This document shows, piece by piece, positions 1-64,000 of a stretch of 64,000 nucleotides of DNA. The translations under genes and the position numbers were made by a program. Source of the stretch: a virus. The stretch lies in the IMG/VR virus record IMGVR_UViG_3300035698_017437, positions 64,001-128,000 of that record. One strand, written 5' to 3'. Below the pieces are notes generated by a model that worked only from the letters and a program-made list of their open reading frames with translations, did not search any database and was not told where the DNA came from. Numbering within the stretch: position 1 is the stretch's first letter; each line of letters opens with the position of its first letter.

Positions 1-2
1 AA

Positions 3-410
3 ATGGATATCAAGAAACCAAAAGAATGTTCTAACCGATATGAAGATGTAAAGAAACATGGATATTCTACAAAATTTGCCTATCATATAATTCGTTTATT
101 GAATGAAGCTGAACAAATTCTTATGTATGGAGATTTAGACCTTCAACAAAATAAAGAACAATTGAAATCTGTAAGACGAGGTGAATGGACCTCAAAAGAT
201 ATTCATGATTATTTTGATAAGAAAGAAGAGGAGTTGACAAAATTATACATATCTTCTGATGCTGTTCCGCATAAACCAGATACTAAAGCTATCAAATCAT
301 TACTGATGGATTGTTTAGAAATGTATTATGGTTCTCTTGAAAAAATGATGTCTGTTGATACCGAAAACCTTAATAAATTAGACAAGATTGCTAAAATTCT
401 TGGTAGATAA
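3..410 (+). CDS. C-terminal part of a predicted nucleotidyltransferase (RlaP/YcgL-like), probably 5'-truncated by the window
   Basis: GYSTKFAYHIIRLL...LKSVRRGEW...PHKPD pattern typical of the C-terminus of this phage family; catalytic N-terminus not visible. Confidence 0.55.
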   Translation: MDIKKPKECSNRYEDVKKHGYSTKFAYHIIRLLNEAEQILMYGDLDLQQNKEQLKSVRRGEWTSKDIHDYFDKKEEELTKLYISSDAVPHKPDTKAIKSLLMDCLEMYYGSLEKMMSVDTENLNKLDKIAKILGR

Positions 411-456
411 ATATCTATATGTCACAAAGTAATATAAAATCCATAAGGAGAATAAA

Positions 457-660
457 ATGAACGAATTCATTGAAGTAAAAAGTATTGAAGTAGCTGAAAC
501 TATTGATGATACTTCCTTATTGCTGAATAGGCTTGCTGTAAATGCCACATTCATAGGCAGTGCTCTTATAGGAATTTGGTCAAGCCTATGTGTTATTTCA
601 GCTTTTGGTGCTAATGGAGTAATTCCGGTTATCTTAGGTTTATTTGGAGCAATCGTCTAA
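457..660 (+). CDS. small membrane protein, host-like
   Basis: RBS aaggag; hydrophobic C-terminal half with ALIGIWSSLC, recalled as resembling a Desulfobulbales small-protein family. Confidence 0.45.
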   Translation: MNEFIEVKSIEVAETIDDTSLLLNRLAVNATFIGSALIGIWSSLCVISAFGANGVIPVILGLFGAIV

Positions 661-1019
661 TGGATATAGGAGAATTTTTCAACAGAAAGGAGTTTTCTTG
701 TCGAGGAAATATGTGTTGTTCTGGATCAAGTCCTATGAATCAGGATCTTATTGATGGTCTTGATGAGTTACGAAGACGAATAGGAGCAATTTATGTTACC
801 TCTGGCTTCAGGTGTCTAACTCATAATAGAAATATTGGAAGTAATGATACTAGTCAACATCCTTTAGGAACAGCGAGTGATATATGGAGTAAATATTTGA
901 CTCCTTCTGAAATAGCTGAAGTTGCTGAAGAGATTCCTATTTTCAAGAATGGTGGCATAGGAATCTATAATGACTTTGTCCATGTAGATGTCAGAAAAAC
1001 TGGCCCAGCTAGATGGTAA
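660..1019 (+). CDS. peptidase M15A (Zn D-Ala-D-Ala peptidase), candidate endolysin
   Basis: VTSGFRC..HN, SQHPLGTASD, GGIGIY..FVHVDVR....RW motifs. Confidence 0.9.
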   Translation: MDIGEFFNRKEFSCRGNMCCSGSSPMNQDLIDGLDELRRRIGAIYVTSGFRCLTHNRNIGSNDTSQHPLGTASDIWSKYLTPSEIAEVAEEIPIFKNGGIGIYNDFVHVDVRKTGPARW

Positions 1020-1054
1020 AGTTTAGAGGAATCCCAGTCCATTTTATAATATTA

Positions 1055-1062
1055 TATAAATA
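1055..1062 (+). promoter_or_regulatory. T4-type late promoter TATAAATA
   Basis: exact TATAAATA upstream of ORF 1098; other exact copies at 22162, 34837, 40802, 54208 (+) and 34349, 60373 (-); gp33 is present in the window. Confidence 0.65.
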
Positions 1063-1097
1063 TAGTAAATAATATAATTCTATCATAGGAAACAGTA

Positions 1098-1451
1098 ATG
1101 AAAAAGGCAAAAATGTTGGGAATTCTTTCAGAAGAAAAGGTTGGAGTTGATACAGGTCATGAATTAGCTCTTTCTGTCTTTGATGTCAAGATGGGTAAGA
1201 ATAAGGTATCATATAAATTAGGAATTACTCTGGATGATGAAAATGGCAAAAGACGTATGAAAGGCCCTGGTTGGGATAAAATGGCAAAAAAGATTGCTAA
1301 AGATTTTGGAACAAAACAAGTAGATAAAGATATCCAACAGAATCCTGAAATGGGAGATGTAGCTTGGTTTGAGATTATGGAAGAAGAGAAGTTTGATTCT
1401 CCTTGGCGTTATATCAAATTGAACAATAAGAAAATTCCTCTAGGACAATAA
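1098..1451 (+). CDS. hypothetical late protein
   Basis: ORF with RBS behind a late promoter. Confidence 0.6.
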   Translation: MKKAKMLGILSEEKVGVDTGHELALSVFDVKMGKNKVSYKLGITLDDENGKRRMKGPGWDKMAKKIAKDFGTKQVDKDIQQNPEMGDVAWFEIMEEEKFDSPWRYIKLNNKKIPLGQ

Positions 1452-1453
1452 AT

Positions 1454-1636
1454 ATGTTGACTTATAAAGCATTTTTGAATGAAGAAACTGGCGATAAAAA
1501 AGAATATCAGAAGTTTTTCAATAAAACTTTGAAAAAATATGGTGTTGATGAACCAGATAAACTATCTAAAGAAGATTCCAAGGAATTCTATAACGAAATT
1601 GATTCTGGTTGGTCAGGAGATAAGGAGTCTGACTGA
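1454..1636 (+). CDS. candidate internal head protein
   Basis: N-terminus MLTYKAFLNEE resembles the T4 capsid-targeting sequence MKTYQEFIAE. Confidence 0.55.
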   Translation: MLTYKAFLNEETGDKKEYQKFFNKTLKKYGVDEPDKLSKEDSKEFYNEIDSGWSGDKESD

Positions 1637-1821
1637 TGCTGACCTGTGGACATGAAGAAATATATAATGCCGAATATGATGCCCATTATTGTGGTATTTG
1701 TAATATTTGGGTAGATGTACAATGTGAGGATCCTCAATGTTGTTATTGTATAGATAGACCTGAAACTCCTCTAGCGGATAAAGATTTAGATACCAAAGAG
1801 GTATTAGATAGAAGATAAGTC

Positions 1822-1898
1822 TTGACTTCTCATTCTATACATGTTATAATAGTGTATACTGAATGAGAAATACCTAATTCAAAATAGAGAACAAAATG
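1822..1898 (+). promoter_or_regulatory. repeated early promoter + leader + RBS cassette
   Basis: TTGACT-17-TATAAT with extended -10 TG, then AGTGTATAC..AATGAGAAATACCTAATTCAAAATAGAGAACAAAATG. Confidence 0.9.
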
Positions 1899-2099
1899 AA
1901 ATGTTCAGGTAAATTGTTTATGATTATTTATGAAGTAGAGTTTCCTTGTGAGGGACAGACAAATTTCAAAGAAGAATGGTCAACAGGAATAGATGAGTTT
2001 GATGCCGCTGAAAATCTCAAACGGCGCCTGGGTGAGATTGGAATATGTTCTATTACCCCAATGGGATCAAAATAAAAATTTGAATTAGGAGAATTTGTT

Positions 2100-2702
2100 A
2101 TGTTGTTAGGTAAAAAAGCAGTAGCTATTTGTGAGGGAATTGCCAAGGAGTGGGATAATTATCATTCTTTGAATACTCTTTGTATTGAAAAAGAGGAAAT
2201 TTCGGCTTCAAATGGACATTCTCTATATTGGGTAGAAAATGATGAAGTTGAATTGGATTATCCAGAAAGAAAAGATTATCAAGATATTCAAGAGTTTCCT
2301 GCTTTTATTCCTGTAGATGTTTTGAAGAGAATTATCCCATCAATTCCAAAGGGAAATCTGGATTGTATCAAAAAAATAAATGTTGAGAAGAATAAAGTCT
2401 CTACAAACAATTTAGATTTTGAAACAACTATAGAATATAGAGATATCTCAGATGTTTCTTTCCCTGACATGGATCCTATAAAAAAATATTATGAAAAACC
2501 TCAGAAAGACCCTGTTGTAGAATTCAATCTCTCGGTTACAGAATTAGAAGTTTTATTGAAAATTGCTAAAAAAGTGAAATCCTCAGGATTAGATATTATC
2601 AAATTCAAAGCATCTGGTCAAAACCATCCCGTTTCTGTTGAAATAGATGTAAACGAACCTGGAGAATTTATAAAAGGTATGATCATGCCTTGTCAATCCT
2701 AA
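2100..2702 (+). CDS. DNA polymerase III beta-clamp-like protein (partial fold)
   Basis: ASNGHSL, FPDMDPI and terminal GMIMP resemble DnaN ATDGHRL / YPDY / VIMP motifs. Confidence 0.5.
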   Translation: MLLGKKAVAICEGIAKEWDNYHSLNTLCIEKEEISASNGHSLYWVENDEVELDYPERKDYQDIQEFPAFIPVDVLKRIIPSIPKGNLDCIKKINVEKNKVSTNNLDFETTIEYRDISDVSFPDMDPIKKYYEKPQKDPVVEFNLSVTELEVLLKIAKKVKSSGLDIIKFKASGQNHPVSVEIDVNEPGEFIKGMIMPCQS

Positions 2703-2708
2703 AGGCTT

Positions 2709-2787
2709 AGGATTGCCTGTCCGCTCTGTTCCACATCTGCGATACTGTGATATAAAAATTGTATTATCAGTAAGGACAGGCAATCCT
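2709..2787 (+). ncRNA. intergenic stem-loop / candidate small RNA
   Basis: perfect 14-bp inverted repeat aggattgcctgtcc / ggacaggcaatcct enclosing about 50 nt; no U-tail. Confidence 0.45.
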
Positions 2788-3009
2788 CCACGTTATACCC
2801 ACGTAAGACTGTAATATTATTATAAGAATAATCCCTAAAAACTTTTGGAGAACAATTATGAAGAAAGAAAATGAAGTATCATCCTCACAAATCTATGGCA
2901 ACATCTGTCAAAAATGTAAATCCCACTCCAATAACCCATCTTTCTGTAAAAGGAAAGAATCTTTCGTCGGCCGTAAACAGGATGCTTGTGACTTATTCAA
3001 GGTGAAAAA

Positions 3010-3366
3010 GTGAATATAATAGTATGTCCAACCCATGAGGTAAAGATATTCTGTGGAACAAAACCAGGATATGAAAATACATCTTTTACTCAACAATCCA
3101 TTATTTCCCTAGAACTTCAAGACCTTTGTGAAAAATATTGTGATGAAATTGGATTAGGATTGACATTTACCAACACAAAGTTTATTTACACTGATGGAAA
3201 GGAAGAGGGTGTAATTGTTGGATTGATCAATTATCCTAGATTTCCTAAAGCTCCTCTTGAAATTGAAGAAATTGCTTTTGATTTAGGTGAAAAAATGATG
3301 ATCCTTGCTAATCAAGAAAGGATTTCTGTCCTTACTCCAACCACAACTTATATGTTGGAGATATAA
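3010..3366 (+). CDS. hypothetical phage protein
   Basis: ORF in the operon direction; FIYTDGKEEG..VGLINYPRFP. Confidence 0.6.
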   Translation: MNIIVCPTHEVKIFCGTKPGYENTSFTQQSIISLELQDLCEKYCDEIGLGLTFTNTKFIYTDGKEEGVIVGLINYPRFPKAPLEIEEIAFDLGEKMMILANQERISVLTPTTTYMLEI

Positions 3367-4186
3367 TGGAAAAAATAATTATGTATTGTCCTTCATGCAA
3401 TTTTATGGAATTAGTTGTAAGATCTATATATGATCCTGAAGATGCTACCATTTTAAAAATGAACTGTGATAGTTGCGAATCTTGTAAAGCAGATGAAGCT
3501 AAAAAGGGCCAATATTATGGTCAGAAAGGAGAAATAAATGGATAAGATGTATTGTTATATTCGGACATCCAATAGATCTTTTGATTTTAGGTTATCAAAA
3601 GATTTAGATATCTTGGGTAAATTTGTTATGAGTGATAAGGTTGAATTGGAAGAAGAAGTAAGTTCTTGGCACGTTCTTGAGTATACTACATGTTTCAACT
3701 CTATATTATTCACTTTTGATAAATTTGGTTGTACTAAACCTGAATTGTTCACTTCTAATAATGTGAAAGGAGATAGGATATTTGAAAAATATTCTCAAGG
3801 AAAAGAAAATAAAGTTATAACTTCAATAGAATCATCAATTTTAGGAGAATAAAATGAAAATGGGCCAACAGTGGGAACGAGTTACCGGAAAAGATCTCCA
3901 CGATAAAACAGATCAAACAAATAAAAATGCCTCAACTCGGGTTTCAGGTAAGTTTATTTCAGCTTGTGAGAAAGCTGGGATTCCAGCAACTCGGAGGCAA
4001 GCTTCTAAATGGAACATGAAAAAGGGGCTTGCTTTTTCGGGATGACAATTTTCTGGTATTTTTATTATAGCCAAACTATCATTGTATTTTATTCTTTGGG
4101 TAGTTTGGCTATAATAACAGTAATAGCTAAAATATTGTATGAAATGTATGTACAGTTTAAGGGCATGTTCTGTAAAGGAGAGAAAA

Positions 4187-5077
4187 ATGAAATATGATTT
4201 GATAGATCCTGAAGTAAATTGGTTGGGACAAGTTCCAAAATTAGGTCCAGATAATTTGCTGGAATGTTTAGAATTCATTGAAGTTGCTGGTAGAATAGCT
4301 TATCAATCTCAAGAAAAGATAAAGTCTGGCTCTGCTGAGAAGTTTTGTAATAAAATGATGTCTCATGATCCTAAACATGGAGCTGTGATTGAACATTCCA
4401 ATATGGTTTGGGAAATTTACGATACCGTAGAAGTCATAGATAAAATCAAAGTTTCTATTTCTGGCTCCTTTCTGAAATTAGAATCATATTTCAATGATAG
4501 TTTAGGAGTATATGTTTATTATCTTGGTGGCAATCTCCGAGCTTGGTATGAATTTCTTGAAGTTGAGGATTTGAAGGATATTTATTCAGCTTCAGAGGAA
4601 TATCTTGAAGGTTTCTGTACATGTATATTTACCATTTGTGTTGATGATGATTTTGTTCCTGAAGGATTGGATGCTCATTCTTGTATATTCACAAATGATA
4701 GAGCATTCACTCATGAATTGGTTCGGCATAGACCTTGCTCTTTTCTTATGGCTTCTCAGAGATATATTCCAAATGATGGAAGAATTAAGGTTATTCGACC
4801 TCCATGGATGGTTTTGAATTCCCTATTAGAAGACAATGGAAAAACAAAAGAACTTTTCCTCAATTCTATATCACGATCCTTTGAATGTTATCATATGTTG
4901 AGAAGTCATAAGATGTCGCCTCAATATGCTAGAGGTGTTCTTCCTAATGCCATCAAAACAGAAATTATTGTAACTTGTGATATTACTGAATGGAAATGGA
5001 TAAAACTTCTTAGAAGTGCCTCTGGAGCTCATCCATCAATGAAGGAAGCATTTAAAGAGTTAGATGATGTAATATAA
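4187..5077 (+). CDS. thyX: FAD-dependent thymidylate synthase
   Basis: HELVRHR-x7-SQRY signature, ARGVLPNA, AHPSM; RBS aaggag before ATG 4187. Confidence 0.95.
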   Translation: MKYDLIDPEVNWLGQVPKLGPDNLLECLEFIEVAGRIAYQSQEKIKSGSAEKFCNKMMSHDPKHGAVIEHSNMVWEIYDTVEVIDKIKVSISGSFLKLESYFNDSLGVYVYYLGGNLRAWYEFLEVEDLKDIYSASEEYLEGFCTCIFTICVDDDFVPEGLDAHSCIFTNDRAFTHELVRHRPCSFLMASQRYIPNDGRIKVIRPPWMVLNSLLEDNGKTKELFLNSISRSFECYHMLRSHKMSPQYARGVLPNAIKTEIIVTCDITEWKWIKLLRSASGAHPSMKEAFKELDDVI

Positions 5078-5112
5078 GATCTATAACTATTATGATTCCA
5101 GCCGTTTTAGTG

Positions 5113-5141
5113 TTGACTTTTCATTTCATATATGCTATAAT
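5113..5141 (+). promoter_or_regulatory. early sigma70 promoter (cassette copy)
   Basis: TTGACT-17-TATAAT followed by AGTGTATAC. Confidence 0.85.
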
Positions 5142-5173
5142 AGTGTATACAAAAATGAAATGGAGGTTACAAA

Positions 5174-5476
5174 ATGAAAATATTTTTGGATGATGTAAGA
5201 GATTGTCCTGAAGGCTTGATTCTCTGTAGAACTGCTGAGGAAGCCATTGAACTAATCAACTCTGAGGATGTAGAGTATATTTCTTTTGATCATGATTTGG
5301 GTCTTGGGAAAACTGGATATGAGGTAGCTTGTCATATTGAACTTCTTGTTCATCTTGATTTTATGTCTGTTCCTGGGTGGAATATTCATTCTTCTAATCC
5401 TGTTGGCCGTAAGAATATTCAAGAAGCAATGGAATCAGCAGAAAGATTTCAAAGGAGAAATGATGGCATTAGTTAG
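5174..5476 (+). CDS. cyclic-phosphate-processing receiver domain protein
   Basis: IFLDDVR, ISFDHDLG, TGYEVA, IHSSNPVG motifs. Confidence 0.8.
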   Translation: MKIFLDDVRDCPEGLILCRTAEEAIELINSEDVEYISFDHDLGLGKTGYEVACHIELLVHLDFMSVPGWNIHSSNPVGRKNIQEAMESAERFQRRNDGIS

Positions 5477-5703
5477 AAATTTCTTTTGTACAGTTTGTTT
5501 AGAAGAGAAAGAGGAAATTATTTCCTCTAAACATCCAAATATATGTATGAATTGTTATAGTGAGGAGTTATCTCTAAAAAGAGTTTGTTATCTTATTGGG
5601 GTAAAATCTATTCCTATTGAAGACAGATTATCAAGAGTAGAAGCCTGGATATATGATCACAAACATAATGTTGATCCAATGAATATTAAATATGGGTGAG
5701 AAA

Positions 5704-6702
5704 ATGAAAATAACAAGAAATTTGGAAGTACCAACAGGAAATATCCTTATTGTTGAAGGCGATAAAGGAAATCTTGAATGTTTATCTATTGGAGATTATG
5801 GTAAAGATCTTAACATTAAAGCTGATTTTTTGGGGATCACTAATGAAATTGAAGGAGTTCCTAATTCTGAAATTATGCCTCTTGAAAAGAAATGGGTAAT
5901 AACTCTTTCTACTCAATATGGTTGTTCAATGAATTGTAAATTTTGTGATGTTCCTAGAGTTGGCCCTGGACGTAATGCTACATTTGATGATCTTGTTGGA
6001 CAAGTTAAAACCGCTATGTCTTTACATCCTGAGGTAAAACGAACAGATAGATTGAATATACATTATGCCCGTATGGGAGAACCTACTTTCAATCCAAATG
6101 TTCTTAGGCATAGCGCATATATGAGTATTCAATCAATCTTAAGGGATTCTTTGATTCATCCTGTGATATCTACAATGTTGCCAAGAAAGAATAAAAAATT
6201 AGAGAGTTTCTTGGAAACATGGACAAGAGACATAAAGAATGGATTCTATAATGGCGATGCGGGACTTCAATTTTCAATCAATAGCACAAATAACAATCAG
6301 AGAAAGGAAATGTTTTCTGGAAATTCCTTATCTTTACAGGATATTTCTAAAATTGGCACAGACTTGATTATGCCAAAGGGAAGAAAATATGCTTTGAATA
6401 TTGCCCTTGCTGATAATTATGAAGTTGATGCTAAAGAAATGAAGAGATTATTTTCACCTGATAAATTTATGGTGAAAATTACTCCTCTTCATGTTACGAA
6501 TTCAAGTTCTGACAATAAAATTGTGACTAGTGGTGGATATACAAATTATACACCATATCAATATGTGGAAAGAGATTTAATTGCTGAAGGTTTTGATGTA
6601 TTAGTGTTTGTCCCATCTATGGACGAAGATGAAAGTAGAATTACTTGTGGTAATGCTATACTCAGCGGATCTCTTCCAACTTGTGAATTTAATGAGCTTT
6701 GA
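5704..6702 (+). CDS. RlmN/Cfr-like radical SAM protein
   Basis: STQYGCSMNCKFC (CxxxCxxC), MGEP, C-terminal TCGN. Confidence 0.85.
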   Translation: MKITRNLEVPTGNILIVEGDKGNLECLSIGDYGKDLNIKADFLGITNEIEGVPNSEIMPLEKKWVITLSTQYGCSMNCKFCDVPRVGPGRNATFDDLVGQVKTAMSLHPEVKRTDRLNIHYARMGEPTFNPNVLRHSAYMSIQSILRDSLIHPVISTMLPRKNKKLESFLETWTRDIKNGFYNGDAGLQFSINSTNNNQRKEMFSGNSLSLQDISKIGTDLIMPKGRKYALNIALADNYEVDAKEMKRLFSPDKFMVKITPLHVTNSSSDNKIVTSGGYTNYTPYQYVERDLIAEGFDVLVFVPSMDEDESRITCGNAILSGSLPTCEFNEL

Positions 6703-6736
6703 AATGAATATTGACAATAAAGAGGGAATTAGAGTT

Positions 6737-6958
6737 ATGAAAAAAATTATTGTTTGTATGTTTTGTCTGTTAGTATTTGTTGGATGTGAAAGAGTCCGAC
6801 CAGAATTGATTTATGAGGCCGAAAAGGCTTGTGAGACTCAAGGGGGATTGAAGTTAGTTAAAATAGCCCTTTTCAATAATGAAGCATTTTGTAATAATGG
6901 TGTTATTATGATTGATTATAAACAAACATATATAGAAGACAGAGAAATAAAAGACTAA
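6737..6958 (+). CDS. putative lipoprotein
   Basis: MKKIIVCMFCLLVFVG-C lipobox-like signal. Confidence 0.5.
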   Translation: MKKIIVCMFCLLVFVGCERVRPELIYEAEKACETQGGLKLVKIALFNNEAFCNNGVIMIDYKQTYIEDREIKD

Positions 6959-6979
6959 TCAAAACAAAGGACAAAAGAT

Positions 6980-8683
6980 ATGGACCAACTCCAGAAATAC
7001 ATTCACCTGAGCAAGTATTCCAAGTGGGTAGAAGAATTATTACGACGAGAAACTTGGACAGAAACAGTAGATAGATATATTGATTTCTGGAGAAATAGAT
7101 ATGATCTTTCAAATAATGTCCTAAAAGAAATCCGAAAATCTATATTGAATCTTGAAGTAATGCCTTCCATGAGAGCCTTAATGACCGCAGGCAAAGCTCT
7201 TGAAATTGATAATATGGCTGGTTTCAATTGTACAGCAACAGCAATAAATCACCAAGCTGTCTTTTCTGAAGCTTTTTATATTTTAATGTGTGGATCGGGC
7301 CTGGGATTTTCTGCGGAAAGGCAATACATAAACAAACTTCCTGAAGTAGCTGAAACATTGTATCCATCGGATACAATTATCAATGTAAGAGATTCTAAAA
7401 TAGGTTGGGCTACAGCACTCAAAGAATTGATTTCTTCTCTTTATAATGGAACAATTCCAAAATGGAATCTTGAGAAAATTCGTCCTGCTGGTTCAAGATT
7501 GAAAACCTTTGGGGGTAGGGCATCTGGCCCAGCTCCTCTTGGAAAACTATTCAATCAAGTTGTACAAATATTCAAGGGAGCAACAGGAAGAAAATTGAAT
7601 TCCATTGAATGTCATGATCTGATGTGTTTTATAGCCGATGCTGTAATTGTCGGAGGAGTTAGGAGAAGTTCGTTAATTTCTTTATCAAACTTGACAGATG
7701 ATAGGATGAGAAGAGCAAAGAATGGACAATGGTGGGAGATTAATCCTCAAAGAGCTTTAGCTAATAATTCCGTAGCATACACTGAAAAGCCAGATCTTGC
7801 CGCTTTCTCAAAAGAATGGAGATCTCTATACACATCCAAATCTGGAGAAAGAGGTATATATAATAAAGAACATGCTTATCTAAAATGTGAGGCATTAGGT
7901 AGAACAGAAAATTTCAATGGATCATTTATTCCCAATCCTTGTGCTGAGATATTACTTAGAGACACAGGCGGCGGTTGTAACCTATCTTCTAAAATTATTC
8001 GCCAGAATATCTCATTTCAAGAAATGTTGGATGGATTGAGAATAGCAACTATTATCGGAACACTTCAATCAACTTTGACTGATTTCAGGTTTTTGAGGAA
8101 AGTATGGAAGGATAATTGTGAAGAGGAGCGGCTTTTAGGTGTATCTTTGAATGGAATAATGGATAATAAAATCTTTTCTAATATGGCATCAAGAGAGGAG
8201 TTTGTTGAATTTTCGGGTGATGAATCGCTTGATTGTCTTGCTAAAATCCTTGACCATATGAGAGCTTACTGTAGGACTATAAATGTAAAATGGTCAAAGA
8301 AATTGGGAATAACTCCATCTAAAGCTATAACTACAATAAAGCCAGAAGGCTGTTTGGAAATAGGATCAAAAATACGAACCTCAGAAGGAGCAAAATCCAT
8401 TGAGGATTTTTTCAAGGATTCTGGAATAGATTTACTTTTATTTGAAGGTAGTAAGGATATATGGTTTAAACCCGATATTTCATATAAAGTATACAATCGT
8501 AATAATAAGGAAGTGGATGTGTCAAAATTGTATTATAATGGAATACCTAAAGAAACAGTAAAATTAAATTTTGAGGATGGAACAGAACAAAATGTTACTC
8601 CAGATCACAAGTTTGAGACTATTTCGGGAAAATTTGTGAAGGCTAAAGATCTTACAATGATGGATGATATTAAATCCTTTTAA
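6980..8683 (+). CDS. nrdJ: class II (B12) ribonucleotide reductase N-terminal part fused to split-intein N half
   Basis: RETWTETVDRY, MPSMRAL, VGGVRRS, NPCAEI, TTIKPEG, then intein start CLEIGSKI. Confidence 0.93.
   Translation: MDQLQKYIHLSKYSKWVEELLRRETWTETVDRYIDFWRNRYDLSNNVLKEIRKSILNLEVMPSMRALMTAGKALEIDNMAGFNCTATAINHQAVFSEAFYILMCGSGLGFSAERQYINKLPEVAETLYPSDTIINVRDSKIGWATALKELISSLYNGTIPKWNLEKIRPAGSRLKTFGGRASGPAPLGKLFNQVVQIFKGATGRKLNSIECHDLMCFIADAVIVGGVRRSSLISLSNLTDDRMRRAKNGQWWEINPQRALANNSVAYTEKPDLAAFSKEWRSLYTSKSGERGIYNKEHAYLKCEALGRTENFNGSFIPNPCAEILLRDTGGGCNLSSKIIRQNISFQEMLDGLRIATIIGTLQSTLTDFRFLRKVWKDNCEEERLLGVSLNGIMDNKIFSNMASREEFVEFSGDESLDCLAKILDHMRAYCRTINVKWSKKLGITPSKAITTIKPEGCLEIGSKIRTSEGAKSIEDFFKDSGIDLLLFEGSKDIWFKPDISYKVYNRNNKEVDVSKLYYNGIPKETVKLNFEDGTEQNVTPDHKFETISGKFVKAKDLTMMDDIKSF
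8351..8680 (+). mobile_element. split intein N fragment (IntN, about 110 aa)
   Basis: Cys1 block A CLEIGSKIRT, block B VTPDHKF, terminal VKAKDL...DDI then stop. Confidence 0.9.
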
Positions 8684-8897
8684 ATCCTTAGACCTATAGT
8701 TAGAAATCAAATTTCATAAAGAAATACGACAAGGAGATAAATTGAGGTATCTGTTTGTTTTAGATAGGATTAAGAACCATTTAATCATTTGGGAATCGGA
8801 ATACAATAAGGACAGAAACAAATGTTTAGAAGATTTAATAATAACAATAAAGGAAATGAGAAATGAGATTGAGCCAAAATCCAGTAATAGAGAGTAA
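8664..8897 (+). pseudogene. degenerate Vsr/DUF559-like endonuclease between the intein halves
   Basis: one frame reads MILNPFKSLDL*LEIKFHKEIRQGDKLRYLFVLDRIKNHLIIWESEYNKD...; IIWESE is a Vsr-like C-terminal motif. Confidence 0.6.
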
Positions 8898-9519
8898 TGG
8901 AATACTTACATTAGACATAGAAACAGACGATACTCATACCTACCAATTGGCTAATGGATGTGTTAGTCATAACACGTCTTCTCTTCTTGTTGCTAGTTCA
9001 TCTGGTATTCATCCAAGAGAATCTTATTGGTATATCCGAAGAGTTCGCCAAGATAAAAAAGATCCTCTATCCATGTTGATGATTGATCAAGGAGTTCCCT
9101 ATGTAGATGATGGAGATAAATATATTTTCACTTTCTATATTGAATCTCCTTCACATTCAATAACTAAAGAGCAAATGGGCGCAATAGATCAATTGGAATT
9201 GTGGAAGATTTATGCTACTCATTGGACGGATCATAATGTTAGCCAGACTATATATTATACAGAAGATGAGTATTTTGCTGTTGCTGATTGGGTATGGAAA
9301 AATTGGGATATCATATGTGGATTGAGTTTCTTTCCATCTTCTGATCATATATATGAAAATGCTCCTTTAGAAACTATTACCAAAGAAGAATATGATAAAG
9401 CAATGGAAACCTATCCAATAATTGATTTTAGTAAATTAGTAAATTTTGAACATGAAGATAATACCAGTACCAATGAATTAGGAGTTGCCTGCACGGGCGG
9501 GACTTGTGAAGTACTCTAA
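8863..9519 (+). CDS. nrdJ: split-intein C half (37 aa) fused to ribonucleotide reductase C-terminal part
   Basis: TLDIETDDTHTYQLANGCVSHN|T then SSLL..SSGIHP, DHNVSQT, terminal ACTGGTCEV. Confidence 0.93.
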   Translation: MRLSQNPVIESNGILTLDIETDDTHTYQLANGCVSHNTSSLLVASSSGIHPRESYWYIRRVRQDKKDPLSMLMIDQGVPYVDDGDKYIFTFYIESPSHSITKEQMGAIDQLELWKIYATHWTDHNVSQTIYYTEDEYFAVADWVWKNWDIICGLSFFPSSDHIYENAPLETITKEEYDKAMETYPIIDFSKLVNFEHEDNTSTNELGVACTGGTCEVL

Positions 9520-9547
9520 CAGATAATAAACCTTAACGGAGAAGTAA

Positions 9548-9715
9548 ATGAGTGAATCAACCGAAGTAATGAAAGAATTATGTGAAGATTTTATCCTTGA
9601 ACTAGAAACCTGTGAGAAAACTAAAGCCAGTGGACAACGAGCAAGAAAGCTTTCAAATACCCTTACTAAGGCAATGAAAGATTTCCGAAAAGAAAACGTC
9701 GCAATCCATAAATAA
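9548..9715 (+). CDS. Hc1/histone H1-like small basic protein (55 aa, not in ORF track)
   Basis: KASGQRARKLSNTLTKAMKDFRKEN matches the Hc1-family pattern KAAxxRARKxSxxLxKxxKxFRK; RBS ggag. Confidence 0.7.
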   Translation: MSESTEVMKELCEDFILELETCEKTKASGQRARKLSNTLTKAMKDFRKENVAIHK

Positions 9716-9723
9716 ACAACATT

Positions 9724-9755
9724 GAAAGCCTTAACTATACCAAGTTAAGGCTTTC
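9724..9755 (+). terminator. stem-loop, probable terminator
   Basis: gaaagccttaact / agttaaggctttc 13-bp inverted repeat; weak U-tract. Confidence 0.6.
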
Positions 9756-9779
9756 CCCTTAAGAGATATATATATATAT

Positions 9780-9953
9780 ATGGTAACTAATATAACCCTG
9801 TCCTGTACCTCCTGTATGGGAGAACTAAAGATCAATCATGAAATGGATCCTAAAAGATATTTAGTGGAATCTTGTCCCTTTTGCTCCAGCGAACATGTGG
9901 ATGTGGAGATTGAAGATGAAGATGATTATGATTGGAAATTTGTAGAAGACTAA
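9780..9953 (+). CDS. small zinc-ribbon protein
   Basis: CTSC...CPFC with acidic tail; common after RNR genes in T4-like phages. Confidence 0.6.
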   Translation: MVTNITLSCTSCMGELKINHEMDPKRYLVESCPFCSSEHVDVEIEDEDDYDWKFVED

Positions 9954-9976
9954 CCAAAATGAAATGAAAATAAGCG

Positions 9977-10057
9977 TTGACTTCTAATTCTATACATGTT
10001 ATAATAGTGTATACCGTAAAGGAGAAATACACATAATTCAAAATGGAGAACAAAATG
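9977..10057 (+). promoter_or_regulatory. early promoter/leader cassette copy
   Basis: TTGACT-17-TATAAT...TAATTCAAAATGGAGAACAAAATG. Confidence 0.9.
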
Positions 10058-10912
10058 AACGATAGAATTTCAAGTCAGAGGGATGTTGCTGTAAATCTTG
10101 TAAAATTAGCCATGAGAGAAGTTGCTGAATCTGAGAGTGATATACATTCTGGAAACGGAACGAAATCTTTCTGGTGGAATAATCCTTTGATTTGTTCTGC
10201 TCTTTTTATTGGTCAATCCGAAGGTTGGATTATTAGAACAAGTACAACTCAAGTTGAATGGACAGAAGAAGGTGTAAGGGAATACAACATATGAAAACTG
10301 ATATAAAATTGATCCACGAATCGTTAGAGTGGACTCAAGAAATAGCTGACCAGGGAATAATTATTCTGGCTAAGAATGCCACTGCCAATCATTTCAGATC
10401 TACAGGAAGAGTAATGACTGAAAAGGAATGCTTCAGATCCTCTAATATTTTCCTATCCTTTCTGACCAAATTCAACAACATAAAAGAGGAGTATGATCAA
10501 ACCTCATGAGTACAATTATTACATTATTTTTCATCATAACATTTTTGTTGATATTCAAGATTATTTCAGATGGAATAAAAATTCATAAATTATCTACTGA
10601 TATGAGAGCTTTGACTATTTCAAATTCTAGGGTTATAGGACAGATCGGAGTGATTGTTATGAAATATATACCTACGGATGATGGTTCCTATTTGGCAGAT
10701 TTTATGTTGAAAGAAGGATTCAAATTCAAAGATCCACTAACTGATGAACTTATTGGTACTACAAAGAATTGATTATTCATATTTCCTATTTGGCAGAAGC
10801 TTCCTAGTTTCTGCCAAACATCGTTTGTGGAGAGGAATGAAAATCCTTGAATCAGGTGAGGAGTTTTATATTGAATCCTTAATAAATATCATAAACAATA
10901 AGGAGATTCAAA

Positions 10913-11365
10913 TTGAAAACATATAAAAAATTTATCACAGAAGCCGCAAAAGTTGTAGGATTTGTAAAATTACCAAAAGAAAAAGAATCCACTTGTGATT
11001 CTTCAAAATTTATTTCAAAAAAACAGTTATCATCATTAGAATCAATATTGGATAAATTGTTTGCCAATTATAATATTGATGTTGATCTAATGAAGAAACA
11101 TTTCGGCCAACGTATTAATGATTGCCGGAATAAAGAACAAATAACAATTCCAGAATTGAAGAAAATATTCTCTTCTCTTCATAAAAAATTTGGTAAAGAA
11201 TTAAGTAACGCAAAAGATATGGAAGCTGTTCTTACAGATATTCAATCCAAAATCAATATTCCTTTTGTTCTGAAACTAGACAAGAAAGGCGAGTTTGACC
11301 TGGTGGCAAAAACCGTAATGAGAAAACCAAATTTCAAAACTCCAGATAAAAGATACAAAGTATAA
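10913..11365 (+). CDS. candidate internal head protein
   Basis: TTG start after aaggag; MKTYKKFITE|A capsid-targeting-like N-terminus; AATAAATA upstream. Confidence 0.6.
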   Translation: MKTYKKFITEAAKVVGFVKLPKEKESTCDSSKFISKKQLSSLESILDKLFANYNIDVDLMKKHFGQRINDCRNKEQITIPELKKIFSSLHKKFGKELSNAKDMEAVLTDIQSKINIPFVLKLDKKGEFDLVAKTVMRKPNFKTPDKRYKV

Positions 11366-11384
11366 AATAAAGTAAAGAAAAGTG

Positions 11385-11461
11385 TTGACTTTCTCTGTGG
11401 GAAATGTTATAATTACATATACCAAATGAGAAAGACTAATTTAGATTGAGGCTTCAAAATG
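11385..11461 (+). promoter_or_regulatory. early promoter/leader cassette copy
   Basis: TTGACT-17-TATAAT, diverged leader. Confidence 0.8.
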
Positions 11462-12202
11462 AATAGAGAAACACTTGAAAATCTTCTTTGCGAGTTATCC
11501 ACTTCTGCTATGTCCTCGGACCGATGGTTAGAGTTTTTTGGTATTATTTATAAAGCAGAAGTTGGTGGCATCGAAGTTGCTCCAATGATTTCGCCCATTA
11601 CCAATTACAATTATGAGAATTGGAAAAAACAAAAGGGGTATTTAGTATGAAAGATAAAGAATTTGCGGTTACCTATTATGATGAACAAGGAGAGATCCAT
11701 AGTCATTATGTGATGGGTGAGAATAAAATGGATGCTATGGATATATTTGACCAGAGGACAAATGGTAAATATATTATTGAGACTGTAAGAGAAACCTATC
11801 AAGGAAATTGATCATGAATATTTATATGCCCATTCTTATGTTTTGGATTTCAATATCAACAATTCTAATTTTGGTTGCGAGGAGCCTATGAAATTCAAAC
11901 GTCAAAGTACAACTAAAATCAAAAAGTATGAAGGTGAAACCTATATTTTCAAAAATGGTGTAGCAAAGGTTCCTAAAATGTTCCATAGACCTAGACGTCC
12001 TTATACTATTACTTTGAAAGAATTCGAGGAGTTTACAAATGTTTAATAGAGAAAGTGATGAAAGATTGTTGATTCAGTTTGTTGAAGATCAGGGTTTTGA
12101 TATTCCAGAATTAGTGGAAGCGGCTAGACGACTAAGTGTAGGTCTTGATGATGGACTACAAGATTATTCTGTTCCTTTTGATGAATCAGCCTCAACCGGT
12201 AA

Positions 12203-12583
12203 GGTGAGGAAAGGTATACAGTAGAAATATTTTATAGAACTGGAAACTCATTTGGTTCAGAAGAAAGAACAGAGAAAATAGGTTGTTGTTGGGAGTCTAA
12301 AGATTTAGCCAGAAAAGCCTTACAATCAATAAAGGAACATTATTCTCTGTTTGATAGTTGTGGTGATAAAATAAAAGATAAGAAACCAAGTGATTTTGAT
12401 TGGTTTGACAAGACTTATTCTTCACAGAGGATTCTAGTAGAACTAGATGATGGAACAAGAACTAAAATATCCGTTTTTTGGATTGGTTATTTTGAGGCAT
12501 TACTTTCAGCAAAAATAGTGGTTGATGAGGATGATGAGGATGATGAGGATTGTTTTGAAACGGGTATATATATTAAGGATTGA
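12203..12583 (+). pseudogene. 126-codon open frame lacking a canonical start
   Basis: reads RYTVEIFYRTGNSFG...IKEHY...FWIGYFEAL; preceded by in-frame TAA, with no ATG/GTG/TTG near the 5' end. Confidence 0.55.
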
Positions 12584-12645
12584 CTTCTGATTCTATACAT
12601 GTTATAATAGTGTATACCAATATCTAATTCAAAATGGAGAATATG
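12580..12645 (+). promoter_or_regulatory. early promoter/leader cassette copy
   Basis: TTGACT-17-TATAAT...CTAATTCAAAATGGAG. Confidence 0.9.
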
Positions 12646-12796
12646 TCTATATGACCACATTATATATTGTAAAGGCTGAAGGTTCCTCCCAATGGGTAGA
12701 ATCCTATACAAATGGTCCTTACGCAAAAAAAGTAGCGAAAAAATTATCAAAGAAACATAAACCAATAAAGTATGTAGTTGAAAAGAGGAGATAAAA

Positions 12797-13009
12797 ATGA
12801 AGAAAACTGTTGCCCTTTCCTGTCTAGTAGGATTATTCTTATTTTCCTGTGAAACTTGTCCAGCTGTTACCTGTAAAGTAATCAATGTATTTACTACTCA
12901 AACAGGTCAGGTTGTCGCTAAAGTTTCATGTGAAGATTATATTGGTGAACCAGGAACTTTGATCAAAGTCAGAAAAGCAAAGAAAGAACCTCAAATAGAA
13001 GGATGTTGA
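12797..13009 (+). CDS. small secreted protein, ExtJ-like
   Basis: signal peptide, CKV...V.C...G..IKV.K.KK, C-terminal IEGC as in deltaproteobacterial ExtJ-like proteins. Confidence 0.55.
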   Translation: MKKTVALSCLVGLFLFSCETCPAVTCKVINVFTTQTGQVVAKVSCEDYIGEPGTLIKVRKAKKEPQIEGC

Positions 13010-13010
13010 T

Positions 13011-13586
13011 ATGAGTTGGATGAAAAGTCCTATAGCTCACACATGGGAAGGTTGGAGAGGTATTGAAAAGTATAATAAACAAAATCATCCCTTTCAATAT
13101 TTCTTTAGAGAATCTATTCCTGATGTTTGTGAAACGTTCAAAAGTAGAGTAAACAATTTTTATTGGAATATTCAATATAGACTGAATCCAAATCATAGAT
13201 ATCATATGGTTCATACAGGATTCAAGCCTGGTTATTACGATATCCCTGAATTACTTTTAGCATCTTCATTTTCTCTGTTGGTCAGATATGTAGAGGATGA
13301 AAATGGTTTAGACTATATTGATGAATCTTCCTGTTTTGACGATGATGTGAATGATTTATATATTTGGTGGACAGAAGTATATCCTTCATATGAATCTCAA
13401 AGAGATGATTTATATGAATTATTCAAAGGTAATTCTGAAGATTTTTTTGGAGAAGATCCTAAGGAATACAAGGAATACAATAATAAATTATTCAACCGCA
13501 TAAATCATATGGAATCTTTATGGGATAATATTGCTGACTATCAATTGAGGAGATTGATAGGGTTAAGATTGAGACTTTGGACATAG
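13011..13586 (+). CDS. hypothetical phage protein
   Basis: 191-aa ORF, PGYYD...LYIWW...LWT. Confidence 0.6.
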   Translation: MSWMKSPIAHTWEGWRGIEKYNKQNHPFQYFFRESIPDVCETFKSRVNNFYWNIQYRLNPNHRYHMVHTGFKPGYYDIPELLLASSFSLLVRYVEDENGLDYIDESSCFDDDVNDLYIWWTEVYPSYESQRDDLYELFKGNSEDFFGEDPKEYKEYNNKLFNRINHMESLWDNIADYQLRRLIGLRLRLWT

Positions 13587-13647
13587 TCATTATTTGATAG
13601 CTGAGGATAAAAAAGATACACATTATGGAATAAAGTGAATTTAGTTG

Positions 13648-13726
13648 TTGACAAGTGATCCTAAATATGTTATAATACGTCATACAGAAAAGAATAAAAC
13701 AAACATTCAAAATGGAGAACAAAATG
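13648..13726 (+). promoter_or_regulatory. early promoter/leader cassette copy
   Basis: TTGACA-17-TATAAT...TTCAAAATGGAGAACAAAATG. Confidence 0.9.
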
Positions 13727-14223
13727 AAAAACTGTGATATTAAAGTAGAAGATTTGACCTCAAGCCAAGTCTATTGTCTTGGTAGTGTTTCGTTTATTAC
13801 TCTTGATTATATTAGAAAAGTTTATGATGTAAAGAGCACTAGACGATTTGAAAAAAAGAAGATTACTATAAACATTATTGATTTTCTTGATTCCTCAACT
13901 ACCAACTCAGAGGAATCTTTACAAGATTTTATAAGCATTTTGATCAAGAAACTCCATGATGGATTCAGTATCATAAAATCAGATTCCGGGTATGATACGG
14001 ATATATTGATTGAAAAAGAATATGACTCTGAATATTTAGAAGATATTCTAAAAACGGAAATGAGATTACAGAAAAAAGTGAAAAAATTGATGGGTTCAAA
14101 ACTCAAAGATTATAAGGATTATGAGAAATACCTTGATTTGAAGAAAAGATTTGAAAATGAAGTTAGTTGTTGACTTTTCGTTCCAGAAATGATACATAGA
14201 ATAAATAAAGATAAAGTTTCTAA

Positions 14224-14297
14224 GCCGGTATAGCTAAGTGGTTAAGCGCAAGATTTGTATTCTTGAAACGGGGGTTCGATTCCCTCTACCGGCTCCA
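14224..14297 (+). tRNA. tRNA-Thr(TGT)
   Basis: acceptor gccggta/taccggc, anticodon arm caaga-tttgtat-tcttg, GTTCGA, CCA. Confidence 0.9.
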
Positions 14298-14341
14298 ATA
14301 ACGAGGAGCTCAAATCCGAACGGAGGCTCCAAAACAATTAT

Positions 14342-14417
14342 AGATCTGTAACTCAGTGGATAGAGTAGATGCCTTCTAAGCATTTTGTCGGGAGTTCAAA
14401 TCTCTCCAGGTCTACCA
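14342..14417 (+). tRNA. tRNA-Arg(TCT)
   Basis: gatgc-cttctaa-gcatt, GTTCAAA, ACCA. Confidence 0.9.
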
Positions 14418-14426
14418 AGGATTAGT

Positions 14427-15496
14427 ATGAGTAAATGTTTATTCTATATGGCTCGACCCATTTCAGGAGTAGATGGAATACGGATGCTTTCCCATCTAAA
14501 AATTCTTGAAACAACAGCAGATGAAGTTTTCCATTTATCAAACACAAAGACGAACAAAGGCAAGGAAGTAATTGAATTCCACAGTGGATTAAGAATATCA
14601 AAATCAATCAACTATTTTGGTGAAGTATATACCAACGAGTTGAAACATCTTGATTCTTGGATGAATGTTTATAATGCTCTTGATGTATCTCCTTTAAAGA
14701 TATATATGATAAACTATTCATAATGGGAGGTATATGTTTTAGAAGTTCAGGATTTTGTAGAGGTGGTAAACGAGAAGATTCATTTCCTAATGATAAAGGT
14801 CAAATAAAATTTATCAGTCAAGGAACTCATTTTGTAAATATTCTCGCAATATTGAAAGCCCATAGGGAGTATGGAATTCCACTTCACGAATACTCTTATG
14901 ATACTGATGAGTTGCCTTGTTCATCTTTTCATCCTGATGTGTCACCAAAATTGAATTATTATCTATATTATGGACATTCAATAAAAGATTACGATATATC
15001 CCGTTTGGATTGTCACCAATATTATATGAAGAATAATAGGAAGAATACTATATTTGATGATATTCCTGAAAAGGTTCATGATCTAACTAGTGGATATACA
15101 AACATAAACGATACAAGAAATAGATATTCAGTTGAGCTAGATGATTTAGCATCAAATTGTAAAACGTCTAATATATACATAAGAGATAAAATTCAAGGAA
15201 TAGATACATTTCTTGATAAAGATCAATATAATCGGATGATTTCAGAATCCAGGTTTACTTTTATATTTCCTGCCTATGATCTTCATGTAATATCTATTGA
15301 TAGGATGCTTGGAGCTATACACCGAGACTGTCTACCTCTATTCCATAGTGAATGTGTCTTGACGGATGTAGAGGAATCGTTCGGTGTTGATCTAAAATAC
15401 TTAGTTAGAACAAAACTCTTATCTGAAGAGGACCGGTTAAGATGGTTGAATATATTGAAAGAAAAGTTTACTGCCTTTCGAATAGGATTCAAATAA
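14427..15496 (+). pseudogene. putative glycosyltransferase (possibly DNA-modifying), split by a 2-nt frameshift at an (AT)4 run
   Basis: ORFs 14427-14723 and 14723-15496 join as PLKIYDKLFIMGG if one AT is removed at 14700-14707; C-terminal SRFTFIFPAYD...DRM..AI..DCLPL is GT-B-like. Confidence 0.55.
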
Positions 15497-15510
15497 GGTG
15501 TATTTATATG

Positions 15511-15539
15511 TTGACAAGTAATATCCAATATGTTATAAT
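15511..15539 (+). promoter_or_regulatory. early sigma70 promoter for tRNA pair
   Basis: TTGACA-17-TATAAT. Confidence 0.85.
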
Positions 15540-15555
15540 AGAGTATACAGAATGA

Positions 15556-15627
15556 AGACCCGTAGTTCAGCGGTAGAACCTCACCCTTTGAAGGTGATTG
15601 TCGGATGTTCAAATCATCCCGGGTCTG
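15556..15627 (+). tRNA. tRNA-Gln(TTG)
   Basis: agacccg/cgggtct, tcacc-ctttgaa-ggtga; no encoded CCA. Confidence 0.88.
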
Positions 15628-15636
15628 AATATAATC

Positions 15637-15710
15637 GGGAGATTAGCTCAGTTGGTTAGAGCCGTGTTCTCATAAATCACAGGTCACTGGTTCAAATCCA
15701 GTATCTCCCA
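15637..15710 (+). tRNA. tRNA with CAT anticodon (Met or Ile2)
   Basis: gggagat/atctccc, loop ctcataa, GGTTCAAATCC. Confidence 0.85.
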
Positions 15711-16162
15711 AAATACTTTAGTTTCTTCATCAAAGGAATATTATGAAAGCTTATGGAGTTCCTAGAATAAAAGACGCCGAATGTCCTGATAAAGCGGATA
15801 TCAAACGTTTCGGGTATTCATCAACTGATCGTTGTTCCAGAAAAGATAGAGGCAAAAATACATCAAGACGGATATGGAAGAAAAAGTTCAGAGCAGATCA
15901 AAAGAAATTATGTAATTACAAAGAATTCCTTTAGGAATCACAATTTAACCTAAAAAGGAACCAAATGTTACATAAAATGAAAGTTGTACTTGATAACACA
16001 TCTAGTCCAAAAGTTTATAAAAGAACTAGATGGACACATTATGAGGGATATAAATTTATTTGTTGTATGTGTAAACCTCATAGAGGATGTAACAGAAAAA
16101 GAAATCCAAGCCTATCTTGGAAAGATCAAAGCAAAAAAAGAAATTCATGGGAGAAATAGAAT

Positions 16163-17254
16163 ATGAGAAAGTTAGCAACAATCAGAAGAATTGAAAATAT
16201 CCTGCCTATTCAAGGAGCTGATAGGATTGAAGTAGCTTATATTGATGGTTGGGAATGTGTTATCAAAAAAGATCAATTCATAGTAGGTGATTTCTGTGTT
16301 TATTTTGAAATTGATTCTATGCTTGATAAAGATAATCCCGTTTTTGAATTTATGGCTCAACGAAAGTTTAGAGTAAGAACTATCAAACTGAGAAAACAGA
16401 TTTCTCAGGGACTTGCTCTTGCTCTTGAGGATTTCCCTGAATTGAAAAATCCTATAGTTGGTGATGATGTAACCTCTCTACTGAAGATCACTAAACATGA
16501 TCCTCATGCACAAAGAGAGCGAAATCAACAGGTTAGCACTAGGAAGAAGCCTCCATTGCGCTGGATGCTCCGATTTGGTGTAGGACGATATCTACATCAA
16601 AAGATTTGGAACAGAGCTTCAGGATCATGGCCCGGACTTTTTCCCAAAACCGATGAAGAAAGAATTCAAAATCTTTCTCTATATAATCTTGAAAGTATTC
16701 TCAAAGATGAAGTGGTTGTTACAGAGAAATTGGACGGACAATCAGTATCAATTTTCTATGATAGAAAAGCAAAAACGGGATTCTTCAAACGAGGAGTTTT
16801 TGGAGTATGCTCTAGGAATATTTGGTATAAAAACCAAGCAAATAATAATTGGTGGAATATAGCAATCAAAGAAAACCTCCAATTGACTCTTCCTGAATAT
16901 TGTAATCAAGAAAAGATGTCGCTTGTCATTCAAGGAGAAATAGTAGGAGAGGGAATTCAAAAGAATAGATATAATCTGAAAGGACAACATCTATATGTTT
17001 TTTCTGTATATGATATTGAAAATCAGAAATATATTGATCCAAAAGATGAGACTTTATCTTTGGGTTTGACAAGAGTTCCAGATCTAGGAACTTGCGTCTT
17101 AGAACCAAATAAAAAACTTATCCTTGAATTCGCTGAAGGTAAATCTGTAGTTGGATCTAAATCTCTTAGAGAAGGAATTGTTATTCGTTCTGAGAAAGAT
17201 CAATCCAAATCATTCAAAGCTATTTCTAATAAATGGCTTCTCAAAAATGAATAA
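16163..17254 (+). CDS. ATP-dependent RNA ligase, Rnl2/DRB0094 family
   Basis: MRKLATI..I.PI.GAD.IE OB N-domain; TEKLDG, QGEIVG, REGIV, FKAIS ligase motifs. Confidence 0.93.
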   Translation: MRKLATIRRIENILPIQGADRIEVAYIDGWECVIKKDQFIVGDFCVYFEIDSMLDKDNPVFEFMAQRKFRVRTIKLRKQISQGLALALEDFPELKNPIVGDDVTSLLKITKHDPHAQRERNQQVSTRKKPPLRWMLRFGVGRYLHQKIWNRASGSWPGLFPKTDEERIQNLSLYNLESILKDEVVVTEKLDGQSVSIFYDRKAKTGFFKRGVFGVCSRNIWYKNQANNNWWNIAIKENLQLTLPEYCNQEKMSLVIQGEIVGEGIQKNRYNLKGQHLYVFSVYDIENQKYIDPKDETLSLGLTRVPDLGTCVLEPNKKLILEFAEGKSVVGSKSLREGIVIRSEKDQSKSFKAISNKWLLKNE

Positions 17255-17497
17255 TGTGTATACAAAATAAGAAACATATAATTCAAAAGGAGAGAGATAT
17301 GAAATTTGTTATCGGAATGAACGGAGCACCAAAAGCACCAAAAACCAAAGAAGAAGAAAAGTCTATTGAAGAAAGTATGGGATTCTTCATTAAATTTATC
17401 GCTTGGAGTATTGTCGGTATTGCTCTTATTGGAGCATTTCTTGTTTGTGTAGCTGATGTACAAAGTGAAAGCAATGTAACAAAAACAGAAATAAGTG

Positions 17498-17526
17498 TTG
17501 ACAAATGATTCTAAATATGTTATAAT
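17498..17526 (+). promoter_or_regulatory. sigma70 promoter, first of three in tandem (also 17639 and 17902), each followed by an RNA rather than an ORF
   Basis: TTGACA-17-TATAAT at 17498 and 17639; TTGACG-17-TATGTT at 17902. Confidence 0.8.
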
Positions 17527-17541
17527 TACATATACCAAATG

Positions 17542-17608
17542 AATAAGACTATAACAGTGAGTTAACCTTGTAAATGCCACCGTGCTCTAGGCACTGTTAT
17601 ATCTTGTT
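17542..17608 (+). ncRNA. candidate small RNA 1
   Basis: aataaga-c-tataacagtg pairs with cactgttata-tcttgtt; own promoter; no ORF. Confidence 0.5.
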
Positions 17609-17684
17609 TATATATACAAAATAAAATGAATTTAGTTGTTGACAAGTGATTCTAAATATGTTATAATTACATATATATCAAATT

Positions 17685-17792
17685 TTGTTGTGTTGTAAAA
17701 ACAAACCTCACACAGTATAAGCGGTGATAAGGTAGAGAATCGCCAAAGACATTATAGTCTTTGCTTGGAGAGAGCGATTTCCCACACAACAA
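17685..17792 (+). ncRNA. candidate small RNA 2
   Basis: nested stems ttgttgtgt/acacaacaa, aatcgc/gcgatt, caaagac/gtctttg; own promoter. Confidence 0.55.
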
Positions 17793-17799
17793 TAAACAT

Positions 17800-17882
17800 G
17801 GAGAGTTATACCGTAGGGGTAGCGGGATAGACTGTAAATCTATTGTCCTTTGGCTCGGGTGGTTCGACTCCACCACTCTCCA
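17800..17882 (+). tRNA. tRNA-Tyr(GTA)
   Basis: ggagagt/actctcc, ataga-ctgtaaa-tctat, variable arm, GGTTCGACTCC. Confidence 0.9.
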
Positions 17883-17940
17883 CTTAAAATTAATTTAGTT
17901 GTTGACGAGAAATAGAAAATATGTTATGTTTCTTTATAAT

Positions 17941-18106
17941 AATATGCTTTCTGTGGTCGGGTAGTCCCGTATGAACGTGTAGGATTTATCAATAGAGTAA
18001 GATGATCATCCTCTATAATTTGATAGGCAGCCTTGCTTCAGAGGCAGATCTTGAATTCGCTAAGAAACGGTTCAATGATGATCTGCCCGCACACCGAAAG
18101 CATATT
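17941..18106 (+). ncRNA. 6S-RNA-like structured RNA
   Basis: closing stem aatatgctttc/gaaagcatatt, cgggtag/ctgcccg, tgaac/gttca, plus 3' cttgaatt...ggttcaa element. Confidence 0.5.
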
Positions 18107-18111
18107 AGTAT

Positions 18112-18186
18112 GACCATATAATCCAACGGTTAGGATACGAGGTTTTCATCCTCGTAATCGGAGTTCAATTCTCCGTATGGTCACCA
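18112..18186 (+). tRNA. tRNA-Glu(TTC)
   Basis: gaccata/tatggtc, cgagg-ttttcat-cctcg, ACCA. Confidence 0.9.
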
Positions 18187-18197
18187 GATTGTAGATT

Positions 18198-18260
18198 AGA
18201 GATTTAGCTTATGTAAAGCGGGTATTTTGACAGATCTTGGTTCAACCCCAAGAATCTCCT
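18198..18260 (+). ncRNA. tRNA-like RNA lacking an anticodon arm
   Basis: acceptor gagatt/aatctc, D arm gctt-atgta-aagc, T arm cttgg-ttcaacc-ccaag, only about 15 nt between D and T arms. Confidence 0.55.
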
Positions 18261-18276
18261 TTCTACATACAATTAT

Positions 18277-18351
18277 TGCGGAGTAGAGTATTGGTAACTC
18301 TCTTGTCTCATAAGCAAGGATATGTTGGTTCAATTCCAACCTCCGCAACCA
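18277..18351 (+). tRNA. tRNA-Met(CAT)
   Basis: tgcggag/ctccgca, cttgt-ctcataa-gcaag, ACCA. Confidence 0.88.
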
Positions 18352-18361
18352 ATTTTTATAT

Positions 18362-18591
18362 CTCTCTATAGCTCAATAGGTAGAGCTTCTGAGGAATATT
18401 GAGTGTGAATTTTTGGGTTGCTCCTCAAATTCCTTCAATAATAATCAGAGCAAGTATTTCAATAATCCTACACTGGTCGGCAGATCATAACCTTGACCTC
18501 TTTTCTCTGGATAGCCATGGAACAAAGAGAAAAATTGTCATTGAAGTAGATTAGAGAAATCGTGAAGGTTCAAATCCTTCTAGAGAGACCA
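18362..18591 (+). ncRNA. 230-nt tRNA-like RNA with about 160 extra nt in the anticodon/variable region
   Basis: acceptor ctctcta/tagagag-ACCA, D arm tagctcaataggtagagc, T arm gaagg-ttcaaat-ccttc, two long internal hairpins. Confidence 0.7.
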
Positions 18592-18606
18592 ATTAGTTTT
18601 AAATGC

Positions 18607-18694
18607 TCCCGCCTGACAGAGTGGTAATGTGCCTGGCTGTTAACCAGAGACCTAGAGTAATCTAGCGGTTGTTCGACCCAACCGGCGGGAGCCA
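18607..18694 (+). tRNA. tRNA-Asn(GTT) with long variable arm
   Basis: tcccgcc/ggcggga-GCCA, ctgg-ctgttaa-ccag, V arm ctaga-gtaa-tctag. Confidence 0.85.
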
Positions 18695-18724
18695 ATTGTC
18701 CCACTAACTTTTAGAGAGAATAGA

Positions 18725-19009
18725 ATGACAAAACATTGGTGCGATGCTTGTGAAAGAGAGATAGTAGATAATAACTATAAGAATGTTGGAATACCTTGTC
18801 ATTTATATTCTATGAGTAGATCAGGAAATCTCCAGGGAGGGTATGTTGATAGGGAATTTCAACCAATATCAGGAAGAGATGATAATGTCCTTTTATGTCA
18901 TAAGTGTTTGAACAAAGGATGGTCGGCATTCTTGACTAAATTGGACTTAAATGGAGAGAAAAGGACAGAAACAGTTGAAACAGAGAGACTAAACGCCTTT
19001 ATTTATTAA
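18725..19009 (+). CDS. hypothetical protein with CxxC pairs
   Basis: CDAC...CHKC. Confidence 0.55.
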   Translation: MTKHWCDACEREIVDNNYKNVGIPCHLYSMSRSGNLQGGYVDREFQPISGRDDNVLLCHKCLNKGWSAFLTKLDLNGEKRTETVETERLNAFIY

Positions 19010-19019
19010 GAGTATATGT

Positions 19020-19095
19020 GCGCTTGTAGTCCAACGGCAGAGACAACAGGTTTAAGCCCTGTCCAGTGAAGGTTCAAATCCTTCCAGGCGTACCA
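19020..19095 (+). tRNA. tRNA-Leu(TAA), short variable loop
   Basis: acagg-tttaagc-cctgt, GGTTCAAATCC, ACCA. Confidence 0.85.
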
Positions 19096-19112
19096 AATAA
19101 TTATATTGACAA

Positions 19113-19199
19113 AGAAGATGCCGTCCGTTGGTGGACAGCTAGACTTGAAATCTGGTGGCGTGTTAGAAATAGCATGGGGTTCAACTCCCACATCTTCTT
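19113..19199 (+). tRNA. tRNA-Ser(TGA) on a SelC-like 8/4 scaffold
   Basis: 8-bp acceptor agaagatg/catcttct, ctaga-cttgaaa-tctgg, V arm cgtgtta-gaaa-tagcatg, short T stem. Confidence 0.75.
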
Positions 19200-19259
19200 C
19201 TTATAGAAAATAAATGTTGACAAATAAATGTTGACATATCATTTACAGGGAACTTTAAT

Positions 19260-19748
19260 ATGACGAATTTGCTTGAATTTATTCCTGAGGAACTTTTGGC
19301 TCCACATTCTATTGATGATAGATGGTATACTTCCAAATTTTATAATTTGAAGATTATGCCTTGTAGATCTATGGGTTGTAGGGGAGAAAAGATAGTTGAA
19401 TCAATATATTCCATTTTTGAAAGAGATGTATTGAAAGCATTGAATAAGGGACATGATAGACTAATTGATTCCAAGAAAGTTGAAATAAAAACCTCAATGG
19501 TAAGTAAAGGAAAGAAAGAGAAATATAGTTTCCTTCAAATCCGTCCTTCAGATGATTATGAAGTGATTATATTCTTTACTATCAATTATGATTCTTGTTC
19601 CTTTTATGAATTGACCAAAGAGGAAGTGCTGGAACGAATAGAGAATGGATTATTCAAACGTCAACATTTAGGAAAGAATGGAGATTCAGGCACCTTTTCA
19701 TATAATGGCACTATGGAGAATCTTGGTGCTAGGGAGATTGTTTTTTGA
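19260..19748 (+). CDS. putative type II restriction endonuclease (PD-(D/E)XK)
   Basis: GHDRLIDSKKVEIKTS, FLQIRP.DDY; overlaps the MTase start. Confidence 0.65.
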   Translation: MTNLLEFIPEELLAPHSIDDRWYTSKFYNLKIMPCRSMGCRGEKIVESIYSIFERDVLKALNKGHDRLIDSKKVEIKTSMVSKGKKEKYSFLQIRPSDDYEVIIFFTINYDSCSFYELTKEEVLERIENGLFKRQHLGKNGDSGTFSYNGTMENLGAREIVF

Positions 19749-20827
19749 GCAAAAGACATACTTCACAAGATTTTCAACAAGCCAATGGACAATATTATTC
19801 CTCTAATACCGGAACTCTCTTATCTGGTTTTGAGAATTTCCTTGATAATATGAATATCATTGAGCCTTTTGCTGGAAATAAAGATCTAATAAACTGGACT
19901 ATTGAAAATTGTGATAATGTTTCTTTTTCAATGTATGATCTATATCCAACTGATGAGTCAATAACAAAAAATGATTCAATAAAATATCCTCCTTATAAGG
20001 ATGAAAATGGTATAATATCAAATCCCCCTTATCTTTCAAAGAACAAAAGTAAAGATAAGGAAGTTTTTGATCAATGGAATCAAAGTGATTTATATAAATG
20101 CCATCTTGCTTCAATAGTTGATAGTAAAATAGAAGGGGGTATTCTAATACTTCCATCAAATTTTATAAGTGAAAGCAGATCAAAAATAAGAGATTTATTT
20201 TTCTCAAAATATAAGATAGAGATGATCAAATATTTCTCTTATCCAGTTTTTGATGATGCAACGACAGGAATTATATCTTTCTCTTTCTCTTTATGGAAGG
20301 AAAAAAATGTTATGATTATTCCTTTTCATTTATATTCCAGCGAAAATGTAGTAAAGGTCAAAGAATATTCTTTGATTAGGAAATATGGCTGGTTAGTAGG
20401 AAAGAATTTCTTTGATTATATTTTAGAAGATGATTATCCTTTGAAATTAGAAATGTTGGAAGAACAACCGCAATCTAATTCAAATATTGTTATCGGTTTA
20501 TTGACAAATGGTAAATATTGTTTGGGAGCCCATTATAACGAAAAGGAAGCAATACGATCTAATGGGAAAGCATTTACAACATATCAAATATTCCTGAATA
20601 ATGACCTTTATTTATCTGAAGACGACCAAAAAGCTATTATAAAAAGATACAATAAGGTATTGAATGGTTTTATTGAAGAATATTCAGGATTATTCCTTGC
20701 CAATTATATGGGAGCAAACCAGAAAATCAAGAGTAGAAAATACTCAAGCCTTTTATTGAGTAGATGTATAAAGGAAATAAAAGGTATATACAAAGAAAAA
20801 AACGATTTATCTGAATTTATGACTTGA
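19745..20827 (+). CDS. N6-adenine DNA methyltransferase (gamma-type motif order)
   Basis: GQYYS, IIEPFAG (motif I), IISNPPY (motif IV), ILILPSNF. Confidence 0.88.
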   Translation: MSKRHTSQDFQQANGQYYSSNTGTLLSGFENFLDNMNIIEPFAGNKDLINWTIENCDNVSFSMYDLYPTDESITKNDSIKYPPYKDENGIISNPPYLSKNKSKDKEVFDQWNQSDLYKCHLASIVDSKIEGGILILPSNFISESRSKIRDLFFSKYKIEMIKYFSYPVFDDATTGIISFSFSLWKEKNVMIIPFHLYSSENVVKVKEYSLIRKYGWLVGKNFFDYILEDDYPLKLEMLEEQPQSNSNIVIGLLTNGKYCLGAHYNEKEAIRSNGKAFTTYQIFLNNDLYLSEDDQKAIIKRYNKVLNGFIEEYSGLFLANYMGANQKIKSRKYSSLLLSRCIKEIKGIYKEKNDLSEFMT

Positions 20828-20902
20828 CTTCTGATTCTATACATGGTATAATAGTATATACAGAATGAGAAAGATACATAATTCAAAGTGGAGAAACCCA
20901 TG
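20824..20902 (+). promoter_or_regulatory. early promoter/leader cassette copy
   Basis: TTGACT-17-TATAAT...AATGAGAAAG...TAATTCAAAGTGGAG. Confidence 0.9.
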
Positions 20903-21271
20903 AGACTTTCAAAAACAAGTGATTATATTGAGATTGATGAAAATGAAGATGTTGAAATTCTGTTCCTTTCAGATGAAGAATGGCAATCAAGTTTGAGTAA
21001 TAAATCTGCTTTAGCTTCTGTAAAGGATGAGGTTGCCTTTGCTGTAATGTCTGAGGAAATAAAATATTCAAGAATATTCGTCAATATAGATAAAGTTTAT
21101 GGAGTAGATTATGAGGTTGTTATTGCCCATGAATATTCACATATTCTTTTTCATGAAGTAGATGAAGAGAAAACAGATAGAAATTGTTTTCAATTTCTGG
21201 TAGAGAGTGAAATTGGTTGGTTGAAAAGTCAATGGGAAATCCGTCATGGACATAAATTTGAGGAGATTTAG
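20900..21271 (+). CDS. HExxH protein (putative Zn metallopeptidase)
   Basis: VIAHEYSHIL...E..TD. Confidence 0.5.
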   Translation: MRLSKTSDYIEIDENEDVEILFLSDEEWQSSLSNKSALASVKDEVAFAVMSEEIKYSRIFVNIDKVYGVDYEVVIAHEYSHILFHEVDEEKTDRNCFQFLVESEIGWLKSQWEIRHGHKFEEI

Positions 21272-21499
21272 AATGTTTGAAAAAGAACCTAAAGGATCAA
21301 TGTTTTTCTATTCTGGAAACACAAACAGAAAAAATAATGAGAATTGGTTCCAGTTCTCAGGAATTTACCAATTACAGGAAAAAAGGAAAATTGAAGATGT
21401 TTTCTGTGACATAATCAAACTCAAAGAAGATGAACTGAAAGAACAAGTTGTCCTCACAAGCATGAATAAAATATAATAATATCTTTGGAGGATATTAAG

Positions 21500-22141
21500 A
21501 TGAGTGAAATTTCAATTACAAGAGCTTTAGTGAAAATCAAAACCCTTCGGTCTAAGATAGAAAAAGGATCAAAGGCAATGGCAGTTTGTTCAGGATATCA
21601 AATTCAGGGACAACCAATTATTACAAGAGCTGGTCAAGTAAAAAATGCTGATATTCTTCAAACAGATATTAGTAAACGATGGCAAGCTGTGAATGATTTG
21701 ATGGATCTATATATCAAAATTCGAGAGGAGATCCAGAAATCTAATGCCGTTACTTTAGTTACAGTTGGAAAAAATAAAATGACCGTAGCAAAAGCCATTT
21801 TCATGAAAGAATTAATCTCGGATGAACGAGTTCCCCTTGCCTCTGTTGTTCTGAAAGATATCAATAACTCTAAACTACTGGTTCAGAAAAGGATAGAGGA
21901 TAATGATGAACGACTAACCGAACTTATCAAAAGCTCATTTCAAGGGAAATCAACTAAAATCTCTGATTCTGAATTTGAAGCAATTGCCAAACCTTTCAAT
22001 AAGAATAACAAAGTTGAATTCATTGATCCTTTTGGTATGGAAACAAAAATTGAAAAGGTTATTAATCAAAATGAAGAATTCCTTGAGGATATTGATGTTG
22101 TGTTAAGTGAATCTAACGCAAAAACAACGATTGAAATATAA
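21500..22141 (+). CDS. coiled-coil protein, DIP1984-like
   Basis: ISITRALVKIKTL...IQKSNAVT.V...MTVAKAI...DVVLSESNAKTTIEI two-repeat helical pattern. Confidence 0.6.
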   Translation: MSEISITRALVKIKTLRSKIEKGSKAMAVCSGYQIQGQPIITRAGQVKNADILQTDISKRWQAVNDLMDLYIKIREEIQKSNAVTLVTVGKNKMTVAKAIFMKELISDERVPLASVVLKDINNSKLLVQKRIEDNDERLTELIKSSFQGKSTKISDSEFEAIAKPFNKNNKVEFIDPFGMETKIEKVINQNEEFLEDIDVVLSESNAKTTIEI

Positions 22142-22175
22142 GGGGAGTCATATCTAACAGATATAAATAAGTACA

Positions 22176-22476
22176 TAAAGTATTATATTGAAACTGACTA
22201 AAAAGATATTCTCCTCAAATTGGAATAAGAGGTTAACATAAATTCCGCAACTAATTGCCTCAAACGCAATCTATTGATACAGCCTATAAAGCTGAACCGT
22301 TTCTGTAAAGTTTACAAAATCAAAAGATTAATGTTCAACAATTAGCGAGAAAAGTTTATACAATTACACCAAGAAAAATTAGAGAATAAAGATTGATTGA
22401 ATCTTGTGTATGGGTTTAGTAGGAAATTAGAATATCACGTCCTCAGTCAGTACCATCAAGCTGATAGAATACTTTA
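22176..22476 (+). ncRNA. structured RNA of about 300 nt downstream of the coiled-coil gene
   Basis: nested long-range pairs taaagtatt/aatacttta, ctgact/agtcag, gatattct/agaatatc, actaa/ttagt; TATAAATA at 22162; no ORF. Confidence 0.7.
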
Positions 22477-22484
22477 CTTTTTAT

Positions 22485-22561
22485 GGCGCAATAGCCCAAT
22501 TGGCAGAGGCAATGGTTTTAGAAATCATGTGTTGTAGGTTCAACTCCTACTTGCGCTACCA
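22485..22561 (+). tRNA. tRNA-Leu(TAG), short variable loop
   Basis: ggcgcaa/ttgcgct, atggt-tttagaa-atcat, ACCA. Confidence 0.85.
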
Positions 22562-22577
22562 TAAATTATAAATAAGA

Positions 22578-22652
22578 GCGTTCTTAGTATAAAGGTTATT
22601 ATTCTTGGCTTCCACCCAGGAGATGAGGTTTCGAGATCCTCAGAACGCTCCA
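22578..22652 (+). tRNA. tRNA-Gly(TCC)
   Basis: gcgttct/agaacgc-TCCA, cttgg-cttccac-ccagg. Confidence 0.85.
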
Positions 22653-22662
22653 ATAGTTTTAT

Positions 22663-22730
22663 GTTCCTCAGGAGGCAGAGTCGATGACTTAATCATATTG
22701 TCGGAGATTCGAATCCTTCCTGAGGAACCA
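22663..22730 (+). ncRNA. degenerate tRNA-like element
   Basis: ttcctcagga/tcctgaggaa-CCA, TTCGAAT T-loop, shrunken atga-cttaa-tcat arm, no D stem. Confidence 0.5.
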
Positions 22731-22738
22731 AATTTTAT

Positions 22739-22814
22739 AGCGGGATAGAGCAGTTGGTAGCTTGCCAGCCTCATAAGCTGGAGGTCGGGAGTTCGAATCT
22801 CCCTCCCGCCACCA
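22739..22814 (+). tRNA. tRNA-Met(CAT), initiator-like
   Basis: A1:C72 mismatch, ccagc-ctcataa-gctgg, ACCA. Confidence 0.85.
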
Positions 22815-22837
22815 AATTTTTATTCATAGGATACATT

Positions 22838-22999
22838 ATGAAAGAAGAAAAGACAGTGAATAAAGAAAAGAAGCCTTATACCTCTCCTAAACTTGTTATC
22901 TTTGGTTCTGTCACAGAACTAACTCAAGGTACAGGTGGATCATGTTATCCTCCTCAACCTCCTGGCTCTCCAGGTATGCCTTGGGATCCTTGCTCCTAA
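22838..22999 (+). CDS. RiPP precursor-like peptide with lasso-type leader
   Basis: KKPYTSPKLVIFGSVTELTQ|G matches YxxPxLxxxGxxxxxTx-G. Confidence 0.8.
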   Translation: MKEEKTVNKEKKPYTSPKLVIFGSVTELTQGTGGSCYPPQPPGSPGMPWDPCS

Positions 23000-23056
23000 A
23001 TGAAATAAAGTGTATAGCGTAAATGAGAATACCTAATTCAAAATGGAGAATCCAAA

Positions 23057-23662
23057 ATGAAATATTCAGTAACTAAAAATGGCGAAGCTTTATCTACTAA
23101 ACTTTATTCCTTTGATGAAAAAACCAGAACATTTTCTTCAAACGAGGAAGGTCTTGTTTTGGATTTCCATACTTTACATTGCGTTACATTCAATACAGGA
23201 TCATCTTGTACATTCAATACAGGATCATCTTGTACATTCACTACAGGATCATCTTGTACATTCACTACAGAATATAATTGTACATTCAATATAGGATCAT
23301 ATTGTACATTCAACTGTGGATCAGATTGTACATTCAAAACTGGATCATTTTGTACTTTCAAAACTGGAATATATTGTACATTCAATACAGGATCATCTTG
23401 TACATTCAATACAGGATCATCTTGTACATTCAATACAGAATATGATTGTACATTCAATACAGGAGCACATTGTATATTCAATACAGGATCCGATAGTGTA
23501 TTCCTTACAGAATATGATTGTACATTCCTTACTGGGTCTAACGGTGTGATTGTCCGTAGAGATATTTTAGAAGTTATTCATCTAGAAGCGGATGTACCAA
23601 TTGTACTGAATGGATATGAAGAAATGGGATACAAAGAGGTAAAGCAGTCAAAAATGAAATAA
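23057..23662 (+). CDS. octapeptide-repeat (CTFNTGSS) beta-solenoid protein, paralog 1
   Basis: about 15 tandem 24-nt units; N-terminus shared with ORF 37718. Confidence 0.8.
   Translation: MKYSVTKNGEALSTKLYSFDEKTRTFSSNEEGLVLDFHTLHCVTFNTGSSCTFNTGSSCTFTTGSSCTFTTEYNCTFNIGSYCTFNCGSDCTFKTGSFCTFKTGIYCTFNTGSSCTFNTGSSCTFNTEYDCTFNTGAHCIFNTGSDSVFLTEYDCTFLTGSNGVIVRRDILEVIHLEADVPIVLNGYEEMGYKEVKQSKMK
23180..23540 (+). repeat. 24-bp coding tandem repeat
   Basis: unit tgtacattcaatacaggatcatct. Confidence 0.9.
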
Positions 23663-23676
23663 ATTGTATTTTAGTG

Positions 23677-23753
23677 TTGACTTCTCATTCTATACATGTT
23701 ATAATTACATATACCGAATGAGAAATACCTAATTCAAAATGGAGATCAAAATG
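23677..23753 (+). promoter_or_regulatory. early promoter/leader cassette copy
   Basis: TTGACT-17-TATAAT...AATGAGAAATACCTAATTCAAAATGGAG. Confidence 0.9.
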
Positions 23754-24074
23754 AGCAATTCAATTACAGTAGAACATCCTTCCTTCCGACAATGGTTTTC
23801 CGATTGTCAACTCATGTGTGACAAATATAACGCAAAGCAATTTCCCAACCTTGTAAAAAACAATGAAATTCCTGACCTTATAATTTCAAATAGGGGCCGA
23901 AAATATATCAAAATAATTCTTAGCAATTCTGTATGGGCTTTCATCAACAAAGAAAACGGTGATATTTTGAAACCTGCTTCTTGGAAAGCTCCTGCCAAAA
24001 TAGCCAGGGGAAATATATTTGATGAATATAAAGGAATGAAATCAATGAGTCCTTATGGACCAGCTTATCTTTAG
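23751..24074 (+). CDS. conserved phage early protein
   Basis: GRKYIKI..SVWAFI....GDILKPASWKAPAK.ARGNI motif. Confidence 0.65.
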   Translation: MSNSITVEHPSFRQWFSDCQLMCDKYNAKQFPNLVKNNEIPDLIISNRGRKYIKIILSNSVWAFINKENGDILKPASWKAPAKIARGNIFDEYKGMKSMSPYGPAYL

Positions 24075-24561
24075 GAGAGAAATATATGTTAGGTGTAATA
24101 TTTCCAAACGGAAGAAAATTCAAACTTGAAGTAGCTGAGTATGATATAGCCACTCATAGATCTATTATGAGATTTTCTAATATTGTTATTGAAGAGAAAA
24201 CAGGAAAGGTTATAAAAGATAGGTATCACAATTATATTGAAAATTATCATAATAGTTGGTGTATAAAGAATTGGCCTAATTTGGAGGATGTTTTAGATTT
24301 ATCAAATAAAAACATCTTTGAAAATGTGGACAGTAGCTTAATGATGTTGGCAATATACTAACAAACGTAATTCAATAATAGCTGGAGAGAAGCAATGGAA
24401 GATAGAAAAGAGATCCTCTTGAAAGCATCCTATGATATTCTCAAGAAATGTAGTGAGGGAATGTATGTTTTTGAAGCTACAGCCAAATGGGATGAGGCTA
24501 CATATGATGGATATTGTCTCATGGAAGATATTAAGGATGAACTCAACTTGGAAGATGAATA

Positions 24562-25224
24562 ATGAAAATGAAAAAGAAACTTGTTTATATTTCTAGTAGA
24601 TATCTCAACGGAAATCAGGCTGAAAATGTAGCTATCCAATTAGATATAGCACATAAGATTATGGATCTAGGTGGTATTCCAATTGTTCCTCATTTACATC
24701 ATTTCCTTCATATCCATAAACAACGTCCTTATGAAGAATGGACGGAAATGATGTTGAGATATATAGATACTGCTGATTGTGTATTTCATGTTCCATGTAT
24801 ATCCTCAAGAGTTGATAAAGAGATTTCTTATGCTAGAAAAAAGGATATTATGGTTTTTCATGATATCCTGTACCTTGAGCAATTTCTTCAGAGTCGTACA
24901 GGAAGAACGACTAAAATTCTTGAAGATGTCTTGGATATTGCTGATACAACGAAAGATGGTTTTATGTGTTTTTGTTGTAATACTATTGGTCATAGGAATG
25001 TGTTAATCTCTATGGCCAAGAAAATTGCTAGGTCAAAAGGTATCAATTTTCTATTAAAGGAAAATATTCTGAGAATAGGATCAACTATCATAGTTTTCAC
25101 TGTTGAATTGCGGACCTTAGATTCCTTCATTCAGCATGCTATGAGAATACCTAAATTTGGAGTTTGGAAGGATCATTGTAACATGTATGATTGGTTACCT
25201 CAGAATGGATGGATAGATAAATAA
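24562..25224 (+). CDS. DUF4406/nucleoside deoxyribosyltransferase-like N-domain protein
   Basis: VYISSRY..G...ENV, PIVPH, EI.YA. Confidence 0.45.
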   Translation: MKMKKKLVYISSRYLNGNQAENVAIQLDIAHKIMDLGGIPIVPHLHHFLHIHKQRPYEEWTEMMLRYIDTADCVFHVPCISSRVDKEISYARKKDIMVFHDILYLEQFLQSRTGRTTKILEDVLDIADTTKDGFMCFCCNTIGHRNVLISMAKKIARSKGINFLLKENILRIGSTIIVFTVELRTLDSFIQHAMRIPKFGVWKDHCNMYDWLPQNGWIDK

Positions 25225-25422
25225 TATGAATACAACTACATTAGTGCAAAAGAAAGCTTTTATCAAAAAGTTATCTGCTCTACTCAAGAGGTCAAAGGTT
25301 ATCATTGAAATTGATGTTGAGGAAAGTCCTACAATTATGGCAGTTTTTGAGGATGGGACAGAAACAGAACTTTTAGGTATATTCAATAACAAAACCCTAG
25401 ATAAATTACTAAAGGACATCAA

Positions 25423-25767
25423 ATGAAATCATACGACGAAATAAACGAGGAAACTCCTCTTGACAGAGCAATGAAGAATATTGGAGTAAAAGTAATCAAG
25501 AACCCGAAATATAAAAGTACGATGTCTAAAAATGATTATATTCATCATATTCAAGCTTTAGATCAAATTACTTCTACACATAAAGATGCCATTCAAATGG
25601 TCAATGACAAGAAAACTCTTGATGATACCAGTAGAAAATGGATCACTAAAGCAGTAAATGCTATTGAAAAATTAGATTCTAAAGATTCCGCTCCTTTTGA
25701 GAAACTTATGAAAAAATCCTCTGGAATCAATTTCAAAGAGTTTTTGAAACTGACAAAGAAAAAGTGA
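25423..25767 (+). CDS. candidate internal head protein
   Basis: MKSYDEINE|E N-terminus. Confidence 0.45.
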   Translation: MKSYDEINEETPLDRAMKNIGVKVIKNPKYKSTMSKNDYIHHIQALDQITSTHKDAIQMVNDKKTLDDTSRKWITKAVNAIEKLDSKDSAPFEKLMKKSSGINFKEFLKLTKKK

Positions 25768-25795
25768 CATATCTTCATTTTTATAAAGAAAATGG

Positions 25796-25873
25796 TTGAC
25801 TTCTCATTTCTTATATGTTATAATTGTGTATAAGAAATGATAAACACCTAATTCAATATGGAGATTCATTATG
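25796..25873 (+). promoter_or_regulatory. early promoter/leader cassette copy
   Basis: TTGACT-17-TATAAT...CCTAATTCAATATGGAG. Confidence 0.88.
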
Positions 25874-26755
25874 GGCGGAAACATTTTCCAAAACACTACA
25901 ACCATCAAAAAAGAAAATATCACTTTCACTGTTGAAGCATATATCCAGGAAATGAGGAAAATGTTTTCTTGGTTTCCTGAAACTTCCCTCCTTGGTTCTG
26001 CTGGCAAAAAAGATATATCTGGCGATATTGATATGGCTGTGGATATGTCTATCCTTCGTTCTAACGCTAGGGATACCTTTGGTAATAGTACCATTCAAAA
26101 AACCTTTGAAGTGCTCAAGAACCGATCAAGAACATCTTCAGATGAACAATTGGAAGACAAAGCAATCCTCCAATTGATGGGAGGGATAATTTCTTCAGAA
26201 AGTAGTATGATAAAAGTCGATGAGAAAAAGATTGGATTGAATTGTCTTTTTTCTTGTTTTCCTATTCATGATGAAAATGGAATCACTGAGGAATGGGTCC
26301 AAGTTGATTGGCTTGTGGGTAATATTGAGTGGTTGAATTTTTCATATTATTCAGATGTATATGATGAGAATGTTCGGGGGCTCCATAGGACACAACTAAT
26401 GTTAGCAACATTCAAAGCTTTTGATCTTTCATTTATTCACGGATCAGGAATCAAAAATAGTAAACATGAATTTCTTGCTTCCACTCCTAGAGAAGCAATT
26501 TATCTTTTGAATGGAGTATCTGGAGCAGAATTCAATCAAGATATTCTCTCAAATTTCTTCCTTCTTTATAATCATATAGAAAAATATCTTTTCACTAAGG
26601 ATATTCAAAAAATCAAAAATATTTATTTGTCTATTTTAGATAAAACTAGATGTGATATTCCAGAATGTCTCCAAGATTATTGGTCCTCACATAAAGAAGA
26701 TCTGAAGTTGACAGGAAAATTTCTCCCTGCTGATTCAAACTTATATCATAATTGA
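25871..26755 (+). CDS. Pol-beta superfamily nucleotidyltransferase
   Basis: LGSAGKKDISGDIDMAVD (GS..DxD), third Asp in VQVDW. Confidence 0.75.
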   Translation: MGGNIFQNTTTIKKENITFTVEAYIQEMRKMFSWFPETSLLGSAGKKDISGDIDMAVDMSILRSNARDTFGNSTIQKTFEVLKNRSRTSSDEQLEDKAILQLMGGIISSESSMIKVDEKKIGLNCLFSCFPIHDENGITEEWVQVDWLVGNIEWLNFSYYSDVYDENVRGLHRTQLMLATFKAFDLSFIHGSGIKNSKHEFLASTPREAIYLLNGVSGAEFNQDILSNFFLLYNHIEKYLFTKDIQKIKNIYLSILDKTRCDIPECLQDYWSSHKEDLKLTGKFLPADSNLYHN

Positions 26756-26763
26756 TTTTACTG

Positions 26764-26828
26764 TTGACTTATCATTCTATACATGTTATAATAGTATACA
26801 CCTAATTCAAAATGGAGAAAATATTATG
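26764..26828 (+). promoter_or_regulatory. early promoter/leader cassette copy
   Basis: TTGACT-17-TATAAT...CCTAATTCAAAATGGAG. Confidence 0.9.
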
Positions 26829-27671
26829 AGTGGAGTTTGCGGTTCGCCTAAGATAACAAGAGAAGATTTCAAATTCATCTATAGAAACTGGATTGATATG
26901 ATTCGTCAAGAATATGAACCTTTCAAATATTCTTTGCTTACAGGTTCTTACTTTGATGAAACAAAACAACTCTTCGGTGATATTGATAATATATTTCTTG
27001 TTGAAGGAGATAATAAAAAACAATCCAAACTTGATTTCATTGAATGGCTGAAAACCATTCCTGAAGGAATTCTTGAACCTTTTGAGAATCCAAAACATCT
27101 TGGAAAACTCTGGTACAATTCTGGAGAAATCGTTTCTGTTCGTTTCCAAGGAGCTCAAATAGATAATATTTTCGCTTTATCTGAAAATGAAGCTAAATAC
27201 AAGAAAGCGTTCCTAGATATGGAAGCTCCTAAACAAGGACTAATTCTAGGACTTATCAAGACTATTTTGCTTGAACTTCCTGTGAGACAAACATTACATG
27301 ATATGGCTATTATTGTTGCTCCATTGAATGAAAATTGGGAATATGAATTTAATATTTCTCCTTGTGAACTTCAATTGAGAAAAGTTCATATGGATTATGT
27401 GACAATGAAAACAATCCATAGTGAAATTGTTTGGAGGAGTAAAGATTGGAATTATGTACTAGGGCTCCTAAAGGATTATGCTATTCAAAATAAATCTTTT
27501 GAATCTCTTTTGACTCTTTCCGGAGACTTGATAAAAAAGGAAAGAAGCCGTAAAAGAATCATAGGACTGTTTCAAGCAATGATCACCATTAAAAGTGGTG
27601 AGGTTGGAACACCTAAAGGACAACGCAAAACAGATACTCTACAAATGATCAAGGATAAATTTGAAAAATAA
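26826..27671 (+). CDS. Pol-beta superfamily nucleotidyltransferase
   Basis: LTGSY......FGDIDNI, AQIDN. Confidence 0.7.
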   Translation: MSGVCGSPKITREDFKFIYRNWIDMIRQEYEPFKYSLLTGSYFDETKQLFGDIDNIFLVEGDNKKQSKLDFIEWLKTIPEGILEPFENPKHLGKLWYNSGEIVSVRFQGAQIDNIFALSENEAKYKKAFLDMEAPKQGLILGLIKTILLELPVRQTLHDMAIIVAPLNENWEYEFNISPCELQLRKVHMDYVTMKTIHSEIVWRSKDWNYVLGLLKDYAIQNKSFESLLTLSGDLIKKERSRKRIIGLFQAMITIKSGEVGTPKGQRKTDTLQMIKDKFEK

Positions 27672-28146
27672 AATAGGAATTTATTTAGGAAGGTTTCAGC
27701 CTCCTACAAAAGCACATTTAGCAATAATCAAACAAATGTCTGGTGATGGTCCAGGAACAGTTTATATTGTAGAAGGTAAGAAATCTAATCCTAAAAAGAA
27801 TCCATGGACAGGAAAAGAAAGAAAAGATCTTCTGAAAAAGATGTTGCCATCAAATATCAAAGTTGAAATAGTTCCAACAGGTTTCTATCCAGGTATATGT
27901 AACAAATCCAAACATAATGATTTTGCTTTGTATTGCGGTTCTGATAGAATTGCTACATATGAAAAACAAGAACAATATCTAGAACCTGGTAAAACCATTA
28001 GCTATAGAGAGGTAAAGCGAACTGATGAAGATATAAGTGCTACAAGACTTAGAAGAGCACTCCAGAGTGATAATGAAAAAGTGTTCAGAGAAATGGCTCC
28101 TAAAGAAATATGGGACCAATATGAAACAATGAAGGGTAAATACTAG
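27661..28146 (+). CDS. HxGH-type cytidylyl/adenylyltransferase-like protein
   Basis: GRFQPPTKAH, KNP, GSDR, ISATRLR. Confidence 0.85.
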   Translation: MKNKIGIYLGRFQPPTKAHLAIIKQMSGDGPGTVYIVEGKKSNPKKNPWTGKERKDLLKKMLPSNIKVEIVPTGFYPGICNKSKHNDFALYCGSDRIATYEKQEQYLEPGKTISYREVKRTDEDISATRLRRALQSDNEKVFREMAPKEIWDQYETMKGKY

Positions 28147-28159
28147 GACTAGGACTAAC

Positions 28160-29422
28160 ATGAAAAATTATATTGAAGTAAACAAAGAACATGAAAAGGC
28201 TATTCAGGAATCCCTATTTGAATCTCAAGGATATGGACAATATGAATGTGGCGCCATTGAAAATTTAGATGAAGCTTTGATCACTTTTGGCAAATCTGCT
28301 TATCCTAGAGGTGGTCACGTGGTTATACTTGCTGGTGGGGCATCTTCCGGAAAAGGATTTATTACAGATAAACTTCTTGGTATTGAAGGGAAAACTTTTG
28401 ATGTTGATATATTGAAACAGCTTGCCGCAGGTCATTCTAAATTTAGAGGAGTATTAGAAGATTCATTCAAAGATTTAATTAATGCTGGGGAAATTGATAA
28501 AATGCCAGATATTAACAAAATCTTGACTGATCCTAATGCTTTGCGAGATCCAGATAATGTTCACGCTTTTCATCTGGCATTGGAGAAAACCCAATGGTCA
28601 GATAAAATTCAAAAAAATGTTTTCAAGAATATTGCCGGAAAGAAAGTTGAAGATAAAATCAATCTTATTTTTGATGTTACTTTAGCAAATATCTCAAAAT
28701 TGAAATCTATTACATATGATATAAATCTTCTTGGTTATCCTAAAGAAAATATTCATATCGTTTGGATTGTCAATGATGTGGAAATTGCTAAAGTTCAAAA
28801 CTCAAAAAGAGATAGAGTTGTTCCTGAGGATATCCTAGTTGATACACATAAAGGTGCTTCTAGAACAATGTCAGATATTATTGGAATGGGGACTAAACTC
28901 AGAAAATATATGGATGGAGCAATCTATATTGCTTTCAATAAAATTGGTGTTGATGCGGATGTTGAATTCGGTGATAGAACTAAATGGACAAAAGAAACTT
29001 TAGTTGTTGTCAATAAATCAAATTATGTTCGTATCAAAGATCAAGGAAAACCTATCAAAGCTGACCAAATAGGTAGATCTATAATATCAAAAGTAAAACG
29101 ATATGTTCCTAGAGATACTTTTTTTGTTCCTAAGCAAAAAGGAAAGGGATCCAAGAAGATGAAAGATTTTTCAAAGAAGAAAAAAGTTAATAAAGGAGAT
29201 TGTATGGAAATTTTATTGAAATTTAATACGAAGGATAAAGAGATTATCCTCACCAAAGAAGAAGCAAAAACACTCTATAATGAATTGAAAGAAATTTTTG
29301 AGGCAAAGATAACCGCTCCTTCTTTTCCGTATACTGGTATAAGAAAAATTTCTGAACCTCTAGAAACTAATCCTTATTCTTTTCCATATCTTGATGATGT
29401 ACCACCCCGGATAATATACTAG
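28160..29422 (+). CDS. P-loop kinase (zeta/AAA_33-like), apparently read in frame into a downstream small gene (internal RBS+ATG at 29203)
   Basis: VILAGGASSGKG, FDVD, LIFDVT, NSKRDRVVP. Confidence 0.7.
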   Translation: MKNYIEVNKEHEKAIQESLFESQGYGQYECGAIENLDEALITFGKSAYPRGGHVVILAGGASSGKGFITDKLLGIEGKTFDVDILKQLAAGHSKFRGVLEDSFKDLINAGEIDKMPDINKILTDPNALRDPDNVHAFHLALEKTQWSDKIQKNVFKNIAGKKVEDKINLIFDVTLANISKLKSITYDINLLGYPKENIHIVWIVNDVEIAKVQNSKRDRVVPEDILVDTHKGASRTMSDIIGMGTKLRKYMDGAIYIAFNKIGVDADVEFGDRTKWTKETLVVVNKSNYVRIKDQGKPIKADQIGRSIISKVKRYVPRDTFFVPKQKGKGSKKMKDFSKKKKVNKGDCMEILLKFNTKDKEIILTKEEAKTLYNELKEIFEAKITAPSFPYTGIRKISEPLETNPYSFPYLDDVPPRIIY

Positions 29423-29721
29423 ACATATATTCAACCAATAGGCATGAAACATAATCATGAAGAATATGAAACGAGCAGAAAGACGAGGACATTATAATAG
29501 ATTGAAAAGAAATCGTAAGAATTATTATGGAAGGGGTTTGGAAGGAAGTACTCCTATGTCAGAAGGTCAATTAGGTTGTACTGTCAATACTCCAACTCCT
29601 TGCTCTTGTTCTATGTGTACTAATGGAAGGAGAAATTCTTGGAATAACTCAAAAGAGAAATTAACCTTACAAGAACAGAAACAGCTTTTTGAATCTAAGG
29701 AAGAATTAGAGACAGAACATT

Positions 29722-30435
29722 ATGAGTAATGGCATATACATTGTTGGAGATCTCCATTGTGATTGGGGATCACTCAACACATTCATAAACAAAAAGAATC
29801 CTGCTATGATTTTACAGGTTGGTGATTTTGGTTTTTGGCCCAATGAAACGTATACAAAAAGAGAATTGTATACAGGATATACAGATATTCCAAAGAAGAA
29901 ATATAAATATTGGGATGAAGGACTAATCAAGAATAAAGGAACAAAAATCCATTGGTGTGATGGGAATCATGAAAACCATACTGAATTAGAAAAGTTGGAG
30001 GATAATGAAATATTTCCGGGTATCATTTATCAACCTAGAGGATCTGTTCTAACCTTACCTGATGGAAGAAATGTGTTGTTTATCGGAGGAGCTTTATCAA
30101 TAGATAAACAGTATAGAACTATCGGTAAGGATTGGTTCCCTCAAGAATTGATAACTCAAAGACAAATATATGATTTACCAGATATTCATATTGATATTGT
30201 GATATCTCACACCTGTCCAATAGAATTTCTTTATGGACTTGATTTGGGTATAAAATTACAAGATCCATGTAATAGAGCGTTATCTATGGTATTAGAAAAA
30301 TATAAACCCAAAGAATGGTTCTTTGGACACTTCCATCAAACAAAATCTGGATATAAAAATGAATGTAAATGGACTTGTCTAGATATGCCCAGAAACTCTG
30401 GTAAATGGTGGACTAAATTAGGAGAGAGATTATAA
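29722..30435 (+). CDS. calcineurin-like metallophosphoesterase
   Basis: GDLH, VGDFG, GNHE, SHTCP, FGHFH. Confidence 0.92.
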   Translation: MSNGIYIVGDLHCDWGSLNTFINKKNPAMILQVGDFGFWPNETYTKRELYTGYTDIPKKKYKYWDEGLIKNKGTKIHWCDGNHENHTELEKLEDNEIFPGIIYQPRGSVLTLPDGRNVLFIGGALSIDKQYRTIGKDWFPQELITQRQIYDLPDIHIDIVISHTCPIEFLYGLDLGIKLQDPCNRALSMVLEKYKPKEWFFGHFHQTKSGYKNECKWTCLDMPRNSGKWWTKLGERL

Positions 30436-30648
30436 TGAATTATTGTGGAGAAGTGATAGGATGGTTGTTGGTAGCTGTTCTGATTTTGGTTATAGGAGGA
30501 ATTATAGTACACTCAGCTGGATATAAATCAGGACAATTAGAAGCAATGAAAGATAAGTATCATTACCAATTAGTCCAAGAGAAGGATCAAGAAACAAAAT
30601 GGAAGAGAAAAACCGAATCAATAACCCTAAAAGAAACAGGATACAATA

Positions 30649-30879
30649 ATGAAAACCTATAGTGAAGTAAACGAAGCCAAGAAAGATAGAACAATCCTCC
30701 TTTCAGAACTGCCAGATAAACATAAGAAATTTGCCGAAAAGAATATAATGAAAGATAAAGTATATTATTCCTCTTCGGATGATTTTGTTGATGTTTGGTC
30801 CAATATGAAAAAGGAAGTAGAGGGATTCAAAGAGCTTTTCCAATATACTGATTTCCGCCAAGTTATTAGAGACAAATAA
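30649..30879 (+). CDS. candidate internal head protein
   Basis: MKTYSEVNE|A N-terminus. Confidence 0.5.
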   Translation: MKTYSEVNEAKKDRTILLSELPDKHKKFAEKNIMKDKVYYSSSDDFVDVWSNMKKEVEGFKELFQYTDFRQVIRDK

Positions 30880-30893
30880 GGTGAAGAAATGTG

Positions 30894-30973
30894 TTGACTT
30901 CTCATTCTATACATGTTATAATAGTGTATACAGAATGAGAAAACCACATAATTCAAAATGAGGATTCAAAATG
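30894..30973 (+). promoter_or_regulatory. early promoter/leader cassette copy
   Basis: TTGACT-17-TATAAT-AGTGTATACAGAATGAGAAA...TAATTCAAAATG. Confidence 0.9.
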
Positions 30974-31136
30974 GATATGACTGATTATGGCATTACTATT
31001 CTACCAGATGAAGATGCGGTATATTTGGATATTGATAATGAAGGAGTATACCTATCGTCTTCAATGTTAGAAATATATATTGAGGAACTTGTGAAGGCTA
31101 AAGTAGAGATTGATCATATAATTTTGGAGAGTTCAA

Positions 31137-31655
31137 ATGAATAGTAATAAAAGGGTATATATTGTGAATGGTCGTCCTAGAGCAGGAAAAGGAACTCTAA
31201 TCCAAATCATGAAGGATAATTATCCTGTTCATCATCTTTCAACCGTGGATACAGTGAAAGTTCTAGCTAGACAAATGGGTTGGAATGGGACTAAAACTCC
31301 TGAAAATCGCCAAATGCTTTCTGACCTAAAAGATTTCTATTCAAAGAATTTTGATGGACCTTTTAGAGAGATGACTGAAGCTACCAACTCCCATGATTAT
31401 TGTGTCTTTGAGATTAGGGAACCAAAAGAAATTGAAAGACTCCAAAAATGGTGTGAACTTAATTGGATTATTTGTGATACTATTTTGGTACAATCCGACA
31501 AACATGATGCCACCTCTACTTGCCATTCAGATGTAAATGTTGATGGTTTTGATTATCGTTATATAGTAAACAATTACAATTCATTAGATGATTATGAACA
31601 TAACTGTAAAGAATTCTTAAAATCTATTATGGATGAAGATGAAGAAGATGAATAA
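31137..31655 (+). CDS. dNMP-kinase-like P-loop protein
   Basis: IVNGRPRAGKGT, IREPKEI, HSD....FDY...NN. Confidence 0.7.
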   Translation: MNSNKRVYIVNGRPRAGKGTLIQIMKDNYPVHHLSTVDTVKVLARQMGWNGTKTPENRQMLSDLKDFYSKNFDGPFREMTEATNSHDYCVFEIREPKEIERLQKWCELNWIICDTILVQSDKHDATSTCHSDVNVDGFDYRYIVNNYNSLDDYEHNCKEFLKSIMDEDEEDE

Positions 31656-32288
31656 AACAATTTTGATTCTTAGTGGAGTTTTGATCGGGTTTAGTTCGCC
31701 TGTATTAGCTGAAAATCCTTTTTCGGGATTGAGCGACGTTGGAAAGATATTACAAGGAGTTTCTATAGTTAGAGGATTAACAGATGGAACTCCTATAGAA
31801 AAAAGACTCCAAACTAGTGCTTTTGATTATAACTCTCAAATTTCCCATTATGTTCGTCCTGTACATGTAGAAACCTATTATAAACAAAAATTAGAAATAG
31901 CAACTTCCAATATCGCATGGGAAGCAAGGAAATCATTATATAAAGGGAGAGAATAATGAATAATGAATACCGAATCAAACATTACCGATTTTATGAGAGG
32001 GGAAGTTTTACTATGGTATCAAAAACAAAAGGTCAATATATAATATTTTCATTGGCATTTTGTTCACCCAAAGATAATTTCAGCAAGAAGAAAGGAGTTG
32101 CTATTTGTGGAAACCGGCTTGCTGGAATCTCACCTAACGCAGTATTCAAGTTACATATATATCAACATGTAGTCCTAACAGACAAGATTGCGAATTGCTT
32201 AAGCTTTCTTTATCTCTTGCCGGAATGGGTATTCCTGAGTTTGGAAAGGGTCTAATCCGTGAAGCTATTTCATATGCTGTAAATTGAT

Positions 32289-32849
32289 ATGTTGGCGATT
32301 GCTGGAGTAGATTATTCAATGAATAGTCCTGCTGTATGTATTCATACAGGAAAGGAATGGAATGTCACAAACTGTGAGTTCCATTTTTTCCATAAAAAAT
32401 TCACTAAACAGGATAATTTATATCCTTCTTTATATCCGATATATACCGAAGATTTCAATAATACAGACAGATTCTATAAACTTGCCCAATGGGTTATAGA
32501 TACTGGTATAGGTAAATGTGATTATATTGGACTGGAGGGTTTTGCCTATGGTGCGAAAGGAAGGGCAGTATTCAGTATCCCTGAAGCTACGGGGTTTATG
32601 AAATGTATGGTTTGTCATACCCATGGTATGACTTTTGAGACTTTTTCACCAGGACAAGTCAAAAAGATGGCAACAGGAAAGGGAAATTCAAAAAAAGAAA
32701 TCATTGAAGAACATTTCATCAAAGAAACAGGAATAGTATTGAGAGATATTATTGGACAATCTCCTAAATCTGTTACTCCTTCCTCAGATATCCATGATTC
32801 TTATTATGTCACCAAATTATTATGGGAAAAGATTCATCTTGACAAGTGA
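32289..32849 (+). CDS. RuvC-like Holliday junction resolvase
   Basis: GVDYSMNSPA, LEGFAYG, VKKMATGKGNSKK, DIHDSY. Confidence 0.85.
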   Translation: MLAIAGVDYSMNSPAVCIHTGKEWNVTNCEFHFFHKKFTKQDNLYPSLYPIYTEDFNNTDRFYKLAQWVIDTGIGKCDYIGLEGFAYGAKGRAVFSIPEATGFMKCMVCHTHGMTFETFSPGQVKKMATGKGNSKKEIIEEHFIKETGIVLRDIIGQSPKSVTPSSDIHDSYYVTKLLWEKIHLDK

Positions 32850-33124
32850 TATCCAATATGTTATAATTGAAAAAATTATCTGAACCCTAAATGGAGAGAA
32901 CGAATGAAAAAATTAAAATTCTGGCGTAAACGATCAAAAAATATTCATCTTGCGGATAACAAATTAACAAAAGCTGAAATTGTGGGATTTCTGGGAGAAA
33001 GAGGATATGACCAAAGTAGATCTGTTAAATTGACTCTAAGAACATTGAAAATCATTTGGTCTAACCTCAACAAGAAAGATGCTAGAAAAGCTCAAGAGCG
33101 TATGATAGCAGAAGGGAGTTGGGT

Positions 33125-33619
33125 ATGATTCTGCTTGATTTTAATGCCATTGCAATTGCGACTATCATGATACAACTAAGTCAGGATGAATCAATTGTCA
33201 ATGAGGATTTCATTACTCATTCCATACTCAACTCCGTAAGAAAAAGAAATAAACAATTTAGAAATGAATATGGCAAAATGGTTATCTGTTGTGATTCAGG
33301 AAATGTATGGAGAAAAAAAGTATTTCCATTATATAAAGCAAATCGTCTGAAGAATAGAGAAAAGGATGATTATGATTGGGATATGATCCATGAGGCTATT
33401 CACAAAACCGAAGAGGTTTTGAGGATGAGTTTTCCTTATCTTGTAATGAAAGTTGATACTGCTGAAGCTGATGATATTATTGCTCGGTTGAGTTATAATA
33501 TTTTTGAAGAGAAACCTAATGTTATAGTTTCAAATGATAGGGACTTCCTTCAACTAATCTCGCCTTCATGTTCAGTATTTAGGCCCACATCTGAAGAGAC
33601 TATAATATTCAAGCCTTGA
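33125..33619 (+). CDS. rnh: T4-type RNase H / 5'-3' exonuclease, N-terminal part
   Basis: ILLDF, D...WRK...P.YKANR, EADDII, IVSNDRDFLQL. Confidence 0.9.
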   Translation: MILLDFNAIAIATIMIQLSQDESIVNEDFITHSILNSVRKRNKQFRNEYGKMVICCDSGNVWRKKVFPLYKANRLKNREKDDYDWDMIHEAIHKTEEVLRMSFPYLVMKVDTAEADDIIARLSYNIFEEKPNVIVSNDRDFLQLISPSCSVFRPTSEETIIFKP

Positions 33620-34277
33620 TTATTTCCCATCCTTCAGTTAGTAATCCTTTTTCTGTTAATCTAGTGGCCTTTTTATTAGGTTTAATAACACCTTTGTTTA
33701 TATTTCCATATAAGCGGGAAAATGATAAACCATGTTTTTTTGAGAACGAGGCCAATTCTCCATGAATATTATATAATATTCCAAGAGGAGAAATTATATT
33801 ATATTTTTGAGCATGTTTATTGTTTTTCCCTTTACAAGCTTTAGAGCAGGCTGTATGGATATTATTTCTTTTATTTATGTCTGGTACTCTGATATGTAAG
33901 GGTATTCCAAAAGAGGGATTCTTTTCTCCGGACAAAGCAAAACTCAATTTATCTCGGGTTTCTTCTGAAATTGTTAGACCTCCCTGACCGCCTAGACCTC
34001 CCGTCTTGACATTATATGTGCTTCTAGAGTCTACAAAGGCAGAATCTACAAGATCTCTTTCCTTAGAATATGCTGATGTTTCTGAAACAAAAGAGAATAA
34101 TACTATTTTACTGAAATTATCTTTTCCATATTTTTTTATAGCTCTCAAAAGAATCTTGCCAGATCCTAAATAAGAATCGTTTGGATCTGTAGTAGAGTGT
34201 TTGCCAACATATATTTTTTGATTCACTAAACAAGTTGTTTGATATACTGTATGATAAATAGTTTTAGCTTGAGACAT
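33609..34277 (-). mobile_element. free-standing GIY-YIG (Seg-like) homing endonuclease with NUMOD3
   Basis: VYQTT.LVNQKIYVGKH...YLGSG..L..AIKKYG..NF, YN...GG; SEETRDKLS..GEKNP; RBS ggag before ATG 34277. Confidence 0.9.
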
Positions 34278-34306
34278 TTCTAACTCCATAGAAAAGTTTT
34301 AGGTTA

Positions 34307-34356
34307 GAAAAGAAAGTTGTTGACGCAACTTTCTTTTCGTGTTATAGTTATTTATA
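34307..34356. promoter_or_regulatory. divergent promoter/hairpin element
   Basis: + strand TTGACG(34320)-17-TATAGT within inverted repeat gaaaagaaagttg/caactttcttttc; - strand TATAAATA at 34349-34356. Confidence 0.7.
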
Positions 34357-34391
34357 TAAATTGAATTATAACTCTAAGAAAGGAGAAAACA

Positions 34392-34841
34392 TTGAAAAGA
34401 ATAATGATGGAGCCTAATGATATCAAAAGAACTTTATTTGACCATTTTTGTAGAGGCGACTCTTCTGATGGTATTCCCAATATTGTTTCAGATGAGGATG
34501 TTTTCATTTGTGAAGAGAAGAGACAGAAATGTATATTTGCTAAAAAGTTAGATATTTGGTATCCTTTATATGTTGAAAGTCCTTCTTTATTCTTCAAAGA
34601 AATTGGTCAGGAAATGTCTGTCAAATTTGAAAGGAACAGAATTCTGATTGATTTGAATAAAATTCCTGAAGATCTAATTATATCTATCAATAATGAATTT
34701 GAAAATGAATGTAAGTTGCCTTGTCCTGGCAAAATGGAGATTCTCAACTATTTTGCTAACAATAAAATGAAACTTCTTGCTAGTTGTGTTGGAGATTTCA
34801 CAGGACCGACAAGAACTAATTCATTAGCTGAATTTCTATAA
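34392..34841 (+). CDS. rnh: T4-type RNase H, C-terminal part
   Basis: RGDSSDGIPNI (H3TH), FERNRILIDL..IP; own RBS aaggag + TTG. Confidence 0.9.
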   Translation: MKRIMMEPNDIKRTLFDHFCRGDSSDGIPNIVSDEDVFICEEKRQKCIFAKKLDIWYPLYVESPSLFFKEIGQEMSVKFERNRILIDLNKIPEDLIISINNEFENECKLPCPGKMEILNYFANNKMKLLASCVGDFTGPTRTNSLAEFL

Positions 34842-34866
34842 ATAAGAACAATACTAACCTTAACAT

Positions 34867-35379
34867 ATGAGAGATATTATGTCTAAAATGACAGTAGAAG
34901 AGAAACAATTGGTTCTAAATAATAAAGTAAAAGCTGGGAAACTTCAGGTATTTATTCCTGAACTATTTGAAACAGTTGTGGAGTTTGGATCAAGAAATGA
35001 TAAAATTGAAACTTTACGAAATAATGCTTCTAAAGCGTTATTCAATCTTCTCTTTCTAACCTTTACTGATGTTGAATGGGTGGTTGATCCTAAAGAAGCC
35101 TCGAAAATAAAATTTGAAGATTTAGATATCAATGATTATACAATGGCTGCTTCCACCTTGATGAAGGAACATTTACGATTCAAACATCTTGTAAGATTGG
35201 GAAATAATAATATCACCAAAGAAAAGGCTTCTATTCTTATCAGTCAAATGTATTCCTCAATGTATGAAAAGGATGTTGAGGTAATGAGAGGGATGTTTCT
35301 TGGGAAAATTCCATATAAAGGAATCACTGAAAAATTAATTCGTGAAGCATTTCCAAATCTTTTACCTCAGGTGAAATAA
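34867..35379 (+). CDS. conserved T4-like phage protein
   Basis: KIETLR....YKGITEKLIREAFPNLLP; late promoter at 34837. Confidence 0.65.
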   Translation: MRDIMSKMTVEEKQLVLNNKVKAGKLQVFIPELFETVVEFGSRNDKIETLRNNASKALFNLLFLTFTDVEWVVDPKEASKIKFEDLDINDYTMAASTLMKEHLRFKHLVRLGNNNITKEKASILISQMYSSMYEKDVEVMRGMFLGKIPYKGITEKLIREAFPNLLPQVK

Positions 35380-35546
35380 TGATAGAGAAATGTGGAAATT
35401 GTAAATTCTGGAAAGAATCTTGGGAATTTGGTTTTCCTATACCTAATGAAGGTTTTTGTAATAGATATCCTGTAGAAAATAAAACAAATAGTTCTCAATA
35501 TTGTGGCGAATTCAAGCCCAAAACGCTTAATGAGGGAAAATAATAT

Positions 35547-35813
35547 ATGCCAATTTATACTTTCTCCTGCCAGGAATGTGATGAGATTTGGGAAAACCAA
35601 TTTCTTATTGAGGACCGAGGAATTCCTCTTGATGAACCTTGTCCTTATTGTAACACAAAGGACAAGATTCAAAGGAATATAACTCCTGTTTCTATTGCTC
35701 ATACTTTAACTGTTTTATCAGGGAAAAAAATGGATTCTGAAGTGAAAAACCGAATTGATAAAATCAGGAACACTCCTGGAGCTTCTAAAGAAACCACTCA
35801 ATTACAATTTTAG
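35547..35813 (+). CDS. FmdB-family zinc ribbon protein
   Basis: MPIYTFSCQEC...CPYC. Confidence 0.8.
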   Translation: MPIYTFSCQECDEIWENQFLIEDRGIPLDEPCPYCNTKDKIQRNITPVSIAHTLTVLSGKKMDSEVKNRIDKIRNTPGASKETTQLQF

Positions 35814-35816
35814 ATT

Positions 35817-36026
35817 ATGATTTATTCTTATCAATGTCCCGATTGTGGGACAATAACAGACAAATTTACATCCAATTATAATTTGAATGCTATTGATTGT
35901 CCCGAATGTAAAGCTTCTAGACAATTGATTGTGTCTGCCCCTAAGATTGTTGCTCATTGTTCTTTCCAATTGAAAGGCCCTGGTTGGGAAGCCGATGGAT
36001 ATTCTTCTGTAAAATCAAATACATAA
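35817..36026 (+). CDS. FmdB-family zinc ribbon protein
   Basis: YSYQCPDC...CPEC...FQLKGPGWEADGY. Confidence 0.85.
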   Translation: MIYSYQCPDCGTITDKFTSNYNLNAIDCPECKASRQLIVSAPKIVAHCSFQLKGPGWEADGYSSVKSNT

Positions 36027-36130
36027 CCATAGAAGATGTCTAGGAGCTTGATCACTGAATGATAAATAGTTTTCTATACTAGCATTCATTTGGATTGGAA
36101 CTCTTCACCTAGACTCACCGAGGTATCAAA

Positions 36131-36565
36131 ATGAGAATAATCACAATTTTAGTTTTTATAACAATTTATTTAATTCCATCAACAGGATATGGAGATTGGA
36201 TAGAAGACTTTGAAATAAACACCGCCGCCCAAGGAATAGAAGTTGCTGTAAGTGGAGCTCTTGAATTAGGAAGATCTCCATATGAAATTTTAGAACATGG
36301 ATTATTGAATTTAGATAATAATCCTCAACGTGTATTGAAAGCTTTATATTGTGAAGGAGTTGATGGAGAAGATATCAAAAAAGCATCAAATGAATTAGAT
36401 ATTTCTGATCTAATTCTTGTATCAGCTTTTGAAAAAAGTATAGCTGAATGTGGAGATGCTGTAGCTGATTCACAGGCATATACTCCTATAAAGGTTTCCT
36501 TTTCTGGACTTCCTTCAATTTCTTCAAAAACAACCTCTAGATTGTCTTCTCCTTCTACATTTTAG
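36131..36565 (+). CDS. secreted host-like hypothetical protein
   Basis: signal peptide; KALYC.G...KSI.ECGD...DSQAYTP...SPSTF, recalled as Desulfobulbales-like. Confidence 0.55.
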   Translation: MRIITILVFITIYLIPSTGYGDWIEDFEINTAAQGIEVAVSGALELGRSPYEILEHGLLNLDNNPQRVLKALYCEGVDGEDIKKASNELDISDLILVSAFEKSIAECGDAVADSQAYTPIKVSFSGLPSISSKTTSRLSSPSTF

Positions 36566-36580
36566 GATATATATATATAT

Positions 36581-37246
36581 ATGAAACGTTTCACCTCGGT
36601 TGAAGGAATAACCAGAACAAAAGATCCTATTGGAAGAGTTTATAATACTCCAATGGGATCTTTTTATTCAGTCACTACTATATTAGGCAAGACAAAAGAT
36701 ATGTCTGGTCTTGATGAATGGAGAAAAAGAATAGGAAATAAACCTGCTGATAGAATCCTCAAACTTGCTGGTCTTGATGGAACATGTTTTCATGAAATGC
36801 TTGAAGCTTCTTTAGATGGGAAAGAATATACAGGAATACAATATCCAATAGGGAAAAGATTATATAGACAAGCTTATCCTATAGCTAAAAAGAATGTTGG
36901 TCATATATACGCTCAAGAATTATACATTTTTTCTAAAACATTGAAATTAGCTGGTACTGTTGATCTTGTAGCTGATTGGAATGGGATTCCATCAATTATA
37001 GATTTCAAATCTTGTGGATATTTACCGAAAGATGATAGATATATCAAAGACTATTGGATACAAATTTCCCTATATAGACACATGATTGAGGAAATGTATG
37101 GACTATCATGTCCTCAATTAGTTTTATTATTCTCAGCAAAGAAAGTTCAAAGAGCTAAAGTTATTACTTGTCACCACAACAAATATGCGAGGGATACAAT
37201 AGAAAGAGTAAAAGAATGGCGATTATGGTTGACAGAGAATGCGTGA
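36581..37246 (+). CDS. PD-(D/E)XK exonuclease (Cas4/RecB-like, T4-like phage family)
   Basis: YSVTTIL, GT.FH, AGTVDLV, IIDFKS, Q...Y. Confidence 0.88.
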   Translation: MKRFTSVEGITRTKDPIGRVYNTPMGSFYSVTTILGKTKDMSGLDEWRKRIGNKPADRILKLAGLDGTCFHEMLEASLDGKEYTGIQYPIGKRLYRQAYPIAKKNVGHIYAQELYIFSKTLKLAGTVDLVADWNGIPSIIDFKSCGYLPKDDRYIKDYWIQISLYRHMIEEMYGLSCPQLVLLFSAKKVQRAKVITCHHNKYARDTIERVKEWRLWLTENA

Positions 37247-37717
37247 TATGTTATAATAGTGTATACCGTAAATGAGAAAAACAATTCTAAAGGGTGGTTA
37301 TTATGATTGAATATGAAATTAAAATTGAACGAGCTTTTCCATTATATCCTTCTGAGAAAATAAAAATAGATTTCTGCTTTGCTGACAGTATTAGCGAGGC
37401 AAAACAGGTGATGAATCATATATATGGTGAAATGATATCTTTTATCTATGTTCGGGAGTTTTGAATGACAAATATAGAATTTGAAGAAATCTTATCCGGT
37501 CTTGTTCAAGAATATAAACCCTTTGAATCTAAAAAATTGGTATCTTTTCTTCGGAAAGATGATGCTTTAGATTATGATGGTTGGATAGAGTTCTATAAAA
37601 TATTGAATGAGTTGGATAATGGTTTGTGTACTTGGTACGAGGCCTTAGATGATTTATTATTTTTATTAGCATAGCGTATAGAAAAGATAAAACACATACT
37701 TCAAAATGGAGAACAAA

Positions 37718-38317
37718 ATGGAATATTCAGTAACTAAAAACGGCAAAAAATTATCTACAGACCTTTATTCCTTTGATGAAGAAACTTTAACATTTTATTC
37801 AAATGAGGACGATCTTGTTTTAGATTTCCATACTTTGTCTGGAGTTACATTCAATACAGGACCATATTGTGTATTCCATACAGGACCATATTGTGTATTC
37901 CATACAGGACCTGAATGTACATTCAATACAGGATATGCTTGTGTATTCACTACAGGATATGCTTGTGTATTCAATACAGGACCATCTTGTGTATTGCATA
38001 CAGGATATGGTTGTGTATTCACTACAGGATATGATTGTACATTCAATACACAAGATGATTGTGTATTCCATACAGGATATGGTTGTGTATTCACTACAGG
38101 ATCATCTTGTGTATTCCATACAGGATCATCTTGTGCAATTGTCCGTAGAGACAATTCTGAAGTTATTATTCCAAAACCTTATGTAGCAATAAAACTGAAT
38201 GATTATGGAGAGAAAGGATTCAAAGAAGTAAAGACGACAAAAACTATCGTTATTGATGGTAAATCTATAGAACTTTCTGAAGAATCTTTTGATGAATTGA
38301 AGGAACAATTGATTTAG
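37718..38317 (+). CDS. octapeptide-repeat (CVFHTGxx) beta-solenoid protein, paralog 2
   Basis: about 12 tandem 24-nt units at roughly 37845-38135. Confidence 0.8.
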   Translation: MEYSVTKNGKKLSTDLYSFDEETLTFYSNEDDLVLDFHTLSGVTFNTGPYCVFHTGPYCVFHTGPECTFNTGYACVFTTGYACVFNTGPSCVLHTGYGCVFTTGYDCTFNTQDDCVFHTGYGCVFTTGSSCVFHTGSSCAIVRRDNSEVIIPKPYVAIKLNDYGEKGFKEVKTTKTIVIDGKSIELSEESFDELKEQLI

Positions 38318-38320
38318 TTG

Positions 38321-38399
38321 TTGATTTCTTATTCTATACATGTTATAATACGTCATACAGAAAATGATAATACATAATTCAAAATGGAGATTCAAAATG
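38321..38399 (+). promoter_or_regulatory. early promoter/leader cassette copy
   Basis: TTGATT-17-TATAAT...TAATTCAAAATGGAGATTCAAAATG. Confidence 0.85.
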
Positions 38400-38627
38400 A
38401 AATATTGTATTCTTTGTGTTTTATGTTTATTCCTCCTGAGTGGATGTGGAATAGATCCTCAAGGGGTAGAGGATCATGTAAGAGAAACCTTTCCTCATTC
38501 TAAGATAACACCATTATCTGATTATAGATTTCTTGTTGAATCAGCAGATGTTAAGTATCTTGTATCTTGTATGAAACCATTCAGTGTAGAAATTTCTTCA
38601 ATAAAAAGAGTAGATGATCTTGATTGA
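38397..38627 (+). CDS. putative lipoprotein
   Basis: LFLLSG-C lipobox. Confidence 0.6.
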   Translation: MKYCILCVLCLFLLSGCGIDPQGVEDHVRETFPHSKITPLSDYRFLVESADVKYLVSCMKPFSVEISSIKRVDDLD

Positions 38628-39120
38628 TCCTTTTTACACATTTAGGACAGAATATAAAAATATGAATCTAATTGAAAAAGACGAAAACATTTCCATTGAT
38701 TTAGAAATCCTTAGTACTGAACTTTACACTTCAGGAAAGGACCAAGTTCTAGATGAGATTGCTAATATGATTCTATACGCTGGAAATCTGATAGAAGAGT
38801 TATATACAGAACTAGAAAATAATCAAGCGGATTGTATCCTTTGTAGAGGATCTTATCCAGAGGAAAACTAAATGGAATATCTGAATTACGAAACAGGAGA
38901 AACTCCAGAAAAAGTAGAAACTCTTATTGATCCTAATAAGTTTGAGTTTGGTCCATCTAAAAGAATGGTTGAAGAATCTTTTGATGATTATAAACTCAGA
39001 AGAAAAAGAGAGAAATATCAAATGAAAATGCTCAACCGTAATGGATATTCCCGAAGGAATGCTTCTCAAGGAACTTATCAAAAATTTCCATTACAACCTT
39101 AAAATAAATGAGTTTATCCA

Positions 39121-39261
39121 ATGAAAACTAAAAAATATAATAAACAAGGTAAATTGGATAAACCCATTATTGGTAGAATTCCTGTTGGTCCTCCTACTAA
39201 AGTAATAGATGTTCCAAAGAAGGGGAAAGGATCTTATACCAGAAAGAAAAAACATAAATAG
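39121..39261 (+). CDS. ArfA-like alternative ribosome-rescue peptide (46 aa, not in ORF track)
   Basis: ends KVIDVPKKGKGSYTRKKKHK, matching ArfA KKGKGSYxRKxKH. Confidence 0.7.
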   Translation: MKTKKYNKQGKLDKPIIGRIPVGPPTKVIDVPKKGKGSYTRKKKHK

Positions 39262-39265
39262 TATT

Positions 39266-39814
39266 ATGAAAACATATAAACAACTAATACTTGAACTCAG
39301 TCATGGTAAAGCCGCTGTCTTTGCTAAAGATGCTCATTCTGGACAATATAGAAAACTCTCTGGAGAACCATATCTGGTTCATCCTAAAGAAGTAGTCAGA
39401 ATACTCCAAAGATCAGGAGTAAAAGATAAAAATATTTTGATTGCGGCCTGGCTCCACGATGTTTTGGAAGATTCAGATTCCTCTTATAATGATATCAAAA
39501 GAGAATTCAATAAAGAAGTTGCCGATCTTGTCAAAGAAGTATCTTCTATAAAGAAAGATCTCAACCTTGTAGGTAAAGAGAATTATCTTGCCAAGAAAAT
39601 GATTGGAATGTCAGATGGAGCCTTGTTATTGAAACTGTCCGATAGAATCCACAATATTTCTGATTTGTCCTCTATGCCAGGAGATAAGTCATTGAAATAT
39701 TCCCTCCAAACAAGATTTATGATGGATGAATTGAAAAACAAAAGAAAATTGAATAAATCTCACAAGAAACTTGTCAGAAAAATAGAAAAGGTTATAAACA
39801 AGTTTCTCCACTAA
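39266..39814 (+). CDS. HD-domain small alarmone hydrolase (SpoT/Mesh1-like)
   Basis: AHSGQYRK.SGEPY..HP, AAWLHDVLED, KLSDRIHN; N-terminus MKTYKQLILE. Confidence 0.9.
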   Translation: MKTYKQLILELSHGKAAVFAKDAHSGQYRKLSGEPYLVHPKEVVRILQRSGVKDKNILIAAWLHDVLEDSDSSYNDIKREFNKEVADLVKEVSSIKKDLNLVGKENYLAKKMIGMSDGALLLKLSDRIHNISDLSSMPGDKSLKYSLQTRFMMDELKNKRKLNKSHKKLVRKIEKVINKFLH

Positions 39815-39828
39815 AAGGGTTCTTATAA

Positions 39829-40227
39829 ATGAAGAAAATTATAGTATTATTCTGTTTGATGTTCTTTTATACATCCTCGGCTCAAGCATTCTTTTGGACT
39901 TATGAAGAAAAGGATCCTTATAATATCCTAATGTATGTTGAAGATGATATTGAGGAATGGTTATGTATTCTATATGAATTTGATACCACTAGATTCATAG
40001 GAATAGGAGATCAAGTATTCAAAGAATTTATTGAAACCCATGATCCTGAACCGATGCCCTGGAATGTATATTCTTATGAATGGGAGTGTTTACCTAGAAA
40101 TTGGGAATGGGCTTGGACATGTTTTGACACTTCTGATTGTAATCCTGTTCCTGAACCAGCCACATTGTTGTTATTTGCTATTGGTATTATTGGAATATCC
40201 ATAGGATATAAGAAAAGAATGAAATAA
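39829..40227 (+). CDS. PEP-CTERM sorting-domain protein
   Basis: signal peptide ending AQA; C-terminal PVPEPATLLLFAIGIIGISIGYKKRMK. Confidence 0.92.
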   Translation: MKKIIVLFCLMFFYTSSAQAFFWTYEEKDPYNILMYVEDDIEEWLCILYEFDTTRFIGIGDQVFKEFIETHDPEPMPWNVYSYEWECLPRNWEWAWTCFDTSDCNPVPEPATLLLFAIGIIGISIGYKKRMK

Positions 40228-40247
40228 ATTTAATTGAGAGATTTACA

Positions 40248-40736
40248 ATGAAAAGGATATCAAATGAGGTTATGAATGAAATTAGGACATATGGAACATT
40301 ATATGGATCAAAAGTGTTTGGTGGATATGTCAACGGTGTAAGTGACTTGGACTTTCTTATATCATATAAAGATTTAGATGAAAATTCTGAAATCAAGAGA
40401 ATGGTAGACTGTGGATCAACAGAAACATTCTATTCCGAAGGTTCAATGAAAAATTGTGAAGAATTCGTATCCTTCAAATCCTTTAATGATATGGAAACTC
40501 CTCCTATCAACCTTGTTGTGTTTTCAGATATAGAACTTCTTGAATCATATAAAGAAGCAACCAAGGTGATGATTGCTATGAAAGAGATTCCATCTATAGA
40601 GAATATTATCAAGAATAAGGAAAAGAGGATTCAATTGTTCCAATATCTAGTGAATCTATTAGATACTAGAAATCCTCTTACATTATCACCTACAAAACCA
40701 CCTACAACTTATCCAGATGATGATATACCGTTCTAA
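40248..40736 (+). CDS. minimal nucleotidyltransferase-like protein
   Basis: LYGSKVFG.....SDLDF; acidic DDDIPF tail. Confidence 0.55.
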   Translation: MKRISNEVMNEIRTYGTLYGSKVFGGYVNGVSDLDFLISYKDLDENSEIKRMVDCGSTETFYSEGSMKNCEEFVSFKSFNDMETPPINLVVFSDIELLESYKEATKVMIAMKEIPSIENIIKNKEKRIQLFQYLVNLLDTRNPLTLSPTKPPTTYPDDDIPF

Positions 40737-40758
40737 AATAAAATATTCTAAAATTTCC

Positions 40759-40796
40759 TGGCTCATGTTGATTTATTTCAATATGGGCCATTTTTG
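40759..40796 (+). terminator. rho-independent terminator
   Basis: tggctcatgttga/tcaatatgggcca + T run. Confidence 0.75.
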
Positions 40797-41122
40797 TTTA
40801 CTATAAATAATATTGAAATAAAACATGGAGGATTTATGTTAGAAAATAGAGATTTACCCACACAATGGAAGAGTGAAGTTGATATTTTAGGTTTGAGGGG
40901 ACAAATACTTCAAAAAGATCAAGAATTGATAAACAAGGAACAATCTATAGTTGACCTGAAATCTATAATTCTTCAAACAGAATCTTCTAGCTTAGTTGCT
41001 ATCCAAGAGAAACTGTTTTCTGATATCTTGAATGATTTAGATATAAAAGGTTCCATAAAAGGCATAAATAATGGATCAATTTCTATTGAAATTGAATAAA
41101 TCATAAATAATAATATAAGAAA

Positions 41123-41521
41123 ATGGAAAAAAACACTTGTAATTATCCTGACTGTGCTAGAGAATGTGGCGAGCATAGTCTAATGACAAATAGAGTTGCT
41201 AATGTCGAAAAGGATTGTGCTATACTCAAGAAAGGTTTTACTCCTCTAGCTCTTGATCAAGCAAGAAACCAAGGTAGAGTGAATACTTTCATGATGATAT
41301 CTGGTTCGGCACTTACAGTTTTATGTGGAGTGGCTTCAGTAGCTCTAATCCAAATAGCTGAACACAAAACCCAATATTATAATGACATGAAAGAAATGAG
41401 AGATTCCATTCATAAAGTTGAAAAAGAACATATTCAATCACTTACGGGAATATATAGAGTGATTGGAGATATATCTACAGATGTAAAAATATTACTAGAA
41501 AAAGAAAAATCAAAAGAATAA
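41123..41521 (+). CDS. single-TM coiled-coil late protein (possible lysis protein)
   Basis: one hydrophobic segment; CATAAATA upstream. Confidence 0.4.
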   Translation: MEKNTCNYPDCARECGEHSLMTNRVANVEKDCAILKKGFTPLALDQARNQGRVNTFMMISGSALTVLCGVASVALIQIAEHKTQYYNDMKEMRDSIHKVEKEHIQSLTGIYRVIGDISTDVKILLEKEKSKE

Positions 41522-41549
41522 CATTTATATCCATTAAGGAGAACAAATT

Positions 41550-43263
41550 ATGGCTATTGCTGACGATATTACTGTTGCCGCAAACGGTGACATTAGATAT
41601 GATGCTGGAATACACGGAGATGCCCTTGCCGCTTATTACCCAGTTATTGAATTTCATAGGTTTCTACAAGATTTGGCCGATGATGCTGTAGCCGTTGGAG
41701 ATGATCTTCTTGATATTCCTGATCTTACGCCTTCTGCCAGATCAACAGATAATATTATTGGACTTTTATCTCCTTATAATATTGACGATGAACTATCTCA
41801 ACACCTTTATGATGGAACTATTTCCCAAAATGGTGGTTGACGATGTTTGGGATGGTATTGTAAATTACGGTACCGAAGGTATTCATATTGAAATTATTCA
41901 AAACGCTTCTGTTATTATTGATGATTTCTGGAACTCTATTCCTAATGGAGAAACAGAAAAAGGCCTCAATCGTAACCTGACCGCTGGTATTTCTCATAGA
42001 TTTATGGTCAAAGTTATTTCAGGCGGATCTATTATTGATAATCGTAGACTGATTGGAACTAATAGAGAGTTTGGAAAAACTTTTGGTGAGTTCAATATTT
42101 CAGCTACATCAAACGGTAACAACACTCTTGCTCTTACTCATTCAGATGATCTGAATAACACCACTGCCGCTGTTACTGTTGGTGCTCTTGTAGGTATTTC
42201 TAATACCGAAGGTTATACTCCTATTGATGTAAATAATGATGGTACTCCTGAGTATTATTACTCAGAGTGGTTGAAAGGCGCTAATACTATCAATGATTTC
42301 TATGAGTATATGAAATGGCTCACTATGAGACAAGATGGTGTTGGAGCTACAATTTATGGACTTGAATCTGAAGTGTTTCGTGGCATTACACATGAAATTG
42401 ATCTTACAGATCTTGCTTCTGGAATTTGGGTTACATCTACTGAGGTAACATGGGCAGGTGGAACAGGACAAATTCTTGCTATTGATGATACTGCCAGCGG
42501 TTCAGCGGCCAAAATGTGGCTTCAACTTATGACTGGCGCTACTCCAACAGGAACTATTACAAATCCTGCCAATGGCGCTACTGCTACCGTAGGAACTGTT
42601 CTTGAGCGACCTCTATCCACACCCTTCGTTGGTGCTTCTACTGGTTCCGCTCTTATTGGTTCTTATGGCTTCGGTGTAACATATAACGATCTAAAGAACA
42701 CTGATAAGGTTTTCGATCTTACTAATACTCAAAGAGTTCCACCTAATAACGTGAAGTTTACTGTTTCTGGTGTTGTTCATGGTGAAGATAGAATTCTTAT
42801 TGGTCCTGATACTGGTGGCGGTGCTCTAGATGAAAGTCAGTTTACTCTTGCTACTGCTCTGGTTACTGATGATATCACTGCTGTTCAGGTCAATGTAGCA
42901 ATTCCTACAGATACTCCAGCCTCAGGAACAATTAGGGTTTATGATGATCTTCTTATTTCTCGTAGATTAGCATATACATCATATACAGGAAATACATTTA
43001 CCATTAGTTCTGCGGATGGTAATGAGGATTTCCTGGCCGATGAAGCTCAAATAGGTAACAATGTGTTTATTTCTTATGTTGATGCTCTTTATGATAATGC
43101 TGTTCCAGCAACTTATGAATTTACTGGTGTTTATCTTGCTGATAGAGATTTGTTCATTCGTGTTCGTGATGGTGGTGGTACTCCAATCAAGACATTTGAA
43201 GGTGGTGGTTCAATGAAATCTACAGATCAGAGTATTTCTGTAATTCGTACACCAGACGAGTAA
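41550..43263 (+). CDS. virion structural protein interrupted by a +1 frameshift at about 41838
   Basis: frame 1 ends ISQNGG*, frame 2 continues DDVWDGIV; G/T/D-rich; highly expressed codon style. Confidence 0.65.
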
Positions 43264-43273
43264 AGCAATAAAC

Positions 43274-43316
43274 AACTTCTCAACTGTCTTCGGATGGTTG
43301 AGAAGTTTTTCTTTTT
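43274..43316 (+). terminator. rho-independent terminator
   Basis: aacttctcaactgtc-ttcg-gatggttgagaagtt + T run. Confidence 0.85.
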
Positions 43317-43751
43317 GGAGATAACATGGCTTGGATAGATATTGTAGAAGTTCCTTGGGAATATACAACTACGCCTGAAATAGACGATGTGTATAATGCT
43401 CATAATTACACAAATAAGCATGATTATGGTATTCGGACAAATTCTGATGGTACCTTAGTATATGTTTATTGTAGACAGTTGAATAGAATAGAAGGTGTAG
43501 GTTATGGAGAGATAAAAGTATAAAAGACATGGAAGACACTCATACTTTACTACAGGTACACCGGACTATATCCCTGTACCCAAGACTCAGCAAGAGTGGG
43601 TATCTGATGGAGTTATCAATAATGATAAGCAGAGATACCTTACTGACTGCGAAGGTAAACCACCACAGATGTTAATCTACAAAGATCCAAGAACTGTTGC
43701 TGAAGATGCTGAAATTAAGCTCTTCATCTGATTTTAATAAGAGATATAACT

Positions 43752-46442
43752 ATGGCCTTTCAAACAGGATTTTCCAAATACGAAGGAACAACGGCTGCAA
43801 CTGATCATGCAATCAATGATCAAATACTCATAGATACTAAAGTAGATGACGTCTTACTTGCCAGTGTTGTCATGGATCGAGGGAAGGTTATGACTCCGTG
43901 GGGTGATGGTTGGACTGAACTCAAAAATACTATCAATTCGGGCATAGGTCATATTGTTATGTGGAAGAGGTGCACTGTTGACAATGAGATATTTCCCGAT
44001 ATCGTTCTTAGTGGGGCTGTAACAGCATCTGTGGAAATAGTTAAGTTTATAGGATGCTCAACAAGTAGTTCTCCTGTCGGTGCTACTTCAGATAATGATG
44101 GTGGTAGTACGACTCCAACATACTTATCAATAACACCTCAAGCTAAAAATAGTGCTATTATTTGGTTTGGTGGTCTTGATAGAAGAAATATGCTTACTGT
44201 TGGTAATAAGGCAGTATTAATGATAGCTGATAGTGCAGGAGCTTGTGGTATAACCGCTTACGAATTTTCCAATAGTATAAATCCCACAGGGGATGTGATT
44301 GGTACGGTGGACTCAGGAGATGGTTGGCAAACATTCGTAGTTGAAATATTGGATAATGTAGTAACTCCTAGAATACCAACATACTTTGAGAATATGGCTG
44401 GGGCAGTAATAGACAGCGGACTATACACTCCTGATGTGGATTTTAGGTCAGAGTATATGTTAAATGATACAACGATTGAAGGAGATCCAAGAGCAAATTA
44501 TACTTTTGATAGTAATAACATAACATCAGGAACAACTACTCTCCTTAGTGATGTTGACGGAAGTATTGTCAAAATTGATAATGATATATTTTCCATCCCA
44601 TCTGGAATGATGGACACGTATCAAGTAGTCGGAGCAACTCTGAACGTTCTCACGGGAAATCAAATAGGTGCTTATGAAATAACGGGCATTAGAAAAGACT
44701 CTCAAATAAATGTTGATCATATCTTTACAGAACTAGAGTCCGATTTAGAATATACGATAACAACAACAAGTGATTTAATAGAGCCTACCCTTGATGTAGA
44801 TCACAATATCAGAACCTTTCGAGCGACAGGAACAGTACCAACTGGCATGGTTGTTGATGAGTTCTATTATATCGCTATGATGAATGCTCAATATTGTACA
44901 GTATATAGTGCCGCTGGTACTCAAACACTAGCTGAGGGAGACTTATCACTTACAGGTGTTGCAGGAACTTGTAGTCTTGAAGAGTGTGGGATAGCCTTAC
45001 AGATTTCAAATGGAACAGAGTATAATCAAATAGACGCAGGGTTAAATGCTAACAAGAATGTAAGAGGTTCGGCTCACGAATTTACTACGCCAATAGATCT
45101 TACCGACCGCTCTATTGGTCTGAGAATTAAGTCAGGTGGAAGCAACATGGCTTTCTTTTCGTTTATGTTTATGGATATTAACGGAAACTGGAAAAATTGG
45201 AAGTTAGCAAAAGACCAAGGGGAAGAAGTAGACTTCTCACAGACACTTACTGCCCCAGACGGGAATGAGAATTTTGCGTCAAGTGGCGGTGTGTTTGACC
45301 ATACTCAGGTAAAATACTTTATACCTTTGTACAAAGATAATAGTTACACATCTACGGATACTATGTTTTTCTCTTCTTATTCAGACATTAACATACTAGT
45401 CGTTCTTGGTGGGGACTCTGTTGAAGCCGCAGATATAAAATCACTACAATCTTCATTGTGGACGCAACTGAAAGATACGAGTACATCTTCAGTTATCCAA
45501 TACAGTTTCTTGCATTCACTACAATTTGGTAATGGTACAGATGATTTAAGATTTGAAGATACAAATAAATCTATTGAGTTCCCACCATTATCAGATGGAA
45601 TTAATACATTCGGGATATATCTAGCAAGCTTAGGTGTTAGTTGGAAGTTGAAGGATACAGACACTTTAGACTTTACGAATAGTCAGTTATGTTCAGGTAA
45701 GCCCTTTGTTTTTTTGGCAGATCCAACAACGAATATAAACGCTGATTTATCCTTCGCTGGTATGCAAGTAATTCAAGGAACGCCAACATTAAAAGAGGGT
45801 GAAATACACGATAGTATCACTTTTATTGGTGGAGATGGTATTACTCATAATGATGCAACAATTAGTAATTGTACTGTTGATGGCTCTCTGAGAACAGAAG
45901 GAGCTCTAATCCTCACAACTACTCATAATATAACTGATAGTTTGTTTAAGAATATGGGTAATGCTATAGAGATAGATACGGCAGGAGACTATGAGCTATC
46001 AGATATTAAGTTTGAAAATAATACTAATGATATTAATGTAACAGCTACAACCGGAACAGTTACAATCAATGTACTTGATGGAGGAGATACTCCGACTTAT
46101 ACAACATCTGGGGCAACTGTTAATATTGTATCAGGTCAAGTAACTTTGACGGTTACTGTAAAAGACATCGTCACTGGATCGATTATTCCTCTCCTTGCTA
46201 GGGTTTATGTCTTAGCTGACACAGGAGGATCTTTGGCTGTTGATACTGTTATTATCGATAGAGTGCTAACAGATGCTAATGGACAAGCCTCAGACACAAG
46301 GTCATATCCTACAAGTCAACCCATAAAAGGTTGGGTTCGGAAGGCATCCTCAACACCATTTTATAAGACAGCTCAGATTGCTGGTACGATTGATAATGTT
46401 TCTGGTTTAAGTCTTTCAATCCAGATGATTTCTGATGAATAA
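43752..46442 (+). CDS. large virion fibre/appendage protein
   Basis: 896 aa, T/G/S/D-rich, beta-helix-like C-terminal region, in a late cluster. Confidence 0.6.
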   Translation: MAFQTGFSKYEGTTAATDHAINDQILIDTKVDDVLLASVVMDRGKVMTPWGDGWTELKNTINSGIGHIVMWKRCTVDNEIFPDIVLSGAVTASVEIVKFIGCSTSSSPVGATSDNDGGSTTPTYLSITPQAKNSAIIWFGGLDRRNMLTVGNKAVLMIADSAGACGITAYEFSNSINPTGDVIGTVDSGDGWQTFVVEILDNVVTPRIPTYFENMAGAVIDSGLYTPDVDFRSEYMLNDTTIEGDPRANYTFDSNNITSGTTTLLSDVDGSIVKIDNDIFSIPSGMMDTYQVVGATLNVLTGNQIGAYEITGIRKDSQINVDHIFTELESDLEYTITTTSDLIEPTLDVDHNIRTFRATGTVPTGMVVDEFYYIAMMNAQYCTVYSAAGTQTLAEGDLSLTGVAGTCSLEECGIALQISNGTEYNQIDAGLNANKNVRGSAHEFTTPIDLTDRSIGLRIKSGGSNMAFFSFMFMDINGNWKNWKLAKDQGEEVDFSQTLTAPDGNENFASSGGVFDHTQVKYFIPLYKDNSYTSTDTMFFSSYSDINILVVLGGDSVEAADIKSLQSSLWTQLKDTSTSSVIQYSFLHSLQFGNGTDDLRFEDTNKSIEFPPLSDGINTFGIYLASLGVSWKLKDTDTLDFTNSQLCSGKPFVFLADPTTNINADLSFAGMQVIQGTPTLKEGEIHDSITFIGGDGITHNDATISNCTVDGSLRTEGALILTTTHNITDSLFKNMGNAIEIDTAGDYELSDIKFENNTNDINVTATTGTVTINVLDGGDTPTYTTSGATVNIVSGQVTLTVTVKDIVTGSIIPLLARVYVLADTGGSLAVDTVIIDRVLTDANGQASDTRSYPTSQPIKGWVRKASSTPFYKTAQIAGTIDNVSGLSLSIQMISDE

Positions 46443-46463
46443 ATAGTATAAAGGAGAGAAATA

Positions 46464-47243
46464 ATGGATATAAATGATGTAGTAAGAAATGAAGTATCAA
46501 AGAGGAATTTTAGCTCACTAAGTACAGGATTGAAACAAGTGAGAAAAGAAAACACCGAAACACTTGAAAGAGTTTTATCTCTTGAACAAACTATTGTACA
46601 ATTACAACAACAAATCCAAATATTACAAACTCAAAACTCTATTGCTATGGCTGGAGGATTTGGTGAAACATTACTCCTTGTTGATGGATTAGGTATTACT
46701 TTAGATAATTCTCTTTATAGTATAAATATAGACACACAAGATTTAGTTATTGGTATAGGATCAGATGGAATCACCACAGAGTTGAATAATAAGGGAATTA
46801 GAATCAAGACAGCGGCAGATAGTTATGATATAGGATTACTTGCCGATAATATGTCAGTTGAAGTCAAATGTGGATCAACTTTAGTACCAGAAAATGAGCT
46901 TATGCAAAAAGTAGCAGGAGAAAACATAGCAGGATTTAGAGCGGTAACGGTAGATAATGAGGGTAGGATTATTCATGCCACTATTGCTAGAATATTGACC
47001 GGATTACCAGTTATTGCTATATCCGTTCAAGCTGTTGAGGCTTTTAGTTTATGTATTGTTACCGTTACTGGAGATGAAATAACAGAAAATTCTTGGGATT
47101 GGGATATGTCAGAATCTATTTATTTTACTGAAGATGGAATATTGACACAAGTTCCACCTACAACTAACTTTTTACAAATTGTTGCTGTTCCTCTTTCTCC
47201 GACTTCATTACGAGTTAGAATTGAACCTCCAATATTCTTTTAG
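46464..47243 (+). CDS. putative structural protein
   Basis: coiled coil plus C-terminal AGE.I...RAV...W.W....G.LTQ.PP domain. Confidence 0.5.
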   Translation: MDINDVVRNEVSKRNFSSLSTGLKQVRKENTETLERVLSLEQTIVQLQQQIQILQTQNSIAMAGGFGETLLLVDGLGITLDNSLYSINIDTQDLVIGIGSDGITTELNNKGIRIKTAADSYDIGLLADNMSVEVKCGSTLVPENELMQKVAGENIAGFRAVTVDNEGRIIHATIARILTGLPVIAISVQAVEAFSLCIVTVTGDEITENSWDWDMSESIYFTEDGILTQVPPTTNFLQIVAVPLSPTSLRVRIEPPIFF

Positions 47244-47253
47244 AGATTAAAAT

Positions 47254-47583
47254 ATGGCTGAAAAAATAACAAAAGTAATATATTATAGAGGAGACTCATA
47301 TTCTAAAGAGTTTACTATAACAGATGAAGATACAGATCTGGCAATCAATATCACAGGATATACTTTCACTTTAACTGTTGATAGTAAAGATACACCCTCA
47401 GATCCTCTAACTGAAAAATTTGTCACGTCTGGCACTATTGTTGATGCTTTGAATGGTATAGTTTCGTTTACTCCTTCCTCTGTAAATAATGATATAAAAG
47501 AATCTAATTATTATTATAAAATTAGAATGACTAGTGGAACTACCATAAGAACTGTTATCCGTGATAAGTATGTCATTTTATAG
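47254..47583 (+). CDS. BppU-like Ig-fold baseplate/fibre adaptor
   Basis: RGDS...F.I.D......ITGYT...G.V....YYY.I. Confidence 0.6.
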   Translation: MAEKITKVIYYRGDSYSKEFTITDEDTDLAINITGYTFTLTVDSKDTPSDPLTEKFVTSGTIVDALNGIVSFTPSSVNNDIKESNYYYKIRMTSGTTIRTVIRDKYVIL

Positions 47584-47791
47584 GAGTCCTTATGAAAAAA
47601 CATACATATTTAGAAGATGGGAAAACTAAAGCAGAAACATTGCTTTTAGGTACTTCCGACGATGTTGTTATAACGGACCCAGAACCTGGACATACTCTAA
47701 TATGGGATGGTAATGATTGGACCAATCAATTATCAACAATAACAGAAAATATTGATGGCGGAAGCTTCATATAAAATAATAGGAAAAAATA

Positions 47792-49054
47792 ATGAGCACA
47801 ATTCAATTACGAAGAGGAACTAAAGCACAATTAGATACCATTTCTCTTGCTGTTGGTGAATTAGGATATACTACAGATACAGACGAAGTGTATGCTGGTG
47901 ATGGAACTAACAATCATCTAATTGGTGGTGTAGGAGTAGGTTTAGCTTCAGGTCGACCCTCAGCAGGAGTATCAGGAAGAATTTATCACGAAACGGATAC
48001 GGATGCTACCCTTGTGGATGATGGTGTTTCTTGGGTGAATATTAGCTCTACCCTTGATCTTTCAACTATATCTGGAGATCTTGATGATATTGATGATGGT
48101 ATAGGATACGGTAAAGTATTACAAACAGAACTATCGAATGGTGTAGTTTCTCAAATCAATGATGAAACTAATGTTGTAACTGCCTCAGAGGCAAGAACTC
48201 ATATTGATTTGACTGATGGGCATGAATCTATAAATGATTCTGGAACTTCTACTTCAGAATTATGGTCTTCACAAAAAATTGGTGATGAGATTGCCACGGT
48301 AGTTTCAGGTATAGATCCCCAAGAATCTGTTATTAGTCAATTGAATCTTGTTACATCTGAACCAGCTATTCCAACTATTGGTGATAGATATATCAATACA
48401 GCCTCAGGAGACACCTCTACAACTTCCCAAGCTGTATTAGTCAATAACATTTATGAGTGGAATGGCTCTGATTGGACAGAAACAATAGTATCAGAAGGAA
48501 TGCATACTTGGGATGAAACTCTTGATTCTGCCTATATATTCAATAACTCTTGGGTAAAATTTGGATCAACAGTAACACATAATAATCTCTCTAGTCTCCA
48601 AGGTGGAACTACAGATCAATATTATCATGTTACTGCCTCTGAAAAAACTGTTGTATCTAACACTTCAGGAACAAATACAGGAGATCAAGCTTCAGGTGAT
48701 TTTGATCATGATTCTCTTGTCAATACACATAATCTAACAACTGATATCAACCACGCAACAATTACTGGTGGTCATAATCTAACAACTGATATTGATCATA
48801 ATAATATCACAAATAGTCATAATCTAACCACCGATATTGACCACGATTCTCTATTGAATTTTCAATCAGGAGAACATTTTCTTCAAGGAGCAATCAGTAT
48901 TCCGTCAGGGCAAATATCAGATTTCAACGAAGCTTCTCAAGATTCTATTGGTGGAATACTAACAGACACAGTTTCTATTGATCTTACGTATGATGATGCT
49001 GGAGGAACAATCAAAGCTGACCTATTGTTGGCTGATGGTGGTACATTTGTATAA
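47792..49054 (+). CDS. tail fibre protein with Mtd-N/hyaluronidase-N-like domain
   Basis: IQLRRGT......L..GELGYTTDT..V..GDG; HNLTTDIDH repeats; terminal DGGTF. Confidence 0.7.
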   Translation: MSTIQLRRGTKAQLDTISLAVGELGYTTDTDEVYAGDGTNNHLIGGVGVGLASGRPSAGVSGRIYHETDTDATLVDDGVSWVNISSTLDLSTISGDLDDIDDGIGYGKVLQTELSNGVVSQINDETNVVTASEARTHIDLTDGHESINDSGTSTSELWSSQKIGDEIATVVSGIDPQESVISQLNLVTSEPAIPTIGDRYINTASGDTSTTSQAVLVNNIYEWNGSDWTETIVSEGMHTWDETLDSAYIFNNSWVKFGSTVTHNNLSSLQGGTTDQYYHVTASEKTVVSNTSGTNTGDQASGDFDHDSLVNTHNLTTDINHATITGGHNLTTDIDHNNITNSHNLTTDIDHDSLLNFQSGEHFLQGAISIPSGQISDFNEASQDSIGGILTDTVSIDLTYDDAGGTIKADLLLADGGTFV

Positions 49055-49380
49055 TGGCTACACTGAAGATTAGAAGAGGCACTAAAGCTGAAATATCAGG
49101 AATAACTTTAGATCTTTCAGAATTCGGATATTGTACCGACACAAAAGAGGTCTACATTGGAAACGGTGTAGGCAATACTTTTGTTGCCTCTGAAATTCTT
49201 GATGAGGATGATCTAATATCAAATTCATCAACATCTTTAGCTACTCAACAATCCATCAAGGCGTATGTGGATAATGTGATAGTTGGTGGTGATGGAGAGG
49301 CATGTAGCGATTTAGATGGTGGTGAAGCTTCAACTATCTATTCAGTAGCAGATATAATTTTAGATAGTGGAGGAGCATAA
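49054..49380 (+). CDS. short fibre protein with Mtd-N-like domain
   Basis: LKIRRGT...EFGYCTDTKEVYIGNG; ATQQSIKAYVD. Confidence 0.65.
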   Translation: MATLKIRRGTKAEISGITLDLSEFGYCTDTKEVYIGNGVGNTFVASEILDEDDLISNSSTSLATQQSIKAYVDNVIVGGDGEACSDLDGGEASTIYSVADIILDSGGA

Positions 49381-49601
49381 TGGCAACAATATTACGACAA
49401 AGACGGGATACTGCCGCTAATTGGACTTCTGTAAATCCCATAATTCCTGATGGACAATTATGTTTTGATGAGACAAATCACACTTTCAAAATAGGTGATG
49501 GATCAACAAACTATGAAAGTTTACCAATACAATCAGGAGTTCCAGGACAAGATGGCGTAACTGAAGATGATGTAATTGTGATGGCTATTGCTCTAGGTTA
49601 A
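49380..49601 (+). CDS. short fibre protein with Mtd-N-like domain
   Basis: RRDTAANWTSVNP...G......FKIGDG...Y..LP; terminal MAIALG. Confidence 0.7.
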   Translation: MATILRQRRDTAANWTSVNPIIPDGQLCFDETNHTFKIGDGSTNYESLPIQSGVPGQDGVTEDDVIVMAIALG

Positions 49602-50053
49602 TATTATGATAATATATATTACAATAATAATAATATTTCTCCTAATAACAAATGAATTGTTTTTATGGGGATTAGGAATAAATCGTCATGCTAATTGGTT
49701 ATTGGATTTTCCTGAATTAGAAGAAAGGAAATCAGTAAGTCCTAGTATGTTGAACATTTTATCTATTATGATTATCGTTTATTGTGTTTTATCTTTATCT
49801 TGGTGGTTATATGCTATTCCTATGATGGTTGGAATAGGAATAAAATGTTTTATAGGAGCATCTTTCATAACTTCAGCCAGCCATGTTTTATGTATTCATT
49901 TAGTTTCTTCTATAGCTAGATACTCTTGTTGTCCACGAAGATTTTGGCCTCCAATCTCTTCTAATATTTCCCGTATCCTATCAAAACACACCTCACATCC
50001 AGAATATCCATTTTAGTTGTTGACATCTTTTTTCATTCATGTTATAATACACC

Positions 50054-50563
50054 ATGAGAAAAAATATAATTATAAAAAGTTTGTTGGTTTTTTCTGTATT
50101 ATTCTGTTCCTCTTCTCAAGCAGATACTAAGGATTCTATTCGGAATTCTCTTCATCTTGAGGAAATCAGAAGAGAATTCCGTAAGGAACAGAAAGAAAAT
50201 ATTAAATGGCTTGCCTTGAATATTTATTTTGAAGCTAGAGGAGAGTCTATAAAAGGACAATTAGCTGTTGCTCTTGTTACCTTGAATAGAGTAGAATCCT
50301 CCAAATTTCCAAATACAGTTGAGGATGTTGTAAAACAGAGAAAACAATTCTCATGGCAATCTGATGGAAAGAGTGATATTCCTAAAAATAAAAATATTTA
50401 TAATCAATGTATTATCCTAGCCAAATTAGCATATAATATACATAATCCTAAATCCATGAATGAAGCCGACCATTATTACTCAACAATAATTAAGGCACCA
50501 TTCTGGACTAAGAAAATGATTCAGCTTCAACAAATCGGCAAGCACAAATTTTATAAATCTTAA
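50054..50563 (+). CDS. SleB-like cell wall hydrolase (Hydrolase_2)
   Basis: NIYFEARGE...GQ.AVA.V.LNRV....FP, QFSW, IG.H.FY. Confidence 0.92.
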   Translation: MRKNIIIKSLLVFSVLFCSSSQADTKDSIRNSLHLEEIRREFRKEQKENIKWLALNIYFEARGESIKGQLAVALVTLNRVESSKFPNTVEDVVKQRKQFSWQSDGKSDIPKNKNIYNQCIILAKLAYNIHNPKSMNEADHYYSTIIKAPFWTKKMIQLQQIGKHKFYKS

Positions 50564-50812
50564 ATGAGAGTATATAATATGTCTGTAATAGAAAAATCCC
50601 AATTTTCAGAGGAAGTAGAATTATTATTTTCAAGCAATAAAGACCTAAATGTTATTGATGCTGTTATTGAAATTTGTGAGAAATATTCTTTTGAAGTAGA
50701 TTCTGTAAAAGCTTTATTATCTAATCCACTAATTGATAAAATTGAATGCCAAGCAAGGAAATATAATAATTTGAAACGAACAACTAATGGATCTTTAGGA
50801 GCATTTTTATAA
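50564..50812 (+). CDS. 33: late transcription coactivator gp33
   Basis: FS.EVE....IDA....CE........LLS..L.DKI..A...N.L. Confidence 0.75.
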   Translation: MRVYNMSVIEKSQFSEEVELLFSSNKDLNVIDAVIEICEKYSFEVDSVKALLSNPLIDKIECQARKYNNLKRTTNGSLGAFL

Positions 50813-51159
50813 TAATATCAATATATTACATATAGAGAGTTCTCCAAGACACCTTGGTTGAATGATTAGAGTTTTTGTATACTAGCATATAACATGAAAA
50901 ACAAATTGAACCTGTGAGAGATTATCATGCTTAGAGAGAATTTAGAGCTTGGAAGCTGGAATGATTTACCCCATTATGCTGTAATTGGAGAGGCATCCAA
51001 TTTTTATATTTGGGTAAATGAAGATGGACAAGGAAGTTCATGTGAATGGTTGACAGGATCAACATCTTTTAGTAATTATCATTATCTAAACAGAATTTTC
51101 AAAAAAGATAAAAAAGGATTTATCTCCTTAGTGAAGATCATTCATAAAGAGAACATGAA

Positions 51160-51750
51160 ATGAAAACAATTACTGGATATCTTGTCTATAAAAATTTCTT
51201 TTCATTTAGACGACATTTCTCTGGATTATATGATCTGAAATTATATGGAATGAATCCTGTAAAATTACCTTTTGAGAAATATGAAAATTCCCATGAAAAA
51301 TGGATGTTTGATACAATAGCAAAGAGAATAAAAAAGTTGGATAAACTTCAAGAACTGTTAGTTGTATCCTTCAAAGAAAAAGATAGATCTGTATATGAAA
51401 TTGTAGACAATTTAGATTCCTTAGAGAAAGATGTTGGAATATGGAGAACTCAAGTTCAAGCTTCAGAATATAATTTCAGCCAAGAAATGAAAGAATTATT
51501 CTCAAGAGGAATAAAAATTCAGAAAGGTATTGCCGATATCCTACTTGAAGAATATCTGAACGGAAAAATAAACTTGAACACCTTCTGTATCTGTTACCAA
51601 GTATTTGGTTTTGATAGATTATTAGGTGAAGATAATTTCATTTGGGATAATGGCAGAGGAGAAAGAATCAAAGCATACATGAAATTGATATCCTTTGATG
51701 TATCTAAATATCAACTCATATCCAAGAATCTTCTGGAGTGTTCAAAATGA
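51160..51750 (+). CDS. 59: helicase loader gp59
   Basis: Y......HFSG.YD...Y N-terminus; position between gp33 and gp32. Confidence 0.7.
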   Translation: MKTITGYLVYKNFFSFRRHFSGLYDLKLYGMNPVKLPFEKYENSHEKWMFDTIAKRIKKLDKLQELLVVSFKEKDRSVYEIVDNLDSLEKDVGIWRTQVQASEYNFSQEMKELFSRGIKIQKGIADILLEEYLNGKINLNTFCICYQVFGFDRLLGEDNFIWDNGRGERIKAYMKLISFDVSKYQLISKNLLECSK

Positions 51751-52180
51751 AAATGAAAACAGACTATGGACTTCTTGATGGATCAGAACAACAAATAAAA
51801 ACCCTCACCAAGCGACTAATGTTGAGTAATTGGTGGGGCAAAAAACAAGAAGATACCTTACCTAACCTGCTATTGGATTGTGTGAATCATGTTAGAGTGA
51901 AAATGTTATATTCTCCAAAAGATTTTCGTTTCCATATTATTCTAACGGACTCCGATAATATAAACTCTATACAAATGAATTTATATGGAAAGATTCGTTA
52001 TCCTAAAATCCCATCTTTCGTTTCTTTATCCAGAAAAACTATATATGTGAATATTGATAAGATCAATAGAAAAGTTTTATATCATGAAATTGGACATTTG
52101 ATGTTCAATGATCTGATAGACAATAAAAGGGTTGGTTCCTCTTTACATGAACATATAGCCCAGTTTTGTGAAAATAAATG

Positions 52181-52258
52181 TTGACTTCTCGTTCCATACA
52201 TGTTATAATAGTGTATACAGAATGAGAAATATCTAATTCAAAATGGAGATTCAAAATG
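52181..52258 (+). promoter_or_regulatory. early promoter/leader cassette copy
   Basis: TTGACT-17-TATAAT-AGTGTATACAGAATGAGAAATATCTAATTCAAAATGGAG. Confidence 0.9.
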
Positions 52259-52558
52259 ATTATAGATACCAAACTTGTTGCTTATTTCTACAATAAACAA
52301 TTGAACATCCCCTATACTGTTGAGCTAGATTTTGACCTCGATCTTGTTTATATTCATCCTTCCAAAGATACTTTCGGTATGTGGACTTACAACACAAAAG
52401 ATTTTCTTGATCTTTCTGGTGATATGTTATACCTTGATTATGGTCAAGAATGGTATGTTATGGGAATTCAGGATGTTATTACAGAAGTAAATGATCTCAT
52501 TACAGGATGAGATTAAAATTCTTGCTCTTGCTAGAGCTTTTAGGGCTAAAACAGGGAG

Positions 52559-53710
52559 GTGCTGTTGATGGAAGTATTCAATAATGAAATAAAACCAATA
52601 AAATCTTGGGCAAAAGATCTTGAAAAGGGAGCTCTTGAGCAAGCTAAAAATTTAGCAAATCTTCCTTTTGTGTTCAAGCATGTTGCTATTATGCCAGATT
52701 CCCATCAAGGATATGGTGCTCCCATCGGAGCAGTAGTAGCAACCGAGAATGTAGTAGTTCCTAATATTTGTGGAGTGGATATCGGATGTGGGGTTCTAGC
52801 TTGTAAAACTCTCCTAAAAAATCCTTCTATGAAACGTATTATTGAATGGAAAAAAGAAATTCAAAATTCTATTCCATTGGGATTCAATTCTCATAAAGAA
52901 CCTCAAGAATTTTGGTATGACAATGATACATATGATTTTGATAATCTTCCAATTGTCTCAAGAGAAATGGAAAAGGCTTCCTACTCTTTAGGTTCGCTGG
53001 GATCAGGCAATCATTTTCTGGAATTACAAAAAGATGGAGAAGGTTACCTTTGGGTTATGATTCATTCTGGATCCAGAAATATTGGATATCAAGTAGCAAA
53101 ACATTACAATGATGTTGCGAAAGATTTGAATAAAAGATGGTTTTCTTCAGTACCTAAAGAACATGATTTGGCTTTCCTTCCTCTTGATACAGATCTTGGA
53201 AAAAGATATATGAAGGAAATGGAATATTGTGTTGATTATGCTTCTGTGAACAGAGAAAGGATGTTTAAGGTTATTATAAATATTCTTCAATGTTTTCATA
53301 ATGCTCCTATAAACATTGCCCATAATTATGCGGCATTAGAAAATCATTATGGAAAGAATGTTGTTGTTCATAGAAAAGGAGCTACAAGAGCATATAAGGA
53401 TCAATTAGGTGTTATTCCAGGATCTCAAGGAACATCTTCATTCATTGTTAGAGGATTAGGGAATAAAGAATCTTTTTCATCTTGTTCTCATGGAGCTGGA
53501 AGAAAATTGGGTCGTAAGGCTGCCATAAGAGAATTAGATGTAAAGGTAGAGCAAGAAAAAATGGAAGGTATTCTTCATTCTATAGTAGGAACTAAACAGC
53601 TTGATGAGGCACCTGGAGCCTATAAAGATATATATGAAGTTATGAAGAACCAAAAAGATTTAGTGGAAATTGTAACTGAACTAAAACCTCTTGCCGTGGT
53701 GAAAGGATGA
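52559..53710 (+). CDS. rtcB: RtcB RNA 3'-phosphate ligase
   Basis: MPDSHQG, GVDIGCG, GSGNHFLE, HSGSR, HNY, HRKGA, HGAGR, DEAP.AYK. Confidence 0.96.
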   Translation: MLLMEVFNNEIKPIKSWAKDLEKGALEQAKNLANLPFVFKHVAIMPDSHQGYGAPIGAVVATENVVVPNICGVDIGCGVLACKTLLKNPSMKRIIEWKKEIQNSIPLGFNSHKEPQEFWYDNDTYDFDNLPIVSREMEKASYSLGSLGSGNHFLELQKDGEGYLWVMIHSGSRNIGYQVAKHYNDVAKDLNKRWFSSVPKEHDLAFLPLDTDLGKRYMKEMEYCVDYASVNRERMFKVIINILQCFHNAPINIAHNYAALENHYGKNVVVHRKGATRAYKDQLGVIPGSQGTSSFIVRGLGNKESFSSCSHGAGRKLGRKAAIRELDVKVEQEKMEGILHSIVGTKQLDEAPGAYKDIYEVMKNQKDLVEIVTELKPLAVVKG

Positions 53711-54362
53711 TATCTAAACTAAAGAAAATTTCAAATCTTATTTCTGAAGTAGATGATGAAGTATGGAAAGTATTTTTTGAATACCAAAAAGAAAGGGGAT
53801 TTTATTTTTCCGATCCTGAAAGATGGGTAATTGATGATGATATCATTACATTTATAGGAGAGGATGGATGTATGGGAGTTTATGCGTCTATGTCTGTAGA
53901 AATCCCTCTATCATACTTCAAGAAAAAATGAGAAACCTTCATAAAAATACAGGCAAACATAAAAAAGAGTTCAAATTAGGCAGATGGATGTTGTTTTATA
54001 ATAGAGCAGAGGATCCATCTGTAAAATGGTATAAACGTCTTTGGTCTACAGATAAAGAAAATACACGATCTAATCATTTATTTTCTATAGATAATATAGA
54101 AAGTAAGGAATATGATAATAAAGCTTTTGTTATCTATATGGGACCATTTCAAGTTTACATAGGGAGAATAAAAAAATAAAGAGAAAACATTTCTCTTGAC
54201 AATCATCTATAAATATACTATATTAAGGTAACGACTGAAACCACTAAAAAGAGAGAGGATCTTATGTAATCTGTCCCTAAAGAGGACATACACCACGAAT
54301 AGGCAAATCGTATAAAATCGCCTCAAATAGAATAAAAAAATAAAAATAAAAAGGAAATAAAT

Positions 54363-55292
54363 ATGGTAGATTTCGCCGCATTATCAACTTCTAAAAGTGC
54401 TTCTAAATTTCAAAATCTAATCAATGCCGCAAAACGGTCTTCTTTGGGAAAAGAAAAGAAAGATTATTCTGATTCAGATTCTTGGTATCCTGAACGGGAT
54501 AACGAGGGAAATGGTCAGGCTATTATCCGCTTTCTTCCTGGACTTGAATCTGAAGGAACTCCAATCTTTGTTGAACTTTATTCTCATGGATTTGAAGGAT
54601 CTGGTGGTAAATGGATGGTAGAGAATTGTCCTACTACTATTGATAAGGATTGTCCTGTTTGTGATGCTAATAGAAAGATTGTGAAACAATATGATAGTTG
54701 GCAATCAACTCCAAAAGAGAAACAAAAGATTTGTCAAAGACGTAAACGTAAACAAGCATATCATTGTAATATTCTAATTATCTCTGATAAAGCTAATCCA
54801 GAGAATAATGGTAGAGTATGTAAATTCCGTTTTGGTAAAACAATTATGGATATGATTATGGGTAAACTCGCACCTGAATTTGATGATATTGAACCTATTA
54901 ATGTTTTTGATTATATTGATGGAGCGAACTTCAGAATGGTAGTTGGCAAAGATGATGGTTGGGTTTCATATAAAAAATCCACTTTTGATTCGGTTTCTCC
55001 TCTTGACAAAAAAACGATCAAGACTTGTGAAGAGTCTCAATTCCATATTCTTCCCCTAGTTGGAGAGGATCAATTCAAATCTGTTGAAGATCTCCAAAAA
55101 CGATTTGATGAAGTTGAGAATGAGGATAATTCTAGAGGTTCTGCTGAGGATTACTCTAAAGAAACTGAAAGTCCTCAAGAGAAGATGAAAAAAACTTCTG
55201 AAAAGAAATCTCCCAAAAAAGAAAAAGTAGTGGAGGAATCTGATGAATCAGTTGATTCATGGCTGAAAAGTCTAGCTGATTCAGAAGCCTAA
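54363..55292 (+). CDS. 32: single-stranded DNA-binding protein gp32
   Basis: GNG.A.IRFLP, HGF...G.W..ENCPTT....CPVC, NIL.I.D.ANPENNG.V, acidic tail. Confidence 0.95.
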   Translation: MVDFAALSTSKSASKFQNLINAAKRSSLGKEKKDYSDSDSWYPERDNEGNGQAIIRFLPGLESEGTPIFVELYSHGFEGSGGKWMVENCPTTIDKDCPVCDANRKIVKQYDSWQSTPKEKQKICQRRKRKQAYHCNILIISDKANPENNGRVCKFRFGKTIMDMIMGKLAPEFDDIEPINVFDYIDGANFRMVVGKDDGWVSYKKSTFDSVSPLDKKTIKTCEESQFHILPLVGEDQFKSVEDLQKRFDEVENEDNSRGSAEDYSKETESPQEKMKKTSEKKSPKKEKVVEESDESVDSWLKSLADSEA

Positions 55293-55295
55293 ATA

Positions 55296-55339
55296 AAAAA
55301 GCTCTTACTGATTTCTTTCTCGGTAAGAGCTTTTTTTAT
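55296..55339. terminator. bidirectional terminator
   Basis: aaaaaagctcttactga / tcggtaagagctttttt between convergent genes. Confidence 0.85.
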
Positions 55340-57760
55340 CTAAAAGTTTCCTTGAGTTACTGCTAATACTCCAATATCAAAATTTCTTGATTCTAAAGGA
55401 GTATTCACCTGAGAACTATTACTAACATTTGTACTAGATGAATTGTTATTATTAGTTATTATGGGTTGAATATTTTGAGATATTTCTTTAGATTCTTTTT
55501 TATCAAATTCTTTCTTTTTATTTTCTAAAGAAGTTCCAACTATTTCTCTTGCGGTCGCTAAGGGATTTTCATATTTCAAGGTAGAGTTTTCTCTTCCCTC
55601 AAAAGCTGTAGGTTTATGTGAAGAAATAGTTTCATATTCTAGTAAAGATCCCTTGCCTCTATTATCATTCAAAATATCCTTTTCGCTCAACTGGATAGGT
55701 TGTATATTTTTCTGTTTTTCCTTTTTACCTATTCCCAATTTATCCTTCAACCAACCTCTAGCTTCATCAAAAGGTATCATGTTTGTGACTGATTCCAACA
55801 CAGAACCCATCATTTCTTTCAAATCAATATCGGGAAGAAAAGTATCTCCTATCATATTCTTGACAAAATCATATATTCTTTGAAATGCTCCTGTAATAAA
55901 AGTCAATGGATTGTTTTCTAAAATTGTTGATAAAGCTTTATCTATATCTCCAGTGAATAATTCCTTTATCGCAATGAAAGGCGCTTTCACTAAATTGAAT
56001 ATACTTTCTATATTTTCACCCAACATAGAGAAGAATATGTCTATTGAACCCATTATTTTAGAAGCGAAACCTCCCTCAATTTGAGTACCGAATAGTCCAA
56101 GAATTTTATCTACTACCCAACCGAATAATTTTATAGGCAATTCAAAGAATCCTTTCAATACTTCTGATAATCCTGCCATTGTTTTTTCTAATATAGATCC
56201 CTCTGATGCTTGGTATCCTTTAACAAAATCATAAATTCCCATAAGAATAGATATTGGCCATCCGAGACCTTTTAGAGCAAACTTGAAAGCTCCTGCGAAT
56301 TTGCCAATAAGGGGAATAGCTTTCTTCATCATTTCACCAATTCCTTTCATATTACCAAAGAATTTGATTATAGGTTCAAAAAACTTTCCAACTTTTCCAG
56401 AAACATATAAGAAACCCTCTTTTACTTTATCAAAAAAGGCAAACATCGGAGCAAAAGATTTTTGGATAAGTTTTACTCTATTCCCGATGAATTTACCAAA
56501 TGATATAAGAACTTCAAAAGGTTTGATGAAATATGCTATAGCACTACCAATTACTGCTCCTAAAGTTATTGCCGCTCCTGTTAGGACTGCTCCTATGTTT
56601 ATAAAGATATTATCCCAGAAACTTGATTCAACCTCTGGAGCTTCTAAATTCAAATCTAAATTTTCTAGAGCTTCTAGTTGTTTTTCTTGAAATTGAATTT
56701 GTTCCCTATATTTCTCTTCTTGAGAAACTTTATCCATTTTATCGGATACTGTTTGCTGTTCAAGACTAGATAATATATTGGAAAGTATTTCATTGCCCGA
56801 ATTATCTGATTCATCTTCAGGACCACTCTCTAGAGCTTTTATGATATCTGTACGAAGAATATCCAAACCTTCCTCTGTAGCCATTGCTTGAAAGAGTTTC
56901 AATGCTTCTGGATCTGTTTCATTTTGTATAGCAGAATCAATTTCTTTTTTCACCTCTTCCATGGCAACATCTAAGGATCCATCTTTATTTCCTGCTATAT
57001 CTTCCAAAGCATCTTTTGCTTGTTTTTCTGCTTCTTGTTTTATTTCTTTATTTGCTTCCTCTAAGGCTTTTTGAGATTCTGTTACTTTTTCTAATTGTTC
57101 ATTATATGATGCCAAGGCAGCTGATTCAGTTTCTTCTTTTGATTTATTTTTTTCTTCTTTACGACTTCTCATGAAATCGCCTATAGCTCCACCAGCAAAC
57201 ATAGCAAGAGGAGAATCACCTAGAACACCAGCTAATATGCCGCCAATATCTGGCATATTATTACTAACAGCACTCCCAATCATTTTAGCGTTTGATAATC
57301 TATTTGATTTATCAAAATTTATTTGTTCTTTTACTAAGGATTCCTGTCTTTTCAAGGATTGTAATTGATCTGAGGTAAGATCTCCTGAATCATCAATTGA
57401 ATCTATAACTTCTGACAATTTCTTTTCTTGAATTTTGAGAGAGAATCTTGAAGATGTGTCGCTTACTTCTTTGAAAACTGAACCAATCCTTTCAGATAAT
57501 CTATCAAAGGTTTTGCTCTGAAGAGATTCATCACCTCTCTCGGCATCTAATCCAGTTTTAGAAGTAAAATTTTGTTGTTGATTATTATTGTTTGTCTTTT
57601 TCCAAGATTTCAGGAATGAGGATAGACCACCATCTTTCATAGAATCAACAGATTTATTATAAACTCGTTCTACGTTTCTCCTATCATTTTCTACATTGGC
57701 CTCTAAACGGGCTAATCTAATATCATTCATTCTTGATTTATTTTCTTGGTCCATCTTCAT
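55340..57760 (-). CDS. tape measure / baseplate hub (gp29-like)
   Basis: 806 aa, coiled coil plus amphipathic helices, N/S-rich tail; follows gp26-gp51. Confidence 0.7.
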   Translation of the reverse strand: MKMDQENKSRMNDIRLARLEANVENDRRNVERVYNKSVDSMKDGGLSSFLKSWKKTNNNNQQQNFTSKTGLDAERGDESLQSKTFDRLSERIGSVFKEVSDTSSRFSLKIQEKKLSEVIDSIDDSGDLTSDQLQSLKRQESLVKEQINFDKSNRLSNAKMIGSAVSNNMPDIGGILAGVLGDSPLAMFAGGAIGDFMRSRKEEKNKSKEETESAALASYNEQLEKVTESQKALEEANKEIKQEAEKQAKDALEDIAGNKDGSLDVAMEEVKKEIDSAIQNETDPEALKLFQAMATEEGLDILRTDIIKALESGPEDESDNSGNEILSNILSSLEQQTVSDKMDKVSQEEKYREQIQFQEKQLEALENLDLNLEAPEVESSFWDNIFINIGAVLTGAAITLGAVIGSAIAYFIKPFEVLISFGKFIGNRVKLIQKSFAPMFAFFDKVKEGFLYVSGKVGKFFEPIIKFFGNMKGIGEMMKKAIPLIGKFAGAFKFALKGLGWPISILMGIYDFVKGYQASEGSILEKTMAGLSEVLKGFFELPIKLFGWVVDKILGLFGTQIEGGFASKIMGSIDIFFSMLGENIESIFNLVKAPFIAIKELFTGDIDKALSTILENNPLTFITGAFQRIYDFVKNMIGDTFLPDIDLKEMMGSVLESVTNMIPFDEARGWLKDKLGIGKKEKQKNIQPIQLSEKDILNDNRGKGSLLEYETISSHKPTAFEGRENSTLKYENPLATAREIVGTSLENKKKEFDKKESKEISQNIQPIITNNNNSSSTNVSNSSQVNTPLESRNFDIGVLAVTQGNF

Positions 57761-57794
57761 TCCTTATTATATTTTGTAATGCTCTTTCACATCT

Positions 57795-57950
57795 TCACTT
57801 ATCTTTATTGATTTTCTGGACAAGCAAAGCTATGTAAATCTCCCTTTCCCACGGCATCATCAACTCTATTTCTGTCAAAGACCAATTAAAGTTTTCCATC
57901 AAACTAAAATTGGTCTTATAAACAGCTAAAAGAGAACTGTGGGAGGTCAT
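57795..57950 (-). CDS. 51: baseplate hub assembly catalyst gp51-like (not in ORF track)
   Basis: YKTNFSLM..F.WSLTEIE.MMPWEREIYI.LL. Confidence 0.8.
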   Translation of the reverse strand: MTSHSSLLAVYKTNFSLMENFNWSLTEIELMMPWEREIYIALLVQKINKDK

Positions 57951-58651
57951 TAGGCGAAAAAATCGCTAAGACCCTTAAACTCATGTTTGACTATAAATCC
58001 ACAATGAGAACATTTTTCGTTGATATTATAGGACATTCTTGGCATTGTATCAAAAAACTCTTTTACTTTTGAAAATTGTCCTGAAGTCATAGAATCCAAA
58101 AACTCTCCTATTTCTTCTTTTGATAAATCTGAAGAATTGTATATAACATCACCAATCATAACAGAATCAACCATTGATACTACAAGAGCAAACATTTTTT
58201 CTGGATCTTCAGAATCTTCCATGACACTTTCAAGAGTAGGATAATTCATAGTAATAATAACATCCTCAGATATAGCAATATTCTTTGAATGTTTTTTATC
58301 TTTCTTGATCTTCACTTTCTCAAGGTCAATCTCAATCTCAATTTTCTTTTTACATTCAGGACATGAAAAATTGATTTCTACAACTTCGCCTACAGAAGCT
58401 CCCCTTAATTTTATAAATAAAAACTCAATATCAAATGTAGCTAACTTTTCAACGTCTAATACTTCAAACGAGCAAGCAAAAATAATATCTTTCATTGCTA
58501 AAACTACATCTTCGGGATTTTTAGATTCTTTAGCTGCCAGAAGAATTTTTTCTTCTTTGACTAAAAAGGGCCTCATTTTAACTTTTTTATTTGTTGATGG
58601 TACAGTAACCGTAAATGATGGCACAGCTAACTTGGGTAGAACTGATTCCAT
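57950..58651 (-). CDS. 26: baseplate hub subunit gp26
   Basis: LPKL..P......PS......RPFLVKEEKILL, FDIE.LF..LR..SVGE, GL.DFF. Confidence 0.92.
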   Translation of the reverse strand: MESVLPKLAVPSFTVTVPSTNKKVKMRPFLVKEEKILLAAKESKNPEDVVLAMKDIIFACSFEVLDVEKLATFDIEFLFIKLRGASVGEVVEINFSCPECKKKIEIEIDLEKVKIKKDKKHSKNIAISEDVIITMNYPTLESVMEDSEDPEKMFALVVSMVDSVMIGDVIYNSSDLSKEEIGEFLDSMTSGQFSKVKEFFDTMPRMSYNINEKCSHCGFIVKHEFKGLSDFFA

Positions 58652-58665
58652 AATAATCCTCTCTT

Positions 58666-59163
58666 TTATTCTTTGTGATGGAAAAACATGGAAACTGTTA
58701 CTTGAGCTATTTCCTCTGCCTCTCCGCTATATGATACTGGACTTACATTCATTGGAAAACAATCAACTAATTTCACCCCTTTCCTTTCCTTTCCATTTTG
58801 ATCAAATCCTCTTATAATCATTTGACCTACTATTTCTTCATAATATCTAACATATCCATCATTTGTCAGAACAAAATCTAACCAATCCATGAAATATTGA
58901 TATTCTGTTAGATCTACCGAACAATGGAAGGTCATATTTACCTCACCATAATTCACTCCTGTGGGAATATTCAAATGATGTCCTGCTCCCTCAAAGAATG
59001 GAGCGGTATCAACAGAAGCAGAAGGAAATTCTACACTTGAACAATTCATTCTAGTATTAACATCCGCATTACCTAATGGTGATGAGATAATCACACCATA
59101 TTTATTAGGATTCAATAAACTTTTCTTTTTTATTATACTCATATACTGAGATATAGAATTCAT
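58666..59163 (-). CDS. gp54/gp19-like tail tube initiator
   Basis: V.FP, ..TF, F.DW, YY.E, L..CFP tube-fold pattern. Confidence 0.7.
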   Translation of the reverse strand: MNSISQYMSIIKKKSLLNPNKYGVIISSPLGNADVNTRMNCSSVEFPSASVDTAPFFEGAGHHLNIPTGVNYGEVNMTFHCSVDLTEYQYFMDWLDFVLTNDGYVRYYEEIVGQMIIRGFDQNGKERKGVKLVDCFPMNVSPVSYSGEAEEIAQVTVSMFFHHKE

Positions 59164-59744
59164 TAGTATTGACTCCTGGAGTCTCGCCACACTGCTTTAG
59201 ATGATGCTCCAACGAATTTAGCCGAAGGAAGTAATATAGCATGAGGCCATTTTTTAGGTCTTATAATATTTATTTTAGATTTTACATGATTACTCAAATA
59301 TCTATGTATACATGGACGAAAATATTTATATTTTGATGCCGCATTCAAAATCTGATAACTCAATTTCAATTTTGTAGTTTGATCAAATTTCACATTATTT
59401 ATTACTTCCATCAATCTACCCAAAAGGGTTGCTCTCAGAGCAGGTGGCAAATAATGTAAATTGATTCCCAACCAACCATCCTTATATATGTCAATAACTA
59501 TTATCAATGGATATCTATCATAATAGTCCAGTGTTTTTTTATGTTTAGGATCATAAACGAAGAAAGCCATTTTACCAATATCAATTTGTCCATTTCTTTG
59601 GCGAAGATCTGAAGTTGTTCCACCTGGTTTATCGCCTAAAGATTTGAATTCTTCTTTGAACCATTTCCTGGCATCCCTAATTTCCTCAGATTTATATTTT
59701 TTGCTTTCTACACCGAAAGAGGTTTTCTTATTTTTTTGTGCCAT
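59163..59744 (-). CDS. 2: DNA end protector gp2
   Basis: G.M..F.YDPK.K..L.YYD.YPL, GINLHYLPP..R, PC...YL. Confidence 0.93.
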   Translation of the reverse strand: MAQKNKKTSFGVESKKYKSEEIRDARKWFKEEFKSLGDKPGGTTSDLRQRNGQIDIGKMAFFVYDPKHKKTLDYYDRYPLIIVIDIYKDGWLGINLHYLPPALRATLLGRLMEVINNVKFDQTTKLKLSYQILNAASKYKYFRPCIHRYLSNHVKSKINIIRPKKWPHAILLPSAKFVGASSKAVWRDSRSQY

Positions 59745-60324
59745 AATATCTCCGCTTTAGTTTTCTAGGCGCTTTTTTCTTCACAGGTTTTTTTCTCTTT
59801 CCTAAAGGTTTTCTTTTCAAAGGGAGAATTATTTTTATACCTAATTTTTTCAATGTATGTTCTGTCCAGATCTGAAACTCACAATCTTTCTTTTCAGCAT
59901 ATTTTATAGCAGAAGACCATTTATCTCTATTACATCTAAATGTTATAATTGCTCTATACTTCTTTTGGACTATAGGATGATAATAAGCTTTTGAAGATTC
60001 ATTCAAAACTCCAGCTAACTCTTCCATCTTTTTATTGAATTTAGGTGGTGCCACCGTCTCCTTATGTGGCTTGACTTCAATCATTATTTTCTTACCATCC
60101 GCAAACTCAACATAAAAATCAACAAAATATCTTCTATTCTTCATTTTGAGAGTATCAAAATATGGAACTACAACACATTCCGAAGACCACCGAACAACAT
60201 TGGGATTCTTATCAAAAGCTTTACATACTGCCTTTTCCCATGTTGATCGTGTTATAATATTCCCTATATTAGGTCCACAATATTTAGCAGGATTTTTAGG
60301 AGCAAATTTTGATTTATATGCCAA
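59728..60324 (-). CDS. 4: head completion nuclease gp4
   Basis: YK..F.PKNP.KY.G, RS.WE, WSSE, RYFVDF, IEVKP..ET.PP. Confidence 0.93.
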   Translation of the reverse strand: MAYKSKFAPKNPAKYCGPNIGNIITRSTWEKAVCKAFDKNPNVVRWSSECVVVPYFDTLKMKNRRYFVDFYVEFADGKKIMIEVKPHKETVAPPKFNKKMEELAGVLNESSKAYYHPIVQKKYRAIITFRCNRDKWSSAIKYAEKKDCEFQIWTEHTLKKLGIKIILPLKRKPLGKRKKPVKKKAPRKLKRRYYGTKK

Positions 60325-60402
60325 GTGTATTGTCCTCTTGTGAAATGTTAATAAATAACTGTAATATAATAGTATTTATAACAAAGCTAAGGATATATAA
60401 TA

Positions 60403-61104
60403 ATGACAATAAATGTTTATACAGGTAAGGATACACTTCCTCATTGTATTTTGATACCAAGTGAGGGACAAGATATCATTATTCATATGCCTATTTCAAT
60501 AAACAGCACTATGATGCCTCAATGGGCAGGAGCAGAATTGGGTTGGGTTGGAAACGAAATGAATAAAGCAAGTAATTCCAGCGAACAAGCCGAAGCAGAC
60601 GCTTTGAAAAAGTTTGCCGCTTCAGGTATGGGAAGATTTGGAGCAAATATGAAAATTGCTGCTGCCAAAGGAGTTGGAGTAAATGAGGCAAGACAATTTA
60701 TAAACAAATCTATATTGAATCCATTCAAAGAAATGTTATTCCAAGGAATTGATTTTAGATCATTCTCCCTGTCATGGAATCTAAAACCAAAAAGTAAAGA
60801 AGAAAGTGATGCTATTCAAAAAGCTGTACATCAAATTCAATTGAATTCTTTACCTTCTATTTTTGATGGAGGAACTGGTGGAACAATAAAATATCCTGGA
60901 ACATGGGATATTTGTTTTGAACCTTCTGAAGATTTTCTACCAACATTCCTGAATAGTGTATGTGTAAATATATCTGTTGATTATGGCGGAGGGGAATTAC
61001 AATTTCATGAAGGAAATGCTCCTGTTGAAGTTGCTATAACTCTAAATTTTCAAGAGACTGAAATTCTATCTAAAGAAACTTTAGATGCTGGACATTGGGG
61101 TTAA
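60403..61104 (+). CDS. 48: baseplate tail-tube cap gp48
   Basis: NP..EMLFQG..FRSF.....L.PKS..E, YP, V.Y, L.F.E.E. Confidence 0.85.
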   Translation: MTINVYTGKDTLPHCILIPSEGQDIIIHMPISINSTMMPQWAGAELGWVGNEMNKASNSSEQAEADALKKFAASGMGRFGANMKIAAAKGVGVNEARQFINKSILNPFKEMLFQGIDFRSFSLSWNLKPKSKEESDAIQKAVHQIQLNSLPSIFDGGTGGTIKYPGTWDICFEPSEDFLPTFLNSVCVNISVDYGGGELQFHEGNAPVEVAITLNFQETEILSKETLDAGHWG

Positions 61105-61107
61105 ATA

Positions 61108-61710
61108 ATGGATAATAAAATAACAAAAAGTTTTCCCAATAGAAATAAATTCTATTTTTACGGAGTTGAAAATATTGATTACAACTTTAGAGGAGATAGA
61201 GATAAAGATTATATTATCACAATAAAAAATATTCTCCATAGATTTGATTTCTTGAATAACGTAAAAAACTCTGTTGCTGGTTGGAATGAATGGATAATCA
61301 AAGATGGAGAAACTCCCGAATCTATTGCTAAGGATCTTTATAAAACTCCACATCTTTATTGGATTGTTATTGTATTGAATGATATCATTGATCCTTTATT
61401 CTCATGGCCTTTGACCGATACTCAATTATTTTATTATATAACTGAGATTTATGGTTCAGATAAAAGAGAAGATATTCATCATTATGAAGCTGATGAGGAT
61501 GGCAATGTAAATGCTTATCCTGAAGGAACTATTGTAGATTCTTCCTATCCTTATAACATCTTATCTATATCCAATTATGAATATGAAAGACGTTTGAATG
61601 AATCAAAGAGAAATATAAAATTATTGAGACCAGAAGTTTTAGGATCAGTATTATATGAATTTTATTCTATCCAAAAAAGCAATTTTAGAAATGTGACGAG
61701 GAACATCTAA
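61108..61710 (+). CDS. 53: baseplate wedge gp53
   Basis: I.DGETPE.IA..LY.....YW.....N.I.DP...WP, HHYE, NE.KR.IKLL. Confidence 0.9.
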   Translation: MDNKITKSFPNRNKFYFYGVENIDYNFRGDRDKDYIITIKNILHRFDFLNNVKNSVAGWNEWIIKDGETPESIAKDLYKTPHLYWIVIVLNDIIDPLFSWPLTDTQLFYYITEIYGSDKREDIHHYEADEDGNVNAYPEGTIVDSSYPYNILSISNYEYERRLNESKRNIKLLRPEVLGSVLYEFYSIQKSNFRNVTRNI

Positions 61711-63158
61711 TGGCCTGGAGTAACAAAAAAGAAGACAGAATACCAGGCGCTTATGAACTCCAAAGACTGCTTTATATTGGAATGTATGGTGAAGTTGATC
61801 TATCATTCATGTTTTCAGAAATAAACATATATGAAGATTTATTCAATAATTGTATTACAGGAAGTATTACACTAATTGATACCTATAATCTCATTTCCAA
61901 CTTGCCTATAGTTGAAGGCGATATGGTAGAAATGTCTATGACTCTCAATATGGATGATATAGTAGCTAATGATGCTGACCAAAAAGGCGAGCTAGATCTT
62001 GTGATGGAAGTAATAAAAATAGCAGACAAAACGCTTATAGGAAAAGATCAATTAGCATATACATTGATGTTGAGTTCCTCCGGTTGGAGTGATAACACTT
62101 GTCAAAGAATTTCAAAATCTTTTTATATGAAACCTTATTCTGATATGGTTCAACAAATTTTTGATGAATCTTTTCAAACTGGAGGTATTCAAGGAAAACT
62201 TCCATTATGGCCGATTGAAGTAGAACCAACAGATGGAGAATATTGTACAGTTATTCCCTCCTGGCATCCTCTTCAATGTTTCAATTGGTTAGCTTCAAGA
62301 TCCACAGATGGTAAAGATGTTGCTAATTGGAGATTTTATCAAGATATAGACAGTTATAGATTCAAATCAATAAACTCTTTGATGGCAGAACCAGAAAAGG
62401 GAGAACATTGGACACCTATTGTAAATATAACATCCGAAGGTCAAAAAGGAAATGTAGCTTTGAATCCTTTAGAACCTTATCTTACATTCCATAAAGTATC
62501 TTTCAAGGATTCTACTGATGTGTTGAGAAGTAACCTTAATGGTATGTTCGGTAATAATATGGTAGAATATAATCTATATGATAAAATGCACAAAGAATGG
62601 AAAGATGATATAGGAGATACAGCACCAAATTATCTAGCTGATAAAGATTTTGATTATATAGAAAATTTCAAAGCTTTAGAACATTGTGATGGTGGAGGAG
62701 AACCTGTAGTGGAATTAGGAGCAAATGATAAATTTGTATATGGTCCAGGTCAATCAAAAAAAACTTGCGTGATAAAGCATGAAACTATGTTTGATGGACA
62801 AAAAACATATGATCATGAAAAATGGATGAGACAAAGAACTTCACAGATGGAAGCTTTGAAATATATTGTATTGTCTGCTGATGGAATAGGAAATTTTGAT
62901 AGAACTGTAGGAGATATGATATTATTAAATTTACATTCACCTCAATGGAATGCTGATTTTGATGCCAAAGAAGATTCTTTATATTCAGGTAGATATCTCA
63001 TAACAGCATTGAGAAGAAGATTTACTCCTGATGTCCATAGTATGACTGTAGAATTAGTAAAAGATGATTGGAATAAAAAAGAAGTTGATCATATTTGGGA
63101 AGATTCTATTCTAAAAGAATCTTTATATCCTAGTGCTGGGGTTTATAATGGAAAGTGA
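61710..63158 (+). CDS. baseplate hub protein (gp27-like)
   Basis: INIYEDLF...ITG...L.D, YSGRYLI; lies between gp53 and gp5. Confidence 0.75.
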   Translation: MAWSNKKEDRIPGAYELQRLLYIGMYGEVDLSFMFSEINIYEDLFNNCITGSITLIDTYNLISNLPIVEGDMVEMSMTLNMDDIVANDADQKGELDLVMEVIKIADKTLIGKDQLAYTLMLSSSGWSDNTCQRISKSFYMKPYSDMVQQIFDESFQTGGIQGKLPLWPIEVEPTDGEYCTVIPSWHPLQCFNWLASRSTDGKDVANWRFYQDIDSYRFKSINSLMAEPEKGEHWTPIVNITSEGQKGNVALNPLEPYLTFHKVSFKDSTDVLRSNLNGMFGNNMVEYNLYDKMHKEWKDDIGDTAPNYLADKDFDYIENFKALEHCDGGGEPVVELGANDKFVYGPGQSKKTCVIKHETMFDGQKTYDHEKWMRQRTSQMEALKYIVLSADGIGNFDRTVGDMILLNLHSPQWNADFDAKEDSLYSGRYLITALRRRFTPDVHSMTVELVKDDWNKKEVDHIWEDSILKESLYPSAGVYNGK

Positions 63159-64000
63159 AAAACAATTTATTGGTCAAGATGGTATGTTATGGTTCATAGG
63201 AACTGTTGAAGATATAAATGATCCTGAAATGCTTGGTAGAGTCAGAGTCCGAGTCATTGGAGTACATACTCAAAAGAAAAGTGATATACCAACTGAAGAA
63301 TTGCCTTGGGCAATGCCTATTCAATCCTCTGATTCTGCTTCAATGAATGGAATCGGAAATTCTCCAACAGGATTAGTTCAAGGATCTGTTGTATTAGGGT
63401 TTTGGTTAGATTCTGCTGACATGCAACAACCAGCAATTTTAGGTTCATTGGGCGGTATTCCTATGGTATTACCTGATGGTGAGATAGGATTCAATGATCC
63501 AGATGAATGTTATCCTATTGAATCAAGATTAGAAGAACCTGATACAAGTAGATTAGCAAGAGGAGATAAACCTCATCCAGGTACAGATTGGAGAATTGAT
63601 AATGTGAAAACAGGATTATCTACATGTAATGGATCATGGAGCGAACCAGAATCTCCTTATGCTACTGAATATCCTTGGAATCAAGTAAGAGAATTCAAAT
63701 GGAATGAAGCTTGTGTTGGTAGAGATTGGGGACATTTTGAAGAATGGGATTCAACTCCGGATGCTGAACGTTATTGTAGGATGCATTACCCATCAAATAA
63801 TTTTCTTGAGATTCATCCTGATGGAAAGGAAGTCCGTAAAATCACAGGAGACAATTTTGAATTAGATCTTGAGAATAAACATTTATATGTTGCTGGTGAT
63901 TATAAAGTAACTGTTGATGGAGATAGAGATGAACATATAACAGGTGATTATTGTCTCCATGTTGAAGGTAATTATTCTCAATATATTGATGGACACAAAT
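63148..64000 (+). CDS. 5: baseplate central spike gp5, 3'-truncated by the window (not in ORF track)
   Basis: WFIGTVEDINDP..LGRVRVR..G.H, LPWA OB-fold, then YPWNQV...GH..E.D.TP..ER. Confidence 0.92.
   Translation, partial: MESEKQFIGQDGMLWFIGTVEDINDPEMLGRVRVRVIGVHTQKKSDIPTEELPWAMPIQSSDSASMNGIGNSPTGLVQGSVVLGFWLDSADMQQPAILGSLGGIPMVLPDGEIGFNDPDECYPIESRLEEPDTSRLARGDKPHPGTDWRIDNVKTGLSTCNGSWSEPESPYATEYPWNQVREFKWNEACVGRDWGHFEEWDSTPDAERYCRMHYPSNNFLEIHPDGKEVRKITGDNFELDLENKHLYVAGDYKVTVDGDRDEHITGDYCLHVEGNYSQYIDGHK

Follow-up and report, generated by a model that had tools for sequence, protein, structure and literature searches.

In the tRNA gene cluster of a phage, we found a 230-nt gene (positions 18362-18591, + strand) that has the frame of a tRNA and lacks an anticodon arm: it encodes none, and no single excision restores one. 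The window that we analyzed is a 64,000-nt stretch (positions 64,001 to 128,000) of IMG/VR record IMGVR_UViG_3300035698_017437, which is 141,960 bp long, has a G+C content of 32.7%, and is estimated to be 78% complete. The element is a real tRNA-shaped gene and not a simple intron-bearing tRNA, and it is best filed with the small stable RNAs that are encoded in the tRNA operons of phages. Because there is no anticodon arm, the predicted RNA most likely cannot read codons. The best explanation that we can offer, and we offer it tentatively, is that the gene would encode a nondecoding stable RNA of ~230 nt built on a tRNA scaffold, of the same kind as T4 rnaC. The transcription, processing, and stability of such an RNA, and any function that it may have, are what we infer from this arrangement.

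The two ends of the element are those of a tRNA, and the canonical acceptor stem with ACCA, the D arm, and the T arm that the first-pass annotation had described are all in place. The acceptor stem begins at C1 with the 5' strand CTCTCTA (18362..18368), which forms 7/7 Watson-Crick pairs with the 3' strand TAGAGAG (18581-18587). The 3' strand is followed by A73 and an encoded CCA (ACCA, 18588-18591), so that the whole 3' unit occupies 18581..18591. U8 and A9, followed by the D arm, GCTC-AATAGGTA-GAGC, lie at 18369..18386, with the D arm itself at 18371-18386; its stem is 4 bp, its loop is 8 nt, and A14, A15, G18, G19, and A21 are present. The T arm, GAAGG-TTCAAAT-CCTTC (18564..18580), has 5/5 Watson-Crick pairs in its stem and a canonical loop (T54, U55, C56, and A58). 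In these three arms together, 16 of 16 stem pairs are of the Watson-Crick type (acceptor, 7/7; D, 4/4; T, 5/5). Between the D and T arms are U26 and, in the minimum free energy (MFE) fold, an irregular hairpin of 62 nt where the anticodon arm would be (18387..18449), followed by a 114-nt segment in the position of the variable region (18450..18563), the structure of which is not significant. This segment ends in ...ATCGT, and its last U is usable as U48, which can pair with A15. All of these features are on the + strand. The tRNA frame exceeds chance: the probability of a 7/7 Watson-Crick acceptor stem across 230 nt is ~6e-5, and the canonical D and T arms come in addition to this.

The frame was recovered both by ARAGORN with introns allowed and by our own frame scanner. 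It was not called by ARAGORN at default settings, and it was not listed by the Rfam tRNA model (RF00005) at the gathering threshold of 29 bits; the sole RF00005 overlap with the element was a 14.1-bit partial match at 18505-18588. Two other public assemblies, one contig from ENA and one from Logan (L056 and L057), are 100% identical to the window over 18261-19730. Therefore, the element is not an assembly artifact or a chimera. The 5' 22-mer, consisting of the D arm, U26, and TCTGA, had one exact match among 185,579 species genomes. This match is in a bacterial tRNA-Thr(UGU) gene, an ordinary tRNA gene that does not reveal the ancestor of the element.

The T arm is the only place in 18362-18591 where a 5-bp stem closes a 7-nt loop with U33 and R37. 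We used two excision tests on the element. The strict test asks for a single uninterrupted excision, located between the D and T arms, after which there remain a stem of 5 bp, a loop of 7 nt in which U33 and R37 are present, and a variable loop of 4 to 5 nt; in the relaxed test, 4/5 stem pairs suffice and the variable loop may be 3 to 25 nt. No single excision restored an anticodon arm in the element (0 strict and 0 relaxed solutions). The strict test had a false-positive rate of 1.9% on shuffled inserts, and the tRNA-Lys(UUU) gene of viral contig L042 passed it: its 244-nt insert is a group I intron (Intron_gpI, 70.9 bits), and the excised product has the loop CUUUUAA. Our frame scanner, which requires a T arm, a 7/7 acceptor stem, and a D arm, was run over ~1.7 Mb of phage loci and returned 17 oversized tRNA-like candidates of 106 to 389 nt (~15 distinct genes), in every one of which the acceptor, D, and T arms are perfect. 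The excision test was passed by 9 of the 17, and these were typed as canonical tRNAs; several of the passing genes of 111 to 146 nt scored 45 to 54 bits with the Rfam tRNA model. For the element itself, the intron mode of ARAGORN proposed a tRNA-Tyr(ata) with a 151-nt intron and the loop GG-ATA-GA, a model that is not believable because U33 is absent and the variable loop is 8 nt. Since no single excision is a solution, simple insertion into a tRNA gene is excluded, and the element lies outside the single-intron "enigmatic" class known from Lak megaphages. The element shows that oversized genes of this sort need not be intron-bearing tRNAs: the handle is perfect, and the decoding arm is gone.

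We then compared the folding of the inner segments with that of shuffled sequences. The whole element has an MFE of -60.3 kcal/mol (z -2.1), and 4/200 shuffles were as stable. The first-pass annotation had spoken of hugely extended inner arms, namely a hairpin of ~64 nt in the anticodon position and a branched arm in the variable position. The hairpin is present, with a length of 62 nt (18388-18449, TCTGA...TCAGA) and an MFE of -17.5 kcal/mol (z -2.5; 3/300 shuffles as stable). This is modestly above chance, and the hairpin is the sole inner part that is statistically supported as structure. It pairs TCTGA with TCAGA, TATTGA with TCAATA, and GAATTT with AAATTC around a 4x4 internal loop (GGAA/ATAA), and its 14-nt tip includes TTTGGGT at 18412-18418. 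The branched arm fared less well: its two helices, tatttcaa/ttgaagta and ttttctct/agagaaaa, do occur in the MFE fold, but the stability of the 113- to 114-nt segment is not above chance (z -0.7; 65/300 shuffles as stable). "Hugely extended" was therefore an overstatement, as the statistics back the hairpin alone.

The G+C content is 32% in the inner part of the hairpin and 38% in the 114-nt segment. For the insert as a whole (about 170 nt) it is 36%, compared with 33% for the genome and 43 to 59% for the tRNAs. No Rfam family matched the 114-nt segment at an E value of <=10, and the insert has no second copy in the genome, where only AT-rich 12- to 16-mers of it recur. One frame is open across the insert, earlier put at about 53 codons and suspected to be open by chance. 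We count 51 to 52 codons with TTG as the only start, neither an ATG nor a visible ribosome site, and a nondescript product, and we rejected a protein-coding insert; by our own estimate, ~1/20 frames would stay open for 51 to 52 codons at the G+C content of the insert.

The element belongs to an array of 13 ordinary tRNA genes, all on the + strand (14224-22814), with small open reading frames (ORFs) between them. It lies between tRNA-Met (18277-18351) and a long-armed tRNA-Asn(GUU) (18607-18694), from which it is separated by spacers of 10 nt and 15 nt, respectively, and the tRNAs adjoining it also encode CCA. Two consensus sigma-70 promoters on the + strand (17498-17526 and 17639-17667; TTGACA-17-TATAAT with a TG extension, 12/12 matches) precede the subcluster Tyr-Glu-(armless)-Met-(giant)-Asn, in which the armless member is a defective-looking tRNA-like stretch at 18198-18260, ~100 nt upstream of the element. 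No terminator-like site was found on the + strand inside the element. The natural expectation is that a bacterial host would transcribe the element together with the tRNAs on either side of it; that the host is bacterial is indicated by the perfect sigma-70 promoters and the encoded CCA. The phage also encodes two RNA ligases. A DraRnl/TIGR02306-type ligase gene is within the tRNA cluster (16163..17254, +; PF21189 OB domain plus PF09414), and a homologue of it is labeled as TIGR02306 family by its source. An RtcB-type ligase gene is at 52559..53710 (+; phrog_1075, E value of 8e-119), with ~40% identity to RtcB genes in many phages. The gene just downstream (18725-19009) belongs to a conserved small zinc-ribbon family.

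A homologue search, which the first-pass annotation had named as a check on its reading, left the insert without a homologue in any set searched. By blastn against 50,697 phage records, only the flanking tRNAs matched, and blastn and nhmmer against 46, later about 170, phage loci (~1.8 Mb) likewise gave no homologue of the insert. An exact 24-mer of the insert was absent from the viral contigs searched, and a D-arm-gap-T-arm pattern retrieved no insert homologue from metagenome contigs; a degenerate D-arm/T-loop pattern mostly retrieved adjacent normal tRNAs from viral contigs. Five neighboring or kin-specific proteins, searched against viral contigs, led to no kin with a tRNA cluster, and the relatives of the RNA ligase (<=55% identity) were in podophage-like contigs of about 60 kb, from phages unrelated to this one, without tRNA arrays. 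By these searches the phage appears to be an orphan, with a sole distant relative that was found through the zinc-ribbon protein.

This relative, G001 (IMGVR_UViG_3300028042_000001; 157 kb), has in common with our phage the zinc-ribbon gene and RtcB (~50% identity). Its cluster of 25 tRNAs holds a 176-nt gene of like design, in which the acceptor, D, and T arms are perfect and the 127-nt insert (19% G+C) has two long hairpins (z -2.7). No strict excision solution exists for the 176-nt gene, and its insert cannot be aligned with that of the 230-nt element. Oversized or armless genes were found elsewhere as well. A 110-nt tRNA-like gene without an anticodon is ~90% conserved between two other phages, and the changes in its T stem are compensatory. 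A T5-like isolate has unannotated oversized tRNA-like stretches, and its gene order, Tyr-Glu...Asn(83 nt), recalls that of the cluster described here. Phage tRNA genes at three loci (L137, L111, and L127) carry inserts of 45 to 56 nt at or before position 31/32.

Some features of the element recall tRNA-Pro, a tRNA that is missing from the 13 of this phage. C1-G72 together with A73 is common to the element and the tRNA-Pro genes of the T5-like phage and G001, and the hairpin tip UUUGGGU (18412-18418) is the loop of tRNA-Pro(UGG). These features could come from descent from a tRNA-Pro gene or from mimicry of one, and they could equally be a coincidence. Two further resemblances were given no weight: the 3' half of the element and the T5-like tRNA-Pro are identical at best at 22/33 positions, and "AAUCAGAGCAAG" resembles a "CAGCAA" motif common to three L137 tRNA inserts.

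Known elements were compared with the gene one at a time. Rfam, at an E value of <=10 over 18200-18750, returned no intron, ribozyme, tmRNA, or Y RNA, save for a 20-bit match to YrlA/Y RNA (RF02553; gathering threshold, 69) at 18305-18412, which we rejected, as it only runs from the T arm of the upstream tRNA into the D arm of the element. The group I model Intron_gpI had no match at this threshold, while the same tool gives the positive control, the L042 intron, 70.9 bits; the insert (151 to 177 nt) is indeed short for a group I intron, as had been pointed out, the smallest self-splicing one that we know of being about 205 nt. An intron of the BHB/EndA type was rejected too. There were 8 loose BHB-like matches versus 3.6 in shuffles, none at a junction that would rebuild a tRNA, and the splicing endonuclease family PF01974 had no match at an E value of <=1 in the 142-kb record (78% complete). 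The element is not a tmRNA, since ARAGORN -m and Rfam found none, it has a complete D stem, and it carries C-G at 3:70; the absence of G3:U70 had been seen at the outset. TGGTCGG...CTTGACC at 18475-18497 resembles what we take to be both strands of the Ro60-binding helix of Y RNA, and no gene for TROVE/Ro60, the usual protein partner of Y RNA, was found in the record. Theta (minimal HDV-like) ribozymes occur next to phage tRNAs and have a nested P1/P1.1/P2/P3 fold, the core ACC-T-CC-NCGY-GGT, and a catalytic C in J4/2 (PMC10879173). Our scan, for which we derived a regular expression with pairing checks from the published examples and which is less sensitive than the RNArobo descriptor of those authors, found 0 sites when both genome strands were covered, and the element does not contain the core motif.

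How might such a gene be expressed and used? If the element encodes a scaffolded RNA, it would be transcribed together with its neighbors from the sigma-70 promoters at 17498-17667, RNase P would cut at C1, and the 3' end would be trimmed to the encoded ACCA. Since the acceptor stem, T arm, and D-arm elbow match those found in a normal tRNA, the element would be excised as a tRNA is. The tRNA top half would then be a handle for processing and stability and perhaps also a binding surface for proteins that recognize the elbow or the CCA end, with the anticodon arm substituted by the 62-nt irregular hairpin and the loosely structured 114-nt stretch. As to function, our guess, made by analogy, is that the RNA may act as a decoy or sponge and occupy a host factor with affinity for the top half of tRNAs, or that it may be a small RNA carried on a tRNA scaffold.

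Several observations bear on the scaffolded RNA. The pristine top half and obliterated decoding arm suggest it, as neutral decay would need at least two events to reach the same state, and a pristine top half with a lost decoding arm is the outcome expected from selection on the top half alone. The recurrence of the design, in the 176-nt gene of G001, in the 110-nt gene of two phages, and in T4 rnaC, supports the same reading, as does the placement of the element on the same strand as the 13 tRNAs, with 10- and 15-nt spacers, two 12/12 promoters, and no internal terminator. Against it, the composition of the insert is like that of ordinary phage DNA, and over two thirds of its length the folding is not better than that of shuffled sequences. 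A tRNA gene that was functional until recently would also retain an intact top half after one replacement event, the second defective-looking stretch (18198-18260) would fit local decay, and the lack of an insert homologue in the sets searched counts against the scaffold as well. The likeness to T4 RNA C and D that the first-pass annotation had put forward is, on balance, the candidate reading that best survived our tests.

A pseudogene is a possible rival, which we hold to be somewhat unlikely. The anticodon arm of a former tRNA would have been destroyed recently, by an insertion plus a deletion or by illegitimate recombination, and the product would have no function, even if the RNA were perhaps still made and trimmed. 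Such an origin would fit the genome-like G+C content of the insert (36%), the lack of significant structure in its 114-nt part, and the failure of any set searched to yield a homologue of it. It would also fit the armless tRNA-like stretch in the same cluster and the odd or oversized tRNA-like stretches that are common in phage tRNA arrays, the T5-like isolate included. However, a simple insertion is excluded by the finding that no single excision restores a tRNA, and the 59-nt top half is damaged at 0/16 stem pairs and 0/~12 conserved tertiary positions. Dead DNA is usually lost fast from phage genomes, yet 166 nt have been kept here in a tightly spaced operon, and a like layout is found independently in G001.

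We regard it as distinctly unlikely that the element is a decoding tRNA-Ile(AAU) interrupted twice by sequences like the "enigmatic" introns, with the cuts resealed by the phage RNA ligases. A tRNA with a ligase-resealed intron had been suggested from the start; the two ligases are indeed encoded (RtcB and the DraRnl type), but no single excision gives an anticodon arm. Two excisions do give one. Removal of 18393-18437 (45 nt) and of ~109 nt in the variable region leaves 76 nt, which ARAGORN at default settings calls tRNA-Ile(AAU), with the cut between positions 31 and 32 and the loop AUAAUAA. A loop and 3' stem that match TCTGA occur by chance in 16% of shuffles, however, and two precise cuts would be required, for which no endonuclease, ribozyme, or BHB motif was found. 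A tRNA-Ile with A34 is not the normal bacterial form, which further argues against this product. The 45- to 56-nt inserts of L137, L111, and L127 at or before 31/32 are consistent with the first of the two excisions, while a 109-nt insert in the variable loop has no parallel among the resolved cases. In favor of a decoding product, neither tRNA-Ile(GAU) nor tRNA-Ile(AAU) is among the 13 tRNAs of the phage, and the introns of phage tRNAs have been called unexplained (10.1101/356790).

It is highly improbable that a known element (a small group I intron, a self-cleaving ribozyme, a tmRNA- or Y-RNA-like module, or a 51-codon gene) is hidden in the insert: the encoded RNA ligases, the presumed likeness of 18475-18497 to the Ro60-binding helix, and the open frame speak for it, and against it are the lack of Rfam matches at an E value of <=10 save for the YrlA artifact, an insert below the group I minimum known to us, the lack of a tmRNA call with C-G at 3:70, the failure to find TROVE/Ro60 and EndA genes in the record or the theta motif in the genome, and an ORF with TTG as its only start and no visible ribosome site. 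A small remainder of probability is assigned to none of these readings.

To our knowledge, annotation tools pass over the oversized tRNA-like genes of phages, and no explanation for such genes has been given since T4 yielded its species 1 and 2 RNAs in the 1970s. Phage tRNAs are now known as weapons against host defenses that cleave tRNAs. If the scaffolded RNA that we favor is functional, it would be the equivalent in nature of the engineered tRNA scaffold and could represent a new layer of phage counterdefense; if the element is wreckage, it would record how fast phage tRNA arrays turn over. In either case, the excision test sorts intron-bearing from unresolvable tRNA-like genes and is applicable at scale. 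A broader version of the scaffold reading, which we think improbable, is that phages with large tRNA clusters keep "top-half" tRNA mimics, with a selected top half and fast-evolving, unrelated cargo. Such mimics would act in the conflict between phage and host over tRNA, for example by soaking up host toxins or enzymes that recognize the elbow or the CCA end, and the tip UUUGGGU, C1-G72, and A73 of the element would make it a tRNA-Pro look-alike on a long stalk.

Among known systems, the element is closest in kind to rnaC (species 1, 139 nt) and rnaD (species 2, 119 nt) of T4. Both are genes for stable RNAs other than tRNAs that abut tRNA genes in a phage tRNA operon, and they are annotated only as "small, stable RNA." The element is likewise predicted to be nondecoding, has tRNA-like ends, and is inside a phage tRNA operon. 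In our analysis, the fold of rnaC consists of an acceptor-like stem and a canonical T arm (CCGGG-UUCGAAU-CCCGG), with two long hairpins where the other arms would be (z -4.6). The T4 genes are about half the size of the element, and no sequence similarity to it was seen, the blastn comparison of the locus with 50,697 phage records having matched only at flanking tRNAs. A canonical D arm is missing from rnaC, and a tRNA frame is not evident in rnaD, whereas the element keeps its D arm, T arm, acceptor stem, and CCA. The accumulation of the T4 RNAs is known from experiments, while the 230-nt RNA is predicted.

The tRNA genes of Lak megaphages carry introns that have been called "enigmatic" and are unexplained (Devoto et al., preprint 10.1101/356790). 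These genes and the insert-bearing tRNA genes that we found in viral contigs are, like the element, oversized, placed in phage tRNA arrays, and skipped by standard finders, and they have no known mechanism of insert removal. In such cases, one excision yields a canonical tRNA (9/17 of our candidates), whereas none does so in the element. The group I tRNA-Lys(UUU) of L042 also resembles the element in having a large insert in the anticodon region, an intact frame, and an encoded ACCA. Its 244-nt insert matches Intron_gpI; the insert of the element is too short, has no such match, and leaves no anticodon loop.

YrlA/Y RNAs and tmRNA are nondecoding RNAs that keep the tRNA elbow or the acceptor-T arm and have their anticodon arms replaced. 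YrlA is circularly permuted and has its ends in the long stem, whereas the element has them in the acceptor stem. In a tmRNA, the tRNA domain is tRNA-Ala-like with G3:U70, a D stem is absent, and there is an internal tag reading frame, whereas the element has a D stem and C3-G70. [quoted passage not shown] That scaffold is a laboratory construct, and it speaks to whether the processing logic works in bacteria, which it does, rather than to the use of this logic by the element. The chimera is processed and stabilized in the manner of a tRNA, and its architecture is that of the element.

Further tRNA-like genes were found in other phages. A second giant one, of 176 nt, lies at bases 98862-99037 of IMGVR_UViG_3300028042_000001 (8862-9037 of locus L204), the genome of a distant relative of the window's phage. 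It has a perfect acceptor and perfect D and T arms; the 127-nt insert, at 19% G+C, contains two long hairpins. No clean excision solution, that is, a single contiguous cut between the D and T arms that restores an anticodon arm, was found for this gene, and CCA is not encoded. A 110-nt tRNA-like gene is present in the phage contigs L012 (12338-12447), L013 (identical) and L023 (6651-6761). In this gene, which is conserved at ~90% between two phage contigs, two hairpins, one long and the other capped by a GUUA tetraloop, take the place of the anticodon arm, and the T stem carries compensatory changes. At a distance of 4-5 kb is an RNA ligase gene whose family also includes the ligase at 16163-17254 of the window.

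The latter, of the DraRnl/TIGR02306 type and inside the tRNA cluster, is one of two RNA ligases encoded by the window's phage; the other is RtcB (52559-53710). The DraRnl/TIGR02306-type family has been reported to be enriched 140-fold in theta-ribozyme phages (PMC10879173). Despite this ligase, our motif scan of the whole phage genome, both strands, found no theta motif.

In viral contig L137, three tRNA genes were also observed to contain inserts (reverse strand; numbered on the reversed locus, 1445-1564, 1895-2011 and 2018-2143). Each has one of 45-56 nt on the 5' side of the anticodon loop, and the three inserts are built alike: a hairpin, then (A)CAGCAA(U/A). They appear to form a family of intervening sequences sharing one recognition module. 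Separately, a pattern scan yielded viral contig L142 (8171-8578 and 11150-11553), in which a GOLLD RNA (314 bits) and a tmRNA lie beside a large tRNA array.

In the window's own cluster, the interval from tRNA-Glu to tRNA-Met contains a short stretch that is tRNA-like (18187-18276, core 18198-18260). It combines a T arm (CTTGG-TTCAACC-CCAAG) with a D-like hairpin and an acceptor-like stem but lacks both an anticodon arm and CCA. The stem is lengthened by flanking TGTAGA/TCTACA, and the fold z is only -1.6. Also inside the cluster is a 94-aa ORF (18725-19009) from a conserved family of small zinc-ribbon-like proteins. C6, C9, H26, C58 and C61 are invariant in this family, for which 63 representatives were counted at E<=0.001. 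The ORF had no Pfam or PHROG match.

Upstream of tRNA-Tyr, two sigma-70 promoters are predicted within 170 nt (17498-17526 and 17639-17667), each matching the consensus at 12/12 positions with a TG extension. Promoters of such T5-style strength point to a host whose sigma-70 recognition is canonical. The tRNA-Asn(GUU) (18607-18694; 88 nt, Rfam 34.5 bits) has G73 and a long variable arm. Since a T5-like isolate also carries an 83-nt tRNA-Asn(GTT), such phage tRNA clusters appear to feature a type-II-like tRNA-Asn. Finally, Escherichia phage vB_EcoS_HASG4 (L206), which is T5-like and in culture, has two unannotated, oversized tRNA-like stretches in its tRNA region, of 120 nt (24893-25012) and 131 nt (27577-27707), both with acceptor and T-arm pairing.

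Follow-up and report, generated by a model that had tools for sequence, protein, structure and literature searches.

A DIP1984-fold protein gene with a dedicated structured RNA directly behind it is widespread in phages and bacteria

Introduction

What is encoded by 343 bases of phage DNA (22142-22484) that lie between the gene for a helical protein and a trio of tRNA genes and in which the largest open reading frame (ORF) has no more than 46 codons' worth of amino acids (≤46 aa)? The question was raised by a 64,000-nucleotide stretch of DNA, here referred to as the window, which comprises bases 64001-128000 of a 142-kb IMG/VR phage record that is ~78% complete. The window contains 13 tRNA genes, and its DNA similarity to known phages is confined to tRNAs. 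According to an original prediction made for this sequence, the gap is an ORF-free region, which agrees with our finding of no ORF above 46 aa, and encodes an RNA of no known class that is closed by four nested long-range helices around an A-rich tract with a loose 7-nt periodicity. Together with the preceding gene, described as DIP1984-like, this RNA was proposed to form a two-component protein-noncoding-RNA system in which an oligomeric helical protein binds repeated RNA units.

We report here that the gap holds one member of a widespread and undescribed module, which consists of a DIP1984-fold protein and, immediately downstream of its gene, a dedicated RNA of ~300 nt. A full-text search of the literature returned no description of either the RNA or the protein.

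Results

Setting of the locus in the window

The features of the gene, the RNA, and the adjoining tRNA are compiled in Table 1. A sigma-70-like promoter (21448-21477) lies just 5' of the partner gene, and no terminator-like site was found between the gene, the RNA, and the tRNAs. The RNA starts 35 nt past the end of the gene (22176 versus 22141); the TATAAATA box that had been pointed out behind the gene is found in this spacer, at 22161-22168. The tRNA trio that begins at 22485 consists of tRNA-Leu, tRNA-Gly, and tRNA-Met.

TABLE 1 Coordinates of the partner gene, the RNA with its structural elements, and the adjoining tRNA in the window
Feature	Position	Strand	Remarks
Partner gene	21500..22141	+	213-aa helical protein, phrog_1491, DIP1984 fold
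Structured noncoding RNA	22176..22476	+	301 nt, first to last base of P1; bounds taken from P1
P1, 5' strand	22176..22188	+	12/13 pairs with 22464-22476
Junction UGAAAC	22189..22194	+	Family consensus CGAAAAC
P2, 5' strand ACUGACU	22193..22199	+	7 bp with AGUCAGU 22445-22451
P3, 5' strand GAUAUUCU	22205..22212	+	8 bp with AGAAUAUC 22429-22436, loop of the 3' hairpin
H-type pseudoknot	22213..22247	+	S1, CCUC 22213-22216/GAGG 22229-22232; S2, UGGAAU 22221-22226/AUUCCG 22242-22247
Conserved GGUUAA	22231-22236	+	Within the pseudoknot region 22213..22247
Single-stranded A-rich tract	22304..22391	+	88 nt; degenerate array, ~12 heptad-length units, 4 with full AAAG
3' domain	22398..22463	+	UGAAUC 22398-22403 (family AAAUCC); AGCUG 22459-22463 (family GGCUG)
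P4	CUUG 22403-22406/CAAG 22457-22460	+	3' domain
3' hairpin	AGGA 22421-22424/UCCU 22440-22443	+	3' domain
P1, 3' strand	22464..22476	+	Pairs with 22176-22188
tRNA-Leu(UAG)	22485..22561	+	Begins 8 nt past the RNA

Several other features of this neighborhood were recorded, all on the + strand. The upstream neighbors are a gene for an Eco57I-type DNA methyltransferase-like protein (19745-20827; Pfam E 4e-6; phrog_18657) and one for a 123-aa protein (20900-21271) that has an HExxH motif (HEYSH) and fits no family. Between tRNA-Gly and tRNA-Met lies a hairpin-like element (22663-22729) with a 13-bp outer stem and a minimum free energy (MFE) of -31.6 kcal/mol (z, -5.6), which holds the T-loop sequence UUCGAAUCC followed by CCA. 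ARAGORN and Rfam do not call a tRNA at this element, which may be a degenerate or unusual tRNA-like RNA. Directly 3' of the tRNA trio, a 53-aa ORF (22838-22999) is picked up by lasso-peptide leader models, with 21.6 bits for NF033521 (cutoff, 19) and an E value of 1.5e-7 for lasso_cyano, slightly below the cutoff of that model. By Pfam, neither a lasso cyclase nor a leader peptidase was found in five of the larger ORFs in the 4 kb past it, and, judging by sequence, it looks like an orphan lasso-precursor-like phage gene. The 201-aa ORF at 23057-23662 is mostly a tandem array of a 24-nt (8-aa) repeat such as GGATCATCTTGTACATTCAATACA and matches no fitting Pfam, PHROG, or NCBIfam family.

The RNA accompanies the gene in phages and bacteria

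A covariance model of the 3' domain of the RNA was built from 40 other phage loci, with the window left out. In the 64 kb of the window, it gave a single match below an E value of 1, which is located at 22384-22475 on the + strand (33.1 bits; E 1.9e-5), and the complete 142-kb source record contains one RNA match and one gene match. When applied to 54 viral loci, which included loci absent from model building as well as phiPsa374, the model matched exactly once in every one of them, downstream of the gene and on the gene's strand. A single + strand match, 200 to 330 nt past the gene, was likewise found in 68 of 71 bacterial loci with a homologous gene, none of which had been used in building the model. 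Scans of five whole phage records of 104 to 425 kb yielded one match in each, and in these records the RNA was never found behind another gene.

The structure that homologous genes were expected to have downstream is thus present, and the proposed two-component pair has strong genetic support, with the RNA following the gene on the same strand. These data show that the gene and the RNA are inherited together, as one pair per genome, and we have next to no doubt that the RNA and its linkage to the gene are real. Searches with Rfam in both gathering and E-value modes, covering the window and 40 relatives, returned tRNAs only, plus noise-level matches. No Rfam family, including any unrelated to the protein, matches the window; RAGATH-27, which is discussed below, is weakly related to the 5' end of the RNA as found in other lineages.

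Comparative structure of the RNA

Folding of the gap as a single sequence showed no signal, with an MFE no better than that of shuffled sequences (z, -0.43), and hence the evidence for the RNA is comparative. The class was defined from 41 nonredundant RNAs, including the window's copy; its members are 300 to 470 nt long and have five or more conserved helices. The outermost helix, P1, has a median of 13 uninterrupted bp in these RNAs, and every column of it shows four to six of the six standard pair types. Among the 492 cells formed by its inner 12 positions, 413 are Watson-Crick pairs, 68 are G-U, 4 are A-C, and 7 are other combinations. This ratio of G-U to A-C (68:4) indicates that the + strand RNA is the selected form, rather than the DNA or the other strand. 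Within the class, P1 spans 9 to 28 bp and has YGAAA(A)C as its 5' flank and RGCUG as its 3' flank, a description that the window's copy fits (12/13 bp, UGAAAC, and AGCUG). The G-A-A directly past P1 is nearly invariant among the relatives.

P2 and P3 also occupy fixed relative places with varying sequences, as judged against shuffles in 24 unrelated RNAs (Fisher P values of 4e-8 and 1e-6, respectively). In the family, P2 joins the stretch that follows the junction to a segment close to the 3' end, and P3 joins the stretch that precedes the pseudoknot to a hairpin loop of the 3' domain. The pseudoknot topology is common to the relatives while S2 differs in nearly every locus, and the mean pseudoknot score is 27.3, compared with 21.1 (standard deviation, 2.9) in shuffles. 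In the family, P4 is a 5-bp stem that covaries: one of its pairs is UA in 23 RNAs, AU in 10, CG in 4, and GC in 2, and the next is GC in 16, UA in 14, CG in 5, and AU in 3. P1, P2, and P3 are nested, and P4 crosses both P2 and P3, which makes the core multiply knotted; the H-type pseudoknot adds another knot. The first ~75 and the last ~75 bases of the RNA interlock and hold out a long unpaired tract, with one to three variable hairpins sitting between the core strands. In the window, the pseudoknot, the 7-bp P2, and the 8-bp P3 are found at the relative positions typical of the family. A sequence-only model of the 5' domain (R2) gave no match in the window, and the assignment of these three elements consequently rests on structure.

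With this architecture, most of the helices of the original prediction can be placed. Its first three long-range helices (22176/22476, 22194/22450, and 22205/22436) are correct to within a base or two and correspond to P1, P2, and P3, each of which recurs in the relatives at the same relative place with other sequences. The fourth (22241-22254/22416-22428) is not supported, since its bases are also claimed by pseudoknot stem S2 and by the 3' hairpin, which each show covariation in the relatives. A local aagatt/aatctt hairpin is in conflict with P4, which covaries, and with the AAAUCC motif, which is conserved and unpaired; a second hairpin, cagc/gctg (22280-22283/22291-22294), is possible but falls in the variable part of the RNA.

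The GAAAAC of the J1 junction might pair with a conserved GGUUU of the 3' domain, but both sides are too highly conserved to support such a pairing by covariation. A hammerhead-like reading of the P1 junction (CUGA...GAAA), made by eye, was discarded; the AUGA part is not conserved. In relatives from five lineages (L005, L008, L022, L082, and L083), a complete tRNA gene is nested in the RNA, with the pseudoknot on one side and the heptad tract on the other. These tRNAs are specific for Thr, Tyr, Ser, or Asn or have an odd anticodon loop; if such a tRNA were excised, the RNA would be left in two halves joined by P1 to P3.

The unpaired tract is a phased heptad array

In the family, the tract held out by the core is built from units of the form N-U-N-A-A-A-G, most commonly with U at the third position, that follow each other in 7-nt phasing. 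Successive AAAG motifs are spaced by 7 nt (75 times), 14 nt (31 times), 21 nt (11 times), or 28 nt (6 times), and the bacterial copies have identical spacing peaks. The tracts comprise ~3 to 16 units, often ~6 to 7 or ~11 to 12, and with a unit number this variable, an arrangement as a closed ring of fixed size is not favored. The tract of the window agrees with the class in place and length (88 nt) but has only four full AAAG motifs. Its same-base autocorrelation peaks at lags 7, 14, and 21 (0.40, versus 0.25 to 0.33 between the peaks); taken by itself, however, this period is within chance (P = 0.17 for lag 7 and 0.055 for lags 7 and 14 combined). The loose periodicity proposed earlier is therefore clear in the family but not significant in the window's tract alone. 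In a set of 20 distinct T5-like RNAs, hardly any variation is seen in the tract, in contrast to the hairpins near it.

A tandem array of this kind brings to mind VIPR, a system of the Vipr RAMP protein and its vrRNA (bioRxiv 10.64898/2026.04.26.720920) that, by analogy, is the nearest precedent in concept, as there, too, a phage-encoded protein goes with an RNA whose tandem short repeats are capped by a conserved part containing a pseudoknot. The two systems differ in the protein (a RAMP/RRM fold versus the helical DIP1984 fold), in the repeat (5 nt of the form GGY/NN with hypervariable NN versus 7 nt), and in the RNA (arrayed RNAs of ~100 nt with hypervariable positions versus a single RNA of ~300 nt whose tract is conserved among close relatives). 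Could the RNA nevertheless act as a guide in the manner of VIPR, with the protein holding the conserved bases of each unit while the variable positions 1 and 3 read a nucleic acid target in a gapped code? The alternation of conserved and variable positions and the pseudoknotted part adjoining the repeats, both in a phage-encoded RNA with a phage-encoded protein, would be in keeping with this. We nonetheless regard it as highly improbable, as VIPR guides are hypervariable and the heptad tract is almost invariant in the T5-like RNAs, even where the neighboring hairpins vary, and as the protein does not have a RAMP/RRM fold, the units are of 7 rather than 5 nt, and there is one RNA per genome instead of an array. 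A hypervariable guide, in particular, was rejected in view of the conservation of the tract among T5-like phages.

The partner protein is predicted to have a DIP1984-like fold

The partner protein matches the phrog_1491 profile almost from end to end (E 9.6e-42; residues 1 to 213 on profile positions 2 to 209 of 211). The profile is labeled "tail fiber protein," which is almost certainly wrong, as the gene sits amid early and accessory genes. No family in Pfam, NCBIfam, or PADLOC fits the protein, for which only chance-level GatD/GATase matches were obtained, and DIP1984 is found as a weak profile match (E 0.055). An AlphaFold2 model (pLDDT, 84) consists of long antiparallel helices and small beta hairpins, and its top Foldseek match is PDB entry 3KDQ, DIP1984 of Corynebacterium diphtheriae. 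In an exhaustive comparison, 151 of the 152 residues of 3KDQ, and thus essentially its whole chain, aligned to the predicted model with a Z score of 11.9 and a root mean square deviation of 4.7; the next best entry had a Z score of 8.3. The two proteins share 13% sequence identity, and the phage protein is ~60 residues longer. The description of the protein as DIP1984-like is accordingly supported for the fold, as predicted, but not for the sequence family, where neither NCBIfam nor Pfam gives a match. The pI of the family proteins ranges from 5.3 to 9.4 and is thus near neutral rather than basic. The retron anti-defense protein Rad of T5-like phages was considered and is a different protein, with 189 aa and a Toprim domain.

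A protein gene that is tightly paired with a repeat-bearing RNA, in phages and bacterial chromosomes alike, is also reminiscent of type III toxin-antitoxin systems, in which a repeat RNA encoded upstream of an endoribonuclease gene neutralizes the harmful protein. In the present case, the RNA comes after the gene and not before it, its units are of 7 rather than ~36 nt and are not separate processed repeats, and neither a nuclease fold, by structure comparison, nor a PADLOC match was recognized for the protein. Furthermore, the presence of the gene in many Lysinibacillus and Sporosarcina species makes it look like a kept cellular gene. It would therefore be surprising if the module were a toxin-antitoxin-like pair, and we consider the chances of this slim.

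Distribution and genomic context

A large protein collection contains 189 relatives of the partner protein, with up to 38% identity, and 697 sequenced phage records encode a relative. They include T5-like phages of Salmonella and Escherichia, Pseudomonas Otagovirus, and phages of Vibrio, Klebsiella, Bacillus, and Erwinia. Nearly all of 80 viral loci that were fetched have an ORF-free stretch of 350 to 550 nt past the gene, several of them with tRNAs at its end, and BLASTN joins 72 of the downstream regions through a patch 160 to 260 nt past the stop codon. The 71 bacterial loci derive from many species of Lysinibacillus, Sporosarcina, and Solibacillus and from Paenibacillus, Clostridium, Moraxella, and others, and they are mostly away from tRNAs. 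The copy of the RNA in T5 is ~350 nt long. Among the matches listed from 440 T5-like GenBank records, most carry no annotation in the RNA region. In T5 st0 (L084; AY692264, 2344-3141), a 266-aa ORF, T5p083, is annotated on the strand opposite the phrog_1491 gene; it is probably a miscall, since the + strand protein is conserved over hundreds of phages.

The phage copies usually lie in tRNA and accessory-gene islands, which hints that the module may serve in host takeover or in the conflict with defenses. The T5 copy is situated ~1.3 kb from the tRNA-rich region that is deleted in strain st0 and has been termed an anti-defense island (bioRxiv 10.1101/2023.03.15.532788). It is conceivable, if unlikely, that the RNA itself acts on a host component and that the protein is a chaperone or an unrelated cotranscribed gene. 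The heptad tract could then sequester an RNase or an RNA-binding protein of the host, as a decoy or sponge, or it could pair with anticodon loops, as N-U-N-A-A-A-G is complementary to C-U-U-U-N-A-N of tRNAs with UUN anticodons (Lys, Glu, and Gln). Besides the island setting, the unpaired state of the tract, its conservation among T5-like phages, and the tRNAs nested in the RNA of some relatives speak for such a role. The strict linkage of gene and RNA, which extends to bacterial chromosomes away from tRNAs, instead favors a direct partnership. As for anticodon pairing, the complementarity is a proposal of our own, and the commonest unit, with U at its third position, would need a UUA anticodon, which is missing from normal cells.

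Discussion

The strict pairing of an elaborate RNA with one protein gene poses the question of what the two products do together. We consider it somewhat probable that the protein binds the RNA directly. According to this binding model, the gene, the RNA, and the tRNAs that follow would be cotranscribed, after which the RNA would be cut out. In the relatives, the RNA begins 3 to 35 nt past the stop codon, a distance too short to accommodate a separate promoter, and the transcript of the gene is thus its most likely source; in the window, RNase P cleavage at the 5' end of tRNA-Leu would set its 3' end. Copies of the protein would then bind along the tract, with each copy occupying one or two of the phased units, to give a ribonucleoprotein particle in which the RNA would serve as the main, high-capacity binding partner of the protein.

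In many phages, the protein may additionally bind similar units near its own ribosome-binding site and so limit its own synthesis. Phased U-N-A-A-A units are present in the 50 nt before the gene start in 37% of 43 viral loci, compared with 4% of 369 other ORF starts (P = 1.6e-16), a sequence pattern compatible with a protein that recognizes units of this kind and curbs its own translation. The pattern lends indirect support to the original prediction of an oligomeric protein that would bind the repeat units. The leader units are not enriched in the bacterial copies and are absent in the window, and hence they are not a universal feature of the module. Besides the missing leader units, three observations count against the binding model as a whole: near-neutral pI values of 5.3 to 9.4 are not typical of RNA binders, arrays of ~3 to 16 units are at odds with a closed ring of fixed size, and the tract of the window is degenerate, with a period that alone is not significant.

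The position of the RNA directly past a stop codon, its knotted fold, and the terminator-like hairpins (seen by eye) or tRNAs that come next in the relatives would also be expected of a cis-acting 3' untranslated element, which would need no specific protein partner and would guard the upstream mRNA from 3' exonucleases or steer how this mRNA is processed out of the tRNA precursor. An RNA of 300 to 470 nt with at least five conserved helices and phased repeats goes far beyond the needs of a stabilizer, however, and a purely cis-acting element would leave the repeat units without a role and would not explain why, in the five whole records scanned, the RNA never follows other genes. We therefore find this explanation improbable and return to direct binding.

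Precedents for such binding exist among bacterial regulators. In Bacillus subtilis, TRAP at the trp leader and HutP at the hut leader act as oligomers that recognize short repeats arranged in phase on unpaired RNA, and HutP reads UAG followed by four spacer bases, which amounts to a 7-nt period. CsrB is an RNA with many sites that soaks up a single protein, CsrA. We think that the phrog_1491 module may, by analogy, work like TRAP, HutP, or CsrA/CsrB. TRAP, HutP, and CsrA have no sequence or fold relation to the phrog_1491 protein, and their RNAs are mRNA leaders or hairpin-loop sponges, in contrast to a knotted stand-alone RNA behind the protein's own gene.

With regard to RNAs, GOLLD and ROOL are large ornate RNAs of phages and prophages that are often found near tRNA genes. 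The phrog_1491-linked RNA resembles them as a large elaborate phage RNA of unknown function that adjoins tRNAs; it differs in having no Rfam match, in its smaller size, and in its obligate neighboring protein gene and repeat tract. A closer link leads to RAGATH-27 (Rfam RF03100), an orphan candidate small RNA of 86 positions with one annotated hairpin. Its consensus contains cCGAAAACUUuAAACUAuAAu, the junction motif after P1 in the heptad-repeat class, and in two relatives its weak matches coincide exactly with the 5' domain (13.8 bits in L045 and 16.1 bits in L062). RAGATH-27 has no match in the window at E values up to 10 and none above its gathering cutoff of 76.1 bits in the loci of the 40 relatives or in the five whole records. 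Coverage by the Rfam model is limited to the first ~86 nt, which is under a third of the RNA; as modeled, RAGATH-27 has neither a 3' domain nor a heptad tract, shows no pseudoknot and no P1-to-P3 pairing, and comes with no named partner protein.

A more specific scheme, which we put forward as very doubtful, is that the helical protein lines the heptad track on a clamp formed by the knotted RNA and that the particle recognizes a nucleic acid through the exposed variable bases. Within the same very doubtful scheme, the candidate partners would be the anticodon loops of UUN tRNAs (Lys, Glu, and Gln) or, similar to VIPR, a gapped target in DNA or RNA. If the tRNA variant were true, the particle would shield or replace the targets of host anticodon nucleases.

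Taken together, the one-to-one association of an elaborate conserved RNA with a protein suggests a ribonucleoprotein that has not been described before. Even in T5, after seventy years of study, the ~350-nt copy of this RNA is unannotated, and the module is spread over ~700 sequenced phages of several families as well as Lysinibacillus, Sporosarcina, Solibacillus, and other bacteria. Both of its parts are directly testable in T5 and E. coli, and such a ribonucleoprotein would provide a first functional context for both the orphan motif RAGATH-27 and the proteins with a DIP1984 fold.

Follow-up and report, generated by a model that had tools for sequence, protein, structure and literature searches.

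A lasso-type precursor-like gene with no ring acceptor, next to the tRNA block of a predicted T4-type phage

RiPP precursors are usually seen as parts of bacterial gene clusters. In kinase-tailored lasso clusters, according to the accessible part of one source, phosphorylation by the kinases takes place on the C-terminal Ser while the precursor is still linear and precedes the action of B2 and C; the same source describes class III lasso peptides as carrying a ring-to-tail disulfide on top of the isopeptide ring (PMC9266682). A different use of lasso-like leaders is found in LPP systems in which, going by the available sections of the report, YxxP leaders direct linear, cyclase-free products and work with an RRE and an HprK-like kinase (PMC13381572). 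These sections, which concern Bacillota, give the leader consensus as YxxPxVLxHQxIxFETxxS and the cluster set as a SipW-like signal peptidase I, an RRE, a kinase resembling HprK, an NTP transferase and an exporter of the MsbA-like type. They also state that YxxP leaders are able to bind RREs other than their cognate ones, that competition between leaders for RREs acts as a genuine constraint, and that means of avoiding this interference have evolved in cells (PMC13381572). In the literature searched, judged by titles and abstract openings, no phage-encoded lasso precursor is described. Here we analyse a phage gene whose product combines a lasso-type leader with a core that could not form the lasso ring.

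The window, that is, the whole analysed stretch of 64,000 nucleotides, covers bases 64001-128000 of a 141,960-bp IMG/VR record that is about 78% complete. PHROGs matches in the window include a gp32-like SSB, a helicase loader, an RNA ligase, RtcB and ribonucleotide reductase on the replication and nucleic acid side, and baseplate hub and wedge, tail tube, DNA end protector and head closure proteins on the structural side. Judged by this gene content, the phage is of the T4 type; by gp32, its nearest isolates are T4-like cyanophages at approximately 40% identity. Neither an integrase nor psbA was found. The sequence-only reading had described the phage as lytic, with which the T4-type replication and baseplate modules and the failure to find an integrase are consistent. 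A search of the Atlas for host clues returned only unnamed small-protein clusters.

Several other genes in the window deserve mention in their own right. Ribonucleotide reductase is encoded in two pieces, the ORFs 6980-8683 and 8863-9519 (each phrog_367, together region 6980-9519), and an exonuclease of phrog_107 (33119-34841) is interrupted by a homing endonuclease gene on the minus strand (33609-34289). A 420-aa protein (47792-49054, plus strand) contains an N-terminal Mtd_N domain (major tropism determinant, 50.3 bits), which hints at a receptor-binding protein of the retroelement-diversified type.

The ORF under study starts with an ATG at 22838 and ends with a TAA at 22997-22999, and its predicted product is MKEEKTVNKEKKPYTSPKLVIFGSVTELTQGTGGSCYPPQPPGSPGMPWDPCS (53 aa). 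It follows the last gene of a three-tRNA block after a gap of 23 nt (Table 1). Terminator-like sites were not detected in 22100-23800, a segment that includes both the tRNA block and the ORF, and the two are probably carried on the same transcript.

Table 1. Coordinates of the precursor-like ORF, its predicted parts and the adjacent features in the window
Feature	Position	Strand	Basis
tRNA-Leu, first of the Leu-Gly-Met block	22485-22561	+	ARAGORN, Rfam
tRNA-Gly, middle of the Leu-Gly-Met block	22578-22652	+	ARAGORN, Rfam
tRNA-Met(cat), last in the three-tRNA block	22739..22814	+	ARAGORN, Rfam
Shine-Dalgarno-like AGGA, 6 nt 5' of the ORF ATG	22828..22831	+	direct sequence reading
53-codon ORF plus stop, lasso-family precursor-like gene	22838..22999	+	translation, HMM, codon use
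Predicted leader, residues 1-30	22838..22927	+	NF033521 match to residues 14-32; alignment
Predicted core, residues 31-53 (23 aa)	22928..22996	+	alignment A3
Conserved promoter-proximal motif GTGTATAGCGTAAATGAG, part of the next gene	23010..23027	+	motif count, alignment

The tRNA block contains an additional 86-nt element (22653-22738, plus strand) between tRNA-Gly and tRNA-Met, with a long stem that ends just before a CCA. Its predicted fold is strong (-31.6 kcal/mol, z = -5.07, with 0/200 shuffles as good), and neither ARAGORN nor Rfam assigns it to any class. A degenerate tRNA is one candidate identity for the element and a small stable RNA is another, RNAs of the latter kind being known from the tRNA cluster of T4.

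The codon use of the ORF fits that of a translated, resident phage gene. Its CAI is 0.695, compared to 0.716+-0.034 in 41 phage genes, which places it at the 36th percentile when phage genes are cut into windows of 53 codons; this value is attained by just 1.6% of the off-frame windows and by none of 2000 uniformly drawn synonymous-codon versions. Likewise, GC3 is 0.24 in the ORF vs 0.226 in phage genes; instead of long residence, mutation bias or a donor low in GC could lie behind the low GC3, and some of the codon signal could be imitated in this way. The codon signal, together with the HMM statistics given below and the library-wide E-values of 6e-6 to 8e-4 to lasso precursors, weighs heavily against non-coding RNA or an ORF that arose by chance, even though the ORF is short and lies within a tRNA cluster; we regard such an origin as extremely improbable. 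Interpretation as an RNA element was specifically rejected given that no Rfam family matches the ORF and that its RNA fold is no better than those of shuffled sequences (z = -0.85).

The region immediately downstream of the ORF belongs to a small set of related sites. The plus-strand motif GTGTATAsCGTAAAkGAG occurs three times in the window (10007-10024, 23010-23027 and 37259-37276) vs 0.03 occurrences expected. The first and third copies directly follow a TTGAC-17-TATAAT promoter; at the second copy, the hexamers of the promoter are degenerate and coincide in part with the final codons of the precursor ORF. The motif and promoter in these three places resemble a shared early promoter with a conserved 5' leader.

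With respect to the peptide itself, the division into a lasso-type leader and a core that had been proposed from the sequence alone was recovered, the leader stretch originally quoted being residues 14-30 and the core residues 31-53. The leader contains Y14-x-x-P17-x-L19, G23 and T29, the latter at -2 before the predicted cut; thus, at the sequence level, it has the RRE-binding YxxPxL motif and the Thr at -2 that are expected of a lasso protein A. The small residue expected at core position 1 is also present, namely Gly31, which follows LTQ; the relatives have G, S, H, K or Q in this position. In an alignment of ten sequences (A3), M1, K11, Y14, P17, G23, L28, T29 and Q30 are invariant in 10/10, and L19 is nearly so. 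Profile comparison, which the sequence-only reading had put forward as a check on its claim, gave a positive result: NF033521 (lasso_leader_L3) gives 21.6 bits, above its cut-off of 19, NF033528 (lasso_cyano) reaches 31.3 bits, below its cut-off of 33, and two more lasso subfamilies score lower. When the complete 141,960-bp record was scanned with NF033521 in six frames, the precursor ORF was the sole match (21.9 bits), and none of 14 control genomes rose above the cut-off. Taken together, these motif and profile matches indicate that the predicted leader is a real lasso leader.

Searches of protein collections place the peptide in the same family. An HMMER scan of 1.84 billion representative proteins produced five non-self matches at E<=1e-3, of which four are short lasso-type precursors with the same leader and an Asp at core position 8 or 9, and the fifth is a long repetitive protein. 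A word-index search for close relatives recovered only the peptide itself, and nothing significant was obtained from Pfam or PHROGs. The lack of any other family match in these two collections, along with the conservation of precisely the residues by which RRE recognition and B2 cleavage are defined, argues against a small phage protein that acts on another host target without an RRE and retains the leader as a historical trace. T4-type phages carry many small early proteins directed against host targets, and a protein of this kind with no partner encoded nearby would fit among them; nevertheless, we consider this explanation quite improbable.

A metagenome scan with a three-sequence alignment identified seven loci with relatives of the phage peptide, whereas a scan with the phage peptide alone yielded no match, nor did a scan of genome contigs with alignment A2. 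On six of the seven metagenome contigs, neighbouring ORFs match one of three families. Asn_synthase, above the cut-off, is encoded upstream of the relatives on L004, L005 and L009; Hpr_kinase_C matches, at 28.7-31.9 bits and hence under the Pfam cut-off of 33.3, lie downstream of the relatives on L004, L006 and L008; and NTP_transf_5 (224 bits) is encoded beside the relative on L003. By family assignment, this is the gene set of kinase-tailored lasso clusters. The leader match, combined with similarity that runs into the core, indicates that the phage ORF descends from a true lasso precursor that has lost its ring acceptor. Jointly with the interpretation of the peptide as a substrate of host enzymes that is developed below, we tentatively trace the ORF to a bacterial precursor of the kinase-associated (paeninodin/'lasso_cyano') type.

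The core is where the phage peptide departs from its relatives. It consists of Gly1, Cys6, Pro8, Pro9, a PPGSP stretch, Cys22 and the C-terminal Ser23 (Ser53 of the peptide), among other residues. The start GTGGS is common to the phage peptide, P0114 and P0120 (P0006 has GSGGS), and PPGSP aligns with PSGTP, PYGTP and PTGTP of the relatives (PxG[ST]P). In a lasso protein A, one of core positions 7, 8 and 9 is expected to be Asp or Glu; in the phage peptide these positions are occupied by Tyr-Pro-Pro, and neither of the two acidic residues occurs ahead of position 20. In the column of residue 39 in A3, Asp, which the cyclase has to activate, is present in 9/9 relatives and Pro in the phage. This replacement of the acceptor makes a canonical lasso, or macrolactam, impossible, in agreement with the original claim that no standard ring could form. 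The two Cys that had been noted in the core are located at positions 6 and 22, without a possible isopeptide ring. The last residue, Ser53, corresponds to the predicted site of paeninodin-type phosphorylation. The possibility of a frameshift was considered and rejected: the other two frames of the core, read by eye, give no lasso-like core or acceptor.

We then asked how common such cores are in the family. A profile search returned 130 proteins at E<=0.01, the best 120 of which are listed; together with the earlier matches, these provide 119 other peptides that could be parsed at the LTQ-type junction, with one unparsable peptide and the repetitive protein left out. Among the matches listed, Asp or Glu is present at core positions 7-9 in 94/119 and absent in 25/119, a C-terminal Ser is found in 44/119, and two or more Cys in 13/119. 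Among the same listed matches, the acceptor is missing in 10 of the 13 peptides with at least two Cys, compared to 15 of the 106 others; by their leaders, these 10 peptides fall into no more than about four lineages (P0093 group, P0069 group, P0068, P0121), so that the enrichment of two Cys among acceptor-less cores is suggestive rather than firm. C-terminal Cys-Ser occurs in four of the 119 other peptides among the matches listed (P0052, P0093, P0096 and P0119) and also terminates a cyanobacterial peptide (L026, see below). Given that this ending recurs in the family, the C-terminus of the phage ORF is probably ancestral despite the overlap with the promoter.

Metagenomic peptides with a lasso-type leader and two Cys but no ring acceptor are P0093/P0096/P0119, P0018/P0069/P0077/P0099/P0102, P0068 and P0121; the contig that carries P0119 is 26.8 kb long. 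Another family member, P0004, has NKEKKPY and a length of 53 aa in common with the phage peptide. A genome scan for the P0093 and P0069 groups returned only ordinary cyanobacterial and actinobacterial precursors, and IMG/VR scans for these acceptor-less two-Cys families found none, except for one match of 12 residues. Another observation concerns P0114 and P0120, in which a lasso-type leader and a GTGGSxxD core are fused to a C-terminal Peptidase_S74 domain (PF13884), a self-cleaving chaperone domain known from phage tail fibres. Three peptides (P0086, P0110 and P0115) have a short tail that begins in a similar way. Such a fusion may be a way to generate a C-terminal Ser.

The intact leader joined to a core that is unusable by the cyclase is the arrangement that would be expected of a pure decoy. 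The sequence-only reading had proposed that the peptide hijacks or jams an RRE-dependent pathway of the host, which is a reasonable conjecture; as a decoy, the leader would occupy the host RRE or B2, the acceptor-less core would stall the pathway, and lasso production by the host would be shut down during infection. In line with this idea, the accessible portion of the LPP study reports that YxxP leaders can bind RREs that are not their own (PMC13381572), and ocean co-expression data link bacterial lasso families to defence systems and phages, in the available part of the source by correlation only (PMC11118758). However, a decoy would not need the conserved features of the core, that is, PxGxP, the Cys pair and the terminal Ser; mature host peptide made before infection would persist; and no antiphage lasso peptide is known from the literature searched, so far as the portions seen tell. 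We therefore rate a pure decoy as improbable.

As maintained in the sequence-only reading for the window, no gene for an RRE, a leader peptidase or a cyclase was detected, and this extends to the complete record: RRE (PF05402), B2 (PF13471) and cyclase (PF00733) have no match at E<=1 anywhere in the 141,960 bp (approximately 78% complete), and the same holds for HprK (PF07475) and NTP_transf_5 (PF14907). About a fifth of the phage genome is missing, so the absence of maturation genes is not proven. If the phage does not encode the maturation proteins, the peptide would be handled only in trans, by host proteins, and an orphan precursor can only act through the host machinery or be a leftover.

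Our leading, still tentative, interpretation is that a captured precursor is served in trans by leader-recognising enzymes of the host, resulting in a linear, disulfide-closable peptide. The precursor gene would be transcribed with the tRNA block, and the leader would dock as a beta-strand on the PqqD-like RRE of the host. The host B2 peptidase would then cut after Q30, and an HprK-like kinase may phosphorylate the terminal Ser53. The released 23-residue Pro-rich core would stay linear, and a Cys6-Cys22 disulfide might close after the core has left the reducing cytoplasm, as at lysis. As long as it is bound, the phage peptide would also compete with the host's own precursors. Against this interpretation stand the singleton status of the gene, the overlap with a degenerate promoter, and a variant in metagenome run X1 that differs upstream of 23037.

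These same observations bear on the main rival, a functionless capture, in which a precursor or an acceptor-less variant was picked up by chance into a plastic tRNA region; by itself this scenario is doubtful, but it is nearly as likely as service in trans. Pieces identical to the ORF stretch are present in contigs of four salt-lake metagenome runs, and the precursor ORF is covered only by these identical pieces. A diverged relative of the downstream gene in run X1 has 28 differences over 186 nt, and its alignment ends at 23037, which hints that the nearest related phage is without the precursor ORF in that place; that a related variant appears to differ upstream of this point is in accord with a stray capture. 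So is the end of the ORF running into the degenerate promoter copy, as are the missing acceptor Asp and the failure to find maturation genes in the phage record. The singleton status would also fit a one-off capture, given that no homologue was found in phage records or IMG/VR. Specifically, tblastn of the peptide against 50,697 phage records gave no match at E<=10, and megablast of 6 kb retrieved only a 52-nt tRNA stretch. In IMG/VR, alignment and protein scans revealed no relative of the peptide or of the leader type except for the match of 12 residues mentioned above, and a strict back-translated DNA pattern of the leader had 0 occurrences. Thus, among the viral sequences searched, the leader type is unique to one phage. 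Two other IMG/VR matches, inside ORFs of 918 aa and 768 aa, were discarded as spurious.

Conversely, a functionless remnant would hardly be expected to keep all eight of the eight invariant family positions, frame-specific codon use like that of phage genes, and a proper RBS, and the Cys-Ser end, which matches other family members, is probably ancestral and not accidental.

The gene downstream of the ORF is itself unusual. It encodes a 201-aa protein (23057-23662, plus strand) composed largely of approximately 14 tandem 8-residue repeats that contain Cys; at the DNA level, the array has a 24-nt period, 14.3 copies and 83% matches. A contig in run X2 skips 315 nt of this array, with three other letters in between, which points to variation in repeat number. 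The single-sequence AF2 model of the protein is all-beta but poor (pLDDT 41.8). The two flanking proteins, of 201 aa and 218 aa, have no relatives in IMG/VR, and the 201-aa protein has none in phages either.

The sequence-only reading had proposed that the precursor might be linked to the gene at 39829. Part of this proposal stands. The gene (39829-40227, plus strand) encodes a signal peptide and a PEP-CTERM sorting signal, with PF07589 at 28.5 bits (cut-off 20.7) and TIGR02595 at 21.4 bits (cut-off 16), and this signal implies a Gram-negative host with an exosortase. No homologues of the protein were found in an index of 5.8 billion proteins. For the link itself no evidence was found: the gene is located 17 kb from the precursor ORF and nothing ties the two together, except that each would depend on processing systems of the host. 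The accompanying remark, that in Gram-negatives such leaders can sit near exopolysaccharide/PEP-CTERM loci, recalls the available part of the LPP report, which places LPP and lasso clusters in capsular loci of Bacilli, a group that is not Gram-negative (PMC13381572).

A broader reading would have a virulent phage provide substrates for two host maturation machines that are not encoded by the phage itself: the acceptor-less, two-Cys peptide for the RRE and leader peptidase, and the PEP-CTERM protein for the exosortase. The peptide would fall within a 'disulfide lariat' branch of the lasso family that has not been described so far, and would be used either to remodel or signal at the surface of the infected cell or to block host peptide production. 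Under this scenario, which we consider unlikely, the Cys-Cys bridge would replace the isopeptide ring and only leader removal would be needed; such a branch seems to have had several origins (P0093 group, P0069 group, P0068, P0121 and the phage). If true, no RiPP precursor of lasso descent would be known from a virus before this one.

Should the phage gene be functional in any of these ways, it would mean that phages can plug their own cores into the peptide-maturation lines of the host, or block them, and would represent a new kind of auxiliary or counter-host gene. If instead it was merely picked up by accident, the gene still documents cleanly a transfer from a lasso cluster into a T4-like phage. 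In either case, the analysis draws attention to the peptides with lasso leaders that are unable to form a lasso, which make up about a fifth (25/119) of the family among the matches listed; in print, as far as the accessible part of the source goes, non-lasso chemistry has been presented for LPP, that is, only for a different type of lasso-like leader (PMC13381572).

Compared with the described systems, the phage peptide is closest in sequence features to the kinase-associated class II precursors (NF033528, NF033521), with which it shares the YxxPxL...G...LTQ leader with Thr at -2 followed by Gly1, the GTGGS start, the PxG[ST]P loop and the C-terminal Ser. Unlike these precursors, it has Pro-Pro and no Asp or Glu at core positions 7-9, so closure of a macrolactam is impossible, and it is encoded by a virulent-type phage without B1, B2, C, kinase or transferase genes in the available record. 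Class III peptides (BI-32169, 9401-LP1) offer a different parallel, in that the phage core has one Cys in the segment equivalent to the ring and another near the C-terminus; BI-32169 has a Cys at ring position 6. However, the phage peptide lacks the isopeptide ring, has an extra C-terminal Ser and is not part of a producer cluster. With LPP, going by the part of that account that was accessible, it has in common a lasso-like YxxP leader on a core that, on the phage side, is predicted to stay linear. In contrast to LPP, the phage leader YTSPKLVIFGSVTELTQG keeps the lasso-type LTQ-G junction and departs from the LPP consensus, with neither HQ nor FET, and the RRE, kinase and NTP transferase of an LPP-type cluster were not found in the phage record.

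The closest counterpart with regard to genomic context comes from cyanobacteria, where matches to the phage peptide at E<=0.01 were detected in 8/401 genomes. The precursor in L026 resembles the phage peptide in having PYTSPKLV in the leader, two Cys and a Cys-Ser end, but it keeps Asp7/Asp8 and belongs to a cell that owns the machinery. Its only neighbours are RTX-repeat and OmpA-family genes, maturation genes being absent over a distance of about 6 kb, while this genome encodes its B2 (Transglut_core3) peptidase on another contig; a Transglut_core3 peptidase is present in all five of the cyanobacterial genomes tested. This layout indicates that unlinked precursors exist in cells that own the machinery and provides a bacterial precedent for service in trans.
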